Below, piece by piece: positions 1 to 64,000 of a stretch of 64,000 bases of DNA. Source of the stretch: Caecitellus pseudoparvulus (taxonomy: Eukaryota; Protista; Bigyra: Bicosoecida); assembly GCA_965644315.1 (NCBI GenBank), contig CBFFRQ010000035.1, forward strand, positions 1-64,000. Reading direction: 5' to 3'. The position numbers and the translations under genes are program-made. Every line of letters starts with the position of its first letter. The stretch's first letter is position 1. The notes under the pieces were generated by a model. The model did no database searches. It was not told the DNA's origin and worked only from the letters and a program-made list of their open reading frames with translations.

Positions 1-42
1 GCGCAAACGACACAAGCACGACCTTCGCATTGACTCACAGGT

Positions 43-1704
43 ATGGGACAAGCAGCAGCTCTCGCACATCCCCTGCGTGGCACACAACAGCTTGGTCCCT
101 TTGAGAAGATGTGTGCTGGTACGCAGCCCGTATTCACTCACCAAGCCATGTCCGAGGATGACGAGGCATGGTTGGCTGACATGGCAGCCGATACCACCCA
201 CCCCTTCGTGCCCATAGACCACCTCAGGCCGGTCCTCCAAAAACTGATGTGGATGGAGGAGGAACTGCACAGTAAGGCCACAGGGCCCCAAACCTACCTT
301 CTGACAGGCTCCAGCGGCACAGGGATGACCCACTTGCTGAAGGCATATGCCAGGCAGGTGGCTGTGAGGAACCCCAGAGCGGGTGGCGGGCACACCCTGT
401 GCTGCAGCATCAACCTTGCGGTGCACAAGCCTTCTGACACAGAGAGCTTCGATGAATGGTTGCTTGGGTCGATCGCGAGCCAGCTGCCCGAGTTGAAAGA
501 GTTCGCGCCAGCCACGAAGGTGCTGGAGCTGCTGGCCACCTCTGCGCGTGGCAACTCTCGCCAGACGGTAAATGTGGAGCATCTTCTGGCCGCGGTGTCA
601 GCAGAGGGGGGTGCCGGCAGCGCTGCCTCCGCAGAGCTGTCGCGTCGGGTGTGCGCAGCTCTGACTGGTGTTGGTACGAAGAATCACCTGGGCCTGGCGA
701 GGGCCGTGTTGAGAGAAGCCAACATCGCCGTCATTGTGCTCATTGACGGGGCCGACTGCCTGTTCCAGGGTGACCACTTCACACGGGAATGTGCAGATCT
801 GTGGTGTGCTCAGCTGCGGTGGCTACTGTCCTTGAGGTACCCTGCTGTTGGCGTGGTCTTGTGCACAGCCTTCCAGCGTGCCAGCCAGCTGTTCGTTGAC
901 GACGGAGGTCCTCATGAGTTCCCGCCCCATTTCACACATCACGAGCTGCGAAAGAACTGGGATGAGGCCTTGCTACGGTGCATTCGCGTGGGGGGGCCTG
1001 CCTGGAGCCGCACGTCCCTCATGGCCTTCCTCCTCACGCACATGTGCGGAGAAGTGGACCGCTCATTCTCCCTCCTCCAGCGCCACCTTGACCAGCAGCC
1101 ATCGGAGGAAGCGCTTCAGGTGGCCAGAGGGCTTGATGCGCTGTGCCTGGGGGGCTGGAAGGGAGATGCTGATGCAAGCCCTGAACAGAAGCTGGACGCT
1201 TTCCTGGTGCACATCATGGAGCAGTTCGGGCACACACCCAAAAACCTCGCCAAAGCAGTACCCAACCTTCTTCGCGCATGTCAGACCCCGGGGGCATGGC
1301 CAGTAGCCACTGAGGAAGCTGCAGTGAAACCTGTCTCGGATGAGTGTGCACCCACACTCAACCTGGCGTTGAGTGCCGTTCTGGAGATCCTGCCTGACGA
1401 CAAGCAAGAACAGCTGGCTAAGGACACCCTGCTTACCTTCCACTCTGGGCGGTACACCGTGACCAGGAGGGCGTTCAAGAGATCCCTGGAAGCGTGCATT
1501 GCCCGCCAGGCTCCGCAACAGGCTGCAGCCGCAGCAGGTGGCAGCGCCGCTCACCTGGCATCATCCCCTGCCACGCTGCAGTGCGTCGACACTGCCATGG
1601 ATGCTGGATGGCTGGTGCCTCACCCCCGTGGTCTGAGCCTGGGCAGCCTGCAAGCGTACCGCAAGTACATGTTTGACCGTGTGCACCCTGATACTGTGGC
1701 GTGA
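43..1704 (+). CDS. Degenerate P-loop NTPase-like protein (STAND/AAA-like); possibly the last exon of a larger gene
   Basis: 553-aa ORF. Walker A-like TYLLTGSSGTGMT (Lys replaced by Met) and Walker B-like VIVLIDGAD. TGACTCACAG ending at 40 could be a splice acceptor. AATGCA overlaps the stop. Confidence 0.55.
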   Translation: MGQAAALAHPLRGTQQLGPFEKMCAGTQPVFTHQAMSEDDEAWLADMAADTTHPFVPIDHLRPVLQKLMWMEEELHSKATGPQTYLLTGSSGTGMTHLLKAYARQVAVRNPRAGGGHTLCCSINLAVHKPSDTESFDEWLLGSIASQLPELKEFAPATKVLELLATSARGNSRQTVNVEHLLAAVSAEGGAGSAASAELSRRVCAALTGVGTKNHLGLARAVLREANIAVIVLIDGADCLFQGDHFTRECADLWCAQLRWLLSLRYPAVGVVLCTAFQRASQLFVDDGGPHEFPPHFTHHELRKNWDEALLRCIRVGGPAWSRTSLMAFLLTHMCGEVDRSFSLLQRHLDQQPSEEALQVARGLDALCLGGWKGDADASPEQKLDAFLVHIMEQFGHTPKNLAKAVPNLLRACQTPGAWPVATEEAAVKPVSDECAPTLNLALSAVLEILPDDKQEQLAKDTLLTFHSGRYTVTRRAFKRSLEACIARQAPQQAAAAAGGSAAHLASSPATLQCVDTAMDAGWLVPHPRGLSLGSLQAYRKYMFDRVHPDTVA

Positions 1705-2449
1705 ATGCAGACGACAGCAAGCCAGGCTGAGGTGCCGATGGCCCGCGCCTCGCCGAGGGTGCAGAGGTTCAAGGGAGGTGTGCTGGAGCGGCCCACCCAC
1801 GAGTCAGTGTGGTGCGGCAACGATGGCCAAAGGACTCCAACCCTGACATGGTGAGGGCTCTCAGCGTGCCGTCTCGGCGACCCAAACGGCACCAACGAGG
1901 CAGGCTGTAGCGCAGCAGTTGGAATGCACAGCAGCACCGTGCACCCAGTCTCTCACGCCTGTGTCGTGCCTGGTACGCTGCACACCTCATCCGCTGCATG
2001 TCGCGCACCACTGCTGCCCCAGATCTGTCGCGCAACACAGCTGCCGCCGAGATTGGACAGGGCTGATCACCTGCGCTGCAACTTGCAGCATGCTGGGACC
2101 CCGCCCGCCCACTGACTGCGCGACACAGACCCATGATCTGATACGCTGCAGGAAGGCTTCGCCAGTTAGGGGGGTGGACGCACTCCAGTTCCCTGGTGCT
2201 GGACTCGCGCCGACTAGATAGGTGGTCTGTAGAAGTGTGGCGACAAGGACCCCCCCCGGACAACGGACAACAGGCACCAACCCATGGCACCAAAGACTGA
2301 ATCTGGCAAAACGTACATCACCAGCCGCAGGCAGTTGAAATACAACATTCCTGTGCGTTCAGGTGTGGCGGCTTTAGGTTGCCCTCGTGTACTGGGCGTG
2401 TGGGAAGCCTCTCACCAGCAAGCCACCTTGCTGTTCTGTGCTTCTCGCC

Positions 2450-5096
2450 ATGGCTGCCGATGCTCCTTCAGATGTGCTGGGCGCCTTGGGCCCATTGGGT
2501 TTGGATGAGGTGAAGCTGGAGATGCTGGAGAGCAAGCCCGAGCATGCCCTGACCCTCTGGCAGTTGTCAGAAGCTGGCGGCGCGCTGGCGGGCTCTGAGG
2601 TGCCTGCTGACATTGTGCCGTTTCTGCTTGAGGCTGCCACGACTCTGAAGGCTCCCGGGCGTGTGCACGCTGCCAAGCTTGGCCCCTACATTGTCAATGG
2701 TCAGCTGGACGTCAAGGCCAAGGTGGTTGCCGCTGTGCGTTTCTTGAACGGCCTGAAGGGGGCGCATGCGGAATTTGACGCTGCGGCTCTGGAGGCTGCT
2801 GCCGGAGTCGGCGTGACTGTGTCGGACGATGAGATGAAGGCTCATGTGGATGCCTACCTGAAGGCAAACGAAGAAGACATTCTCGCCCAGCGGTATGCAT
2901 TCCCATCCAAGGACTTTCTCGCCGAGGTGAAGAGCCACGCGCGTTTCAAGTGGGGCAGCTTGGGTGTCGCGAAGAAGGCACTGGATGCTGGCATGCTGGC
3001 TCTGCTTGGCCCTGAAACGGCCGAGGACAAGGCAGCCAAGAAGAAAGCTGGTAAGGGGAAGGGCAAGAAGGGGGGCAAGGCCACGAAGGGAGGCAAGGGT
3101 GACAAGAAGACGGAGAAGGCTGCGGCAGACGAGTCTGGACCATCCGAGGCGTCGGTGTTTGCGGCTCGGGAGCTCGACTCGGCGCGTAATTCCGAGGCCC
3201 TCCTGGCAGCCCATGCAGCAGCAACAGGCGGCACAGTCATCACTCGGTTCCCCCCCGAGCCCAACGGGTACCTGCACATCGGGCATGCCAAGAGCATGAA
3301 CCTGAACTTCAAGCTGGCCTTCAAGTACTTGGGTGTGGCCAGCGGCAAGACCATCTTCAGGTACGACGACACGAACCCTGAAGCAGAGAGCCAGGAGTAC
3401 ATTGACAGTCAGGTACGTGGCCTGCTGCGGGCTGATGTGTATCGCCAGCCCAGGGCAGCGCGGGGATGAGAGGCGGCCGTACAGCCCACCTTGCACGTCA
3501 GTCGTAGCCCGTGCACACACACGAGGCCAGTGACGAGAACAGGCACGCTGAGCGCTTGCCCTGTGGCATGGCAGTCACGTTGTCCCTTGCTTGCTCCCCA
3601 CGTGTCCCCAGCTACACCCCCCTCTCCCCCTTCCTGCGCAGGCTGAGAACGTGAGCTGGCTGGGGTGGCAGCCTGCCCAGGTCACGCACAGCTCTGACTA
3701 CTTCCCCAAGCTGTACGAGCTGGCCATCAAGCTCATCACGGACGGCAATGCGTACGTGTGCCACCAGACCTCGGAGCAGGTCAAGGCATCGCGGGAGGCC
3801 GCCAAGGCTGGCGACTTGGCGGCCGCCAACTCTCCCTGGCGAGGCCGGACTGTGGAGGAGAACCTGGTTGAGTTCGAGAAGATGCGCCTGGGCCTGTACG
3901 GCGAGGGGGAGGCGACGCTGCGCATGAAGATGGACATGTCCTCCACGAAGACGACCATGTGGGACCCCGTCGCGTACCGCATCAAGATGACGCCCCACCC
4001 CATGTCTGGGGACACCTGGTGCATCTACCCCTCCTACGACTTCACGCACTGCATTGTGGACTCCCTGGAGCACATCGACTACTCCCTGTGCACGCTGGAG
4101 TTCGAGCAGCGCCGCGATAGCTACTACTGGCTGCTGGAGAAGCTGGACATGTGGCGCCCCCACGTGTTCGAGTTCTCCCGCCTGAACATCTCGCGCAACG
4201 TCCTGTCCAAGCGCAAGATCATCAAGCTCGTGTCCACAGGCGTCGTGAGCGGGTGGGACGACCCCCGTCTGCTGACCATCAACGGCCTGCGCCGCCGGGG
4301 CTTCACCCCCGGTGCCATCAACGAGTTCTGTGACTGCGTCGGCGTCACCCGCAACGAGAACCTCATCAGCATCAACCTGCTGGAGCACTTTGCCCGCAAG
4401 GACTTGGACTCGCACGCTCCCCGCGCCTTTGCCGTGCTGCACCCGTTGAAGGTGACCCTGGTGAACGTGCCTGCAGGCTTCGAGGAAACCAAGGAGGTGC
4501 CCAACTTCCCCCGGGACCCCGCTGCCGGCAGCCACAGCAAGGTGCTCACCTCCACGGTGTACATCGAGCGTGCCGACTTCCGCCTGCAGGACGCCAAGGG
4601 GTACTACGGCCTGGCACTCGGCAAGACCGTCGGGCTGCGGTACGGCGGCAACATCAAGTGCGTGGAGGTGAAGCGTGGCCCCAAGGGGGATGTCCTGGAG
4701 CTGCTGTGCGAGTACGATGCGGAGCGCAGCGTGAAGCCCAAGGGCAACCTGCACTGGGCCTCGGGCAAGGCGCTGCAGAAGGCGGAGGTACGCCTGTACG
4801 ACCACCTGTTCACGCACGAGACTCCAGATGACGCCCCTGGGTCATGGGAGGACTACATCAACCCGGAGTCTCTCACCGTGGTGAAGGATGCTCTGGTGGA
4901 CAGCCACCTGGCTTCTGCTGAGCACTTCCAGTCCTTCCAGTTTGAGCGCACGGGGTACTTCATGGTGGACCCTGACACCGATGCTGCCGCGGGGAAGCTG
5001 GTGTTCAACCGTGTCGTCACCCTGAAGGAAAGCGCCGATGCCAAGGCGATCAAGGGGAAGACCGGCACTGCGGCGGCTGCTTCTGCCTCCTCCTAG
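2450..5096 (+). CDS. QARS: Glutaminyl-tRNA synthetase; exons 2450-3412, 3642-5096 (805 aa)
   Basis: [16 protein letters not shown] (HIGH motif), [42 protein letters not shown]. Intron 3413-3641 (GTACGT..GCAG) joins the two ORFs in frame. Confidence 0.96.
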
Positions 5097-5352
5097 GCGC
5101 TGAGAAGCGCTCGGCCGGTTCTTTGTTGCGAATGCACTTTTGTCCTGCGAACAAAACCTCGAACAGAGCACTCTCACTGATCAGGGAAGCAAGCAGGTCC
5201 CGCAGTTTCTATTCTCCCCCAAGCGCCCGGGCACGACAGACTGGCGAGAAACGAAGGCGCCCCAAATTCCGCACTAGCCGGCGTTGCTGAGTGCTCTGCA
5301 CCTGCGCTTGAAGAGCAGCTCTTGCGGCGGAACACAGTGCATCCCTACTGTC

Positions 5353-6196
5353 ATGGCAGGTCGGGAGGTGCTTGTATCGTTGGCGACAGCTGGTGTGTGC
5401 TCGCCGCTCTGTGCCATAGGAAGCTGCGTGGGCACTGGTGTCTGCTCGCTGCCTCGTCACCGCAGGGGAAGTGGGAGTGGGGAAGACGAGCCTCTTGCAC
5501 CGATTGCTGGAACGGAAGGAAGACCTGAGCACACTGCAATCCACAGTGGGGGTGGAGATTTCGCCCTTGCGCCTGCCTTTGCAGGCGGGCGGCGTCGCCC
5601 GCGTGCAGTTGTTCGACACGGCAGGTGCGCGAGGCAGCCCGCCCCGCTCGCCCCCGCAAGCTCGCAGCTGTAGGGGCTCCTCTCTGCCCTACGCAGGTCA
5701 AGAACAGTACCGAGAGTCCATCAGCAAGGTGTACCTGCGGGGCAGGGATGTGTACACTCTCGTGTACGATGTCGGGCGGCTTGACACGGCGGCCGACCTC
5801 GAGCGGCACTGGCTGCCACTTCTGGCGTCCCTCGTCAAGCCTGGCTGCGCAGTGTTGCTGCTGGGAAACAAGCTCGACGCCCTGTCAGACGCCGAGCAGG
5901 AGAGCCCTGCCCTGTGCAGTGCCCAGCAGAGTCTGGTGCAAGCAGCCAAGGCTCTGCTGCCTCACTGCTCCGTCGCCCACTCGCACGTGAGTGCACTGAC
6001 AGGGGCCGGCATGGACGCCGTCACCTCCCAGCTGGAGGCCATTTCTACAGAGTTGCTGTGTCGCCAGGAAGCGGCAGCGGAGGAGACGGTCGTCGAGCCT
6101 GAGCCTGTGCAACTGAGTGGTGCGCGCTCAGGCGGCGCCCGAGCGGCGGGGGCTGCTGAAGGCAGTTGTTTTGGATCGGCGGGCTGGTGGGGTTGA
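5353..6196 (+). CDS. Divergent Rab-like small GTPase; exons 5353-5392, 5466-5624, 5697-6196 (232 aa)
   Basis: G1 GEVGVGKTS, G2 STVGVE, G3 DTAGQE (after removing intron 5625-5696), G4 GNKLD, G5 VSALTG. The first exon is less certain. Confidence 0.85.
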
Positions 6197-6735
6197 CTTG
6201 GAGAAGGATTCCTGTAGGCACCCACTGCCTGGCCAGATTATGTGGCCAGTGGCCTGAGCTGGGTGTCAGCTCGGACTGCGGGCAAGTTGGCTTGTCTTGG
6301 TGGATTGGACTGGCACATTGCGCGTTTTCAGATGTCAGCGGGTTGTGCTCGTGCCTTTCCAATGCAGAGCAAGTACGTAGTGGTCTGTTTGCTGCCGTTA
6401 CCTGAAGCGGCATACAATGCCGACCTGAGCTTATTTGCAGCAGGGCTTGGGTGAGTCTTGACATCCCATCTTATCTTTCCTCGGTGGGTACAGAGTGTCA
6501 TGTTTTCCACTTTTTCTTGCCCGACAATGCACAGCAGGCTGACGCCGACTCATTTGTTCAGCGCACTGCATGCCGGTCGAAAAGACGCGTGCACAAGGGA
6601 AGCACGACGTTTCGCCAGTGCTCCTTGCTCTGTCTGCCACTCCAGGCCCGAGGAACGCGGGTATTTCCTCCCCACCTCTGTTGTTCTTCAGAGAGGGCAG
6701 GTTTGGGGGCGCCGAATCTCCAGTTTTCATCCAAG

Positions 6736-7207
6736 ATGCGCCTCATTACCCACAACATGATGTTCTGCAACGTCAAGGTGAGCTGTACAGCGCGAAGGGG
6801 TGTGCATTCAATTTCCGCAGGCGGCGCCCGCTTTCCACGTGCAGGCCTGCGTCGCGACGGCAAACATGGAGTCTGAGGAGCCCAAGAACTTCCCACTCCA
6901 TATCACCATAGCAGAAGGCGGCATCAAGCAGGTGCCTCAGGAGTTCAGTGCCGAGTTCGTGGTGGGCATCCTGCCACGCATTGACTGGCGAGCCCTGCGA
7001 GCCACGGCTGCAGAGCTGGGCATTGCTGCCTTGCCCGAGGCGTTGCCAGAGTCCTACGCCACTGACGTCGGGTTCTTGAAGTCAGTGCACACGCTCATTC
7101 TGGAGGTACACGTGACGGAGGGAGCCCTCGTGTGTGGGAACTGCCAGCGAGTGTACCCCATCGTGAAGGGCATCCCCAACATGCTGCTGAACGAAGACGA
7201 AGTGTGA
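6736..7207 (+). CDS. TRM112: Methyltransferase activator TRM112; exons 6736-6777, 6845-7207 (134 aa)
   Basis: MRLITHNMMFCNVK joined by intron 6778-6844 (GTGAGC..GCAG) to ..NFPL..RIDWRAL..EGALVCGNCQRVYPIVKGIPNMLLNEDEV, the typical TRM112 termini. Confidence 0.95.
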
Positions 7208-7216
7208 CGCGTGCCC

Positions 7217-7224
7217 AATGCATT
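7217..7224. terminator. Palindromic AATGCATT between convergent TRM112 and DUF389 genes; candidate bidirectional poly(A) signal
   Basis: Lies in the 37-nt gap between the two stops and reads AATGCA on both strands. Confidence 0.55.
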
Positions 7225-7244
7225 CCTTCCCGCGACCAGCCGGG

Positions 7245-10200
7245 TCACCGGCGCCGGGGGTACTGCGAGCCGTGGCCCAGCTCCGCGTTGGCTTGCTCGA
7301 GGCTGCGAGTGATGGCAGCGCCCACCGTGCCGCCGCCCAGGAGACTGCCGAAGGCGAAGGCGCCTTGGTCCTGCAGCTCCACCTGCACTTGTGCGCCTTG
7401 CTCGGCAAAGGAGGTGGTGGAGGCGGATGCCGTGCGCCGGTGGTGGCTCTGACTGGCGGACGCCTGTGCAGCCAGCCCGCCCTTGAGGATGGCCAGGGTG
7501 CCCGGAGAGGACATCTGCCGCACGATGCGGGTGGGGGGCACGCCAGGCCCCAGGTGCACGCCACTGCCACCGGAGCCAGCACTGCCGATGGAGGCGGCCA
7601 TGGGTGGCGACGTCTCAGCCTCTGCGTCGGCGGCGGCGCGGGCCACCGCAGCCAAGGCGGCGTCTGAGCCAGGTGCACCCCCCTCCCCCGTGCCTGCGGA
7701 AGGCGCAGCTGACCGCGCCCACGCTTCCAGGTCCCCTGCCCCGAAGCGCACTTTGGGGGTTTCTTTCGGCACTGGGGCGCCTTCAGCAGGGGCTGCTCCC
7801 GCGCCTTGAGTCACGAGGGGGGGCATGCTTGCGCCTGGGCCTGCCGGGATGGTGGCAGCCCCTTCAGCTGGCGTGGTCTTCACGATGGGCAGTGCGGCCT
7901 CGGGCGTCGGAGCAGAGGGGGAGGGCTCCGCGACTGGGACCACAACGGATCCCGGAGCCGGGGAGGGGTTGCTGGGGGGCGAGGGACCCGGCACCCCACC
8001 CGTGCTGACGGCCGAGTCAGCTCGGGGCACGGGCGCCACGGGGGCCCAAGTACTGGCGGTGGACCTGACGCCAGGGCGGCCGCTGCCAATGGTCCTGTGC
8101 ACGAAGCTGGGCTGGAGGGCGGAGGTGGGCTTGGCGTCGTCTTCCGCCTCGCGTAGGGACAAGGACCGCGCGATGAAGGCCTCTGCCTCGAAGCTGGCAC
8201 TGGTGGGCAGGCGGCGGCGCGGCGGCGGCACAGTGACGACGTTCACGCCCGCGTTCAAGTCTCGGAACAGCTGGATGGCCCGGTCCAGTCCAATGGTGCG
8301 CCCCCCTGTGGCGGCGTCATCTGCCGCCAGGCCGCCCTGTGCAGGCGGCTCGTCGGGTCCACTGGCGAAGCCCATGCGTCCGACGGGCTGCGAGCCCTTG
8401 CCCAGTTCAAACTGGCGTTCGTTGAGGAGCTGGTTGTGCAGCATGGCGTCCGAGGGGCGGGCGGGCATGGAGCGCAGCTGGCGCGTGACGGTCTGGAAGA
8501 GCAGGGACTTGCCGCGGATGGGGGCTGCCTCCTTGATGGCGAAGATGAGCAGCGCGAAGAAGAAGATGCAGATGATGTTCACGACGGTGAGGATGAAGGA
8601 GAAGGTGCCCATCTCAGCGAAGTCGGAAGGGGAGGTGTCCAGGGCGTCCCCTGCGTACAGGTGCCCCACCACCGCGTGGTACCAGCAGATGCCGGCGTTG
8701 ACGAGGGGCGGCAGGAGGGAGGCGGAGATGGCCACACCCACCAGGGAGGAGGTGTTGGCCCCCGTGACAGACAGACCCACGCCCACGCCGGAGGGGATGG
8801 CGATGGCGATGCCGGACAGCAGCCCCCACGGGTCCCCGCGGCCGGACATCTCAGACGTGGGCCAGTCCAACGCCTCTGCGAAGGGCGCCCCTGCCGCGGC
8901 CACAAGCACGCCCGCCAGGATGCAGACGAGGAAGCCCAGGCCTTCGCTCACGAGACCCTGCAGCACCATGCCGCCGTCCTGGATGAAGGCGCCGAAGGTG
9001 ATGCTGAGAATGGGCCCCATGAGCGGCGACACCAGCATGCTGGCGACGATGACGACGACGTTGTTGGTGACGAGCCCGACGCCTGCCAGCAGGCTGGCGG
9101 CGAACACGAGCAGGAGGTAGTCGAAGGAGAACATGGCGCCCTGCGCGATCTGCGCCAGCAGCTTGCCCACCAGCACCCGGGCCTGCACGGTGTCGGCGAA
9201 GGTGAAGCCCCCCCCCGCCTTGCTCTTGGGGCGGGCGGCCGCGTCACCTTCCGCGGCTGGCTCAGCTGCCGCGTGCAGGGCCCCCGTGATGGCATCAGAC
9301 AGCTGCACACCGGAGGGGGAGGCGTGCAGGGGCAGGATGGGCGGCGGCGAACCGGGTGTCTCCCCGCCGACCTTGGGCAGGGGGGAGGGCGGGCGGGAGG
9401 GGGCTGCACGCCGCCGGCGGGGGCCAGGGGGGGGGGTGGCACCGCGTCCACCCCCCCCTCCAGCAGCTCGTCATCCGTCTCCTCGGCTGCATCCTGGGAC
9501 GGCGATGGGGCAGGCACCACGGTCTCCTCTGCCTCCCCACCCTCCTTGCTCGCACCGGACTCTGCCGGGGCCCCCTCCCCCCCCTCCGCCGCCGCCGCCG
9601 ACTCACCACCAGCCTCTGGCGAATCCACTGGGGCAGCCAGGCTGGCGATCTCGCGCGGGGGCAGGGTGGCAGCTGTCGGCACAAGGTCAGTGGTGGTGTG
9701 GGAGGGTGCTGGCAGGGACTGCAGGCTCTGTGGCGCCGGGATGGGGGTGGCTGCCACACTGGGCGCCATGCGGGGTCGGCTCTTGGCCTGCAGGAGTGAG
9801 ACGACGGAGGGGCGGCAGACCTCCACAGGCGTCACGCCGATGAAGCCACACTGGGGCGTCTCGTCCGCGCCCACACCCACCTCCAGCTGCAACGCAGCGA
9901 GGATAGCCTCCACGCCAGCTGCTGAGAAGCAGTACAGCTGCAGGTACCGTGTGCGCAGCAGCGTGGCGCCGTCGGTGCTGGGCAAGATGCCGAGGGCATG
10001 CTGCAGCGGCATGGCCTCGTCGCCAGTGGGGACTTTGGGGTCGATGGCGGCGTCCACGGAGCCGGCTGCGAAGACTTCTGGCACGCTGGCGCTCTGGATG
10101 ACCTTGGGGCACGCGACGAGCCCGGCGAAGTCGGGCAGCCGTAGCATGTGCAAGACGTGCTGTGCCACGGGCCACCAGACGTGCCCCTGGGGGGGCAGCA

Positions 10201-10378
10201 GGGGCGTCGTCAGGCTGGGCGCTGCCGCTGCAATGGCCGGCCCCAGCACGTTCGCTGCGAGCTCAGAACCATCCTGGGCACCCCGCTTGCCTTCTGTTTC
10301 CACGTTCCAGTGGCTTCCCAGCACCGAGCGGGGCAATGCTGCCACCTCGGGGATGTCCAAGTGCATCATGAACGCCAT
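7245..10378 (-). CDS. DUF389-family membrane protein; reading frame changes near 9427-9458
   Basis: SFDYLLLVFAASLLAGVGLVTNNVVVIVASMLVSPLMGPI, SEMSGRG, IAIPSGVGVGLS, SSLVGVAISASLLPPLVNAG. The N-terminal part (ATG 10378) is in a different frame; the switch falls on homopolymer runs. Confidence 0.75.
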
Positions 10379-10651
10379 GGTTGGGAAGGCGCTGGGCAGG
10401 GGTGTCCTCAGGCTCTGGGTGGCCGTGCGACGTCGCTGGCCCGCCTGCTTGCGGTTGCGGAAGTGAAACGCAGGCCCAACGCAGACTTGCCTGCAGGAGG
10501 TCACGGCGGGTCGGCCACAGCGCAGGAAAGGTCTGGCAGGGTGCAATCAAAACCTAAACATTTGCGCGACGCTGGCACGTGCGATGGGAATTGCGCTGTA
10601 CGTCCCATTGCTGGCAGGCGTTGGCCGTCAACACGACTGCTCGCGAGCGTG

Positions 10652-13600
10652 ATGGAGACAGCAATGGACGTGTACAACTGGCTGGGATCGACCGAGGCAG
10701 AGCTGCTGCTCTGGGGCCTCCTTGTGAGGGGAATGGGCCTCATCTACCTCATCGTCATGTGGGGCATTTGGGACCAGGTCCGTGCGGCGGAGCAGCAGCC
10801 AGCATGTCGGCGCGGAAATTGGTCCAGCAATCACCCTGGCCTTGGCGTCCCGCCTGCACCCTGCACAGATCCTGGCCCACGCTGGCAGCAGCGGAATCTC
10901 CCCCATTCAGCAAGTTTTGAAACGGGCCAAACGTGTGCGTTGAGCCCGTCGCTCGCCATGCTCCAGAGCGGCACGGCCTGCCGCCGTTAGGCTGTGCGCT
11001 GAGGCCCTGACATCAGTGTGCCGCATCTTCGCTTTTGACCCACCCACCACAGGACTTGCCGGGGTACACAGCATACTGGTACTTCCCGACAGTGTTCTGG
11101 TTCAATGCGAGTGACACCATGCTGCAGGCGGTCCCGCTGGTGGGCGCCGCCGCCGCTCTGGTGCTGGTGGTGGGCGGCCCACTCACCCCCCTGGCCTTCC
11201 TCCTGTGCTACGTGGTCGTCATCAGCGTGCACGAAGTGGCCATCGACCACTACTTCCCCTGGGACAGCCTGCTCCTGGAAAGCACCGTGCTGTGTGTCTT
11301 CCTGCCCCACACGCACGCTGCCGGAGGCGACGCCGGCTGGGGCATAGTGGCGCCCCCCACACCCCTCCTCGCCTTCCTCTTCCGATGGCTGCTCTTCCGC
11401 ATGATGTGGGGCTTCGGCAAGCTCAAGTTCTCCGCACACACCCACCGTGACGACACGTACATCAAGAACTTCTTCATCCACATGCCCATCACTTCCCCCC
11501 TGGGGTGGCTAGGGCACTTCCTCCCCGATGCCGCCCACCGCGCCAACCTCGTCGTCATGTGGCTGGTGGAGATCCCGCTCCCCTTCTGCCTCTTCCTCGC
11601 CGGCTGGCCGCGCGTCGTGGCGGCGCTGGGCTACATCGGCCTCATGGCTGGCATCCACGCCACGGGCAACTTCGGCTACTTCAACGTCCTCACGGCAGTG
11701 CTGGTGCTGCCGCAGCTGGCGCACTCCGGGTCGCTGCTGGAGGCTGCTTGGGGGCCACAGGGCATGGCTGCCGCCCTGTACGCCGGGGCGCTGCACCTCC
11801 TGCGAGTGCCTAGTCTGGCCTTCTTGGAGGTGCGGACGTTGGTGGGGGAGGCTGCCGTTGTGGTGGGGGCCACCCCCGCCCTGCGCGCAGCCGAGCAAGG
11901 CGTGGTGAACTCCGCCACCTCGCTGTTGCAGGGCGTGCTGAGCAGCGCCCCTGCGCTGCCGCCAGCCGCTATGTGGGCGCCGTACACCGCCCGCATCCTC
12001 GCGCGTTCGCTCCTGGACGCCCCTCTCGCCCTGGCGTGGTGGGCTATGCTCACCTGTGGCCAGGCCCTGCACTCCGTGGGCGCCATGGCCTGGACATCCG
12101 CCGTGGAGCCAGCCCTGCTCGCGAGCTGTGGCACCAGCTGCCGCGATGCAGCAGGTGGCGCGGCGGCAGCCTTCACTTCCGCAGTGTCTACGGGCGTGCT
12201 CGGTGGCACCCTCGCGGCTAACCCCGCAGCCGCCAGCTCCCTGCCCAACACTCTCACTGACACACTGCCACACACGCTGCTCCTTGCACTGGCAGTCTGC
12301 ATCATCCTGCCCCTGTCCCTGCTGAACCTGCCCTTCAACTCCTGGATTACCGTCGGCTGGCCGTACTGGCCGACACTGCTCAAGGCACAGCCCGCCTGGC
12401 TCCTCCAGCGCGCGTTTGCGTTCGTCAGGGCCATCCTACCTTTCAGGCTGGTGCATGCTTACGGCGTGTTTCCACCCCACTCTGCGCCAGGCGTGCGCTG
12501 GGTGGTGGTGTACGAGGGCAGCGCGGACGGGCGGCGGTGGCTGCAGTGGCAGTGGCCGGCCACCATCACACACGAGTTCTCCCCACCCCGCTTCATCGCG
12601 CCGTACATGCCCCGCAAGGACCATGACTTGTTCTACGAGAGCAACGGCATGGGGAACGGGCACAACTTCATGAAGCTCTTCGGCACCGGCAACCCTTACC
12701 GCCACACACGCAGCACCCCGTGGCATCGCATCCAGGCGCGCCTGCTGCAGGGCTCCTTCGTTGGGCGCTCCCGCAACCAAACCCTCGGCATCTTCGCCAA
12801 CAACCCCTTCCCTGACCCAGCACACCCGCCAAAGTTTGTGAGGTGCTCGCTGTACATGTTTGAGCCGACCAGCGTCGCTGAGTGGTGGGCCACCGGCAAG
12901 TGGTGGCGGGGCACGCACGCGGGGTACAACCTGCCTGCCGCCACCGCCGAAGACACCAAAGGCACATGGGAAGAGTGGCTGTCACCGCCTGAGGCCTGGT
13001 GGGGCGAGGCTGTCATTTGGAAGCGCCGCGCAGGCACCACCGTCGGCGGGGTCAGCCACGAACAGTACGAGGAAGCGTGGGCGTTCATTGCTGCCCTGCG
13101 CAAAGCTGCTGCCCGCAGAGTGGATGCCGTCGCAGATGCACGGGCTTCCCAGGCAAGCTCAGTCGCCCGGGCGCTGCCCATGGATGTGCAGGAAAGCGAT
13201 GCTGAGGCAAGCCTGCCGGAGACAGCGCAAGAGGCCATGGACCCCGCTGTGGCCAGGCGCATCTTCACGTGGGAGCAAGTGCACGAAGTCGTGCTGTCCC
13301 TGCGTCGCTGGTATTCGCCTGCCAAGCTGCGGCGTGTGGAGTTGACCCTGGCGCGCATGCTGGCCCCGCTTCAGGCACGCTTGGAGGCTGTGTTCTTGCG
13401 CACCACCCCCACCGACGCGGAGCTGCTGAGCGAACTGCAAGCGTTTCAGCGTGCGGCAGAGCACATGCCTGCCAGTGCTTGGGCCAAGGACGCCGCGTGG
13501 GATTGCCCAGAGGCTGCCGCTGCTTCAGCCCACGCTGCAGCGGCACATGGCGAGAGCGAGGAGGCTACAGCTAGTCGAGTGCGCCGACTGGATCCAGTGC

Positions 13601-14472
13601 AAGCCGCGTTGATTGGCAGTGTCACATCGGAGGAGAAGAAGCGCTCAACGCAGCAAGCTGCGGCAGCAGCTTGGGCCCGCCTGTCTTCGGCAAACCCCTT
13701 ACCCTACGTCGGCCTGGGTGGCGAGGAGGAAGATTCAGCTCCAGAAAGGGGCGTGCCTGACTGGAAGGAGATTTACATGTGCCTTGCAGGGCTGATTGAG
13801 CAGCCCGTTGTGGGGCAGGCGCCTCGCGGAGGGTACTTTTCCACACCCTTCAAGATCGCGAACTACGCTCAGTGGTATGTGTTGGTTGGCGGTGCCAAGC
13901 TGTACGAGAGGGCAGTCGGAGGCAAACAGGCCATCGTCGGAGGACACCCCCTGCCGTTAGTGTGGCCTCCGCCACCCCCCACTGGCCAAGGCTGGGCTGC
14001 CGAGTCTGCTTTCGAACGTGCCGGGGGCACAGGGGCCTCACTCCCTGCCCTGTTCCGCGCGACCTGCACGCCGCACCTGAATGCGTCGCACACCACACCT
14101 GAGTCCGCGTTCTACCTCACAAGCGTGCTGCATTACGACACTTTGGCCATGACGGCATGCAAAGGGCGGTTGAATTGGGAGCTGAAGCGCCATGATGAGG
14201 AGGCAGCGGCCGAGCGGCCAGGCGCTGTGACACCCGGCTTCATTGACCTTCTTCCGGATGTGCGGCAGTGCGAGAACCTGCGCCTGTGGGACCCAGTTGC
14301 GGCAGCATGGACTCCGAAGTGGATCGTGCCGAGGTGGGAGCAGGGGCGTGCGGACGGTGAGTGGGTCATGGAGAGCGACGGCCGCGCGGAAGCTGGTCGA
14401 GAGCCCCTCGGGCATGACGTCGACTTCCTAGTCAACCCCGTGCCAGTGGCAGGCAAGCAGAAGCAGGACTGA
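10652..14472 (+). CDS. Lipase maturation factor (LMF) family membrane protein with long C-terminal extension; exons 10652-10777, 10869-10934, 11053-14472 (~1203 aa)
   Basis: RGMGLIYL, PTVFWF, FPWDSLLLE, LFRWLLFRMMWGFGKLKF, IHATGNFGYFNVLT, LVHAYGVF, VVYEGSADG, PPRFIAPYMPRKD. Introns 10778-10868 and 10935-11052 close the frame. Confidence 0.85.
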
Positions 14473-14498
14473 ATGCATCAAGTCAAGAGATGACGCAG

Positions 14499-17400
14499 TC
14501 ACTCAGCGGCCCCCCCTCCACCAGGGGCAGGAGCGGTGAGCATAGAGCTTGCAGTTGCAAGGTTCCGAGCCCCGTGTGTGATGAGCGCAGTGGCGGAAGT
14601 CTCCACAGTCTCAGCTTGCCCCGAAGAACAAATTCCGGCATGATGGGCCGCAAGTGCCTTACCGAGGTACTTTCCTTGCTGCAGTGCGATCAAGACGGTG
14701 GCTGTTGTCATCTGATCCTGGGGGCATGCTTGGGCCAACAGCAGCAGCTGTGCTGGCCACAGAGCGTCGGAATCTAGGCGGGCATCAGCTTTTCCAGAGC
14801 TCGTTCTCACTGCAGCGTGCAGTGACCGATTAAGTTTGTCAAAGGAGGCCGCCAGCAACGCGGCTGCATCCTGAGGGGCCAGCGCCGGCGACAGTGCTGC
14901 CAAGAACACGGCAGCTTCCGCGAAGTTCGAGTGGTCCATCAGCGCTGCACGGGTGTGGTCATCTCCCGTGAAGTAAATGTCAACGAGGGCTTCACGTGCC
15001 CCGAGTCCTCCCTCTGAAAGAAGAGTTTGCAGCGCTCCCTGCCCGCTGTGAAGCAGGTTTGATGCACAAGCGAGGAGTGTGGCAGGCGGACGAGGGTCAT
15101 CTGCGTGTGGGAGCAATGCTTGCGGGGTTATGCTCAACGGAAAAGGGCAAGGAGCTGAAAGCCTGCAGGTTGGGGGCAACTCTGGTCCCTCAGCACGAGC
15201 TGTTTGCGTGAAGTCGGAGAGTGCGTGTCCCATGCACTCCTCCAGCCGCCGCCGAAACACACTGGCAGAGCGAGCAGACGGCAGGGGCAGCTTCCAGCAG
15301 ATCATCATGACAGGCATGTTTGCGTCATGCTGTGTCCTCTTCTGAAGGGTGCAAGCAGGCGACGCAAGCACCTGCCAGAGCGGCCCGTACTCCACGAGCA
15401 TGATGTGCGTGTCTGTCCCCACGAGCAGCCGAAGCAGAGGGAGAGCGAGGGATGCCACGTCTGGTGGTGTGCAGTCCAGGCGAGCCTCAGAGGTGACGTC
15501 AGCAGCAGCCCCAGAAAAAGCTTCGCCTGTGCCCTCCGTGCAAGCGGATCGGGCGAACTCGAAGGGGTCTCCGACTGAGCCAGCCGTCTGAGGAAGGATG
15601 AGGTGCCACTGATGCCTGGCTGAACAGGTGAAGCTGCCAGAGTCATGTCGCGATGGCGAGCTCTTGAGGTACTCTGCAGATGCATGCAGGTTGCCTTGCA
15701 GAATTGAGTGTGCGGCGTCATCCATACTAACGTGCTGCCAGGCCGCAGACACCAAGGACGGGACAGGCAACTCTTCCCGCAACGAAGGCTTCACAAGTCC
15801 CAAGTCTGCTGCGCAGGCCTGCACAGCATCAGAGATACTTGCAGGAACCCTGGGATCAGGGCTTGCGGAATCCTTAGCTTTGACTTTTCGAAGCACCTTT
15901 GTGTCCTTCTTGCTCTGTGACCGCCTCCACGCCGTTGCAGGCAGCAGGGCGGGCATGAGCCGCCTCCACACCGAATGGCCGACTGACACGGGGATGCCTG
16001 CAGGAATCCCGTCCGCCGCAACGCGCATCGCCCACAAGACCAAAGCGTGCTCTGGCTGCAGGCTGAGAGGTCGCGGTGGAGAGTGCCCCCACGTGAGCCT
16101 TGGAGGTTGCATCTTCAACAGCCAAAGCCACGCCGCATGGCGATATAGCAGCATTCCAAGCTGCACTCGGTCCTGCTCGAATTGTTGCCTGGCCCTGAAC
16201 AGCAGCGATAGCTCCATTTCGCTCAGGAGTCCCTCCTTGCCAGCCCAGCCATGGTTTGAAGAGGCTGTGCTGCGCGTGATGCTGACGGAGGTTGTGCGCA
16301 AGGCTCTTTCCAACGTCCCTCTGCGTTGCTGTTCCGCAAGCATTTTCCGCGATGCTGCCACCCACCGTCCATCCCCCACCGCCACGATTCCCTCACCAAC
16401 GGAATGCAGCGCGTCAAGCACGCCCACCGCAGGGAGGGCCACCATGCCAACGACGCCTCTGGCAAGTCCGGAGACCACACCGCTCACGCCGGCTGCTGCC
16501 CGGTAGCCTCTCACAGGCTGCAGCACGACCCCAGCAGCTCCAGAGACAATGGACTGCGAGATGCCCGCCACACCGTGCAGCACTCCTGACAGGAGCGGGG
16601 CAGAGGAGGTGCTTGGTCGCTCAATGACTCCGAGCAGCTTCGTGGACGAGGGGCGGGCATCTTCCTCAGCTTCATGGAGGAAGGCTAGTGACGAGGTTTC
16701 CATCGCTTGAACTTCAACTACAGCCACTGAAAACGCACTCTTCGTTGCTGGATGGTTCTCCACAAATGAAGCCAGCAGGACTAGTGCTTTGGAAGGGAGG
16801 GGTGCAATGTGTGATGACGCCACAGCATACCGCTTCAAGAGCTCAAGCTGGTGCTGTGCCTCCCCGGAAGGCAGGGTGGCAGATGGTGCTTGTTGCAAGC
16901 CTCCTTCTTCTAGACTGGGCAAGGCAAAGTATGAGGCAGAGGAAGCTACGCTTGCCGTGTCTTCTTGACCAGGTTCCGACTCGGGAGTGCCTTGCACCTC
17001 AAACCCTGGCTGAAGAAGAGTTAGGGGTTGGGCGTGTCGCCGTAACCACTCAAGCTGGTGAAGCGTCCACACACGAGCGATAGCTGCAGCGTGTGAATCG
17101 CGAGGACTCGATGTCGCCTCCAGCCACGCTTGAAAGTCTTGCGTCTCCTCCATGTGCTTCCGCAAGGATGCAGTTCTTTGGGACTGAAACTCTCGATCGA
17201 AGGTAAGAGCAGAAACACCGTGGCCTAAACTCGAGCTGACTGCTGCAGCAGCAGTGCCAACTCCAGACACCACGCCGCCGGCGAAGGACGCAGAGCCGCC
17301 GAGGAGACCTTGCAGCGTGCCCATCACCGACTGCGCTCGCAGGCCCGCCAGCGGCATCAGCGCCAGCTGACTTGTCCCGTGAGCTACTCTCCGAAGGACG

Positions 17401-20400
17401 TGCACAGGTCTCCCAAGAACGTCAATGTTTAGGAGAACATTGTGCATGGAGAGGACGAGTTGAGTTGTGTAGTGCCGCAGGCACGCTTTGGTGATGCTAC
17501 TCAGAGTCATGAAGCCTGAAGCATGAAGGGGGTGCAGCGCCATGTGTGCCTGCGAGACAGATGAAGCAGTGGTCAGAAGGGCCCCCAGGGTGGCCGTCAA
17601 TGGGGCAAAGGCAAGGCCAGCTGATGCAGCACTTTGCCGTAGCATGCCCAGGAGGGCCTGGCCAAGACTGGTCTGCACCTCCTCGGAACCTGCCGCCCCA
17701 ATCTCTGCCCATCCTCGCACTTCAGCTCCCGACTCCGGCAGTCCAAGGGAATCAAGGACTCCCCGCACTTCTGCCAGAACAGATTCAGCACTGCGCTCTG
17801 TGCCTCTGCGGAATGTCAGGACGTACTCGATCGCGGCGACACTCAATGTATCAATGTGTACCCGCCGCAAGTTGGCTGGGCCATCATCCTTGACGTGTGG
17901 TGTTGGCTGCAGTGGGGCTTTCCACCAAGCCATGTGGGCTGCAGCATTCCCTCCTCGACCGTCAGAGGCTTCCATGTGCCCCTTCCTCTCAGAAGCACTG
18001 AGCAGACCAGCCAAGGCGAGTCCCACTGGCAGCACGAAGTCAGCCGCCAGCTGCGACAACAGCGTCCCATCAACCTGGACCGTCAGGGGGGCCAGTGACA
18101 CGCTGAGTTCAGGAACATGCAGCACATGTTTGGAGCTCGCTAGGCTGCCGCCCGAGCCAACGGAAGCAGCGTGATAGTGCACATTTGCTCGCAGAGAAGC
18201 GGCAGCATCCTGGGGCGCCTGGGATGGCTTGCTGCGCCGCAAGACAGTGACAAAACCTGCCTCGGGGTGTTGGTCCGTCACCCGAATGTCAGCGACTGAC
18301 GCCCTCACTTCAACCTGGGCGATGCTTGGTGTCAGGAACGGCGCACGGCGCACCAGTTGCAGCGCGCGCCACAGCTGGCCTTCCTGGTCTGCGGCGCCGC
18401 CCGGCATGTGGGGTGCTTGGAGGTGGTGAAGCAGGCTGGCTCGAGTGGCCCTGGGCAGCTGCCTGCACATGGAAAACAACATGGGCCGCAGCAGCCCAAG
18501 GAGAAGTTTCAGCCAAGTCTGAGCTGGCTTGAATCGCAGGAAGGACGAGCCAGCATTTGGGCTGGCGGGGCCTCCGCTTGAATCCCCTGCGCCATGAGAT
18601 CTCTGGCCGAGCAAGAGTGCCTTTCGCAAGGTGTTTTGCAGCTTTTCTGCAAGTGAACCGGTCCATGAGCCGACGGCTGCAAGCAGCCAGTCTATGGGTA
18701 GGAGAGAGAGCAGGGTCGGGACTTCCACCTTCACGCCTCCTCGGATGCCTGCAGCTTGCACCCGTAGGAGCTCCTGCGAAGAGAGCGAGAGCACCCCCAC
18801 TTGGACAGCTGGGGCAAATACATCCACTGCAACAGTGACTGGGGCCAGTGGCGGTGCTACAGGAGGAGAGTGCGCCACTGCGCTGCCTTCAATGTGCTGT
18901 GAGAAGTCATCCTCTGTCACAGTGTCAATAACAAGGGAGTGTACACATGCGTCCAGCCCAGAGCGAGCGATGACGATGCGTTCTGGAAGCTGGGGTTGCA
19001 TACTCTTGCGGGCGTAGAACACACACCCAGAGGGCGCGCCAACGAGGGATTCATGGACAGGCACGCCAGCGCCTTGAAACAGCGCCTCAGCACTTGATTG
19101 GACCTCTTCAGCAGGCATAACAGGGGTGTTCGCAACTGGACCGTCGTCTGCCCACGAGGGTGTGCCCCAAAAGCCGCCTTGAGGCAGTTGAGGCTCAAGA
19201 TCAGGCGCCAAGCTTGCTGGCTCAGCGGTGCACTGAAGCGGCGGGTTGGCCGACTCACTTGCGCCCTCGAAAGGGACATGCAGCACTCTCCTTGCGAAAT
19301 ACGCCGGATGACACGCAAAGGGCTCTGACACCAAGGGACCCCCAGCATTGGGGCGGTGTACGCGAAGCGGGCTTCGCGCGTCCCCGCCGGAAAGCACCAT
19401 GATACACTTGGCTGCGTCCTTCAACTGCTGCATGGAGAATGAGGCTGAGGTCCGCGATGCACTGGTCATGTCCGTGGCTGGGATCATGCCCGCCTGCTCT
19501 ACGCAGTGGCGGAGCGGAAGCGGCAAGGGAACCCAGTGGACTTCGCCGTTGCGCTTGCTCTTTAGAACCATGACTGTCTGCTGCAAGGATGGCCACTGGT
19601 CCAAACCCTTGGAGGCATCCCGTGGAGCATGGGCCAGCGAGCACACCAGCAGCGGGCAGCCATACTGCACGACGACCGGGCGCTCAGCTTGAGCTGCCAA
19701 GTGTACGCTGTGCAAGTCCATGCCTGCGACGTCATCCTCCGTCAACGCGACAAAAAAGCAACGGCTTGCGCCGCAGCTTCCGAACACTGCCGGACCTGGG
19801 GCAGGTGCGGCGGGCAGAGCTGGCTTTGGGGCGGATGAGAAGTCCTTGGGCTCGCTGTGGACAGCCTTCGCTGCCAGTGCGACTGCGTTGCAGCGCAGTG
19901 GTTGTTTGAGCTCCAGTGTGCCTGGCCCATCGCTACCAGGCGCTCTGACAGTCACGCCTGTCTGCGCAGGTGAGGCCCAAGTCAGACTCTGGTGAGTGTA
20001 AAAATTTCGCACAAGCAGGGGCTCGCCAAAACGCATTGAGTCTGTCAAGGAGGACGGCGTGCTGAGGGCTGCAAGGCCGGCGGTTCTTGGGTGCGTTGGT
20101 GGTAGCAGCAGCGTTGCCAGGCTGTGGGCATCGGTTAAATCAAGCACGGCCATTTCAGGATCCGCCTCATGTCCGAGCGACACAATGGCTGGTTGACCGG
20201 GAATGCTCAACGGCAGCGCAAAGGCATGTCTGCCAGGAGTCACAACACAAAGCGTGGAGGCCAAGCCAAACCTTGTGCCACATGCCCACACTTTCCCATC
20301 TTGTTTGGCAGCAGCTTCAGCTGGGTGACATGCAACTGTTGAGAACATTGCAGCGCTAGAACTCAAAGGGCTTGCAGCCAGGGCTTCCAAGGCAGGAAAG

Positions 20401-23400
20401 TCAGCCCCAGCACAAGACGCAAGGGCAGCGGGGAGCAGCTGCCGTAGCAAAAACGTGTCGCTTGAGCGATTGTCAACGAGGAAAGTAGTGGATGAAAGAC
20501 TCGACACGTCAAGCCGCATAGACTGATCTCGGGGAGCTACATCCACTCCAAGGGAGAGCAACCAGCTCTGCGAGCCAGAGCCTGACAGGGCTTGCTCAGC
20601 GGTGGAGACGTTTGAGTGAGAAACTGGGTCCCTCAGGCGCAGTTGCCCCATTGCATCCCACACAGCTGAGTACCGCTGAATGGATAGCACGGCATCTCGT
20701 TGTCCGGCCCGCCGGCTTGGGGCAGCTATGGACACTTTCTCCAGGTTTGCGAGAAGCGCAGCTGCGCTCCACGCCGTCAAGCATGTCCACGAGTCGCCCG
20801 CCTGAGAGGAGGGCGCCACCACCGCAAGTTGCAGCGCTTGCGGCCCATCTGCATCATGCCACGCGAGTGGTTCAGCTTCTCTGGGTCGCAGCAACAGCCA
20901 GCCGTGCGAAGCAACATCCTCCACGGAGAATGTGTCTGGGAGCGACGCAGACCCAGCCTGAGCGATGAGCAGTGAGTGCGTTGACGAATTCTTCAGTACA
21001 AATCGAGGTGACAACATGACTCTGTGTTGCAGGGCAGCGCAAAGGGAGGAAAGGTAAGTCCGAGCGCCTGCAGGTACACTGCAGGAGTGCACAACCACTG
21101 GAAGGAGCCCACCCCCCGCTTCAAGTGGCAAGGTGACGAGTTGCTCCGAGACATTGGCAAGGTCCACAGATGCTGCTGGGAGCGCAGCTGGGCGCTCATA
21201 CAGCGATGCTGTCACATGTTGGCCTTGTCCTTCAGGGGACAGTGTCCAGGCTGCTGTCCCGCTCGCTGACTTGCAGCGGAAGCGGGCGCAAGTCGCACCC
21301 GTGTGCGTGCCCATCCATTTCGCCACAGCGTGGTCCACTGGGCCCGCGAAGAAGGGAACCTGCGCCGCAGCAGCCTCTTGCAGCCGCGAAAACCTCAACG
21401 GAGTGAAGATCCCCATGCTTCCAGGGCCATGGGCCTGCAGCACAAGTCGAGTTTGTGCCGCCATGTCACACAGCAGGGCGATGGCTTCATCAGCGCTATG
21501 TGCAGGTGCCTGGAGAGCCTCACGGGCTATAGAAATGTCATCTGGCCATGCTGTGGCGACTTCTACCGCCCGACCAGTGGCGTTCTGCAAGACCACTGGA
21601 GCTGCGACGACCATCACCGTTGACATCCCAGGGGAGCCTTCAACTTGCGGAATGCGGGAGCACCCAGCTGGCAGCCTCTGCCAGCGTTGCAACAGGAGGT
21701 GCGCTACAGCACTGCTGGATGGAGCTTCCGGTGCAGACTGACGATCGACATGCACCTCGAGTGTTTCGGACACCATTCGAGTCAATGTCTCCTCCGCAGC
21801 ACCAGGCTGCACGAGGTTGGGGGCGACGCCAGATGCATCAAGTTCCCCATCAACGGCAGCGCCAGCTGCCTTCACACGGAACCTTCGCCAGGGCGACCAC
21901 TCTGACCCAGGCAAGCGGATCCGAACGACGTGCCCAACGCCACCCTCTTGCACTGGTCGGGCAGAGGGGAGGCAGGTGCTGCCTCCTGGTCCAAGAGTTA
22001 CCGAAAACGCCGGTGTGGAACCTTCAGAAGTTTGAACCTGCACATCGAGGGGGGTAGGCAGGGCGTTCATCACGACGTGCGGTGGAAGAACGTGCAGCTC
22101 CTTCACTATCTGCTGCCCACAAGGCTTCTGTACCAAGAACACATTCAAGTGCCCCCCCAGCGAATCCTTTGTGTGCACGCTTGCTAGAAATCCAGGGGAT
22201 GCGCCATGCGCAGGGACGGACACGTGCCAGGAGGTGCCAGACTGCGCCCCCAGCCCAAAGGAGGCATTCAAAGTCGCCGTAGCACACATGAAGGGAAGTG
22301 GCAGGATGCTGAGCGAAGGGGCTAAGAAGGAAAGCGGCTCTGCTCGTCCCGGGACTTGGACATGGACCGGCAAATCATCCGGGCAGTGGTTCACAAGGCG
22401 CACGAGGGACGCTGCGACCAAGACTTTGGCTTCTCCGACGCGCTGCACTTGCCACAAGAAACTTGCCTTGGGCATCTGCGATGAAACAGTCGGACGAGCT
22501 GCACCCAGGCGCATCCCAACATCCTCAAATGACCGCTGCATGTCTACGTAGCCAGGAATGCGCAGGTGCAGGCTGGCCTCGTTTTGGAGGATGGCATCAG
22601 CGGGGGACACATCCAGCCCTACGTCGGCACCAAAACTCCGATCAGCTCGGTCAGAGTGCGTGTCCCCGAGGGAAAGCTTGCTCCACACATCCAACGTTTG
22701 TCGCTGGAGTTTGTGGCCCTGCAAGGACTCTTGATGCTGGAGCGACGTCGCGTCTGCTATAGAAAAGCGCAGAGGCTGCGGGTGGGGTTCGCAAGCCAAC
22801 AGGGTGGTAAGGTGCGGTGCTGCCGCGGCTCCACCTCCGTGTGAAGCGGGGTGGAAGCCCCCCTGAACGAGCACTTTGTCCGCGCGAAGCCTGGGGTTCT
22901 GGTGGAAGTAGTACATGTCAACACCCAACGCATTCACAAAGAAGAATGGTTCGAAACCAGTCTGAATGGCATGCAGCTGGGTACCCTTGGTTCTCGGGAC
23001 AGCGGATGGGGGCGGAGGCTGCAGCATGGTGGCAAACGCGCCATGTGCCCGGGCAAGAAGACCTGGCACTGAGCGCACCAAGCTCAACAACGAACGTGCC
23101 GCATCTGCTCCACGAAGCACAACAGTGGGCGTGAGAGTGACGGCGACCAAAGAGGGAAAGGCAACAGCAACGTTGAGTTGCAGGTCCGGGGAAGCTGCCG
23201 CGTCATCCAGCGATGACGAGTACGAAATGTCCACTGTCATCGCGCAAGGATCCAGGAGAGGTGTCCAGTGTGCGTCTGCACCAGCCAAAACTTGACTTGC
23301 TACCGTGCAAGCACCTCGCAGCACTGGAACCTGGCCAGCTTCAGCAGATGCACCATACTGGCCGCGCAGCTCTACGTGGCTGACTCTGCTCAAGAGCAGC

Positions 23401-26400
23401 TGGCGGGACACGTTCGCCCACCCGTCATCGCTGAGCAGCACGAACTCCATGCTGGGTGCTGTTACATCAAAAGCAAAGGCCAATGAACGCCATGTGTTGA
23501 CTGCCGCAGGAAGTAGCTCTTGTGGGGCCGCCCACCCGCCTCTATCGTCCTCGAGGTGCAGGTCTGGAAGCTCCACGTTGATGGCCTTGACGCTGGTGTA
23601 GAACTCTTTCAAGGCCACGCTCAGCACGACGCCGGCAGACGTGATGCCATGTGCGAGTACCTCCAGTGCAAGTTTTGCGTTGGAAACGGAGCACGCAGCG
23701 CGCAATGGGGCCACGTAGGTTTCTGCTAGCACGCCGAGTCCGAAGTAAGGATTGTCTGACAATGTTCTTGGAATTCGATCACCAACCAGAGCCAGTTTAT
23801 CGGTCACGAAACTGGCGGTAGGAGAAGCTTGGAGCATTCTCAATAGTCTTATCATGGGCGGAAGAGGTTGCGAATCCCCGAGAAACGCTGGGAGGCCGCG
23901 CGGGATGAAAGTGGGGTCTGCGCGCCGTGCCTTCGGGTGGTACTGTGTCCACAGCCGGCTTGTAATGCAGGTCTCTTGAATAAGTGGGACTGTCATCGCC
24001 GCTGATTCGCTCCCACTTTCCGCTAGAACGTTGAGGTCTACTCTAGCCCTGTCAAGATCGAAGACAGCATGCACAAACGGCATGGGCATGGGGGCTTCGC
24101 CGTCTTCAGGCGGTCGAAGTGGACTGGCTTCCTGAGGCATGCCTTGCAATCCATGTGCAAGTTCTGGAGCTGATAGCAGCAAGAGTTGGGGCTGTAGGTG
24201 CATCGCAGTCGAGGGCTTCAGAGAGGCTGTGAGTCCCACTGGATGCGGAGCCTGTTCGCATCCCACGGCTGCCGCACCGGACAGCGCAAGGCTGGCAGTG
24301 CAGCAGGAGGCGTCGCTCGCAATGAGAAGGCCCTCGGTTGTACCTGCCAAGCGAAAGGTGAGGTCTTGCCCACTGGCCGAGGCTTCAAAGATTGACGCAT
24401 TGTCGCCCTTGCTGCCCCTGAGTGTGCAACTAACCCCAAACCGTTCAACCTTGGAGTGCTGCACCAAAGCGCAGGGGAAAGCCTTCAAGCCTTCCTGAGC
24501 AAGATGCCACAGAGACTGCCATGCTTGGCGTTTGCTCGTTGTAGTTGAAAGCGCGGCAGATGCAGAGAGTGTGGGAAAAACTTGCTCTAGCCCGCGCCTG
24601 ACGACAGGGTCTGCGAAGGTATTCAGCATGTGCCGCAGCGCGGACCCCGCAAACCTAGCAACGGTGACCAGTCCCTCTTCAAAGACAGTCACTGTCGCAA
24701 GCTGCGCCAGTGACTGGAGGACCAGCACTGTGGCAAGCGGCCGCCCTTGCGCAATTGGCGCAGCAGCACTGCCCTGTCTGCAGAACTGCTGCAATCCTTG
24801 AAGGCCATCGTCAGTTGCGTGAACTGAAAAGGCTGATAAGCTACATGACACGCCTTCGCACGACAGTAGTGGGGGACTTTGGAGAGTTGGGAGATCGTCA
24901 GTGTTCAAGTTGCAGAAATCCAGTGAGTTTGTCGTTCCTCTCGGGTCCGCTGCTTCCTCGCCGAAGCCAACGCGAACGGACCCTGTCTTGAGATTCAAGG
25001 ACATCAAGGGTGGGCTATCTCGCTCATGCCATGCTTGGGGCACGGACCACCAGGCTGCACTGTCAGTGGGGTCGCTGGTTCCGAACGCCTGCCGGGACTT
25101 GGTGGCGACCTGCATCTCCACGGCCCCAGTCGTGACAAGCAGGCAGTCATGCAATGTGCGCGTATCTTCCACAGTCCTATCATGCACGGGTTCAGGAGAA
25201 GAATGCTCGACGCGCATTCCGAGGGCAATCCCTTGAACATCGACTCGCAGAGTGTGCGACTGCAGGCGCGCGCTTCGTTGCTGCCGCAGAAGAGGCTGCG
25301 CTGTGAGGCAGCCTCGGTCGCCGCGTGAGTCGAGAAAAGTGCCGCTCCACACTCTCTGAAAGGCATGAAAACCAGCTGCAGGCGCCTTTGCCAACCTGGC
25401 CGCTCCCCACCGCAGTCCCCGCCGAGTCCACGCGACTGCCGCTGCAAGTGTCTGCAGGGCGCTGCTTGCACCAGGCATCGACGAGATTTCGGCACCAAAG
25501 GCCACAACAGGCCTCAACTTCGCTGCAACTACAATGTTGCCAATGGTTAGTCGCCCATGTGCCTGAGATACCTTGTCAACAGAGGCGTGGTCCTGGAACC
25601 ACTGTGAAGCAAAGCTTGCACCATCTGCCAGCTGAGGGGAAGGCCCACGAACTGGGACAGGTTGAGATTGAACTGTAAAGTGCAGCTGCGTTGCTGGTTG
25701 AGATGAAGGAGGCCAGTCAGATCCATCTGAACTCTCCCCATCCTCGGGAAACTCTGCAGGGTGCACATTTAGGAGGGACACAAATCCATCAGCATAGTCG
25801 CCAAGCAGAAGGTCTTTCTGAATATCACCGGTGGCAGTCGGCTCATAGGCAGTACCAGAGTCGGGCAGAGTGCTTCCCCGTAGCCTGTGCTGAATGCCTG
25901 GGACCCGGTGCACTTGGCGCGGCAGTGCTGCCTCCGCCGGACACACCGCATGGAGGATGGAAGCGGATGTGTCACATGTCCAAAGGCCAGCCTCATCCAA
26001 TGACAACATTGCAGCCAGGCGCCCAACCACAAGTGAGGTAAAGCATGGGCGTGGATCAACCCGCATGCTGGTGACAGCCTCCAGCGCAGGGACGTCCCCT
26101 GGGCGTGACTCGCTGGGGCCGCCAGCAGCAGCTTCTGCAGGAGCAAAATAATCTGCCATGACTGCGCCTATCAGGCCCTGGGGTCGAGCACTGAATGAGC
26201 CTGATGCAGGCGAGCTGTCACGCACATCGGCGGTGTGGCGAAAGTGCACGACGGCAGCCTGCAGGCAGGCTTCAAAGTGCAATGTTGAAGTGCTTGCCAA
26301 TGACCGAGGAGCAAACTCTGCAGGCTGTGCGATCCGGGAGTCGCCACTTTGTCTTCCAGAAGAGGGAGCTCCACCTCGACGTGAACGCTGGCCCTGGGGA

Positions 26401-29090
26401 CCCGCCGCAAGCGCTGCGGCGAGGCGCACCATGTGCCACGCACGCTGTTGAACTGGCCTTTCATCGTCTGGCATGGGCGGCGAGCCTGCAGGCCACCCAC
26501 CCTCTCGTTCACACTGGACAGCACTCCACCAATGCTGCCTCACTTCGAAGACTGGGACGTAGCTGCTCACTGACTTTGTCTGGAGGCCGGGAGCTGACAG
26601 GACACACACTTGACTAGGCTTCACCCCCTGAGCAAAGAGAACTTCAAGGCATTCTGCAAGCATTGGTTCAGCACTTTCTACGCTCTTCCTCGCAGCTCCT
26701 AGCTTCACGGCGAGCCCAGCAGCCCTATTGAACTTGCACCGCTTGTCAGTCATCCACATCTTCATGCGCTTCACTTCCCCAGCGCGAAGAGACAGTTCAG
26801 CAAAGTGTGGTGACAGCAAGTTCAGTGCAACTGCAAAACCTGGCTGGTGAAGGCACCGAGCGACGCCGTGCGGGGAGGCTTTATCTAGCACAAAACTTGC
26901 CGAGGGCGAGCCATCTGACTGCTGACGCGGAGGAGCGCTGGGCAAGGTCGACGAGGAGGCAGGGATACCGCCCTTTGTTTGCAGGGAATACACCATGGCG
27001 GCAGCTTGCATGCGCCAATTGCGCACTTCGTGGAGTGGGACCATCGGGTGGGCCTCCAACCACACAAGCAGCAGCCGCTCAGGGTCTTTGAGCGGCTGCT
27101 CCAGCCAAGTTGCAGCTTGCAGTGCATGCTGGAAGGGATCGTGTTTGGGTACGCTTGGGTCCGCTGACGATAGCTCAGCACGTGGACATCCTGAGAGCAA
27201 CGACGACATGACCCACCACACATCCTCTGTCGCTTGCGCAGGTGGAGGAAGCCCGGCATGGCGAAACAGGTCGGAACTTGAGTATGGCGCAAGGTCGGCC
27301 AATGGTGCCAAGCTATGCGCAGGCCCAAGGCAACCTGCAGCTTGGGCAGTCTTTATCCGCATATGCAGCTTCTCAGTTGAGGCAAGGCGACGGAGGTACA
27401 GGGGAATGTACAATGCCCCGAGATTGGCGGTGAAGCGCGCGATGAAGGTCCGCTGCCTGCACAGCCTGCCCCAGTTGCACAGGCCCCGCACCACGCGCTG
27501 CCGGAGCGAAGGGCCAGGAGACCTTGCTAATTGTAGCGTGCTTGGGCCGGTCGCCCACTGACGACTGGCTTGCTGTGCTGCTAAGAACCCAAGCCAACCG
27601 CGGGCTACGCCAAGCAGGGCGCCTGCATCTGCCCCTGACATGTTCACGACGGTCCTTGAAAGCTGGGAGACAGCGTGAATACCCCGCACCGTATGTGTAG
27701 AAGGAACAGCAGAGTCATGGGCGGTGCCAGGGGCCCCGTCAGCGGTGTTGGCAGGTTGCGTGGTACTGTCGCTTTGCGGGCTCCGGTGCACAACTGAGGA
27801 TACCGGCGAAGCCTCCTCAGAGGTGGAGATGGAAATCGTCATGCACAAAAAGTCTATGGGCTCTACGAGGAACGTCCCAGGCCACAAGTCCCTGATGGCT
27901 GCAACCCGGTGCGTCGGCTGGAACCAAGCTGGCCAAGCCTCCGGCCTCCTGCTGCTCTCTGGTGCCCCGGCTGTTGCGCTGTGCTGCTTCGGAGGCTGCA
28001 GCAACACCTGCACTGCACGATATATTCGTTTTGCCGCGCGCATGGGTCCCCCAGCAGTGCTGGGGGACGGAGGGCGCTCCTCCGCAGGGGCTTGCCCCAG
28101 GTCCTCGTGCAGTTGAAACACTTGCGTGAGTGGAGAGAGGTCAGATCGTAGGTCCCACTGAGAGCCTTCAGGCATGGGAAGTGCCCTTCGGGGAACGGAT
28201 CCATTCACCGCCTGTGTGAAATGGTGTGGACGCAACATGGAGAGCAGCAGTGCTCCAGCAGGGGGGCGCGGCAAGGCAAAGCGACGCGGAGATCCTGGTG
28301 CGGAAGCTGCCGTCGCGCTGCCCGGGTGCGGAGCTGCTGAGCTCTGCGCTCGGCGACTCGGAATGATGAGGGGCGGGGAGGCTGGATCCTCCTGCCCACC
28401 CGTGGCCTCCCGGTGCACGTAAATGCAGGGCTCTGACATGCACAGCACTCTTCGATGAAGCGCCTCAGGCACGCGGGCGGTAGCCGTTGGTCCATCGCTG
28501 CCAGCGGCGCCCTGCGCAGCCGCCTTGGCAGAAGAAGCCATGCTCAATGGCACCCCCGCGCTCGTGGCAGCGTCGAAGAGCAGGAAGGGCACGACGAGGC
28601 CAAGCTGCACACCGTCCCCGTGCACGTACCGGACGTGTGTGCGGGATACCTGTACACGCATGGTCTTCGCAGAGCTCTGCGCGGCTGCCGTGAAGGCTGA
28701 CGTGGACTTGAGTACGAGCTTCTTGAGCAGGTGAGCTACCCTGTGCTGCAGCTCATCAGCGGCGAGGTGGAGGCTCTTTGACAGGCTCGCGGCGGCAGCT
28801 GCGTCGCTTGTGGCGGGCGCCACCACGAGAAAGACGCCGTCAATGTCCACGGTCACTTGTGTACCGAAGAGGGACATGTGTTTCAAGTTCACTGTCACTG
28901 AGCTGATCTCGGAGCAGAGGATGTCCAGCGGGATTCCAAGCTGCGCGAGTGCTTGCCGCTTCAGCTGCAGCTTGGACAGCGTGAAGCGACGCTTGACTGG
29001 CTCCACTTTGACCTTCTTGGACGTGAAGTTCAACAGAAAGTCCCCAGCAGCGTCAAGCACCATGTCCGCAACAATGCTTTGGAAGTCCAT
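14499..29090 (-). CDS. VPS13: VPS13-family (chorein) bridge-like lipid transfer protein, divergent, 4863 aa
   Basis: Chorein_N-like start (FQSIVADMV..GDFLLNF..LSKLQLKRQALAQLGIPLDI..ISSVTV). Repeated VAB-like units (VRLVNH, PHVVMNALP, PVVLQNATG, PRFVLKNSS, FLVDNRS). C-terminal HYTTQL..IDVLGRP..PLAG Gly-rich helices. Confidence 0.85.
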   Translation of the reverse strand: MDFQSIVADMVLDAAGDFLLNFTSKKVKVEPVKRRFTLSKLQLKRQALAQLGIPLDILCSEISSVTVNLKHMSLFGTQVTVDIDGVFLVVAPATSDAAAAASLSKSLHLAADELQHRVAHLLKKLVLKSTSAFTAAAQSSAKTMRVQVSRTHVRYVHGDGVQLGLVVPFLLFDAATSAGVPLSMASSAKAAAQGAAGSDGPTATARVPEALHRRVLCMSEPCIYVHREATGGQEDPASPPLIIPSRRAQSSAAPHPGSATAASAPGSPRRFALPRPPAGALLLSMLRPHHFTQAVNGSVPRRALPMPEGSQWDLRSDLSPLTQVFQLHEDLGQAPAEERPPSPSTAGGPMRAAKRIYRAVQVLLQPPKQHSATAGAPESSRRPEAWPAWFQPTHRVAAIRDLWPGTFLVEPIDFLCMTISISTSEEASPVSSVVHRSPQSDSTTQPANTADGAPGTAHDSAVPSTHTVRGIHAVSQLSRTVVNMSGADAGALLGVARGWLGFLAAQQASRQWATGPSTLQLARSPGPSLRQRVVRGLCNWGRLCRQRTFIARFTANLGALYIPLYLRRLASTEKLHMRIKTAQAAGCLGPAHSLAPLADLAPYSSSDLFRHAGLPPPAQATEDVWWVMSSLLSGCPRAELSSADPSVPKHDPFQHALQAATWLEQPLKDPERLLLVWLEAHPMVPLHEVRNWRMQAAAMVYSLQTKGGIPASSSTLPSAPPRQQSDGSPSASFVLDKASPHGVARCLHQPGFAVALNLLSPHFAELSLRAGEVKRMKMWMTDKRCKFNRAAGLAVKLGAARKSVESAEPMLAECLEVLFAQGVKPSQVCVLSAPGLQTKSVSSYVPVFEVRQHWWSAVQCEREGGWPAGSPPMPDDERPVQQRAWHMVRLAAALAAGPQGQRSRRGGAPSSGRQSGDSRIAQPAEFAPRSLASTSTLHFEACLQAAVVHFRHTADVRDSSPASGSFSARPQGLIGAVMADYFAPAEAAAGGPSESRPGDVPALEAVTSMRVDPRPCFTSLVVGRLAAMLSLDEAGLWTCDTSASILHAVCPAEAALPRQVHRVPGIQHRLRGSTLPDSGTAYEPTATGDIQKDLLLGDYADGFVSLLNVHPAEFPEDGESSDGSDWPPSSQPATQLHFTVQSQPVPVRGPSPQLADGASFASQWFQDHASVDKVSQAHGRLTIGNIVVAAKLRPVVAFGAEISSMPGASSALQTLAAAVAWTRRGLRWGAARLAKAPAAGFHAFQRVWSGTFLDSRGDRGCLTAQPLLRQQRSARLQSHTLRVDVQGIALGMRVEHSSPEPVHDRTVEDTRTLHDCLLVTTGAVEMQVATKSRQAFGTSDPTDSAAWWSVPQAWHERDSPPLMSLNLKTGSVRVGFGEEAADPRGTTNSLDFCNLNTDDLPTLQSPPLLSCEGVSCSLSAFSVHATDDGLQGLQQFCRQGSAAAPIAQGRPLATVLVLQSLAQLATVTVFEEGLVTVARFAGSALRHMLNTFADPVVRRGLEQVFPTLSASAALSTTTSKRQAWQSLWHLAQEGLKAFPCALVQHSKVERFGVSCTLRGSKGDNASIFEASASGQDLTFRLAGTTEGLLIASDASCCTASLALSGAAAVGCEQAPHPVGLTASLKPSTAMHLQPQLLLLSAPELAHGLQGMPQEASPLRPPEDGEAPMPMPFVHAVFDLDRARVDLNVLAESGSESAAMTVPLIQETCITSRLWTQYHPKARRADPTFIPRGLPAFLGDSQPLPPMIRLLRMLQASPTASFVTDKLALVGDRIPRTLSDNPYFGLGVLAETYVAPLRAACSVSNAKLALEVLAHGITSAGVVLSVALKEFYTSVKAINVELPDLHLEDDRGGWAAPQELLPAAVNTWRSLAFAFDVTAPSMEFVLLSDDGWANVSRQLLLSRVSHVELRGQYGASAEAGQVPVLRGACTVASQVLAGADAHWTPLLDPCAMTVDISYSSSLDDAAASPDLQLNVAVAFPSLVAVTLTPTVVLRGADAARSLLSLVRSVPGLLARAHGAFATMLQPPPPSAVPRTKGTQLHAIQTGFEPFFFVNALGVDMYYFHQNPRLRADKVLVQGGFHPASHGGGAAAAPHLTTLLACEPHPQPLRFSIADATSLQHQESLQGHKLQRQTLDVWSKLSLGDTHSDRADRSFGADVGLDVSPADAILQNEASLHLRIPGYVDMQRSFEDVGMRLGAARPTVSSQMPKASFLWQVQRVGEAKVLVAASLVRLVNHCPDDLPVHVQVPGRAEPLSFLAPSLSILPLPFMCATATLNASFGLGAQSGTSWHVSVPAHGASPGFLASVHTKDSLGGHLNVFLVQKPCGQQIVKELHVLPPHVVMNALPTPLDVQVQTSEGSTPAFSVTLGPGGSTCLPSARPVQEGGVGHVVRIRLPGSEWSPWRRFRVKAAGAAVDGELDASGVAPNLVQPGAAEETLTRMVSETLEVHVDRQSAPEAPSSSAVAHLLLQRWQRLPAGCSRIPQVEGSPGMSTVMVVAAPVVLQNATGRAVEVATAWPDDISIAREALQAPAHSADEAIALLCDMAAQTRLVLQAHGPGSMGIFTPLRFSRLQEAAAAQVPFFAGPVDHAVAKWMGTHTGATCARFRCKSASGTAAWTLSPEGQGQHVTASLYERPAALPAASVDLANVSEQLVTLPLEAGGGLLPVVVHSCSVPAGARTYLSSLCAALQHRVMLSPRFVLKNSSTHSLLIAQAGSASLPDTFSVEDVASHGWLLLRPREAEPLAWHDADGPQALQLAVVAPSSQAGDSWTCLTAWSAAALLANLEKVSIAAPSRRAGQRDAVLSIQRYSAVWDAMGQLRLRDPVSHSNVSTAEQALSGSGSQSWLLSLGVDVAPRDQSMRLDVSSLSSTTFLVDNRSSDTFLLRQLLPAALASCAGADFPALEALAASPLSSSAAMFSTVACHPAEAAAKQDGKVWACGTRFGLASTLCVVTPGRHAFALPLSIPGQPAIVSLGHEADPEMAVLDLTDAHSLATLLLPPTHPRTAGLAALSTPSSLTDSMRFGEPLLVRNFYTHQSLTWASPAQTGVTVRAPGSDGPGTLELKQPLRCNAVALAAKAVHSEPKDFSSAPKPALPAAPAPGPAVFGSCGASRCFFVALTEDDVAGMDLHSVHLAAQAERPVVVQYGCPLLVCSLAHAPRDASKGLDQWPSLQQTVMVLKSKRNGEVHWVPLPLPLRHCVEQAGMIPATDMTSASRTSASFSMQQLKDAAKCIMVLSGGDARSPLRVHRPNAGGPLVSEPFACHPAYFARRVLHVPFEGASESANPPLQCTAEPASLAPDLEPQLPQGGFWGTPSWADDGPVANTPVMPAEEVQSSAEALFQGAGVPVHESLVGAPSGCVFYARKSMQPQLPERIVIARSGLDACVHSLVIDTVTEDDFSQHIEGSAVAHSPPVAPPLAPVTVAVDVFAPAVQVGVLSLSSQELLRVQAAGIRGGVKVEVPTLLSLLPIDWLLAAVGSWTGSLAEKLQNTLRKALLLGQRSHGAGDSSGGPASPNAGSSFLRFKPAQTWLKLLLGLLRPMLFSMCRQLPRATRASLLHHLQAPHMPGGAADQEGQLWRALQLVRRAPFLTPSIAQVEVRASVADIRVTDQHPEAGFVTVLRRSKPSQAPQDAAASLRANVHYHAASVGSGGSLASSKHVLHVPELSVSLAPLTVQVDGTLLSQLAADFVLPVGLALAGLLSASERKGHMEASDGRGGNAAAHMAWWKAPLQPTPHVKDDGPANLRRVHIDTLSVAAIEYVLTFRRGTERSAESVLAEVRGVLDSLGLPESGAEVRGWAEIGAAGSEEVQTSLGQALLGMLRQSAASAGLAFAPLTATLGALLTTASSVSQAHMALHPLHASGFMTLSSITKACLRHYTTQLVLSMHNVLLNIDVLGRPVHVLRRVAHGTSQLALMPLAGLRAQSVMGTLQGLLGGSASFAGGVVSGVGTAAAAVSSSLGHGVSALTFDREFQSQRTASLRKHMEETQDFQAWLEATSSPRDSHAAAIARVWTLHQLEWLRRHAQPLTLLQPGFEVQGTPESEPGQEDTASVASSASYFALPSLEEGGLQQAPSATLPSGEAQHQLELLKRYAVASSHIAPLPSKALVLLASFVENHPATKSAFSVAVVEVQAMETSSLAFLHEAEEDARPSSTKLLGVIERPSTSSAPLLSGVLHGVAGISQSIVSGAAGVVLQPVRGYRAAAGVSGVVSGLARGVVGMVALPAVGVLDALHSVGEGIVAVGDGRWVAASRKMLAEQQRRGTLERALRTTSVSITRSTASSNHGWAGKEGLLSEMELSLLFRARQQFEQDRVQLGMLLYRHAAWLWLLKMQPPRLTWGHSPPRPLSLQPEHALVLWAMRVAADGIPAGIPVSVGHSVWRRLMPALLPATAWRRSQSKKDTKVLRKVKAKDSASPDPRVPASISDAVQACAADLGLVKPSLREELPVPSLVSAAWQHVSMDDAAHSILQGNLHASAEYLKSSPSRHDSGSFTCSARHQWHLILPQTAGSVGDPFEFARSACTEGTGEAFSGAAADVTSEARLDCTPPDVASLALPLLRLLVGTDTHIMLVEYGPLWQVLASPACTLQKRTQHDANMPVMMICWKLPLPSARSASVFRRRLEECMGHALSDFTQTARAEGPELPPTCRLSAPCPFPLSITPQALLPHADDPRPPATLLACASNLLHSGQGALQTLLSEGGLGAREALVDIYFTGDDHTRAALMDHSNFAEAAVFLAALSPALAPQDAAALLAASFDKLNRSLHAAVRTSSGKADARLDSDALWPAQLLLLAQACPQDQMTTATVLIALQQGKYLGKALAAHHAGICSSGQAETVETSATALITHGARNLATASSMLTAPAPGGGGAAE

Positions 29091-29342
29091 GGCGCTGCAA
29101 AGCGGGGGTGGTGCCCTCCAAGCAGTTGGCGAGGGTGTGTTTCACCCACGTTTCGTAGCCAGTGATCCGTGCGCCACCCTTGCCCGCTTGCTCATGGCAA
29201 AGCAGCTTGCAGCAAGTATCAAGTCTGTCGTAATCTCACTGCGAAAGTTGTACAGCTGTGTGCATTTTGACCGGCTGCCGGCCTGAGACCTGCCGCACTG
29301 CTCCAGAGCCGCCACCAAAACACGCAAGACAGGCAGAGTGCT

Positions 29343-30939
29343 CTATTTGCAGCTGCCAGCACCAGCACTGTCCAGAGCGCCCAGCAGCTGAGAGCCGATG
29401 CTCTGCAGCAGGGTCGACTCTTTTGTGGGCACCGCGGACCCTTCAAGGAGGACCTGGCCCTCCTCTTTCAGCCATGTCACGCCGACATGTCCACCGCGAG
29501 CACTGGCCTGGTACGCATGCAGTCGCGTGTGACTGCCGCCAAAGTGGTCAATCCACAAGGGTCCAAGAGCACAGTGGGCACTGCCGGTGACAGGGTCCTC
29601 CGGGACCCCGCACCGAGGGCCGAAGAAGCGGGACTGAAAATGCACTGGCTGCTGCAGCACATCTTCTGACGCCTCTCCTGCGGGCTGCTCCCCCTGGCTG
29701 GTCACAATGACCCCTCTGGCTGGAATGCGGGCTATGCTGGCCATGTTGATGGAGGAGGTGGCGGGCAACGCCTGGAAGGCGTCGGGTGAGACTTGCGCGA
29801 TGACGTCTCCCAGCCCTGGCGTGGTGAACCACTGCACACCAGGCTCCACAGGCACGCCGGTCGCTTCTTCGAGCAAGGCACTCCAGGCAGCCGCATCTTC
29901 TGGTTTCGCTGGCTGGGGGGGAACTGCGGGGAACTGCATGCTCAAGGCGCCAGAGGGCTTGCGGGTGACAACCAGCTTCCCCGCAGCAGAGGTCATCGCC
30001 ACGCTGGTCGCAGTGTGGGGAAGGTATCCGAAGTGCCACAAGGCAGCTGCACTGGCCAATGTCGCATGTCCACACATGCCCACTTCTGTTGCTGGCGTGA
30101 ACCAGCGCAGAGTCCAGGCGCCAGGCTCAGACGCATCCCGCTGCAAGAATGCCGTCTCTGACAGGTTGTTCTCGGCTGCCAAGGCTTGCATGCACTTGGT
30201 CAGTGCGTCTGCAGGGTTTAGCTCAGATGGGAGGCTGCCGTGGCCTGGCAGCAACACGACTGCTGCTGGGTTCCCTGCAAACGGCGTGGAGGTGAACGCG
30301 TCCACCGTGTACTGCTGCACGCGCGAGAACTGTGGCCCCAGCGTCAACTGCATGTCATTCCACTGCTCCGCGCCATGGTCCACATCGGACGCCCCGCACA
30401 TGGCAAAGCCACAGCGGGCGTACAAGCCCACGTTCCACTCCTTCGCAAGCAGCGCCATGCGGGTCAGCTCAGGGTGTGAGCTGCACACGTTGCGAATGTA
30501 CTGCTTCACAGCCCAGTTGGCTACACCCATCTTGCGGCGATTTGGCGCAGTGACGACAGAGTGGATGCACAGCACCTGCCCCCCAGCCACGTGCTGTGAC
30601 ATGGACTCCTCCTCTGTGCAGAGCCAGTCCAGGCTGAGAGTCAAGCACCACCTTGTATCCATGGGCAGGGCGTCTGAACGCCATTGACCACTCACCTAGC
30701 CTATCCTTGTCTGTGGTGGTACCGCACACATATGCAACGATGTCGCCCTGAGCATCAGGTGCCACGTAAAAGAAGTCTCGAGCAACTTCGCTGCGGAATT
30801 TCAACATGCTGGCGCTCGCTGCCTCATCCTCCGGGTAAGACTCAGCTTCCAGAGCTTGTACCGCAGCCAGATCCTTCTCCTCGATGAGTCTAAAGTCCAG
30901 GGCATTGGGGAACCAAGCATCCTCACTGCTTGCCGCCAT
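29343..30939 (-). CDS. Fusion of a PAA1/AANAT-like GNAT acetyltransferase and a PhzF/PBLD-family isomerase; exons 30939-30696, 30613-29343 (504 aa)
   Basis: GNAT: LEAESYPEDEAAS..ESMSQH..LCIHSVVTAPNRRKMGVA..LYARCGF. PhzF: VDAFTSTPFAGNPAAV, NLSETAF, LRWFTPATEVGMCGHATLA, EDPVTGSAHCALG. Intron 30614-30695 (GTGAGT..ACAG). Confidence 0.9.
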
Positions 30940-31255
30940 GATTGAGCTCGCGGAGGAAGCTGGTTTGCTTGGCTAACCTAGTAAACTCGCAGTGGCAGCT
31001 CTCTCCCTGGTCGAAGACGCAAGTGAATCAGCCCAAGAATAGTGTCAGGAATGCTGAAATTTAACTTGAGCCCAGTGTCGCGGCTGCTGCCGCCCGAGCG
31101 GCGTCCAGGCGCTGAGCAGGTTGCTGGCCAAGCTCAGCGTCCAAGCACCTCATGACTTGCCCATTGCCAAAACAAAACCGGTGGATCTGAACACTTCAGG
31201 CTCTGCCCATGGTCTGGTTGAAGTTTGTATTGCTTTTTCCTAGAAGCTCCGAGGC

Positions 31256-34200
31256 ATGGGCGCGTTTCATGCTCTGGGCGTGTTGGTGTTGTTGGCGTTT
31301 CTCTTGCCTAGCCAAGCAAGATTCCGCAGCTCCCTCGGCAATGTGCGCCTGACGGACAGTGCCGGCGTGGAGATCGCTCACCACACATGCAATACCACGG
31401 GCGGCTACCTGCAAGTGTTTGACGGCGTGCGGTGGGGCTTCGTGGGCAGCAGTGAGTGTGCTTGCCGTCGCAGTGCCGATGGGCTTGTCTCCCTGTGCAA
31501 GCCGCGGGTGCAGGCACTGTGGGGTCGGCCGCGCTTGCCGCGTCGCAGGCGGCTTCGGGTCTGACGCGTACAGCAAGAACAGCGTGTGCAAGCAGGTGCT
31601 GTGCAACTTCGGGAGCAACGCGGTGCAGGTGGGGTCAGTGGTGCGTCCGTCGGGGTCGTACGTGGCGTGGAGTGATGTGAGGTGCGATGGTGAGCTGTAC
31701 GACGGGGGTGAGCCTGGTCTGGGTGGGTGCAGTCGTCGTCAGGCGGGCGTGAGTGGTGGGGGCGGGCTGTCAGATGGGAGTGTGGTGCACATGGTGTGTG
31801 CGAAGCCTGTCCCAGACGCAGCGACTCCAGCAAACGGAGGGGCGGTGGCGAGGGTTGTGGTCCCTTCAGAGTGGGATGAGGAAACTCCGGATCAGAACGT
31901 GTTGCTGGGCACGAGCAGGTCAGCTTTAAACACTCCTCACAGTCATGTTTTCTATTCACTCCCGTCCGGGCTCAGCTCCGCACCCAGTGTGTTCACCGCT
32001 GCTTCACAGCCTGGTGTTCACGCGACGGTTGCGGCACGATCAACTATCTCCTTCGACGTTGACATTGAGAACGTTCCCGGCAGCTCGATCACTGGATGGT
32101 CCTTGGAGTTGGAGCTGGCATCCAGTCAGTACCTGGACGCCGGTGACGTGGGCGTGATTTCCTCTTTGCCCGCCGCAAACGCAAACTTGACTCAGTACAC
32201 TCCCCGGTTTGTCGCCGATGAGGACTCTCGCGGCAGGGCCATTAATCCTGCCGTCTATGCCCAATTGGTGCCTGAGGACGCGTCGCAGTGGGGAAGCACT
32301 CAACCGCCTGGCACTTTCTTCATCACTAGCGGCCAGAGCAGCGGAGTTGCAGGCTTCGCCTGGAGCGTTCCCTCCGGCTTCGACCAACGCGTTACGTATG
32401 CCACCAAGCTGACGTACACCAGCTCAACTGGAGGCGGTTCGCACGTGGGCCCGTTCATCACCATCGTGCCGTATGTTCCTGTCAGGATGGTTTCTCCTTC
32501 CCCAGCCGTGCACCAGGACTTCGCAGTTGTGCAAGGCTACGCTCAGGTGTGGAGAGGGGGGCAGTGGGGCTCCGTCTGTTGGAACGATGATGTGAACAAG
32601 GCGACTCCAACAGCGAGCATTATTTGCAGGGCGTTGGGGTTTGTTTCTGCAACAGACCTCACCAGTTTCCAGTGGAACTCCCTCCCACACTCGTCCACCG
32701 GGCCGGTCCATATCGTGCGCCCGTCTTGTGCCTTCGGAAGCTTCAAGACAGGTGCTGCCAGCCAGCCAGACTCCATTGGCGCGTGTCTAGGCAAGTTCTC
32801 ACCGTTGGGGTCAACGGCAACCTGCGCAAACTTTGATCGCGCTCAGCACGAGCTGCGCATTTCCTGTGTCGGACAGACGGCACCGGATCCAGTTGACCTG
32901 AACGTCACGTTCCCAAGCGTCAACTCTGTACTCTACGCGTACGAGCCTGGGGACATGACTGGGACTGTGTCAGCGTCGTCATATCCCCCGTCGACAACGT
33001 TCACCGCCCCCCTTGGATTTGTGATGCGACTTGGCGCCTTGCCTGCCCGCTACGTGCGTGTGCGAGTGCTGGGCACTGCAGGTCAGCAGCTATCGCTGGT
33101 GCACTCTGCAGTTTCTGTGCCTGTAGCCGAGTTTGCTGCCGGCATCGCCGCACCGCAACCCTGGCACGCAGGGGACGGCACCTGGACTGCAACAGTGCCT
33201 GTATCGTTCTTGGCTAGCGACGCTGGCTTTGATTCATCGGACAGCTCGCCACTTCAGGGGACCTACGTGAAGTTCGGTGTGACTCCGGTGGATCAAGGTG
33301 GGGCGCTCTTGGGCCCCGAGCGCGTCGGTCCATGGGTCCGCCTGTCAATCAGGCCATCGCAGGGCGCTGCCCGCCTTACAGACCGCTTAAATGCGCCGTC
33401 CACAACACCGAGTGGTAGGGTGGAGTTGTGGAATGCGACGGCAGAGCGATGGGAGTCTACTTGCAACAAGAATTGGAATGGCGGATCGCACGCTCCCAGC
33501 GCTGCGTGCGCAATGCTAGGGTACAACGTCTCGGCGGCTTTCCCTGTTGATGCATATATCTCAGCATTTTCGTCGCCGACAGACTCTGCTACATCACCCT
33601 GGAAATGGTGGGGGGCCGTCGGAACGCGCATGGAGGCACGGGTTCGAGACTGTCGCCTTGGTCGCGACGTGTTTTTTGGCACATGTGCCGCTTCGAGCAC
33701 AGACGACGTCAGCATTTGCGCAGACCCTGAGCAGGAGCGTTATGGCCCAGCTCTTGTGCGCTGCTCTGTTCCGCGGGACTCTCCTCGCAGCGTTGGCGAC
33801 TGGATGTTCTTGACGTCTCCCAACAGTGCTGCTCCCATCCACGGCCACGACCCACAAAACTACGGAGGAACATACTCCCCAACTTCGCCTCGACAGTCAG
33901 CTTCACCAGACGCAAGTGTGACGGCAGCTGTATCGTTGAGAACTATTCAAGGCCTGTACCCTGCGCGGCTCCACGTTGCCTGGGTGGAACCAAGCGGATC
34001 CAGCGCCGACTCACAGCCTCTCCATGCCACTTTGTCACCCATCCTCACATTCCCCAACAGGACGAACTCGTACTATTTCAGCCCATCTTGGTTCGGGTCA
34101 GTGGGGGTACCGGATGGGCACCCGTCTGTGGGGCGTTCGGGGCAGGTGCAGGTGACCTCTGTGGTGGTGGCAGGGAGCACCGCGCCGCTGCAAGCTCTAG

Positions 34201-36587
34201 GGCTGGGCACAGCGGACTCTGCGGGCCCATACGCAGGCCGTTTTCGACTTGTCGTGCAGCCTGCTCGACCGGACGGGTCGTTCATGTTTCCCGCCATCGA
34301 TGGGAGGGATTCTCCAGCGTGGGGCAAGACAGTGTACACCCCAGTGTGCGACTTCAAGTCTGCAGCGCTGATGGCCTGCTCATGCGTTAGTTCGGATGGC
34401 CTCCCTGAAATCACAGTTGGGGAAATCACCACTGCTCGCCTTCGTGACACGGCTGGCTTCTCACTGCTGAGTGCTGGGTACCGGTTGTTCAGTGAGCCGT
34501 TCGTTGTGAGCACACGCCCTGCCTTGCAAGCTGTGCGGCTGATGGCTGGCGGCATTCCCAGCGGAACTTTAGATGGCCACCTTGAAGTGTATTCTGGGAG
34601 CAGGGTTGGATGGACGGCAGTCTGCCCAGAGAGCCTTGCATCACTCTCCTCGAGCACCAGGGAAGTCATGTGCCGCTCTTTGGGTTTCGACTCTCAATCG
34701 GCGCTGACAGCCACCACAAATGCTCGCTTTGCCCCAGCAGCAGTTGAGTCGCGACCATACTCTGCCTTTGATTGCGACGGGCTTGGTCGCACTGTTGAGC
34801 GGGTGCCAACGTTGGGGTATTGTGGCGTCGAGCGAGGGCCAGCTTGTACCTCCCGCACGAGGTTTCAACTCAGCTGCCTCCCACTGCTGCAGCACACGCC
34901 AGTGAGCACTGTATTGGACACGTCATCAACCTTCGTGCGCCTACAAGGCGGCGCAGATGAGTATTCCGGGCAATTGTCCCTGCTGCCACGGGGCAGTCAG
35001 TGCGGCCAGCCAGCGCTGTGGGGAGGCGTGAACAAGGAATTCTTCAACAACCGGGCAGCAAATGCTGCCTGCCGAGCAGTTGGCCACCCCGGTGCCGTGC
35101 TGTGGGGCAGTGGGCTGCGCATGTCTCTTTCCCTGCCGGCACCAAGCCGAACCACACCTGTGATGACGAGCTATGTGGACTGCCCCACAGGCAACGAGGC
35201 GTCCTTGGATGATTGCAGCAAAATACCGATTTCATCGAGCGGGATTCGGAACATGAGGGGCACAACTGCGTACGTGTCTCTAGTCTGCACCGTGTTCGAA
35301 CATTCGATGCTGCCATTCAAAGGAACAAGTTGCACTCCTGGCATGCTGGACGCTGGTGGCAGCGCTCCTCCGCGGGGGCAGTTTGCGTATGAGTTCAGCG
35401 ACCCCGATGTTTCCATGGCAGGCCGCCTCATGGTCCGTGTAAGTCGCTCAGTGTCTGGTATGGTGGAGGCATCGTGTTTCAGCAACAATGCCGCACATGT
35501 TGCGTGCCGGTCGGTGAATCCCTTGTTCGCTGGGGCTCAAGGGTGGTCCGTTGGTGGGACAACTCGAGACGTCGCAGCCTTTGCTGAAGCGCCTGCTTCG
35601 TCTGGGCCTGAGGCAGTGAGTGCTGTGGCTTGCGAAACAAATAGCTCGAGCTTCTCAGCCTGCATCGCGGAGCTGCAGAACCCCAGAACTCTGACTTCCT
35701 CCGCAAACTTGGTGTGGCTCAGGTGCGTTCGCCCTGGCGAGGAGCGCGTGGCACTGGCCGACGATGGCCCAGGCGCATATGTCCCGGATGCTCCCAGCGG
35801 TGATGATGACGATGGCGGCGTCCCAGCAGGATCGGGATCTGCGGATGACGAGCGCTCAGTAGGTGCCATCATAGGAGGAGTCTTTGGCGGACTTGGCGCC
35901 TTGGTGTGTTGCTTCTTCATCGTCTTCGGCTTGAAGCGCGTGGTGTTTGATGCATCAAAGTCTGGCATTCCGTCAACTGTCCGCAGCACGACCTCAGGTG
36001 GCGCTGGCTCACGGCAGCCGGCGTCTGTATTCATCAGTGCGCTGCATAGCACTTCCGTACAGCCCCCGAGAAACTCTGCAGGCCAGCTGCACAGCAGGGC
36101 AGCACAGGCCCCGTCCGGTGCACCCATTCCTTCAAGCGCAGACCTGGAGACGGAACAAGATCCCAGCGTAGTCCCTCCTGCCTCAACCTCAGGCGTGCAG
36201 CAACCTGGACCTGCTCGTGTCAGTCCCATGGCGTATCCTGGAATGGCGGCATACCCAGGCACGGCACCCTTTCCTGGCACGGCCCCCTATCCGGGAATGG
36301 TACCCTTCCCTTCTTCACCACAGCAAGGCTCAACCTCTCAAGCTGCAGGTCAAGGCGCAGAGGGAGCATCCTGGAGCTCCCAGCCTCCGTATGCATCTCA
36401 GGGTGCAAGCGCCACGAGCACTCTGACTGGCACCGCACCCCCCAACTTTGGATACCCTGGCACCGCAACGTGCCCAACCGGCAGCATGCAGGGCAGTGCC
36501 CTTTCTCCTTCGGCCCCTGCGGCTCCTACTTCTCCGGCCTACCCGATCCAGCAACAACCCGATGCCTACCCGCCAGCTTACAAATGA
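31256..36587 (+). CDS. SRCR receptor A: type I membrane protein with ~6 SRCR-like domains; exons 31256-31451, 31549-36587 (1744 aa)
   Basis: Signal peptide MGAFHALGVLVLLAFLLPSQA. Repeated VRL..G.L.V..WG.VC..A...CR.LG units near 31343, 32481, 33370, 34533, 34935 and 35400. TM IIGGVFGGLGALVCCFFIVFGL (~35865-35930). Pro/Tyr-rich tail ending YPPAYK. Confidence 0.85.
31343..31798 (+). repeat. Shared SRCR cassette copy 1 (other copies ~36942-37395 and ~39417-39872)
   Basis: ~455 nt from GTGCGCCTGACGGACAGT to CACATGGTGTG, near-identical in three genes including the intron. Confidence 0.95.
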
Positions 36588-36857
36588 GCCAGCGGGATCG
36601 TATTTCAGTGTCCGCGTTTCTGTTGATTGCACATGCATTTGGTCACAACCTTTTTGAAATGCATGTTTGAGTGCTTCGCCAACCTCGCGTGCATGGTGCT
36701 CACGCCTCCTGCACCATCAGTGCCACCTCCTGGCGCTCAAGCACGCAGTCAGCCAGACACAGCTTGCAAAAACATTTACAAAGAAAGAATGACAGCCCAC
36801 TCAAACACTTACACGGAGGTTCTCCCAAATTTTCTTTTGTCGCTCGCTTGCTGCAAC

Positions 36858-38167
36858 ATGGCACGGCGGTCTGCTCTGACCCGCCTCGCCATCTGCCTGG
36901 CGTTTCTCACACTTGCAGCCAGCAAGACCGCGCCCGGCACCGTGCGCCTGACGGACAGTGCCGGCGTGGAGATCCCCCACAGCAGCTGTGGTACGACGGG
37001 GGGCTACCTGCAAGTGTTTGACGGCGTGCGGTGGGGCTTCGTGGGCAGCAGTGAGTGTGCTTGCCGTCGCGGTGCCGATGGGCGTGTTTCCGTGCAAGCC
37101 GCGGGTGCAGGCACTGTGGGGTCGGCCGCGCTTGCCGCGTCGCAGGTGGCTTCGGGTCTGACGCGTACAGCAAGAACAGCGTGTGCAAGCAGGTGCTGTG
37201 CAACTTCGGGAGCAACGCGGTGCAGGTGGGGTCAGTGGTGCGTCCGTCGGGGTCGTACGTGGCGTGGAGTGATGTGAGGTGCGATGGTGAGCTGTACGAC
37301 GGGGGTGAGCCTGGTCTGGGTGGGTGCAGTCGTCGTCAGGCGGGCGTGAGTGATGGGGGCGGGCTGTCAGATGGGAGTGTGGTGCACATGGTGTGCGGTG
37401 GTGAAGGTGGGGGCGTGCGTCGGGGAGCCCGGAGGTTGAACGGAAACGACGCTGGCAGCACTATCGGAACCGTCGCTGGCGTGATCGGCGGCATCTTCTT
37501 CCTCGCTTGCTGCATCTCTTCGATAATCTTCTTCAAGCGAGTTGTCTTGGATGCATCGAACTCTGGCATTCCGACCTCCGTTTCAACACGTCAGACGGAC
37601 ACAATCGTTGCAGCGCAAGCACGGGCCATGGCACTGACTCATGCCTTGCGCGGGACTGCCGCATCGCCATCTCATACTACACACGTGTCTGCCCATCAAG
37701 GTGCCGGGGTGCAGCTTCCAGGGACGATGGGGCACCATGGACACAACCAATCTGCAATGGGTGTTGGGTTTGGTGCTGGGAAGGAGCAAGCCCCATCATC
37801 GACCAACGCACCCTATGGCAACGGTCCATACCCTTCTGCACCGCAAGGGGGACAGCTTGGAGGCTCGCCCTACCCATCCACGCAACCAGATGGCCAGGCT
37901 GGCACTTCGCCGTACCCAACGGCCCCGCAGGCGGCTGGGCCTGGGTATCCGCCTTCATCCCCGATCCCCGGAGCCCCTGCCATGGCGGGCACGTCAGCAT
38001 ACCCGAGCTCAAGTGCCTACTCTGGTCCCGCGGCCTACCCTGGCGCGGTATCGTACTCAGGGGCAGCAGCGTACCCGGGTCAGCCACCTCAGGTGTCCAG
38101 TGGCAGTGCTCCTCCGCCCCAGTATCCCAGCTATTCCCAGCCGCCCCCAACGTCCGGCTACTGCTGA
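36858..38167 (+). CDS. SRCR receptor B: single SRCR + TM + Pro/Tyr-rich tail; exons 36858-37050, 37146-38167 (404 aa)
   Basis: Signal peptide, SRCR cassette nearly identical to gene A, intron 37051-37145, TM IGTVAGVIGGIFFLACCISSIIFF, YP-repeat tail. Confidence 0.85.
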
Positions 38168-38346
38168 GCCTGTCAGGGAGGGAGCTTGTGTTGGTGTGTG
38201 CGCTGCGCCACAAAAGTGTGCGCCGTCAATGCATGCCAGTTGTGCCCACTGGGCAGGCTCAGTGCTGAGCTCGCGCGAGCATCTGTAGCCTCGACTTGTG
38301 TCGACTGCGACGAGGTGGGCAAGCCAGCAAGCTGCTGGCTGAGTCT

Positions 38347-39476
38347 GGTGGTACCCTGCAGAGCAGCCGAGCCTCTGGGGCGGGCAGGTGGGGTCGGCCA
38401 CCCTGTGGTACTTGAGGCAGCCTCGCAGGAGAGCGGCTTGCTGCTGCTGGGGGGCTGCAGGATCGTGCCTCGCAGGGATGGCGTGGCTTGTCCTCGGACA
38501 GTAACGATACGCCACTGGCCTGAAATCGCAGTGAGCATGTGATGGAATGTGTTTCATGTGCAGTGCTTGTCCTCTGGCTCTTCACCTAGCACTTGAAGTC
38601 TGTAGCAGTTTCCGTGAACAAGCCGCGACACGCTCAAGCTCCTTCAGGGAGACGCCCGCGTTGTCCCCGACGGCACAAATTGAAAGGTGCGCCGAAGCGG
38701 AACACTTCGACAGTGATACGAGTTGTTTGCTTTCGCTCAAGCTCTTGCACACTGTCCATAGCAAGCCATGGCCCGTCAATCTGCCCCGATGAGCCTCGCG
38801 CTCTGCCTGGCGTTTCTCACACTTGCAGCCAGCAAGGCCGCGCCCGGCACCGTGCGCCTGACGGACAGTGCCGGCGTGGAGATCCCCCACAGCAGCTGTG
38901 GTACGACGGGGGGTGCTACTCTGCAGAGCAGCCGAGCCTCTGGGGCGGGCAGGTGGGGTCGGCCACCCTGTGGTGCTTGAAGTGGTTTGGTGAAGAGGAG
39001 GCTTGGCTGCTGCTGCGGGGGTGTGGTATCGTGCCTCGCAGGGATGGCGTGGCTTGTCCTCGGGAAGTAGCGATGCGCTACCGGCCTGAAATCGCAGTGA
39101 GCATGTGATGGAATGTGTTTCATGTGCAGTGCTTGTCCTCTGGCTCTTCCCGTGCTCCTTGAAGTGTGTCGCAATTTCCGCACCAAGCTGCGACACGCTC
39201 AAGCTCCTTCAGGGAGTTGCGCGCACTTCCCCCAGCGGCATAAAAAGTAAGCTGTACCAAAGTAATTCATGTTGACAATGTATCCATTCGCATGCTTTCG
39301 CTCAAGCTCTTGCACACCGTCCATAGCGAGCCATGGCACTGCAAGCTTCCTTGACGAGGCTCGCGCTCTGCCTGGCGTTTCACACACTTGCAGCCAGCAA
39401 GACCGCGCCCGGCACCGTGCGCCTGACGGACAGTGCCGGCGTGGAGATCCCTCACCACACATGCAATACCACGGGC
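38347..39476 (+). repeat. Diverged tandem duplication, period 565 nt (upstream region plus start of exon 1 of SRCR copies C and D)
   Basis: CTGCAGAGCAGCCGAGCCTCTGGGGCGGGCAGG starts at 38356 and 38921; the ATGs are at 38768 and 39333; both offsets are 565. Confidence 0.92.
38768..38912 (+). pseudogene. SRCR copy C: truncated remnant (signal peptide and first ~20 aa of the SRCR domain)
   Basis: Matches exon 1 of gene B up to HSSCGTTGG, then joins directly to the upstream region of gene D. Confidence 0.85.
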
Positions 39477-40419
39477 GGCTACCTGCAAGTGTTTGACGGC
39501 GTGCGGTGGGGCTTCGTGGGCAGCAGTGAGTGTGCTTGCTGTCACGGTGCCGATGGGCTTGTCTCCCTGTGCAAGCCGCGGGTGCAGGCACTGTGGGGTC
39601 GGCCGCGCTTGCCGCGTCGCAGGTGGCTTCGGGTCTGACGTGTACAGCAAGAACAGCGTGTGCAAGCAGGTGCTGTGCAACTTCGGGAGCAACGCGGTGC
39701 AGGTGGGGTCAGTGGTGCGTCCGTCGGGGTCGTATGTGGCGTGGAGTGATGTGAGGTGCGATGGTGAGCTGTACGACGGGGGTGAGCCTGGTCTGGGTGG
39801 GTGCAGTCGTCGTCAGGCGGGTGTGAGTGGTGGGGTCGGGCTGTCAGATGGGAGTGTGGTGCACATGGTGTGCGGTGGTGAAGGTGGGGGCGTGCGTCGG
39901 GGAGCCCGGAGGTTGAGCGGATTGGGGAACTTCAACATGTTGTACCTCATTGGTATCGTGCCTTTGGTGGCGCTCATCCTTCTGTCAATCTGGGCGTGCC
40001 GCGTTATCAAACGGCGTCAGCAGGCCATGCTGCAGGTCATGCAGGAGGCTGGCATCGCCCCAGGCGCCCTTGGCTCTTACCAGATAGCTCAGCTCACTGC
40101 ACAAGCACAAGCGTCGTCACGAGTAAACCCGGTCCACGCCTCACAAGGCGCAGGGGGTGGCATGCCAGGTACATACGGCCAGCAAGGAGTGAGTGGGCAA
40201 GCTGGTGGCGTCACACATGCACCCGCAAGAGCACTCACCCCCCCCCCGCCTCAATCACAGCCCGCAATGGAAATGGGCGGCATGGGGCACCCTGGCAGCT
40301 CGGGATACGGGGGCTCAGCAGCATACCCTGGGCAGCCCCCCAGTTTCTCTGCCACACCTGCTCCTGGGGGGCCGTACCCTGGGTACCCGCAGGCTGGTGC
40401 ACCGGGGGGGTATATGTGA
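39333..40419 (+). CDS. SRCR receptor D: single SRCR + TM + Pro/Tyr/Gly-rich tail; exons 39333-39525, 39623-40419 (329 aa)
   Basis: Signal peptide, shared SRCR cassette, intron 39526-39622, TM MLYLIGIVPLVALILLSIWAC followed by RVIKRR. Confidence 0.85.
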
Positions 40420-40482
40420 GGGCTCTCTGATGGTGACATGTTGGGTTGGAGCGTTACAGCGGGGAAGGCAAAAGCCTGTGGG

Positions 40483-40490
40483 AATGCATT
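40483..40490. terminator. Palindromic AATGCATT between convergent SRCR-D and SPT6 genes; candidate bidirectional poly(A) signal
   Basis: Lies in the 86-nt gap between the two stops and reads AATGCA on both strands. Confidence 0.55.
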
Positions 40491-40505
40491 GCGAGCGGGT
40501 GTGAA

Positions 40506-43500
40506 TCAAATGTCGCCCCCTGGGCCAGGGTGGCTGCCGTAGTCATATCCGTGGTGCAGCTGGCTGGACTGGCTGGTGGCGTATTCCTGACCGTACCCTT
40601 GCGAAGGGTCTGCGTGCCCTTGGTAGGAGTGAGGCTGCTCATACTGGCTGCCATACCCGGCGCCATGGTGAGGCATGCCTTGGCTGCCAGGCAGCCCCTG
40701 TGACCCGTACGCATCACCTCCGTACACATGCTGGGCTGGCGGGCCAGGGGGCATGCCTGCTGCGTACTGAGGCATGGGGGGCTGCGCCTGCATCTGACTT
40801 GCTGGGGCGCCGAAGCGCGAGCGTCGAGGTGCGCCTGAGCCGGGGGTGCTGCTGCCTCCCTGCTGCTTGCGCCGAATGCGCCGCTTGAGCTCGGAGAGCG
40901 CGTGCTTTTTGAAGCCCATGATGAGCTGTGGGATGGTGGGGAAGATGCGGCGAGCCCAGAAGAATCCGTCAGGGGTAATGTTAACCTTCTCCTTGACGAT
41001 GGACTGCTTGCGCTTGGAAGGAGGTATCCAGGACAGGATCAGCGTGCCCAGCAGCGTTTCGTCGTGGCCCGCGTAGGGGTGCACCAGGTAGGGGATGCGG
41101 TCGGGGTCGGCACTTCTGCGGTCCCGCAGCTCAGCGTCCACGTGGTCTTGCAAGAGGTCGCGGAAGTTGGAGTCCTGCCTGGCTTCACGGATGAGGTCAC
41201 AGAGCCGCTCCATGTGCCGGGCAGTCAACTCATCCAGGTCTGCGTACTCGTACGGCTCCATGCGCTTGGTGGTGGCGTTGTACTTGCTGCCCATGAGCAG
41301 GCGCTTGCCCAGGGCGCGCTTGCCGTGCGCATCGCCGGCAGGCTTGTCCAGCTCCTTGATGCTGAGGTGCACGACGACGGAGGGGGCAAACTTCCACGAC
41401 ACGGTGAGGTGGTCGGGGCCCTTGGAGGACGGGCGGATGACGTACGTGTACAGGGGCTTGTCTTCCAAGTACCGCACGGCGGCGGCGCTGGTCAAGTTTT
41501 TGAAGGTGGAGTGCCCGATGGGGCGCAGGATGAGGGAGGTGCCGTGGGCGCCCCGCAGGCGCGCCCCGCCGATGCCGTCCGCCTCGTCCATCTGCATCTC
41601 GCCGAGCTCCTGCGCAATGGCATCCTCCAGCAGGCGAAGCGCGACAATGTCCACGTGCGGGTCCATGGCTGGCAAGGGCGGCGGCGCACGCGTCATGTCC
41701 TGCAGGGCAGTCAGCGTCACGCTGTGGTAGGCGTAGTCGACCTTCTGGACACGCACGCGGATGAGGGCGTCCTCTTTGAACAGGCGGGTGAGGTCCACCT
41801 GCGCCCCGTACGGGGCTGCGTCGTGCATGCCTGGCTGCGTGGTCAGCCCCTGCTGCTCCAGGTGCTGCTGTTGTTCGGGAGTCAGCAGCACGTCGCGGTT
41901 GAGGATGCCCGAGACGCCGCACTCCAAGCGCACGACCAGGCGGAAGTCCATCACCCGCGTGATGCGCGCCTGTGTCACCAGCCCCGGGTACAGCGTGTGG
42001 GGCGTCTCGCCGGTGAGCATGGTGAAGGCTGCAGCGGGGCTGGGGGGTGCCCAGGGCAGCGTGATGCCCAGCCCCGGCACCCGCAGCTGGTGCTTCATGC
42101 CCTGCAGCTTGTACAGCGCCCGCTCGTTGCCGGCGTCCTCCAGCGCAGCGGCGAAGGCCACGATGTCGATCTGGGCCAGGGCGTCGTCGTTGTGCGTCAC
42201 CCTGTCCCTGCCGCCCAGCTGGCTGATCTCCTCTTCGCTCAGGAAGCCAGGGGAAGACAGCAGTCCCGGGAAGGCCTCTTCTGGTGGCCAGCTGCCTGCC
42301 GGTCCAGGCAGGAACTGCCCCTGCCGGGAGGTGCTCAGGGCGCCGTCCCGTGGTAGCTTGCCCTGCGTCGCCTCGAAGAGCTGCTTCAGGAAGCCCAGGC
42401 GTGTGTGGCGCACGACGTTGCGGATGAGGGCGCGGTAGGTGCGGGGTTCGTCGGGGTGGGGCGGCGTGCTCTGGGCGCCGACCTGCGCCTCTAGCTGCTG
42501 CTCGGGGGACAGCTGCTTGTCCAGCTCCCCCGCCACGTGCACTGCGATGTGGTACATGGCCGGGTGGACGAGGGTGGCGTCCAGGGGGTTCCGCTGCAGC
42601 GCGGGGGCCTCAGCCGGCCCTTCGTCCTCCCGCATGTCGCCGTCGGCGCTGAAGTCGTACTTGAGGGCGAGGGGTGCGCCCGCCAAGGCGGGGTCGGGGA
42701 TGGTCAAGAAGGGCGCGGCGTTGTTGAAGACGGTCTGCTCCATGAGGCGCTTGGCTAGCAGCGCGGAGCGGGAGACGAGGGGGGTGGGCCACAGTGTGGC
42801 CACGCCGCGCAGGGGTGCTGGCGCAGCGCGCTGGGCTGCGTCCACTGCGGCCGCGTCGGGCTGCGCGCGCAGCTGCGCCTGCAGCGTCTCCAGCAGGGCC
42901 TTGGCCTTGCGGGGCCCTAGGCCGGGAACGAACTGCAGGAGGGGCTCCGCGTGCGGCGTGCGTACGAGGGAGTTAATGTCCACGCCGCAATTGGCAGCGC
43001 ACTCCACCATGACACGCTCCAGGGCGCGCAGGAGAATGCCCTGGGGCACGCCCCCCTGCTGTGGGTGCAGAGGCAGGCCCAGGGGCTGCTTGGAGCTGGA
43101 GGCCATGCCAGGGGCCAAGGCGGGGCCGGCTGAGGAGGTGCCGACGACAGCGGCGCCCTCCAGGGGCCACAGTGCCGCCAGCGCCCGCAGGGGGTGCTGC
43201 AGGTACCTGCCACTCGCCACTGCCAGGCGCATGGTGCGGCGTGTGTCTGGGAACTCCTTGGCGTAGGCGGGGGATTCTGCCAGCGCCAGCGGCGCATCTG
43301 CATCGGCCAGGACCACAGGCAGGGTGTGGGGCAGGGCGGGTGCGACCGGCTCGGGCGGCGGCAGGGCATCAAAGCCACGGCGCGGGGCCACCTCGGGCAG
43401 TGGCACCGTGCGCAGGCGGCGCTTGGACCAGGCGCCACCCTCCACCCACTTGGCCAGGACGGGGGCGAGGTCGCGCAGGGCGCCGCCTGGTCCAAAGGCG

Positions 43501-46500
43501 CCTTCCTGCAGCAAGGCGACAGAGCCCTGCGTCTGGGAGCGGCGGGGGGCCCGGGAGCCCTGCTTGATGGCACGGATGCTGTCGCCCTCGAACTCCATGG
43601 CGCTGGAGTCCATGGCAGCGCCCGACAGCACGGCCGCAAGGGAGATGCCCTTGTCCATGTAGGCGCGCAGGGCCCGCCGAGCTGCTCGCCGGGCCCGGGC
43701 GATGTGCTCGTGGGCGGTGTTGGAGGCCTTGGCGACGCCGTCCTTGAGCAGGCGGCGAGAGGCCCCCGCGCCGCTGGGACAGACCACCGCCACGTCAGGC
43801 GCGTGGGCCAGCATGAGGCGCACGATGGCAGCCTGCGCCTCGTCCTGCTTACGGGGCAGCGCCACCAGCTCCAGCACCCGCCCATCCCGCCCCAGCACCA
43901 CCCCTGTGTCTGCATCGCCACTGCCACGGGTGGCAGGTGCCAGCACCAGGACACGGCAGCGCGGGTCCCACCTCGCCGCGCCTTCGGATGCCATGGCCGC
44001 CGCCTCTGCCTCCAGAGCCCGGGCGGTGTCCAGACTGCCGCCAGGCACATCTGCCAGCGTCTCGCGGGGCGCCATGGGCGGGCGGCGGAAGGGCGCCGTC
44101 ATGGCGCGCGCCCGCAGCGCTGAGGCGGCCTCCCACGCCACGCGCTCCTGCGCCTTGGTGGCCAGCTCTGCGCGCAGCTCCTTGTCGAAGCTGGGCAGCC
44201 AGAAGCGGTTGATGGCGGTGAGGAGGATGCTCAGGCGCTCCTGGTCCAGACGGGGCAACTGCAGCCGGGCGCGGAGGGAGGGCACACAGGCGCCGGGGGT
44301 GAGGTCCCCCCGGCCCAGGTACACCGCCGCATCCGCTTGCAAGGAGTACACCGCAGGGAGACTGCCCTCGGCCCGTGCCTGGGCGGCAACGTCCAGCCAC
44401 TGCTCCATGCCCTGGGCGCTGAGGTACAGGGGCGCCAGCCATGCAAGGAACCACGCCTCACCATCCAGGGAGGCGGCATCCGCCTCCTCCTCCGGCGTCA
44501 GCTTCACAGGGTGCTCCGTGGACAGCGCGCAGGGCAGGTGTGCGCCGGGGGGCAGGTGCAGCTTCTCCAGGTGTGGACAGCGCTGCCCCATGTGCACCTC
44601 CAGCTTGAAGAGGCCACGCTTGGCGCCCTGTGCCAGGAGCAGCCACTGGGCCGGTCCGCCCACCCGCGCCGCCCAGTGCTCCACGTGCAGGTGGTCGGCT
44701 TGTGCGACGGGGAAGCCGCCAGGGCTGGGTCGGGAGGGAGCCTGGCCCACCTCGTGGCCCAAGAACACCCGTGTGCGGTCCCACCCCGCTGCGTGGCCGA
44801 AGCCCGCCTCGCAGCTGAAGTCTGGTCTGCGCTGCACAAGTGTCGTGGAGGGGTGGGGGTAGGTGACGTCGGCCAGGGTAGAGTCGTGCACGTCGTGGCG
44901 GTGCACTTGGGCCGCGTCTACGAGGCGGCGGGCGGCCTTGTCCAGCGGCTGCTCCGCAGCACGCGCCGACGCCCACGCCTCCAGCGCCTGGCGTGCCTCG
45001 CTGGGCTTCACGATGTGCTGCACTTGGCTGAAGGCGGCCACGGGTTTGTTGCGCAGCGCCTGCAGGCCGTACATGGCGTGGCCGATCTCCAGCTCGTCAC
45101 AGCCCTTGCTGGTGGCCAGGGTGGAGACGTGGGCGTGGTGGCGGAACACTTGCCGGGCAAGTGCTCGGAGGCCAGGGTGCACGGCCAGCTCCAGCCCCGC
45201 CGCGAACCGCGCGCTCTTGAGCACATCCTCCTCCGACTCGAAGGCAGCGCAGATGCACGCCTCGATGGAGCTCTGGAAGGCGCTCTCTGTGACGTGGGGG
45301 GGGGCTTCCTGCCGCCCCGGCTCCTGCACGCAGCGCTGGAGGACGCTGGGCGACAGGGTGAAAGTGGCGGCGAGGAGGGACCCCCCGCCGCCCTGGGCCG
45401 CCGCGTACAGTGCGAGCTCGCCGCTGCTGCCCTTCACTGCCGCCAGCTCCTCTGCCTTGGCGGCCTTGGACACCAGCAGCAGGGCAGTGGCCTTCGTGTG
45501 CAGCGCCTTGGCGGCCAGGGCAGCGTCGGCCAGGGCGGGGGCGCCCAGCTTGTCTGGTTCGCTGATGCACCCCAGCACCTCGGCCTGGGCTTCGGGGGAC
45601 ACCGCCTCCACGGCGGCCTGCAGAGCAGCCAGGCGCCGGGCGCGATGTGCCTCCAGCGCAGCGCCAGCGGCACCAAAGCTCGCTGGCGCTGCTGCCTGTG
45701 CCGCTGCCTCAGCATGGTAGGCTTCGGAGTTGGCGCCGTCAGCCTGCAGAGCCTGGACGGTGGCTGACAGGGTGGCGGCGGCGGCGTTGGCCTGGGAGTA
45801 GTGCCGCACCCACTCCTCGTCCAGGTCCAGGACGCGCCAGAGGTGGTGCAGGCGTAATACGGGCGGGAAGCTCTCCCGGCGGTGGGCCCACACTGTGCAC
45901 ACTTCCAGATTTGCCGACAGCACCAGGCTGAGGATGGCGCTGACGCCGTCAGTGAGAGCGGCGAGGACGGCGGGGTCCGAGGTGGTGGGCCCACCGTCTG
46001 GGCCCACCACCGGCTCGCCGTACCGAGGGTCGGCTGCGTAGCTGGCGAAGTACTGGTTGCCGCAGACGCTGTCCCTGGACACGTCGTAGCCAGACTCGTG
46101 CAGCTCCACCAGGAGACGGGTGGCGATCCAGGCTGACTCCTGCATGGCCAGGGCCGTGTCGGCCGCCAGGGCCGCCTCGCCCTCCTCCCCCAGCAACTGC
46201 GCCCGGCTACCCCGCAGGGAGAAGAGGCGCTCGGGGATGTCTGCCTCGCGCATGGCGCGGTCGACGTCGGAGACGAAGAGACGCCCCACCTCGTCTGGCT
46301 CGAAGGCGGCGGCCATGAGCTTGGACAGCTGCTTGCTCTGGGCGGCGTCAGGCGCCCCGTCGCCCGGCACCGTCTCCTCAAACAACTCGTCGCCGTACAC
46401 CTCCGACAGCACCTGCACCGCCAGCTCGGGGTCGGGCTCGTCCATCTCCTGCTGGGAGGCTAGCATGGAGGTGGCAAAGGCGCCAAAAATACTCTCGAAG

Positions 46501-47287
46501 TCCGTCATTTCCTCCGCCGACACGGTGCTCGCGACGGCTTGGACTCGCTTGCGTGCGGCGCGTGGCACTCGGGGGCCTTCCCGCTCGATGAAGTCGTCCA
46601 TGCCCTCCGAGTCAAACTCCTCCTCTTCTTCGAAGCCCCCTCCAGCGGCGTGGCCGAGGGGCGCCTCACCAGCGGAAGCCTTGCGGCGCTCTCTCTGTGA
46701 AGGGGGTGGGAGGGGCGGTGTGGAAATGCAACGCTGCTGAAACGCCAGCGCGGCGGGCTGCGCACCTCCGCTGCCTCGAACGACTTCAAGATGTCTTCAT
46801 CACCAGGCAGACGGGGTCCATCTTCTGAGGTCAAGAACTCCCCTGCGGCGTTCTCCTTCACCAGCGCCAGGTCCTCGTCGTCCAACACTGTCTCCCGCTT
46901 GGCTCGCAGGCGGCGCTTCTTCCCACGCTTGCCCGCCTCTGCACCTGAGCCAGCTTCATCCCCACCATCAGAGTCAGAGTCAGAGTCGTCCGAGTCGTCA
47001 CTGGAGCTCTCCCGGTCGTCGGAGCCCTCTGAGCCGTCGGACTCTGCGCCAGCATTCCGGGCGCCCCCAACTTCCGCAGCACCATCAGTCTTGTCTACAA
47101 AGCCATCGTCCTCGTACGAGTCCACGCTGGCGCCGTCCTCCTCCCCACCACTGGCTGCATTGCCCCCACCACCATCACTCTCCTCTGCTTCGTCCACAAC
47201 GTACTTGTGGCGGGCCTTCTTACTGACGCCAGGCTGCAAGTCTGGATCGCCGCCGCCTGGGCGCTTGGCTCCACCGACGGAGGCCAT
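40506..47287 (-). CDS. SPT6: Transcription elongation factor SPT6; exons 47287-46766, 46694-40506 (2236 aa)
   Basis: Acidic N-terminus with LDDEDLALVKEN, ADIPER, GRYLQHPL, HhH LQFVPGLGPRKA, VFNNAAPFL, NPLDATLVHP, S1 domain, tandem SH2 (HSTFKN..IRPSSKGPDHLTVSWK). Intron 46695-46765. Confidence 0.95.
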
Positions 47288-47539
47288 GCCGGGCCGCCTG
47301 CTGAGCTGCGCGCCGCCAGGGCGAGGGTGGCTGACAGCGAGAGCGTGGGGTTACTGCTCACGGGCCGGGCCGGGGGGGCGTGAGGTGCTGTGCCGGGCCG
47401 GGGTTTTGGCCGCCATCCCACAGTCGCCGCCAGCCGCCACAACAGACCTGCATTTGAGGTGTGCCAGACCACTGCCGTGCTGGCGAGACACATACTTGCC
47501 TGCACGCGCCTGGCCCAGGGACTGGTCACGCAGCACACC

Positions 47540-48979
47540 ATGGCAGCGATCCGGCCCACGGCTGCAGGCGCCCTTGCGCGGCCGTTTGGCGGCGCCAAGC
47601 GAACACTGGAAGGCGAGGCCAGCCAGCGAAACGCCGCCACGAAACGCCCGGCCAGCACTCCCAGTGCAGGCGCCGCAGCGCTCTCCCGACCCTTTTCCTC
47701 CCAGCCAGCCACAACAACCTCCACAGGCAGTGCTCTGACTGCTGGCCGGCTGGCCCAGCACGCCGCCTCTGTGCGTGGGAAGGGGGCTGCGCAGGGCATG
47801 CGCAGCCGCCGCAGCGTGCCGTCGGACGCCGATTCAGACGCCTTCACGGCAGGCAGTGGGCTGGACGGCAGCTCAGCTCTGGGCAAGGGCGAAGACGAGG
47901 CAGGCGCAAAGCCTCTGCGATCCTTCGTGTGGGACTCGGGCAAGGGCCAGGTGCTGGCGTCTGACCCTGACGGCGTGAAAGCCAACAAGGCTCTACGCCT
48001 GGCACGTGAGGCGGCACGTGCGACCATGGCAGCACGCGCGTCGGCTGGGGGCGCAGGTGTGGGGGGTGCGGCGCGTGGCGCGTACGCCGGCGGCACTGGG
48101 GGCTCCACCGCGCCACAGTTGCAGGTGGTTGGCGGCGAGATTGTCATCGCGGAGGAGTCACTGGTGTACCGGGCAGGCGGTTCCTCCGCGCCACCCGACA
48201 CCAGCACCATGGCCACCATCACAGAGGCGGGGGATGCGTCTGGCACGACCAACAGCTCCTTCGCCGCCCGTGCCCGTGCCCGTGTGTGGACCCTGGCCGA
48301 CACACGCCGGTTCTACGACGCGCTGATGAGCGTGGGGGCTGACTTCACCATGCTGCAGCGATACTTCCCCGGCCGCACGCGCAAGCAGCTGAAGCACAAG
48401 TTCCGCCAGGAGGAGCGGCGGTTCCCGCAGCTCGTGGATGCCGCCATGCTCTGCCGCACTGGCTTCACCACTGCGCTGGACTCGGCCAATATCACGGCAG
48501 GCGAGGAGGCGCTCAAACGCCGTGTGGCGGCGAAGCTGAACGTGGCAGTGCAGGATCCCGCCGTACAGGAGGCGCTGGAGCGTGAGAAGCGGCTGGTGCT
48601 GCAGGCGGATATGTGGACGGACACGCGCCCGCCGCAGGATGGGGAGGGAGACGCCGCCGCCGCCGCCGCGGCAAACGTGGCCGCTCTGATCGGAGACAGC
48701 GACGAGGAGGGGGGGGACGCGGGTGCGCCTGTGGCGGAGGGGTCGGCGTCTCAGGCCACTGTGCCGGAGTCAGCCACACAGCCAAGCAAGGCCACACAGG
48801 CGTCGACGGCGCCACCCCCTGACGCGCCCTCACTCTCCCGCGCATCCTCTGCCGCCAGTTCTGCACAGGTGTCTTTCCTGGGCGACGACAGCGACGACAG
48901 CGATGACAGCGACGGCGCCGATAGCGACGAGGGCGCTGCAGCAGCACTGTTGCCGTCAGCGCAGCAGGAGACGGGCTGA
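47540..48979 (+). CDS. BDP1: TFIIIB B'' subunit BDP1-like (SANT/Myb domain), 479 aa
   Basis: APQLQVVGGEIVIAEESL, NSSF, WTLADTRRFYDALMSVGADFTMLQRYFPGRTRKQLKHKFRQEER. Confidence 0.88.
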   Translation: MAAIRPTAAGALARPFGGAKRTLEGEASQRNAATKRPASTPSAGAAALSRPFSSQPATTTSTGSALTAGRLAQHAASVRGKGAAQGMRSRRSVPSDADSDAFTAGSGLDGSSALGKGEDEAGAKPLRSFVWDSGKGQVLASDPDGVKANKALRLAREAARATMAARASAGGAGVGGAARGAYAGGTGGSTAPQLQVVGGEIVIAEESLVYRAGGSSAPPDTSTMATITEAGDASGTTNSSFAARARARVWTLADTRRFYDALMSVGADFTMLQRYFPGRTRKQLKHKFRQEERRFPQLVDAAMLCRTGFTTALDSANITAGEEALKRRVAAKLNVAVQDPAVQEALEREKRLVLQADMWTDTRPPQDGEGDAAAAAAANVAALIGDSDEEGGDAGAPVAEGSASQATVPESATQPSKATQASTAPPPDAPSLSRASSAASSAQVSFLGDDSDDSDDSDGADSDEGAAAALLPSAQQETG

Positions 48980-49188
48980 GTGCGGGCGGCTGGCCGTTTG
49001 GAGCGAGTGGCAAATCCTGCGCATTCCGCCCCGCAATACAGTTTATCAGTCTTGTACTTGCTTTGCCCGCCTCCAGTCGGTGAAGGCGCACGTTTCCACG
49101 CTGCTGTTCAACAGCGAGTGGAAGGCGTGGTGGCAATTTCCGCTGCTCGCCCACTTGCGCGCGTTCGCGGCTGCACTTAAGAGGCGCC

Positions 49189-51543
49189 ATGGAAGCCACT
49201 GCCTGCCCCATCGCTCTGCGATCTCACGTTCGTGCGGCCCATGCACTGCGCCAGGAGTCCCCCTTTGACCTGCCCCCGTCTGCGGCCTGCGAGCTGGAGC
49301 AGTTTCTGGGACAGGTTCGGCGAGAGTGCTCAACACGCAGCGGGGTAGGGTTAGGGGCCTTCTTGCTGACGCTGCTGACACAGCCGGCACTGGCCGGCCT
49401 GCCCCTGGAAGTGCAACCGCCCACAAGTCACGCCAGTGCCCAAGCGCTGACCATGCCTGCAGACCCTCTGACGCTGAGTCTGCCACGTCAAGCGCTGCAG
49501 GCTTGTCTGACCCTGGCGCCGCACCTGCAGCAGCCTTGCCCGCTGGTCCTGCAGCGGCTCACACGGCTTGTTGCCCTGCCTGTCATCCGCAAGGCGTGGA
49601 AGGACCACCACCGCTTCGAGATCAGCAACACCCCACACGCCGAGCTGTGGCGCCTGCAGCCGGTGCTCATGCTGGTTGACGGCCTTGCAAGCTGCGCATC
49701 ACGCTTGCGCTCGGCCCAGCGCAAGCCGGAGACGCTGCATGCGAATTTGACGGGCATTGCCAAAGGCCTGCTGCTGTGCGTGGGGGACGAGGAGTGCAAC
49801 GGACCCGGAGCGGGCCTCGTGTTGGGGAACGTTTCTGCCGAGCTTCGAACAGGACACCCCCCCAACCTCCGCCTGTGCCCCCACCACTTCCAGCGTTTCC
49901 TCGCACTGCGACTGGCCGCGCACGCAGCACAGGGCGATGTGGCCAAGGCTCTGTTGGCCGCCTGTGAGTGGCTGGCACAGGCGGGGGGGTTGCTGGGGGA
50001 GCAGAGTGTGCCGGGGGGCGGCGACAGCCACGCCAGGCACCGGCAGGCACTGACGGGCCCATTCGGCATGCCAGTGCATGGACCACTGTGGCCGTCCCCC
50101 AAGCCCTTCCCTTGCCCGCTTACCATGCACCACCCAGTGCTCCCTCGCACGGACGTGCCGGCCGAGGTGAGCCGCCTGTTGCTGCGGCGTTTTCTGCACC
50201 CCTGCGTCGTGACGGAGGCACACAGCAGCAGCCTCACACCCCTGGCAGACCCAAGCACCCACATGGAGGCGCTGGCATCCATAACACGCTTGACGGGGTG
50301 GGATTGGGGCGAGGCCATGGGTTGCCTGGAACGCGCTGCGCCGGAACCGCACGACGACGACTGTGACGAGCCGCGGCACCCGCCCAAGGCGGATGCCAGT
50401 TTTCTGGGGCTGTGGGTGGACCCACACCTGGGCGCTCTGGGTGAAGTGATGTGGCCACTGCTTCAAGCAGCGCCTCCGCCGCCCGCGCACAAGTACAGCA
50501 GCCTGCCTGCTCTGGGGGCGGCGTCGCCCAAAGCCCTGCCCCGGATCGTGCAAGCGACCATTCCTGAGCGCCTTGCCGCGGCACTGCAGTTGCTCTTCAC
50601 AGAGCAGGGACCCCGTGGTGCCAGCAGTGTGTACTGCTTCGTCGCGCGGTGTCTGGCTGAGGTCGGCGGTTTCACCAAGGCCCACTCTGGCGGCGTTGCA
50701 TGGGCGGCCAAGTTAGACCAGCTCCTGCGCGGGGACTTTGAAGGGGCCGGGCCCTTCCCTGCGAACGTCGTGGAGCAGACGATGCAGAAACTGCACGCAT
50801 TGCAGCGCGGCCTGCAGCACCTGCTCAAGACACACCCAGACTTGCTTGTTCGTGGTGCCGCCGCCACCCTTCCTGGCCCGCAGGCGCCCCCCCCCGACTG
50901 TCCCAAGGACGCCCCAGGCGCACGCAGCGCCAAGTGCAGTGTCTTTGACGCGCAAACGTTTGGATTGCATGGTATAGTCATGCAGCTGGCCCTGGTGCCC
51001 TCACGTTTGCACTTGCCTGAGGGCCGAGACCCGATTGATATCCCGCCTGCCGTGCACTCAGTGAAGTGGACCACCCTGCACCCATCGTACCACGACGCTC
51101 AGGCCGTGCTAGGGCTGACCAGCCCCGGTGATGAGCCGTCCAGTGGACCAGTTTGCAGCTCCTCCATCTCCACACCCGTTGCGCACGAGTTGCAGCGCCT
51201 TGTGCCACAGGCCCAGTGCGCGTGGGGCGGCGGGGGCCTGCCCAGCCTGGGTCACACGCCAGAGTGGCGGGCTGCGTGGCTGGCTGCGACGCGAAAGGCA
51301 GCAGTTGCGACGGAGCACAGCGTGCATGAAGGCCTCTTGCCTGTGGCATACACAGGCTTGCAGTGGCTGGAGAGCTGTGGCCTGCAGTGCCCAACTCCGC
51401 TGCGAACCGCCTTGGCAACTGAGGACGAACGCACTTCGGTGGTTGCAGGCGAGGAGCCTGGCGACAAGCGGGCTTGGTCGCGGCATCTCGCCTGGCTCGT
51501 CCGTCGACGGGCGGTGTTGCTGTGTGCGGCGGCGCAAGGCTAG
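49189..51543 (+). CDS. Hypothetical protein (784 aa; may contain an unrecognised intron)
   Basis: Long ORF with GCCATGG start filling the gap between BDP1 and the AIFM3-like gene. No motif recognised. Confidence 0.6.
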   Translation: MEATACPIALRSHVRAAHALRQESPFDLPPSAACELEQFLGQVRRECSTRSGVGLGAFLLTLLTQPALAGLPLEVQPPTSHASAQALTMPADPLTLSLPRQALQACLTLAPHLQQPCPLVLQRLTRLVALPVIRKAWKDHHRFEISNTPHAELWRLQPVLMLVDGLASCASRLRSAQRKPETLHANLTGIAKGLLLCVGDEECNGPGAGLVLGNVSAELRTGHPPNLRLCPHHFQRFLALRLAAHAAQGDVAKALLAACEWLAQAGGLLGEQSVPGGGDSHARHRQALTGPFGMPVHGPLWPSPKPFPCPLTMHHPVLPRTDVPAEVSRLLLRRFLHPCVVTEAHSSSLTPLADPSTHMEALASITRLTGWDWGEAMGCLERAAPEPHDDDCDEPRHPPKADASFLGLWVDPHLGALGEVMWPLLQAAPPPPAHKYSSLPALGAASPKALPRIVQATIPERLAAALQLLFTEQGPRGASSVYCFVARCLAEVGGFTKAHSGGVAWAAKLDQLLRGDFEGAGPFPANVVEQTMQKLHALQRGLQHLLKTHPDLLVRGAAATLPGPQAPPPDCPKDAPGARSAKCSVFDAQTFGLHGIVMQLALVPSRLHLPEGRDPIDIPPAVHSVKWTTLHPSYHDAQAVLGLTSPGDEPSSGPVCSSSISTPVAHELQRLVPQAQCAWGGGGLPSLGHTPEWRAAWLAATRKAAVATEHSVHEGLLPVAYTGLQWLESCGLQCPTPLRTALATEDERTSVVAGEEPGDKRAWSRHLAWLVRRRAVLLCAAAQG

Positions 51544-51566
51544 GGCAGCCGCGGGGCGTGCATTGC

Positions 51567-53657
51567 TCAGTCGCCCCCTGCTCGGGCACTGATGGCTTTG
51601 AGGGCCTCGACGGGGTCGAAGGAGGCCGCGGAGCGCACCTCCTCGGGGCTGGGCATGGCGCCGGCGCGGAACAGCTCGAGGCAGGCGACCGCCTTGGGAT
51701 CATCGTTCACCGTCACGACGCCAGTGATGTGGTCATCAGTGACGTAATACGCCGTGAAGACGGGCTTGCCGCCCAGCTGCGCGTCGGGCGTGCCGTGCCA
51801 GATGGTGTCCGTAATACGCCGGGCGTGCCCCGCGTACCGCACCGACATGCCGAAGAGGCCTGTCCAGAAGAACGGCACGACGTCGTATGCGACGCGCTTG
51901 CCCAGCATGTTGCGTGCAGCGATGCGGCCGTGGTCCATGGCCACGTCGTAGTGCTCAATGCGCAGGGAAGCCGTCTCGGGGCCCTTGGAGTGGGCGAAGG
52001 GGAAGTGCGCGACGTCCCCTGCCACGTAGATGTCGCCGCTGGCGTGGGCTGAGAGGAATTCATCGCAGATGACGCCGCCGCCCTGACGAGGCTCGGCCGT
52101 GGTGATGCCCTCGGCGCCCTCCAACCAGGCGGTTGCCGGGATGATGCCAGCGCCGATGATGACGATGTCCGCGGGCAGGACGGTGCCGGACCGCAGCTCC
52201 AGCTCCGCGACGGCCGACTCGTCTTCCTCCGCAGCGACAAACTCAGTGACGGTGTCCTGCATGTGGAAGGCGACGCCCTCCTTCTCTGCCCGCTGCCGGA
52301 CGATGGAGCCCACCTGCTTGCCCAGCACGCGCTCGAAGGGCTCCTCCTCCATGCCCACCACGGTGACACTGCCCACGGCAGGGGGGGCTGCGCCACGAGA
52401 CTTGGTGCGTTTGATGAAAAAAGCAGCCGCCTCCATGCCGATGAAGGAGCTGCCCACCACGACGATGTTCTTCTTGGGCGCGCCCATGGCCAGGGCGGCT
52501 GTGATGCTGCGGACATCGGCGGCATCCCGCAGCACGAAGACACCCCGCAGGTCTGCGCCAGGCAGCTTGAAGGACTCCGAGCCGGCGAAGGTGCGCGCAT
52601 TACCGCCGGTGGCGATGAGCAGCTTGTCAAAGGCGAGCTCCTGGGCGGCGCCGTCGGCAGTGGTGATGTTCAAGGAGCGCTGGGCGGTGTCCAGGCTCAC
52701 CGCCTCAGTGGACAGCAGCACGTTCACCTCCAGCTCACCGTACCGGGCGGCCTTCAGCAGCACGGGCGCCTCCTCCTGCTCCTTGGGGGTGAAGGTCTTG
52801 CTCAGGGCGGTGCGGTCGTAGGGCAGGTCGGCCTCCTTGGTCACCAGCGTCACGCGGCCCTGGAAACCCTCAGCGCGCAGTGTCTCCGCCGCCACTGCAC
52901 CAGCAGGCCCGCCGCCGACGATGATGAAGTGCCGGCCGTCCTCAGCGGCACGGTGGGCAGTGTCCTGTGTGCGCTTGAGGGGCACGGCAGGCTTGCCGGC
53001 AGCGTCCCGAGGCAGGTCCACGTGCACGCGGCCGTTGGAGACGGTGGTGGGGAAGGAGTGCATAGCCTCGCACACGGGCCCGTCCTCGATGTCGCCGGTG
53101 GAGACGTTGAAGCGAGCTGCGTGCCAGGGGCACACGACACAGTCGCCGGCCAGGACACCCTTGGCCATGGAGGCGCCCTTGTGGCTGTGCGGGGCAAGGG
53201 GGGGCAGGGAGCGTGGGGTGATTGCGCGGTCGTTGATGGGGCGCAACGCTAGCGAAACGCACGGACACTTGGCTGACAGGGCCTTGAACTCGCCCTTGTC
53301 GGTCTGAACAAAGGGATGGCGGGGCGGAAGTGGTGCACCGTGCGCAGGAGTGCCCTGCTGCACCACTCACGTGCACGACGAGGATCTTTGCCTTGCTGTC
53401 TGGGACGGAAACCTCCTTCATGGAGCCTCGCGGAATAGCGGACACTGCCGCGACATCAACCAGGCTGTTGGCCGAGAACATGAACTGCGACAGGGGCGGA
53501 CAGTGAGACGTCTTGCATGCAGGTGTCGCAGCACTCCCTGGCACGGTGTGGCTTGGGCAGCACGCACCTGGAAAACGCCAGCGGCCACGACGACCACTGC
53601 CACAACGGCTGCCACGAGGAAGGCATGCTCCTCGAGCAGAGCGAGGATGTCTTCCAT
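51567..53657 (-). CDS. AIFM3-like Rieske [2Fe-2S] + FAD/NADH oxidoreductase with N-terminal membrane anchor; exons 53657-53568, 53484-53371, 53303-53263, 53184-51567 (620 aa)
   Basis: After splicing, Rieske CPH..CPWH. Also IIVGGGPAG, LPYDRTALSK, LIATGG, VVVGSSFIGME, IYVAGDVA, RIEH, VPFFWT. Three GT-AG introns close the frame. Confidence 0.9.
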
Positions 53658-53882
53658 GGTGGGTGGGTGGGGCTGGGATGGCACGCACACTATGCACCAA
53701 GGCTCGGGGAGGGAGCCGAAGCACGTGCTGGTTGGGGGAGGATCGTGGATTTGTCGCAGGCATCGCAAAGGGAGCCGTGTCCGCTCGACCGGGCGCACCC
53801 CTGCCCACGCACCACAAGGTCAGCCACGAGCAGACACGCCTGTCAAGCCCGCACAATCACGAAATTGAATCCTTCGCCTTGG

Positions 53883-55262
53883 TCATTGAATTTCACAGCC
53901 CCGACCTCCTTGCGCCCTCACTCCGCTCCAGATGCCAGCCCATGCGCTTGCCCGCTTCTCACTGACCGGCACAGCTTCCCAGTGCACATCAACCATGAGG
54001 AGTGCACGGCTCGTGCAGACGACCATGAGGCGGGCATACTCTTTCTGAAAGTCAGGGGCGCCAAGAGCAAGGTCGCCGCCGCCCTCCAGACCCGCTTCCT
54101 TGTCCAACCCTGCGCTCATCTCTCTCCCAGGTGGCTTGAGATACAGCAGTGTGGAGCGATTAATGACTTTTCTCAAGTTGAATGGCGTCCACTTCAGCCA
54201 CTCGATTACCTCTGGCAGACTCACCAGGCTTGTGAGCATGCTGTCCGGCTCCAGAGCAGTCCTCCGCGGAGGAGTCGAAGGCAAGCTGACACGATACGTT
54301 GAGCTGACCACAAACTCCCTCCTGGACTGTGCCCACAGCACATGCAGGAGCACTCGTGATGGCCGGAGCTCGTACTTGCTCCGCTGGTGCACGACCCAGT
54401 TCAGTGGCAGCCGGTGCAGCAACAATGCAGATCTTAAAGCGAGCACCTCGGCGAGGTGGGCAGGCTTCAGGCCCTCTTTCGCCGCCTTCATGAGGACATC
54501 AAAGCATAGTATGCCAGATTTGTCCGAGTGTTGCACCACACCATCTGCAATGCACTCCACCGCGCCTTGCCTCCACACAGGCCGGGGCAGTGGCCAAGCG
54601 CAGACGAGATCCAGATCTACAACCCTATCAAGGATGACTTTTTCGTGGTCTTCCGCCAGCTGAACTCCACCCCACGTGCTGTCAGGGCACTCTTCACACA
54701 GGCACTCGCTAGCCCGTGTCATGACGTCGTTCAGAAGGTCCACCGCGACCATCTGGAATTTCTTCAGCACTACGCATTTCTGAACGCTTCCTCTCACGCC
54801 GAATGCAAAGGCCATGTGTTCGATGTCCTCCCCCAGCTGCACAACTGCTCGGCAGCAAGCCAAGGCCAGCTGGACATGCGTCACCGCTGCGTGGCAGTGT
54901 GGGACGAGGAGGCTCCCTGTGGCGTCAGCGGCTACGCCCAGAAGTTTGGCTTGCAGCGCAGCTGCCGCGCCCTGCTCGGGGAGAATGACTGACGCGCTCC
55001 CCGTGTTTGAAGAGTGCAGTGGTGCATCCAGCACACACACTGTTTCAGGAAGTGCGTACAGAAGGTCGCGAAGCACACGACCCGGCAGCTCCTTGGCTCG
55101 GATTTCGCCCAGCAAGCTCTCAAACTGGGCTCGCCAGCTGCACGGGACGTGCACGGGCGCCTGAACGCCCTCCAGAGGAGTGTCTTCGGACGTTGTCGAG
55201 GGATTCTTGTACTCTTGGAGGAAGGGGTGTGACTCCTTCTTGTCTGTGCACTCGGCGGCCAT
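53883..55262 (-). CDS. Hypothetical protein (~459 aa)
   Basis: ORF from GCAATGG (MAAECTDKKESHPF) filling the intergenic space. No motif recognised. Confidence 0.55.
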   Translation of the reverse strand: MAAECTDKKESHPFLQEYKNPSTTSEDTPLEGVQAPVHVPCSWRAQFESLLGEIRAKELPGRVLRDLLYALPETVCVLDAPLHSSNTGSASVILPEQGAAAALQAKLLGVAADATGSLLVPHCHAAVTHVQLALACCRAVVQLGEDIEHMAFAFGVRGSVQKCVVLKKFQMVAVDLLNDVMTRASECLCEECPDSTWGGVQLAEDHEKVILDRVVDLDLVCAWPLPRPVWRQGAVECIADGVVQHSDKSGILCFDVLMKAAKEGLKPAHLAEVLALRSALLLHRLPLNWVVHQRSKYELRPSRVLLHVLWAQSRREFVVSSTYRVSLPSTPPRRTALEPDSMLTSLVSLPEVIEWLKWTPFNLRKVINRSTLLYLKPPGREMSAGLDKEAGLEGGGDLALGAPDFQKEYARLMVVCTSRALLMVDVHWEAVPVSEKRASAWAGIWSGVRAQGGRGCEIQ

Positions 55263-55997
55263 TGCAGAGGCTGCGTTGCCAGGCCAAATTCCGCAGCGGC
55301 ACCCGAAACGCGAGGCTGGCACAGAGCCTGGGCTGGACAGGCGGCCCTGACGAGTCCGTAGTGCATGTTTGGTGAGTGAAGCGTGTGGCATGCGTTTGGC
55401 ATGTGGGCGGAGGTTTCTTTTGCGTGCTGTAGTCAAGGCTGCCAACCATCCAGTGGCTTGCAGTGACCCAGTGGAAGCACCTGGCAGGCGCGTCGCCCCC
55501 TGCTGCCACCTGGTACGGCAGGCGGACGACCAGCTTGTGCACCTGGGCGTCCCACATCTAAAGAGCTCCCCCGTTGTTCCCCGTCACCGGGTGGCTGCCG
55601 TCTGGCGTGAATGCCACGGCGAGGGCGAGGGCGCCGCGAGGTGCAGCTTGCCAGCGGTTGCCACAGCAGGGGAAGCACACTCCCCCATCCGATGGGATGT
55701 CCGGTATCTCAGCGACAAAGTCGCGAAAGTAGCTTCCTGGACCCCCCCAAGATCCCTGGTTAGGCGTGCCAGGTGGTTTGTATCCGGACTGCAACAGCAC
55801 TTCAAGAGCCACTGCACATTTCACTGCCCAACCACGCAGTGTCACAGCCTTGCCACCGCCATCTTCACACCTGAAGGACCTGCTGCTGCTGGGCCACCTG
55901 ACCCAGTGTCTGTTCCTCAGCTCCCTGCTTGCCCCCACCCTGCAGTTGGCTCGCCCTCTTCTGGCTTGGGCCACGGCCGGCGCCAGCCAAGGGCAGG

Positions 55998-57125
55998 ATG
56001 CTGCCCAGCACAGCAAGCTCAGGCCGAAAGGCCAGCTGTGGTGCATCTCCCTGTGTTCGGGCTTGTCGCGGGCTGCAGTGCTACCACACGCTGCTGTCGC
56101 CGTGGGTCGAAGTGGCGCAAGGGAAGCGCAGTCAAATTCCGCGCAGCACGCTGCTGCTCACAGCCGCCTGCGTTGCCCTGGTTGTGGCGGCGACGTATGC
56201 AGGAGCGTTCCTGTTCAGTGACGTCGTGTACTTTCAGCTGCACGAGGCGGTTGTGGCTGTGTCCTCTGTGCTGGGCACTTCCTCCACCCGTGCCGCTCAG
56301 TGTGGGCAGTGGCCCAGCCACGGCTCTGAGGCTGCCGTCGGCGCCCTTGTGTCCAGCCCAGGAGCAGGCGCGCCCTCCGCCAAGCCGCGCATCGCCGTGC
56401 TAACGCTGTACTCGGGGCGGGCTTGGGAGTGGGCTGGCCGCCTCAGCGACGCCAACAAGGCTGCCTACTGTGCCAAGCACGGCTACACCTGCGTCAACGG
56501 CAATGATCTCGTAGACCCCTCCCGGCCCGCTGCCTGGTCCAAGCTGCTGGCAATCAAGCACTTCCTGCCTGACTTTGACTGGGTGTTCTACATGGACAGT
56601 GACACGTTCGTTATGAACGCCAGCGTGGGTTTGGAGGCGTTTCTGGACCGCCGGTATGACTTCATCGCCACCAACGACGGCAACGGCTTCAACTCGGGCG
56701 TCATGCTGGTGCGCAATACGGCCTGGTCCCTGCAGTGGTTGCAGGATCTGTGGGACCAGGACCAGCTGGTGTCGGGCAAGGGCCTCCCGTTCCTGTACGA
56801 GCAGCGCGCGTTTCACGCGTTGCTGTCAGCTGACCCGGCCTCGGAGGCAGCCCACGTGAAGTACCTGCCGCCCTGCGCCTTCAACTCCCAACTGCGCAAG
56901 AGTCCCTGGGATGCGTCGCAGTACAATGACGGCGACTTTGTCCTGCATTTCGCGGGGTACCACGGCCTGACCAAGGAAGTCATGTTGTGTCGGTACGCTG
57001 GCGTGCTGCACACGACCTGGTGCCCCTTCCCACCTGAGCTGCTGGCAGACGTGCCGGGCCGAGTGGTGCCGTACTGCAGTGCTGCGTTTGGGGAGCACAG
57101 CCACTTGCTGGGCCCCCAGAGGTGA
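55998..57125 (+). CDS. Glycosyltransferase family 34 (GMA12/MNN10-like), type II membrane protein; start uncertain
   Basis: NKAAYCAKHGY, WSKLLAI, DWVFYMDSDTFVMN (DxD), FNSGVMLVRN, YEQRA, FNS, GDFVLHFAG; N-terminal hydrophobic anchor. Confidence 0.88.
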   Translation: MLPSTASSGRKASCGASPCVRACRGLQCYHTLLSPWVEVAQGKRSQIPRSTLLLTAACVALVVAATYAGAFLFSDVVYFQLHEAVVAVSSVLGTSSTRAAQCGQWPSHGSEAAVGALVSSPGAGAPSAKPRIAVLTLYSGRAWEWAGRLSDANKAAYCAKHGYTCVNGNDLVDPSRPAAWSKLLAIKHFLPDFDWVFYMDSDTFVMNASVGLEAFLDRRYDFIATNDGNGFNSGVMLVRNTAWSLQWLQDLWDQDQLVSGKGLPFLYEQRAFHALLSADPASEAAHVKYLPPCAFNSQLRKSPWDASQYNDGDFVLHFAGYHGLTKEVMLCRYAGVLHTTWCPFPPELLADVPGRVVPYCSAAFGEHSHLLGPQR

Positions 57126-57159
57126 CGGCGAGTCTGGGAGTCAGCGTCGGCGTCATGGG

Positions 57160-58573
57160 TCACACCATCCCGTGGGACGGTGACCCCTCCAGCGCCCCGC
57201 CGCCCACCATTTGCGCTGTCGCAGCCAAGCTGTGGTGCTTGCTGCGCTGGGCGATGTACGCGTCCAGAGCTGCCGTCAACCAGCGGGTACGGGCTGGCCC
57301 AGCGCCCAGTGCAGGCGCACCCTCGCCGCCCACGAATGCATCCTCCGCCTGCAGGCTGTCCGTGTCTGCCGCCTCCGCCGCCCCCTCCAGCTGGCTCTGC
57401 AGGGCAGTGGGGACGAAGCGCGCCTCAATGCTGCGCTTGCGCTCCTCCATGGCGCGGGCCGTGTCCTCCAGACGAGCCACCGCGGCGCGGCGTGCCTCGG
57501 CCTCCTCGCGTTTCTGGCGCAGGCCGTCCTCCTTGCCCGCGTTGGCGAGACAAGCGGCCAGGTTCTCCTGCTTCAGGCCCTTGAGCATGTCTCGGAACAG
57601 GCGCACGGTGTCCTGCCCGTTCACGAAGGCGGCCCGGGTGATGTCGTCTGCCTCCAGCACCATCAGCTCTGCCAGCTTCATGTGCTGCAGGGCGGGGAAG
57701 GAGGAGGGGATGGGGGGCATTTGGGTGTGCAGGGTGCCTGCTTCGTGCCCACTGCCGCCAGGGCGGTCACCCCCCGACGCCGGCGGCGTGGCTGGTGCAG
57801 GGTCGGTGCGCGGCGCAGGGCTGTGTCCAGGCCAGCCGGCGGCTCCAGCGCCAGCACCAGCGCCGGCATGTGCGGCGGCGTAAGGAGGCATGGAGCCGCC
57901 TGGCATGCCATGCGGTGGCTGTCCAGGGATTGGCTGGGGCATGTGGTGGGGCTGGCTCGCCGGGTACCCGCTGCTGACAGCTGGCTGCGCTGGTGGCAGC
58001 GGCTCGGCGGTGGGTGCCAAGTCCATGAAATGCCGCATGATGCCCAGAATCACGGGGCCCAGCGGCACCGTCGCATTCCACTGCCTTAGGGCATCGCAGC
58101 CCACCACGACGTGGTTGACATCCAACCACGGGTGTCGCAGGCGGTGTCCTGGCAGCAGCAGCTGTGCAGGGGCGTGGGCAGCATGGCGTGGCGGGGTGGT
58201 GAGGAGCTTTCGCAGCAAGAGCCGCGCACCTGCAGCACAGGCGGTTCTTGGGGAAAGCGTGGGGGCAGAGTGCTGCAAAGGCAGGCGGAAGAGGGGGAGG
58301 TGGGGAGCATGTCGCTGGCCCGCAGCAGGCAGCCTTGCAACTCCTCACATCTGCACTGTGCAAACTTGGTCTGTGGCTCGCAGCTTGAGACCCAATGCGT
58401 ACACATTGGGGCCGCGCTCAGCCAGGTACGTGTTGTCCCGCTTCACAGAAGCAATGTGCTGCGCCGCTCTGTGCAGGAAAGCGCCAACATCCAGTGTCTG
58501 GTTGAGCGCACAGGCGTTGGGCCGCTCTGCGCAGGGTGACTAACGTGAGCGGCCTCGCCCGGAATCCAAACAT
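57160..58573 (-). CDS. VPS37: ESCRT-I subunit VPS37A-like (UEV-like N-terminus, Mod(r) C-terminus); exons 58573-58545, 58468-58349, 58272-58230, 58161-57160 (397 aa)
   Basis: Spliced ITLPPRFPQEPPVLQ..RHPWLD..LGPVI; IPSSFPAL; coiled coil; AAEAADTDS..EDAFVGG..YIAQRSKHH. Three GT-AG introns of 76, 76 and 68 nt close the frame. Confidence 0.8.
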
Positions 58574-59017
58574 GGTGAGCCCGGGGTTGATGGCAGCAGG
58601 GCCGTTCAGCACAGGCTGGTGTGCAGGCGCTGTGGCCTTGACAGGCACTGCAGATATGTGTACAGACAGTGTGCGAGGCGTGGTGGTGTGGGGTCTGGTT
58701 GGTTTTGTGAGGAACCTTCTCCGCGCCTGCCACGTGAAACGCAAGGAAAACGTCGGGCACACGAGGGGTGTCTGCGTTGCTCACCACACGAGCTTCACCT
58801 CACACAAGTCAGCACCATTTCAAAACACACACGCCAAATGTCTCTCTTCCGCCCCCCTCCGCTTGCTCTCTGCTTCGCTCCGTTGAGCCAGCAGGGCTTG
58901 CCACGCAACTCCCACCTCAGCAGCGCACTTGTCCGCCCGGCGGAGAAGGCGCTCTTTGGTCCCCCAGCCGCCGCAGCAGCGCCAAGCGCACTGTTGTCTC
59001 GTGGCTCAGAGTACTCC

Positions 59018-61208
<2,191 letters not shown>

Positions 61209-61325
61209 GCGTGCGTGCTGCGCTACGCTGCGTTGACCCCGCCGGCACAAAAACCACAATGCAAAGCGCGCAGCCACAGCCCATTGCGAAGCGAAAGTGG
61301 GCAGAGCAGACCGCACACGTGCAAC

Positions 61326-64000
61326 ATGGCGAATGAAGTGCAGGCCATCACCCAGTTGCTGGGAGTGCCGCTGTGGAGCAGCAAGGGCGCAAGCCTCGCG
61401 ACGCTGCCCAGCGCCTTCCCAAATGCCGCAGAGCACTGTGCCGGCGTCATGCCGCTGTTGCTGGAGGAGCACCGGCACTCCCTGCGCCAGGCCCTGCAGA
61501 TGCTGCGACCAGTGACGGCACCATACCATGTGCGTGTGCAGGAGGTGGTGGTGGACGGCAAAGGGCCGGTGCACGGCGAGGAGGGGCTGCAGACAGTCAT
61601 GCGAGCAAGCTGCGTCGTGACGGGCGGCAGCAACGCTTCCTCAGCCGCCTGCGCCGCCCCCTCTGACGAAGAGGGCAAGACCATCTCCAGTGGGAAGCCC
61701 ACTGCGACCCTGCGCAACTACAGCCTCGTGCTGCTCAGCCGGGACAACGTGCTGCCGGGGGAGAGAATCAGCAGCGCTGCAGGCTCGGCGTGGTGCTTGG
61801 GCTTGGTGGCTGGCAGGCCGTACAGCTGTCGAGTTGGCGTAGCAGCAGTGGAGGGAGGCACTGGAGTGTCGCCTCCTGGTGGCCAATGCTCCGTGTACGC
61901 GCTGGACTCTGCGCTGTCGGCGGCGGTGGAGGCTGGGCGAGGGCCAGCGCAAGGCGGCGTGAAACGCAGGCGAAACTCCACTCGCGCGGACGGCGAATGG
62001 TTCATGTGGGAGCTGGGGCACGCCGTCACAGCCTTGCGGGAAGTGCAAGCGTTGCACGCGCTGCCCAAGGCAGCCCACCCGTCCCTGGTGCACGCCATCG
62101 TCTGCGGCAAGCCCCAAGTGTCCGCCGGCGTCCTGCCCTTCCAAGTGGATGTGAGGCGCCTGTTCGTGGATGCGGCGCTGCAGGCGCGCTTGGAGGCGGC
62201 GTTCACCCCGGCCCAGTTCCGAGCCATCATGGCCGCCGCGCTGCCCGGCGTGCACCAGCCCAGCACGCCGCCCATGGATGCGGCCGGGGACACCGCCCCT
62301 CCACCGCCCCTGTCCCCCGTCTGCCTCATCCAGGGCCCCCCAGGCACCGGCAAGACCACGACGCTGGTGGCCACCCTCAATGCCGTGCACGTGAATGCGT
62401 ACAACGCCTTCCACGAGACTCTGCTTCGAGGCACCAAGGCTGTGCAGGCGGCGCTGGCGCCACAACTCCAGGCAGGGCCCACCCCGCCAGGGGATGAGGC
62501 AGGGCCGGCGCCACCGCCCCCACCCACGCCCTCTGGTCCGTCAGTTGGGGACGCGCCCCCGCCGGATACCAAGCGCCCTCGCCCCAGTGTCCTGCGCCGG
62601 ACGGCCACCCCCCCCGGCCCCAGCGTCCTGCAGAAACTGCTCGCCACACAAGCTGGGAGCAGCCGGCACGGCTCGGGCGTGCAGAGGGCGAAGTACGCCT
62701 TGAAGCCGTCGCCTGGCCTGCTGCACTGGCTCATGCGCGACGAGTCTGCGCTGGCGGACATCGGCACCCTGGTGCGCGGCAGCCTCAGCACCAAGCCTCG
62801 CATGCTCATCGTGGCGCCCTCCAACACGGCTGTGGATAACATCATCCGGCGAGTCCTGTCCACGAAGTTTCAAGACGGCCATGGGATGCGGTACACGCCC
62901 CCCCTGCTGCGCCTGGGCCGCAGCAGTGACCCAGACGTGCGCCAGGCGGGCGTCGTCCTGCACACGCGGGTGGCAGCGTACATGGACATGCCCGATGACC
63001 GCCTGCTGGTGGCGGAACAGCGCCTGGCAAAGGATGTGCATGGATTGACTCAGGCGCTGGCCCAGCTGAAGCATGCGGCTGTCACGGAGTGCCGGCGGCA
63101 GGTGGCTGCTGCGTTGCAGAGGGGCGCTGGGGAGGAGGAACGGAGCGCTGTGGCGGAGGGCGTGGCGCAGGCACATGCTGGGCATTTGCTCGACCTGGCC
63201 AAGAAGCACTTTGCAGTGGCGGCTGAGTTGCGTCGGCTGAAACTGGTGCGAAGGTGCCGGGCCAGTGGCGTGCGCGCTGACGTCGGCGCCGCCCGTGATG
63301 CGCTACGGCAGGAGTGCCTGGCTGAGGCAGAGCTGGTGTTCGCGACGCTGTCCAGCTCCGCGCGATCTGAGATCGGCGAGTACACCGACGCCTCTGGCCT
63401 GGCCTTTGACGTCGTGGTGGTGGATGAGGCTGGCCAGTGCACAGAGGCGTCTAGCCTCGTCCCACTGCAGCACGGCGCCCAGCAGCTGGTGCTGGTGGGC
63501 GACCCGCAGCAGTTGCCAGCCACCGTGCTGAGCCGAGAGGCGGCCGAGGCGGGCCTGGACCGCAGCCTGTTCGCACGGCTGGCTGAAGCGGGTCACGTGG
63601 TGCACCTGCTGGACACGCAGTACCGCATGCACCCCGACATCGCAGCTTTTCCCTCACAGCACTTCTACGGGGGGCGCGTGGGCGATGCGGCCTCTGTGTG
63701 TGGGCCGGCAAGGCAGCAGCTGTGGCACGCCCTGCCCTTGATGGCCCCCCTGCGCCTGCTCAACGTCCGCATCGGCGCCGCTTCCACAGGCACCGGGGGC
63801 ACGTCTTACTCCAACCTAGCTGAGGCACGGGCGGCACTGGCGCTGGCGGCAGGTCTCATGGCGTGGCGGGGCAGCCGGCCCAAGCGGGAGACCGATCCCG
63901 CCGACGCACCGGACCCCGTGCCACTGCAGTTTTCAGGCACCATCGGCATCTTTACGCCGTACGAGGCGCAACGAGCGCTGCTGCGCAAGCTGTACAAGGA
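61326..64000 (+). CDS. SEN1/senataxin-like (UPF1/DNA2-NAM7 family) SF1 helicase, 3' truncated by the window edge
   Basis: Translated by eye, since the ORF track omits it (no stop in window): LIQGPPGTGKT, APSNTAVDN, FATLSSS, FDVVVVDEAGQ, LVGDPQQLPATV, SLFARL, LDTQYRMHP, IGIFTPYEAQ. Confidence 0.9.
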   Translation, partial: MANEVQAITQLLGVPLWSSKGASLATLPSAFPNAAEHCAGVMPLLLEEHRHSLRQALQMLRPVTAPYHVRVQEVVVDGKGPVHGEEGLQTVMRASCVVTGGSNASSAACAAPSDEEGKTISSGKPTATLRNYSLVLLSRDNVLPGERISSAAGSAWCLGLVAGRPYSCRVGVAAVEGGTGVSPPGGQCSVYALDSALSAAVEAGRGPAQGGVKRRRNSTRADGEWFMWELGHAVTALREVQALHALPKAAHPSLVHAIVCGKPQVSAGVLPFQVDVRRLFVDAALQARLEAAFTPAQFRAIMAAALPGVHQPSTPPMDAAGDTAPPPPLSPVCLIQGPPGTGKTTTLVATLNAVHVNAYNAFHETLLRGTKAVQAALAPQLQAGPTPPGDEAGPAPPPPPTPSGPSVGDAPPPDTKRPRPSVLRRTATPPGPSVLQKLLATQAGSSRHGSGVQRAKYALKPSPGLLHWLMRDESALADIGTLVRGSLSTKPRMLIVAPSNTAVDNIIRRVLSTKFQDGHGMRYTPPLLRLGRSSDPDVRQAGVVLHTRVAAYMDMPDDRLLVAEQRLAKDVHGLTQALAQLKHAAVTECRRQVAAALQRGAGEEERSAVAEGVAQAHAGHLLDLAKKHFAVAAELRRLKLVRRCRASGVRADVGAARDALRQECLAEAELVFATLSSSARSEIGEYTDASGLAFDVVVVDEAGQCTEASSLVPLQHGAQQLVLVGDPQQLPATVLSREAAEAGLDRSLFARLAEAGHVVHLLDTQYRMHPDIAAFPSQHFYGGRVGDAASVCGPARQQLWHALPLMAPLRLLNVRIGAASTGTGGTSYSNLAEARAALALAAGLMAWRGSRPKRETDPADAPDPVPLQFSGTIGIFTPYEAQRALLRKLYK

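Follow-up and report, generated by a model that had tools for sequence, protein, structure and literature searches.

How can neighbouring receptor genes that have diverged over most of their length share one near-identical segment, intron included? This question is raised by a tandem array within the 64,000-nucleotide window that we analysed (positions 1 to 64,000 of contig CBFFRQ010000035.1 of Caecitellus pseudoparvulus). The array contains, in this order, gene A (1744 aa), gene B (404 aa), a 5' remnant R and gene D (329 aa). Three intact genes of these lengths and a remnant in tandem had been described in an earlier note on this DNA, and our gene models reproduced the lengths. The layout, in which "cassette" denotes the shared segment, is as follows:

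31256-31451 and 31549-36587, forward strand: gene A (gene model, 1744 aa)
31256-31451, forward strand: exon 1 of A, signal peptide and first third of the SRCR-like domain
31452-31548, forward strand: intron of A, 97 nt, GT..AG, phase 1, inside the cassette
31549-36587, forward strand: exon 2 of A, remainder of the cassette, body of ~1350 aa with five Pfam SRCR stretches, transmembrane segment (TM) and tail
36858-37050 and 37146-38167, forward strand: gene B (gene model, 404 aa)
36858-37050, forward strand: exon 1 of B (gene model)
37146-38167, forward strand: exon 2 of B, cassette end, RRGARRL linker, TM (~37460-37534) and tail
38347-38911, forward strand: unit 1 of a 565-nt tandem duplication, containing remnant R
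38912-39478, forward strand: unit 2 of this duplication, upstream region of D, signal peptide and cassette start
39333-39525 and 39623-40419, forward strand: gene D (gene model, 329 aa)
39333-39525, forward strand: exon 1 of D (gene model)
39623-40419, forward strand: exon 2 of D, cassette end, RRGARRL linker, its own TM (~39934-40002) and tail

The introns of A, B and D measure 97, 95 and 97 nt, all with GT..AG borders and in phase 1. Gene A starts with the ATG at 31256 and has its donor GT at 31452; joining to 31549 yields a single frame of 1744 codons, and without splicing the frame stops at 31564. Contigs from RNA libraries contributed seven short pieces on gene A, one of them starting within the intron; no spliced form was among these pieces, which could be DNA. 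Hydropathy gave each protein a type I topology: the N-terminus is hydrophobic, and a single further hydrophobic segment precedes a basic KR or RVIKRR. Remnant R comprises an ATG at 38768, a signal peptide and the first 70 nt of the cassette, and its open reading frame ends after 70 codons.

The cassette occupies the following positions in its three full copies:

31343-31798, forward strand: cassette of A, 456 nt; identity 98% with D, 96% with B
36942-37395, forward strand: cassette copy in B, 454 nt, with the 95-nt intron
39417-39872, forward strand: cassette copy in D, aligned with A over 456 nt

Identity among the copies is 96-98% with the 97-nt intron included. In A the shared segment opens with the Val codon of the motif VRL, from its first base on, and stops after two bases of the codon for the domain's last Cys. 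At both ends a few bases suffice for identity to fall from 98-100% to 30-40%, such that the flanks are not as similar as the cassette. A segment of about 455 nt, near-identical across its intron and running in A from VRL to the last Cys of the domain, is what the earlier note had seen, and both its extent and its edges stood up to measurement. The 30.6-Mb assembly as a whole holds only the three copies and the remnant.

Of the 456 sites, 9 distinguish A from D. Between A and B we counted 11 differing sites clustered at 31376-31402, five other substitutions and a 2-nt indel in the intron. Each copy carries 3-6 private changes in a star-like pattern. The intron (5 variable sites and one indel in 97 nt, copies 95-97% identical) is as alike as the exons, and the exon changes outside the cluster comprise three synonymous and three non-synonymous ones. 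Selection at the protein level therefore cannot explain the identity, and purifying selection alone is ruled out. Classical exon shuffling is ruled out as well, since the edges of the tract lie within exons and not at introns, and so is retroposition, since the intron is present. The GC content of the cassette (66%) is only slightly above that of its flanks (60-63%), such that any signal of GC-biased conversion is weak.

Near-identical repeats of ~450 nt are prone to assembly and polishing errors, in which the reads of one copy correct the others or a repeat is misplaced. Indeed, the cassette edges interrupt the Logan contigs, and we saw no long read across the array. We nevertheless regard an artefact as extremely improbable. 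Private differences are preserved in every copy, and so is its own intron length. A contig from an independent marine metagenome bridges the 5' junction of A (31202-31426), extending 141 nt to one side of it and 84 nt to the other. In this metagenome the cassette forms a single collapsed contig with a depth of 25.5 versus 6.9 for the flanks (~3.7x), and over two unrelated runs the cassette-to-flank ratio was 3.3-3.7x. The collapse is a hint that copies in one genome resemble each other more than their orthologues elsewhere. A contig for the body of A begins 30 nt within the cassette, and at 31798 loose contig ends provide the continuation of B and D beside that of A. The bridged junction together with the ~3.7-fold depth makes an assembly artefact unlikely, and the cassette is present in several copies in an independent sample. 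An ENA scaffold with an identical Spt6 gene ends ~114 nt past the Spt6 stop, within the 3' end of D, and thus gives no independent read through the array. The matches of this neighbouring Spt6 are the identical ENA metagenome protein, one relative at 42% and distant animal and fungal proteins; the contig carrying the relative's Spt6 showed no synteny with the array region.

If the array is real, the similar cassettes could be a young 456-nt segment that was pasted once onto unrelated gene bodies by a recent partial duplication or domain shuffling. The star-like private changes would suit such an origin, and so would the 565-nt tandem duplication within the same array. The relationship between the bodies bears on this. 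We located the following elements outside the cassette:

32532-32732, forward strand: internal SRCR domain 1 of A (Pfam PF00530)
33405-33557, forward strand: internal SRCR stretch 2 of A (weak Pfam match, E 0.0017)
34581-34721, forward strand: internal SRCR stretch 3 of A (matches SRCR_2 and SRCR)
34947-35246, forward strand: internal SRCR domain 4 of A (Pfam)
35412-35726, forward strand: internal SRCR domain 5 of A
35856-35936, forward strand: TM of A (hydropathy scan), followed by KRVVFDASKSGIP, homologous to B
36570-36581, forward strand: PPxY motif (PPAY) of A, four residues from the C-terminus
38114-38125, forward strand: PPQY motif of B, in the exon 2 tail

The five stretches recovered by Pfam agree with the about five further, divergent domains that the earlier note had given for A. 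The TM regions of A and B are 76% identical in DNA over 67 nt, a score reached by none of 500 shuffles (z ~15), and BLASTP returned the similarity with E 0.001, such that the likeness around the TM described previously is real. A and B thus have a TM/juxtamembrane module and a C-terminal PPxY in common. D carries no PPxY. For D, the earlier note had called both TM and tail unrelated; this holds for the TM and juxtamembrane part, which is unlike that of A and B, but not for the tail, which ends in ~35 aa homologous to the end of B (54% identity, E 1e-6). The signal-peptide region of A is colinear with its counterparts in B, D and R (p 0.006-0.02). Flank identity amounts to 76% in the TM and ~70% in the signal peptide, and the remainder is unalignable. 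The TM region common to A and B, the residual signal-peptide homology and the related tail ends of B and D identify the genes as old paralogues. The signal-peptide region, homologous yet diverged, and the old TM module show that the bodies are not unrelated and that the domain was already present in each. In addition, the edges lie in frame inside exons and leave no insertion scars. A single recent pasting is thus very unlikely, and a small patch within the cassette, together with the B/D tract around it, bears on this as well:

31376-31402, forward strand: variable patch with two alleles, one form in A and D, the other in B and the remnant
36892-37444, forward strand: longer high-identity tract of B and D, which adds to the cassette a 45-nt linker and the 3' half of the signal peptide

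The 27-nt patch holds 11 of the 17 differences between A and B, a clustering that was reached in none of 200000 simulations. It encodes the loop preceding the "GGYLQV" strand, and its two alleles differ by four amino acids. Within otherwise near-identical sequence it is 41% diverged, synonymous sites included, which is not expected for a segment pasted once. All nine informative sites group A with D against B with R, in conflict with the flanks (signal peptide and linker), which group D with B and R against A. Identity among B, D and R climbs from 67-73% to 96% and then to 100%. The sharing between B and D also exceeds the cassette, reaching over positions 36892-37444 of B, which corrects the extent given previously; outside the cassette this tract contains isolated mismatches only, at 36907 and 37440.

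The conflict between the patch tree (A with D) and the flank tree (D with B and R) is best explained by interlocus gene conversion. We infer that the 456-nt cassette has probably been kept alike by repeated conversion between the old tandem paralogues A, B and D. The copying of one domain between old paralogues, as proposed in the earlier note, is well supported by the sharp-edged tract, the homogenised intron and synonymous sites, the diverged but homologous flanks and the conflicting genealogies of the mosaic patch. A second tandem SRCR pair of this genome, on contig C13, is likewise a mosaic, with blocks at 100% and others at 64-76% identity. The small family of type I membrane proteins to which A, B and D belong has a plan of signal peptide, at least one SRCR-type domain, one TM and a disordered Pro/Tyr/Gly-rich tail, often with a PPxY end. 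Conversion tracts would start and resolve only within sequence that is still alignable, and tracts limited in this way would stop at the domain edges in A and ~100 nt further out between B and D. At least two events would be needed, one that homogenised the cassette in full and another, separate exchange of 25-95 nt that gave A and D the same patch. A, B and D may act as cell-surface binding receptors, and the PPxY tails could direct uptake driven by ubiquitin ligases. For tree-building, this receptor family calls for caution.

Whether the shared domain is of the SRCR type is less readily seen than its identity among the copies. SRCR domains comprise ~100-110 residues, and in group B the Cys pairs are C1-C4, C2-C7, C3-C8 and C5-C6. 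The cassette domain measures 120 aa from VRL to the last Cys, with six Cys corresponding to C1, C3, C4, C5, C6 and C8; C2 and C7, the two partners of one disulfide, are both absent. Pfam PF00530 gave no match to single cassette exons, even at E <= 10. We therefore built our own SRCR profile from 19 domains, namely the Pfam-matched stretches of this genome and the domains of P0029-P0036. Exon 2 of the cassette aligned with positions 32-99 of its 100 positions (11.9 bits, reached by 0 of 3000 shuffles) and exon 1 with positions 5-20 (7.7 bits, reached by 5 of 3000 shuffles). Both exons were also colinear with SRCR in hhalign, if weakly, and a feature search of the ESM Atlas returned SRCR clusters at a sub-threshold 0.82-0.86, which is a lead only. 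Exon by exon, the comparison with our profile suggests that the cassette encodes an SRCR-type domain.

Wider searches returned no true sequence relative of the cassette. A full HMMER scan with exon 2 against 1.84 billion representative proteins gave 28 matches, and the ten that were checked proved to be artefacts or uninformative, none of them with SRCR. Eight of these ten are bacterial SdrD_B repeat proteins, with the short motif W.D..DG..D.GEPGL.G in common with the cassette. The score of P0001 was the sum of 42 weak repeats, and P0020 offered only a sub-threshold match to DUF5853. Neither the scan of JGI metagenomes with the cassette, nor the PDB sequence search, nor the protein search with exon 2 of D among 5.8 billion proteins produced a match. 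An AlphaFold model of exon 2 alone had a pLDDT of 36.5, too low for a fold search. The main value of the locus lies in annotation, as its strongly diverged SRCR-like domain escapes the standard models.

The array illustrates a well-known process cleanly; its mechanism is ordinary and it constitutes no new kind of system. Generic interlocus conversion of tandem duplicates (PMC3966226, PMC3924837) likewise yields sharp-edged mosaic tracts in which non-coding sequence is homogenised too, and it depends on remaining homology; we find no essential difference. A comparable architecture is found in the pairs Siglec-11/16 and Siglec-5/14 (PMC5701461, PMC4042635), neighbouring type I receptors of which the 5' ligand-binding part is near-identical by conversion while the rest differs. 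Those pairs combine an Ig-like V-set domain with either an ITIM tail or a charged TM for recruitment of an ITAM adaptor, whereas the array has an SRCR-like domain, uncharged TMs and one Pro/Tyr-rich tail class, and belongs to a protist. In the CEA/CEACAM family (PMC2832619, PMC7042247) the N-terminal ligand-binding exon is similarly homogenised on differing anchors and tails, and some members escape conversion; these are mammalian Ig-superfamily proteins with documented pathogen-driven selection. The animal SRCR families WC1/CD163 (PMC2906472) also consist of multi-SRCR type I receptors in expanded clusters, with conversion proposed as the homogeniser. Their domains are canonical group B SRCR and easily recognised by Pfam, unlike the cassette, of which Pfam misses single exons and which lacks the C2-C7 pair and has an extra acidic, Gly-rich loop. 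Domain-limited concerted evolution, best known from vertebrate immune receptor clusters, would thus also act on SRCR-type receptors of a marine heterotrophic protist.

Such likenesses invite an adaptive reading, in which conversion is maintained by selection so that one recognition domain serves receptors of different reach and tails. The long stalk of A versus the short B and D would then resemble vertebrate paired immune receptors, with a possible role in the recognition of prey, pathogens or self. The tract in A coincides exactly with the domain, the TM/juxtamembrane part of D, which has no PPxY, differs from that of A and B, and the four amino-acid differences of the two-allele patch fall in a surface loop, all of which would fit this reading, as would the analogy with Siglec-11/16, Siglec-5/14 and CEACAMs (PMC5701461, PMC4042635, PMC2832619). 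The genome contains no light-harvesting genes, which makes the organism probably a prey feeder and is compatible with such a role. If the shared domain is a tip that binds prey or microbes, the array would offer marine microbial ecology a tractable entry into particle recognition by bacterivorous protists.

We nevertheless consider selection for a shared sensor unlikely. The tract ends where alignable homology ends; this limit alone would give domain-exact edges, such that conversion suffices without selection for a module. The tails of A, B and D form one low-complexity class rich in Pro, Gly, Ser, Ala and Tyr, which also occurs on the SRCR pair of contig C13. A single sensor coupled to different signalling tails, as the earlier note had it, is therefore overstated: A and B have TM and PPxY in common, B and D the tail end, and the class is one and the same for every tail. 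From hydropathy, composition and a PPxY search we found TMs free of charged residues and no opposing modules as in paired receptors. In its fullest form the adaptive reading would make the array a protist counterpart of vertebrate paired receptors, in which selected conversion places one SRCR-type tip on the long-stalked A and on the short B and D with different membrane-proximal modules, the patch being a specificity loop shuffled among the copies, for which the remnant may have served as donor, in the prey or pathogen recognition of a heterotrophic flagellate. We regard this analogy as quite unlikely to hold. The C13 pair also speaks against selection on the tip: its blocks of 100% identity begin at the 3' end of the second SRCR domain and extend over TM and tail, whereas for most of this domain identity is 64-76%. 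Homogenisation is thus not restricted to a ligand-binding tip at the N-terminus.

The first 64 kb of the contig, which belongs to an assembly of 30.6 Mb in 215 contigs, consist of GC-rich eukaryotic DNA with about 60-72% GC. Three tandem genes for type I membrane proteins, A, B and D, and a 5' gene fragment, the remnant, lie here on the same strand, flanked by a PhzF-family gene and Spt6. Using repeat finding, a four-way alignment and sliding windows we located a shared segment of about 456 nt, the cassette, in all three genes:

29346-30695, minus strand: PhzF-family gene
31343-31798: cassette copy in A
36942-37395: cassette copy in B
39417-39872: cassette copy in D
40509-46601, minus strand: Spt6

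D and Spt6 are convergent, with stop codons less than 90 nt apart. The ENA metagenome scaffold L011 (13.4 kb) carries an Spt6 identical to that of the window and ends about 114 nt beyond the Spt6 stop, within the 3' end of D (window 40392-46601).

Each gene contains a single GT..AG intron in phase 1 (97, 95 and 97 nt in A, B and D, respectively). Scripted translation of the joined coding sequences provided open frames across the intron of 1744 aa for A, 404 aa for B and 329 aa for D, exactly the lengths proposed in the earlier note. The joined sequences were translated for frame and length alone; all searches were carried out by single exon. We infer that the genes are spliced and expressed, splicing from the canonical splice sites, the restored frame and an SRCR alignment that is continuous over the junction. 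In Logan contigs no splice joints were seen, and one RNA-library piece begins within the intron.

Of the 456 cassette positions, 9 distinguish A from D. Between A and B, 11 differences fall within a 27-nt stretch at 31376-31402, in the following called the patch; elsewhere there are five further substitutions and an intron indel of 2 nt. At both cassette edges in A the identity in 50-nt windows drops from 0.98-1.00 to 0.3-0.4, the tract being limited by codon position 1 of the VRL Val and codon position 2 of the last Cys. Near-identity from VRL to the last Cys, intron included, had been noticed for A before, and the alignment and sliding windows bear it out. The 97-nt intron has five variable sites and one indel and is as similar as the exons, in which three synonymous and three non-synonymous differences occur off the patch. 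Since the intron is equally alike and both kinds of exon change are equal in number, protein-level constraint cannot be the cause of the identity. A genome-wide search for the cassette, as the earlier note had proposed, revealed no further copies in the assembly at DNA or protein level. CpG transitions make up 7 of the 12 substitutions among the copies off the patch and 5 of the 6 private changes of D, with only 19% of the cassette bases being in CpG; the array may carry methylated cytosines or hypermutable CpG sites.

The shared segment is unlikely to stem from misassembly or polishing. This was checked on Logan contigs only, which offer limited depth and splice evidence. In the marine metagenome run X5 a 2978-nt contig spans the 5' junction of A (31202-31426), and the depth is 25.5 on a 400-nt cassette contig vs 6.9 on the flanks; run X9 gives the same pattern (147.8 vs about 44). 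The 2239-nt contig of the A body begins 30 nt into the cassette, just the k-1 overlap that a branch in the graph would produce, and at the loose end at 31798 the B/D continuation is visible. Moreover, each cassette copy of the assembly retains private differences. In run X3, another sample of the same organism, the cassette end is followed at a loose end at window 31800 by a 164-nt continuation similar, not identical, to the B/D linker. It could come from one more copy, the fourth, or from an allele that has diverged.

For the body of A the earlier note had counted about five further SRCR domains, and Pfam indeed detects five SRCR stretches. Between the cassette and the later domains (window 31800-34530, about 900 aa) there is no Pfam match beyond two weak SRCR stretches. 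Neither cassette exon singly matches Pfam, even at E <= 10. We built a profile from the Pfam-detected SRCR domains of this genome and eight database SRCR proteins: exon 2 aligns with positions 32-99 of 100 (11.9 bits, 0 of 3000 shuffles as high) and exon 1 with positions 5-20 (7.7 bits, 5 of 3000 shuffles as high). hhalign places both exons in the same order, weakly. The six cysteines occupy the group B SRCR places C1, C3, C4, C5, C6 and C8. In the group B scheme C2 pairs with C7, and both are missing here. The cassette domain is provisionally taken as SRCR-like. Exon 2 holds an additional loop, acidic and rich in Gly (W.DVRCDGELYDGGEPGLGG; window 31680-31730, residues about 35-62), which might be a convergent metal-binding loop. 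It resembles the motif at the N-terminus of bacterial SdrD_B repeats and draws spurious matches: an exhaustive HMMER search gave 28 matches with no true cassette relatives among them. The ten that were checked were artefacts or uninformative and none contained SRCR. Eight were SdrD_B repeat proteins, which have a short Asp/Gly-rich motif in common with the loop, one (P0001) was a sum of weak repeats and one a sub-threshold DUF5853 match.

The genes are old paralogues rather than unrelated bodies. The claimed similarity of A and B around the transmembrane (TM) segment was recovered, with 76% over 67 aligned nt, a BLASTP E of 0.001 and an alignment score of 31 (shuffles: mean 9.1, sd 1.4, 0 of 500 as high). 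The signal-peptide coding region of A aligns colinearly with its counterparts in B, D and the remnant (p 0.006-0.02). D had been described as unrelated in TM and tail; its TM/juxtamembrane region is indeed unlike the others, but the C-terminal 35 residues are akin to those of B (54% identity, E 1e-6).

Interlocus gene conversion acting on old tandem paralogues fits all the features. Conversion tracts cannot enter unalignable sequence, and in A homology ends at the domain edges, such that the domain-exact edges need no selection. Between B and D homology carries on, and there the tract is longer: their likeness extends 45 nt beyond the last Cys (tract B 36892-37444). Comparison of B, D and the remnant gives 67-73% identity for the 5' half of the signal peptide, 96% for its 3' half and 100% at the cassette start. 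Two versions of the patch occur, one carried by A and D and the other by B and the remnant; of the 11 sites that distinguish them, three are synonymous. All 9 informative patch sites unite A and D, whereas the flanks unite D with B and the remnant. None of 200000 simulations packed as many as 11 of the 17 A/B differences into a single 27-nt window. The A-like stretch in D is bounded by 31376 and 31472 and so measures 25-95 nt. This mosaic requires two or more non-reciprocal exchanges. Exon shuffling through introns is ruled out by tract edges within exons, and retroposition by the presence of the intron.

A 565-nt stretch is duplicated head to tail in tandem (38347-38911 and 38912-39478), and the remnant is its first unit. 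The unit takes in the upstream region of D, the signal-peptide sequence and the initial 70 nt of the cassette; the remnant frame meets a stop after 70 codons. Similarity between the two units is 80-96%, so that the duplication predates the last cassette homogenisation. The remnant retains the B-type patch, and the present patch of D is A-type.

According to the earlier note, one ligand-binding tip is copied between old paralogues and couples a single sensor to different signalling tails, which would be a modular recognition system. This adaptive reading is unlikely and drew no support from the tests made: homology limits alone would give the domain-exact edges in A, and in a second tandem SRCR pair most of the second SRCR domain escapes homogenisation. 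SRCR (PF00530) occurs at only three loci of the genome: the A-B-D array, contig C20 (3392-aa ORF) and contig C13. The C13 pair (L008 2693-6644 = C13 935692-939643) has ORFs of 592 and 616 aa with two SRCR domains each and a tail of the same class as in the array (AYPG/PPPQYS). It is a mosaic: blocks of 100% identity start at the 3' end of its second SRCR domain and extend across the TM and the tail, the bulk of that domain being only 64-76% identical. Homogenisation thus looks like a general habit of the tandem families of this genome, not aimed at a ligand-binding tip.

The closest parallels are vertebrate paired receptors and CEACAMs, in which conversion keeps the 5' exons for ligand binding alike (PMC5701461, PMC4042635, PMC2832619, PMC7042247), and the WC1/CD163 SRCR families, for which conversion was proposed (PMC2906472). 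Paired receptors are defined by opposing signalling modules; a limited check of A, B and D by hydropathy, composition and PPxY search found none. We class the array with a known process, concerted evolution confined to one domain within a family of tandem receptor genes. What sets it apart is the lineage of the host and how far the SRCR-like domain has diverged.

Each protein has a single hydrophobic segment followed by basic residues and a Pro/Gly/Ser/Ala/Tyr-rich tail. Probably they act at the cell surface as binding proteins, with outer domains of the SRCR type and tails that are disordered. A and B, like both C13 genes, end in PPxY, a motif through which WW-domain ubiquitin ligases could be brought in to drive uptake. 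A six-frame search of the whole genome gave no chlorophyll a/b-binding (light-harvesting, PF00504) genes, and DNA of the organism is present in marine metagenomes, which fits a heterotrophic marine protist. B (37417-37440) and D (39894-39917) alone carry a polybasic VRRGARRL between the SRCR-like domain and the TM, a putative dibasic processing site that could free the domain.
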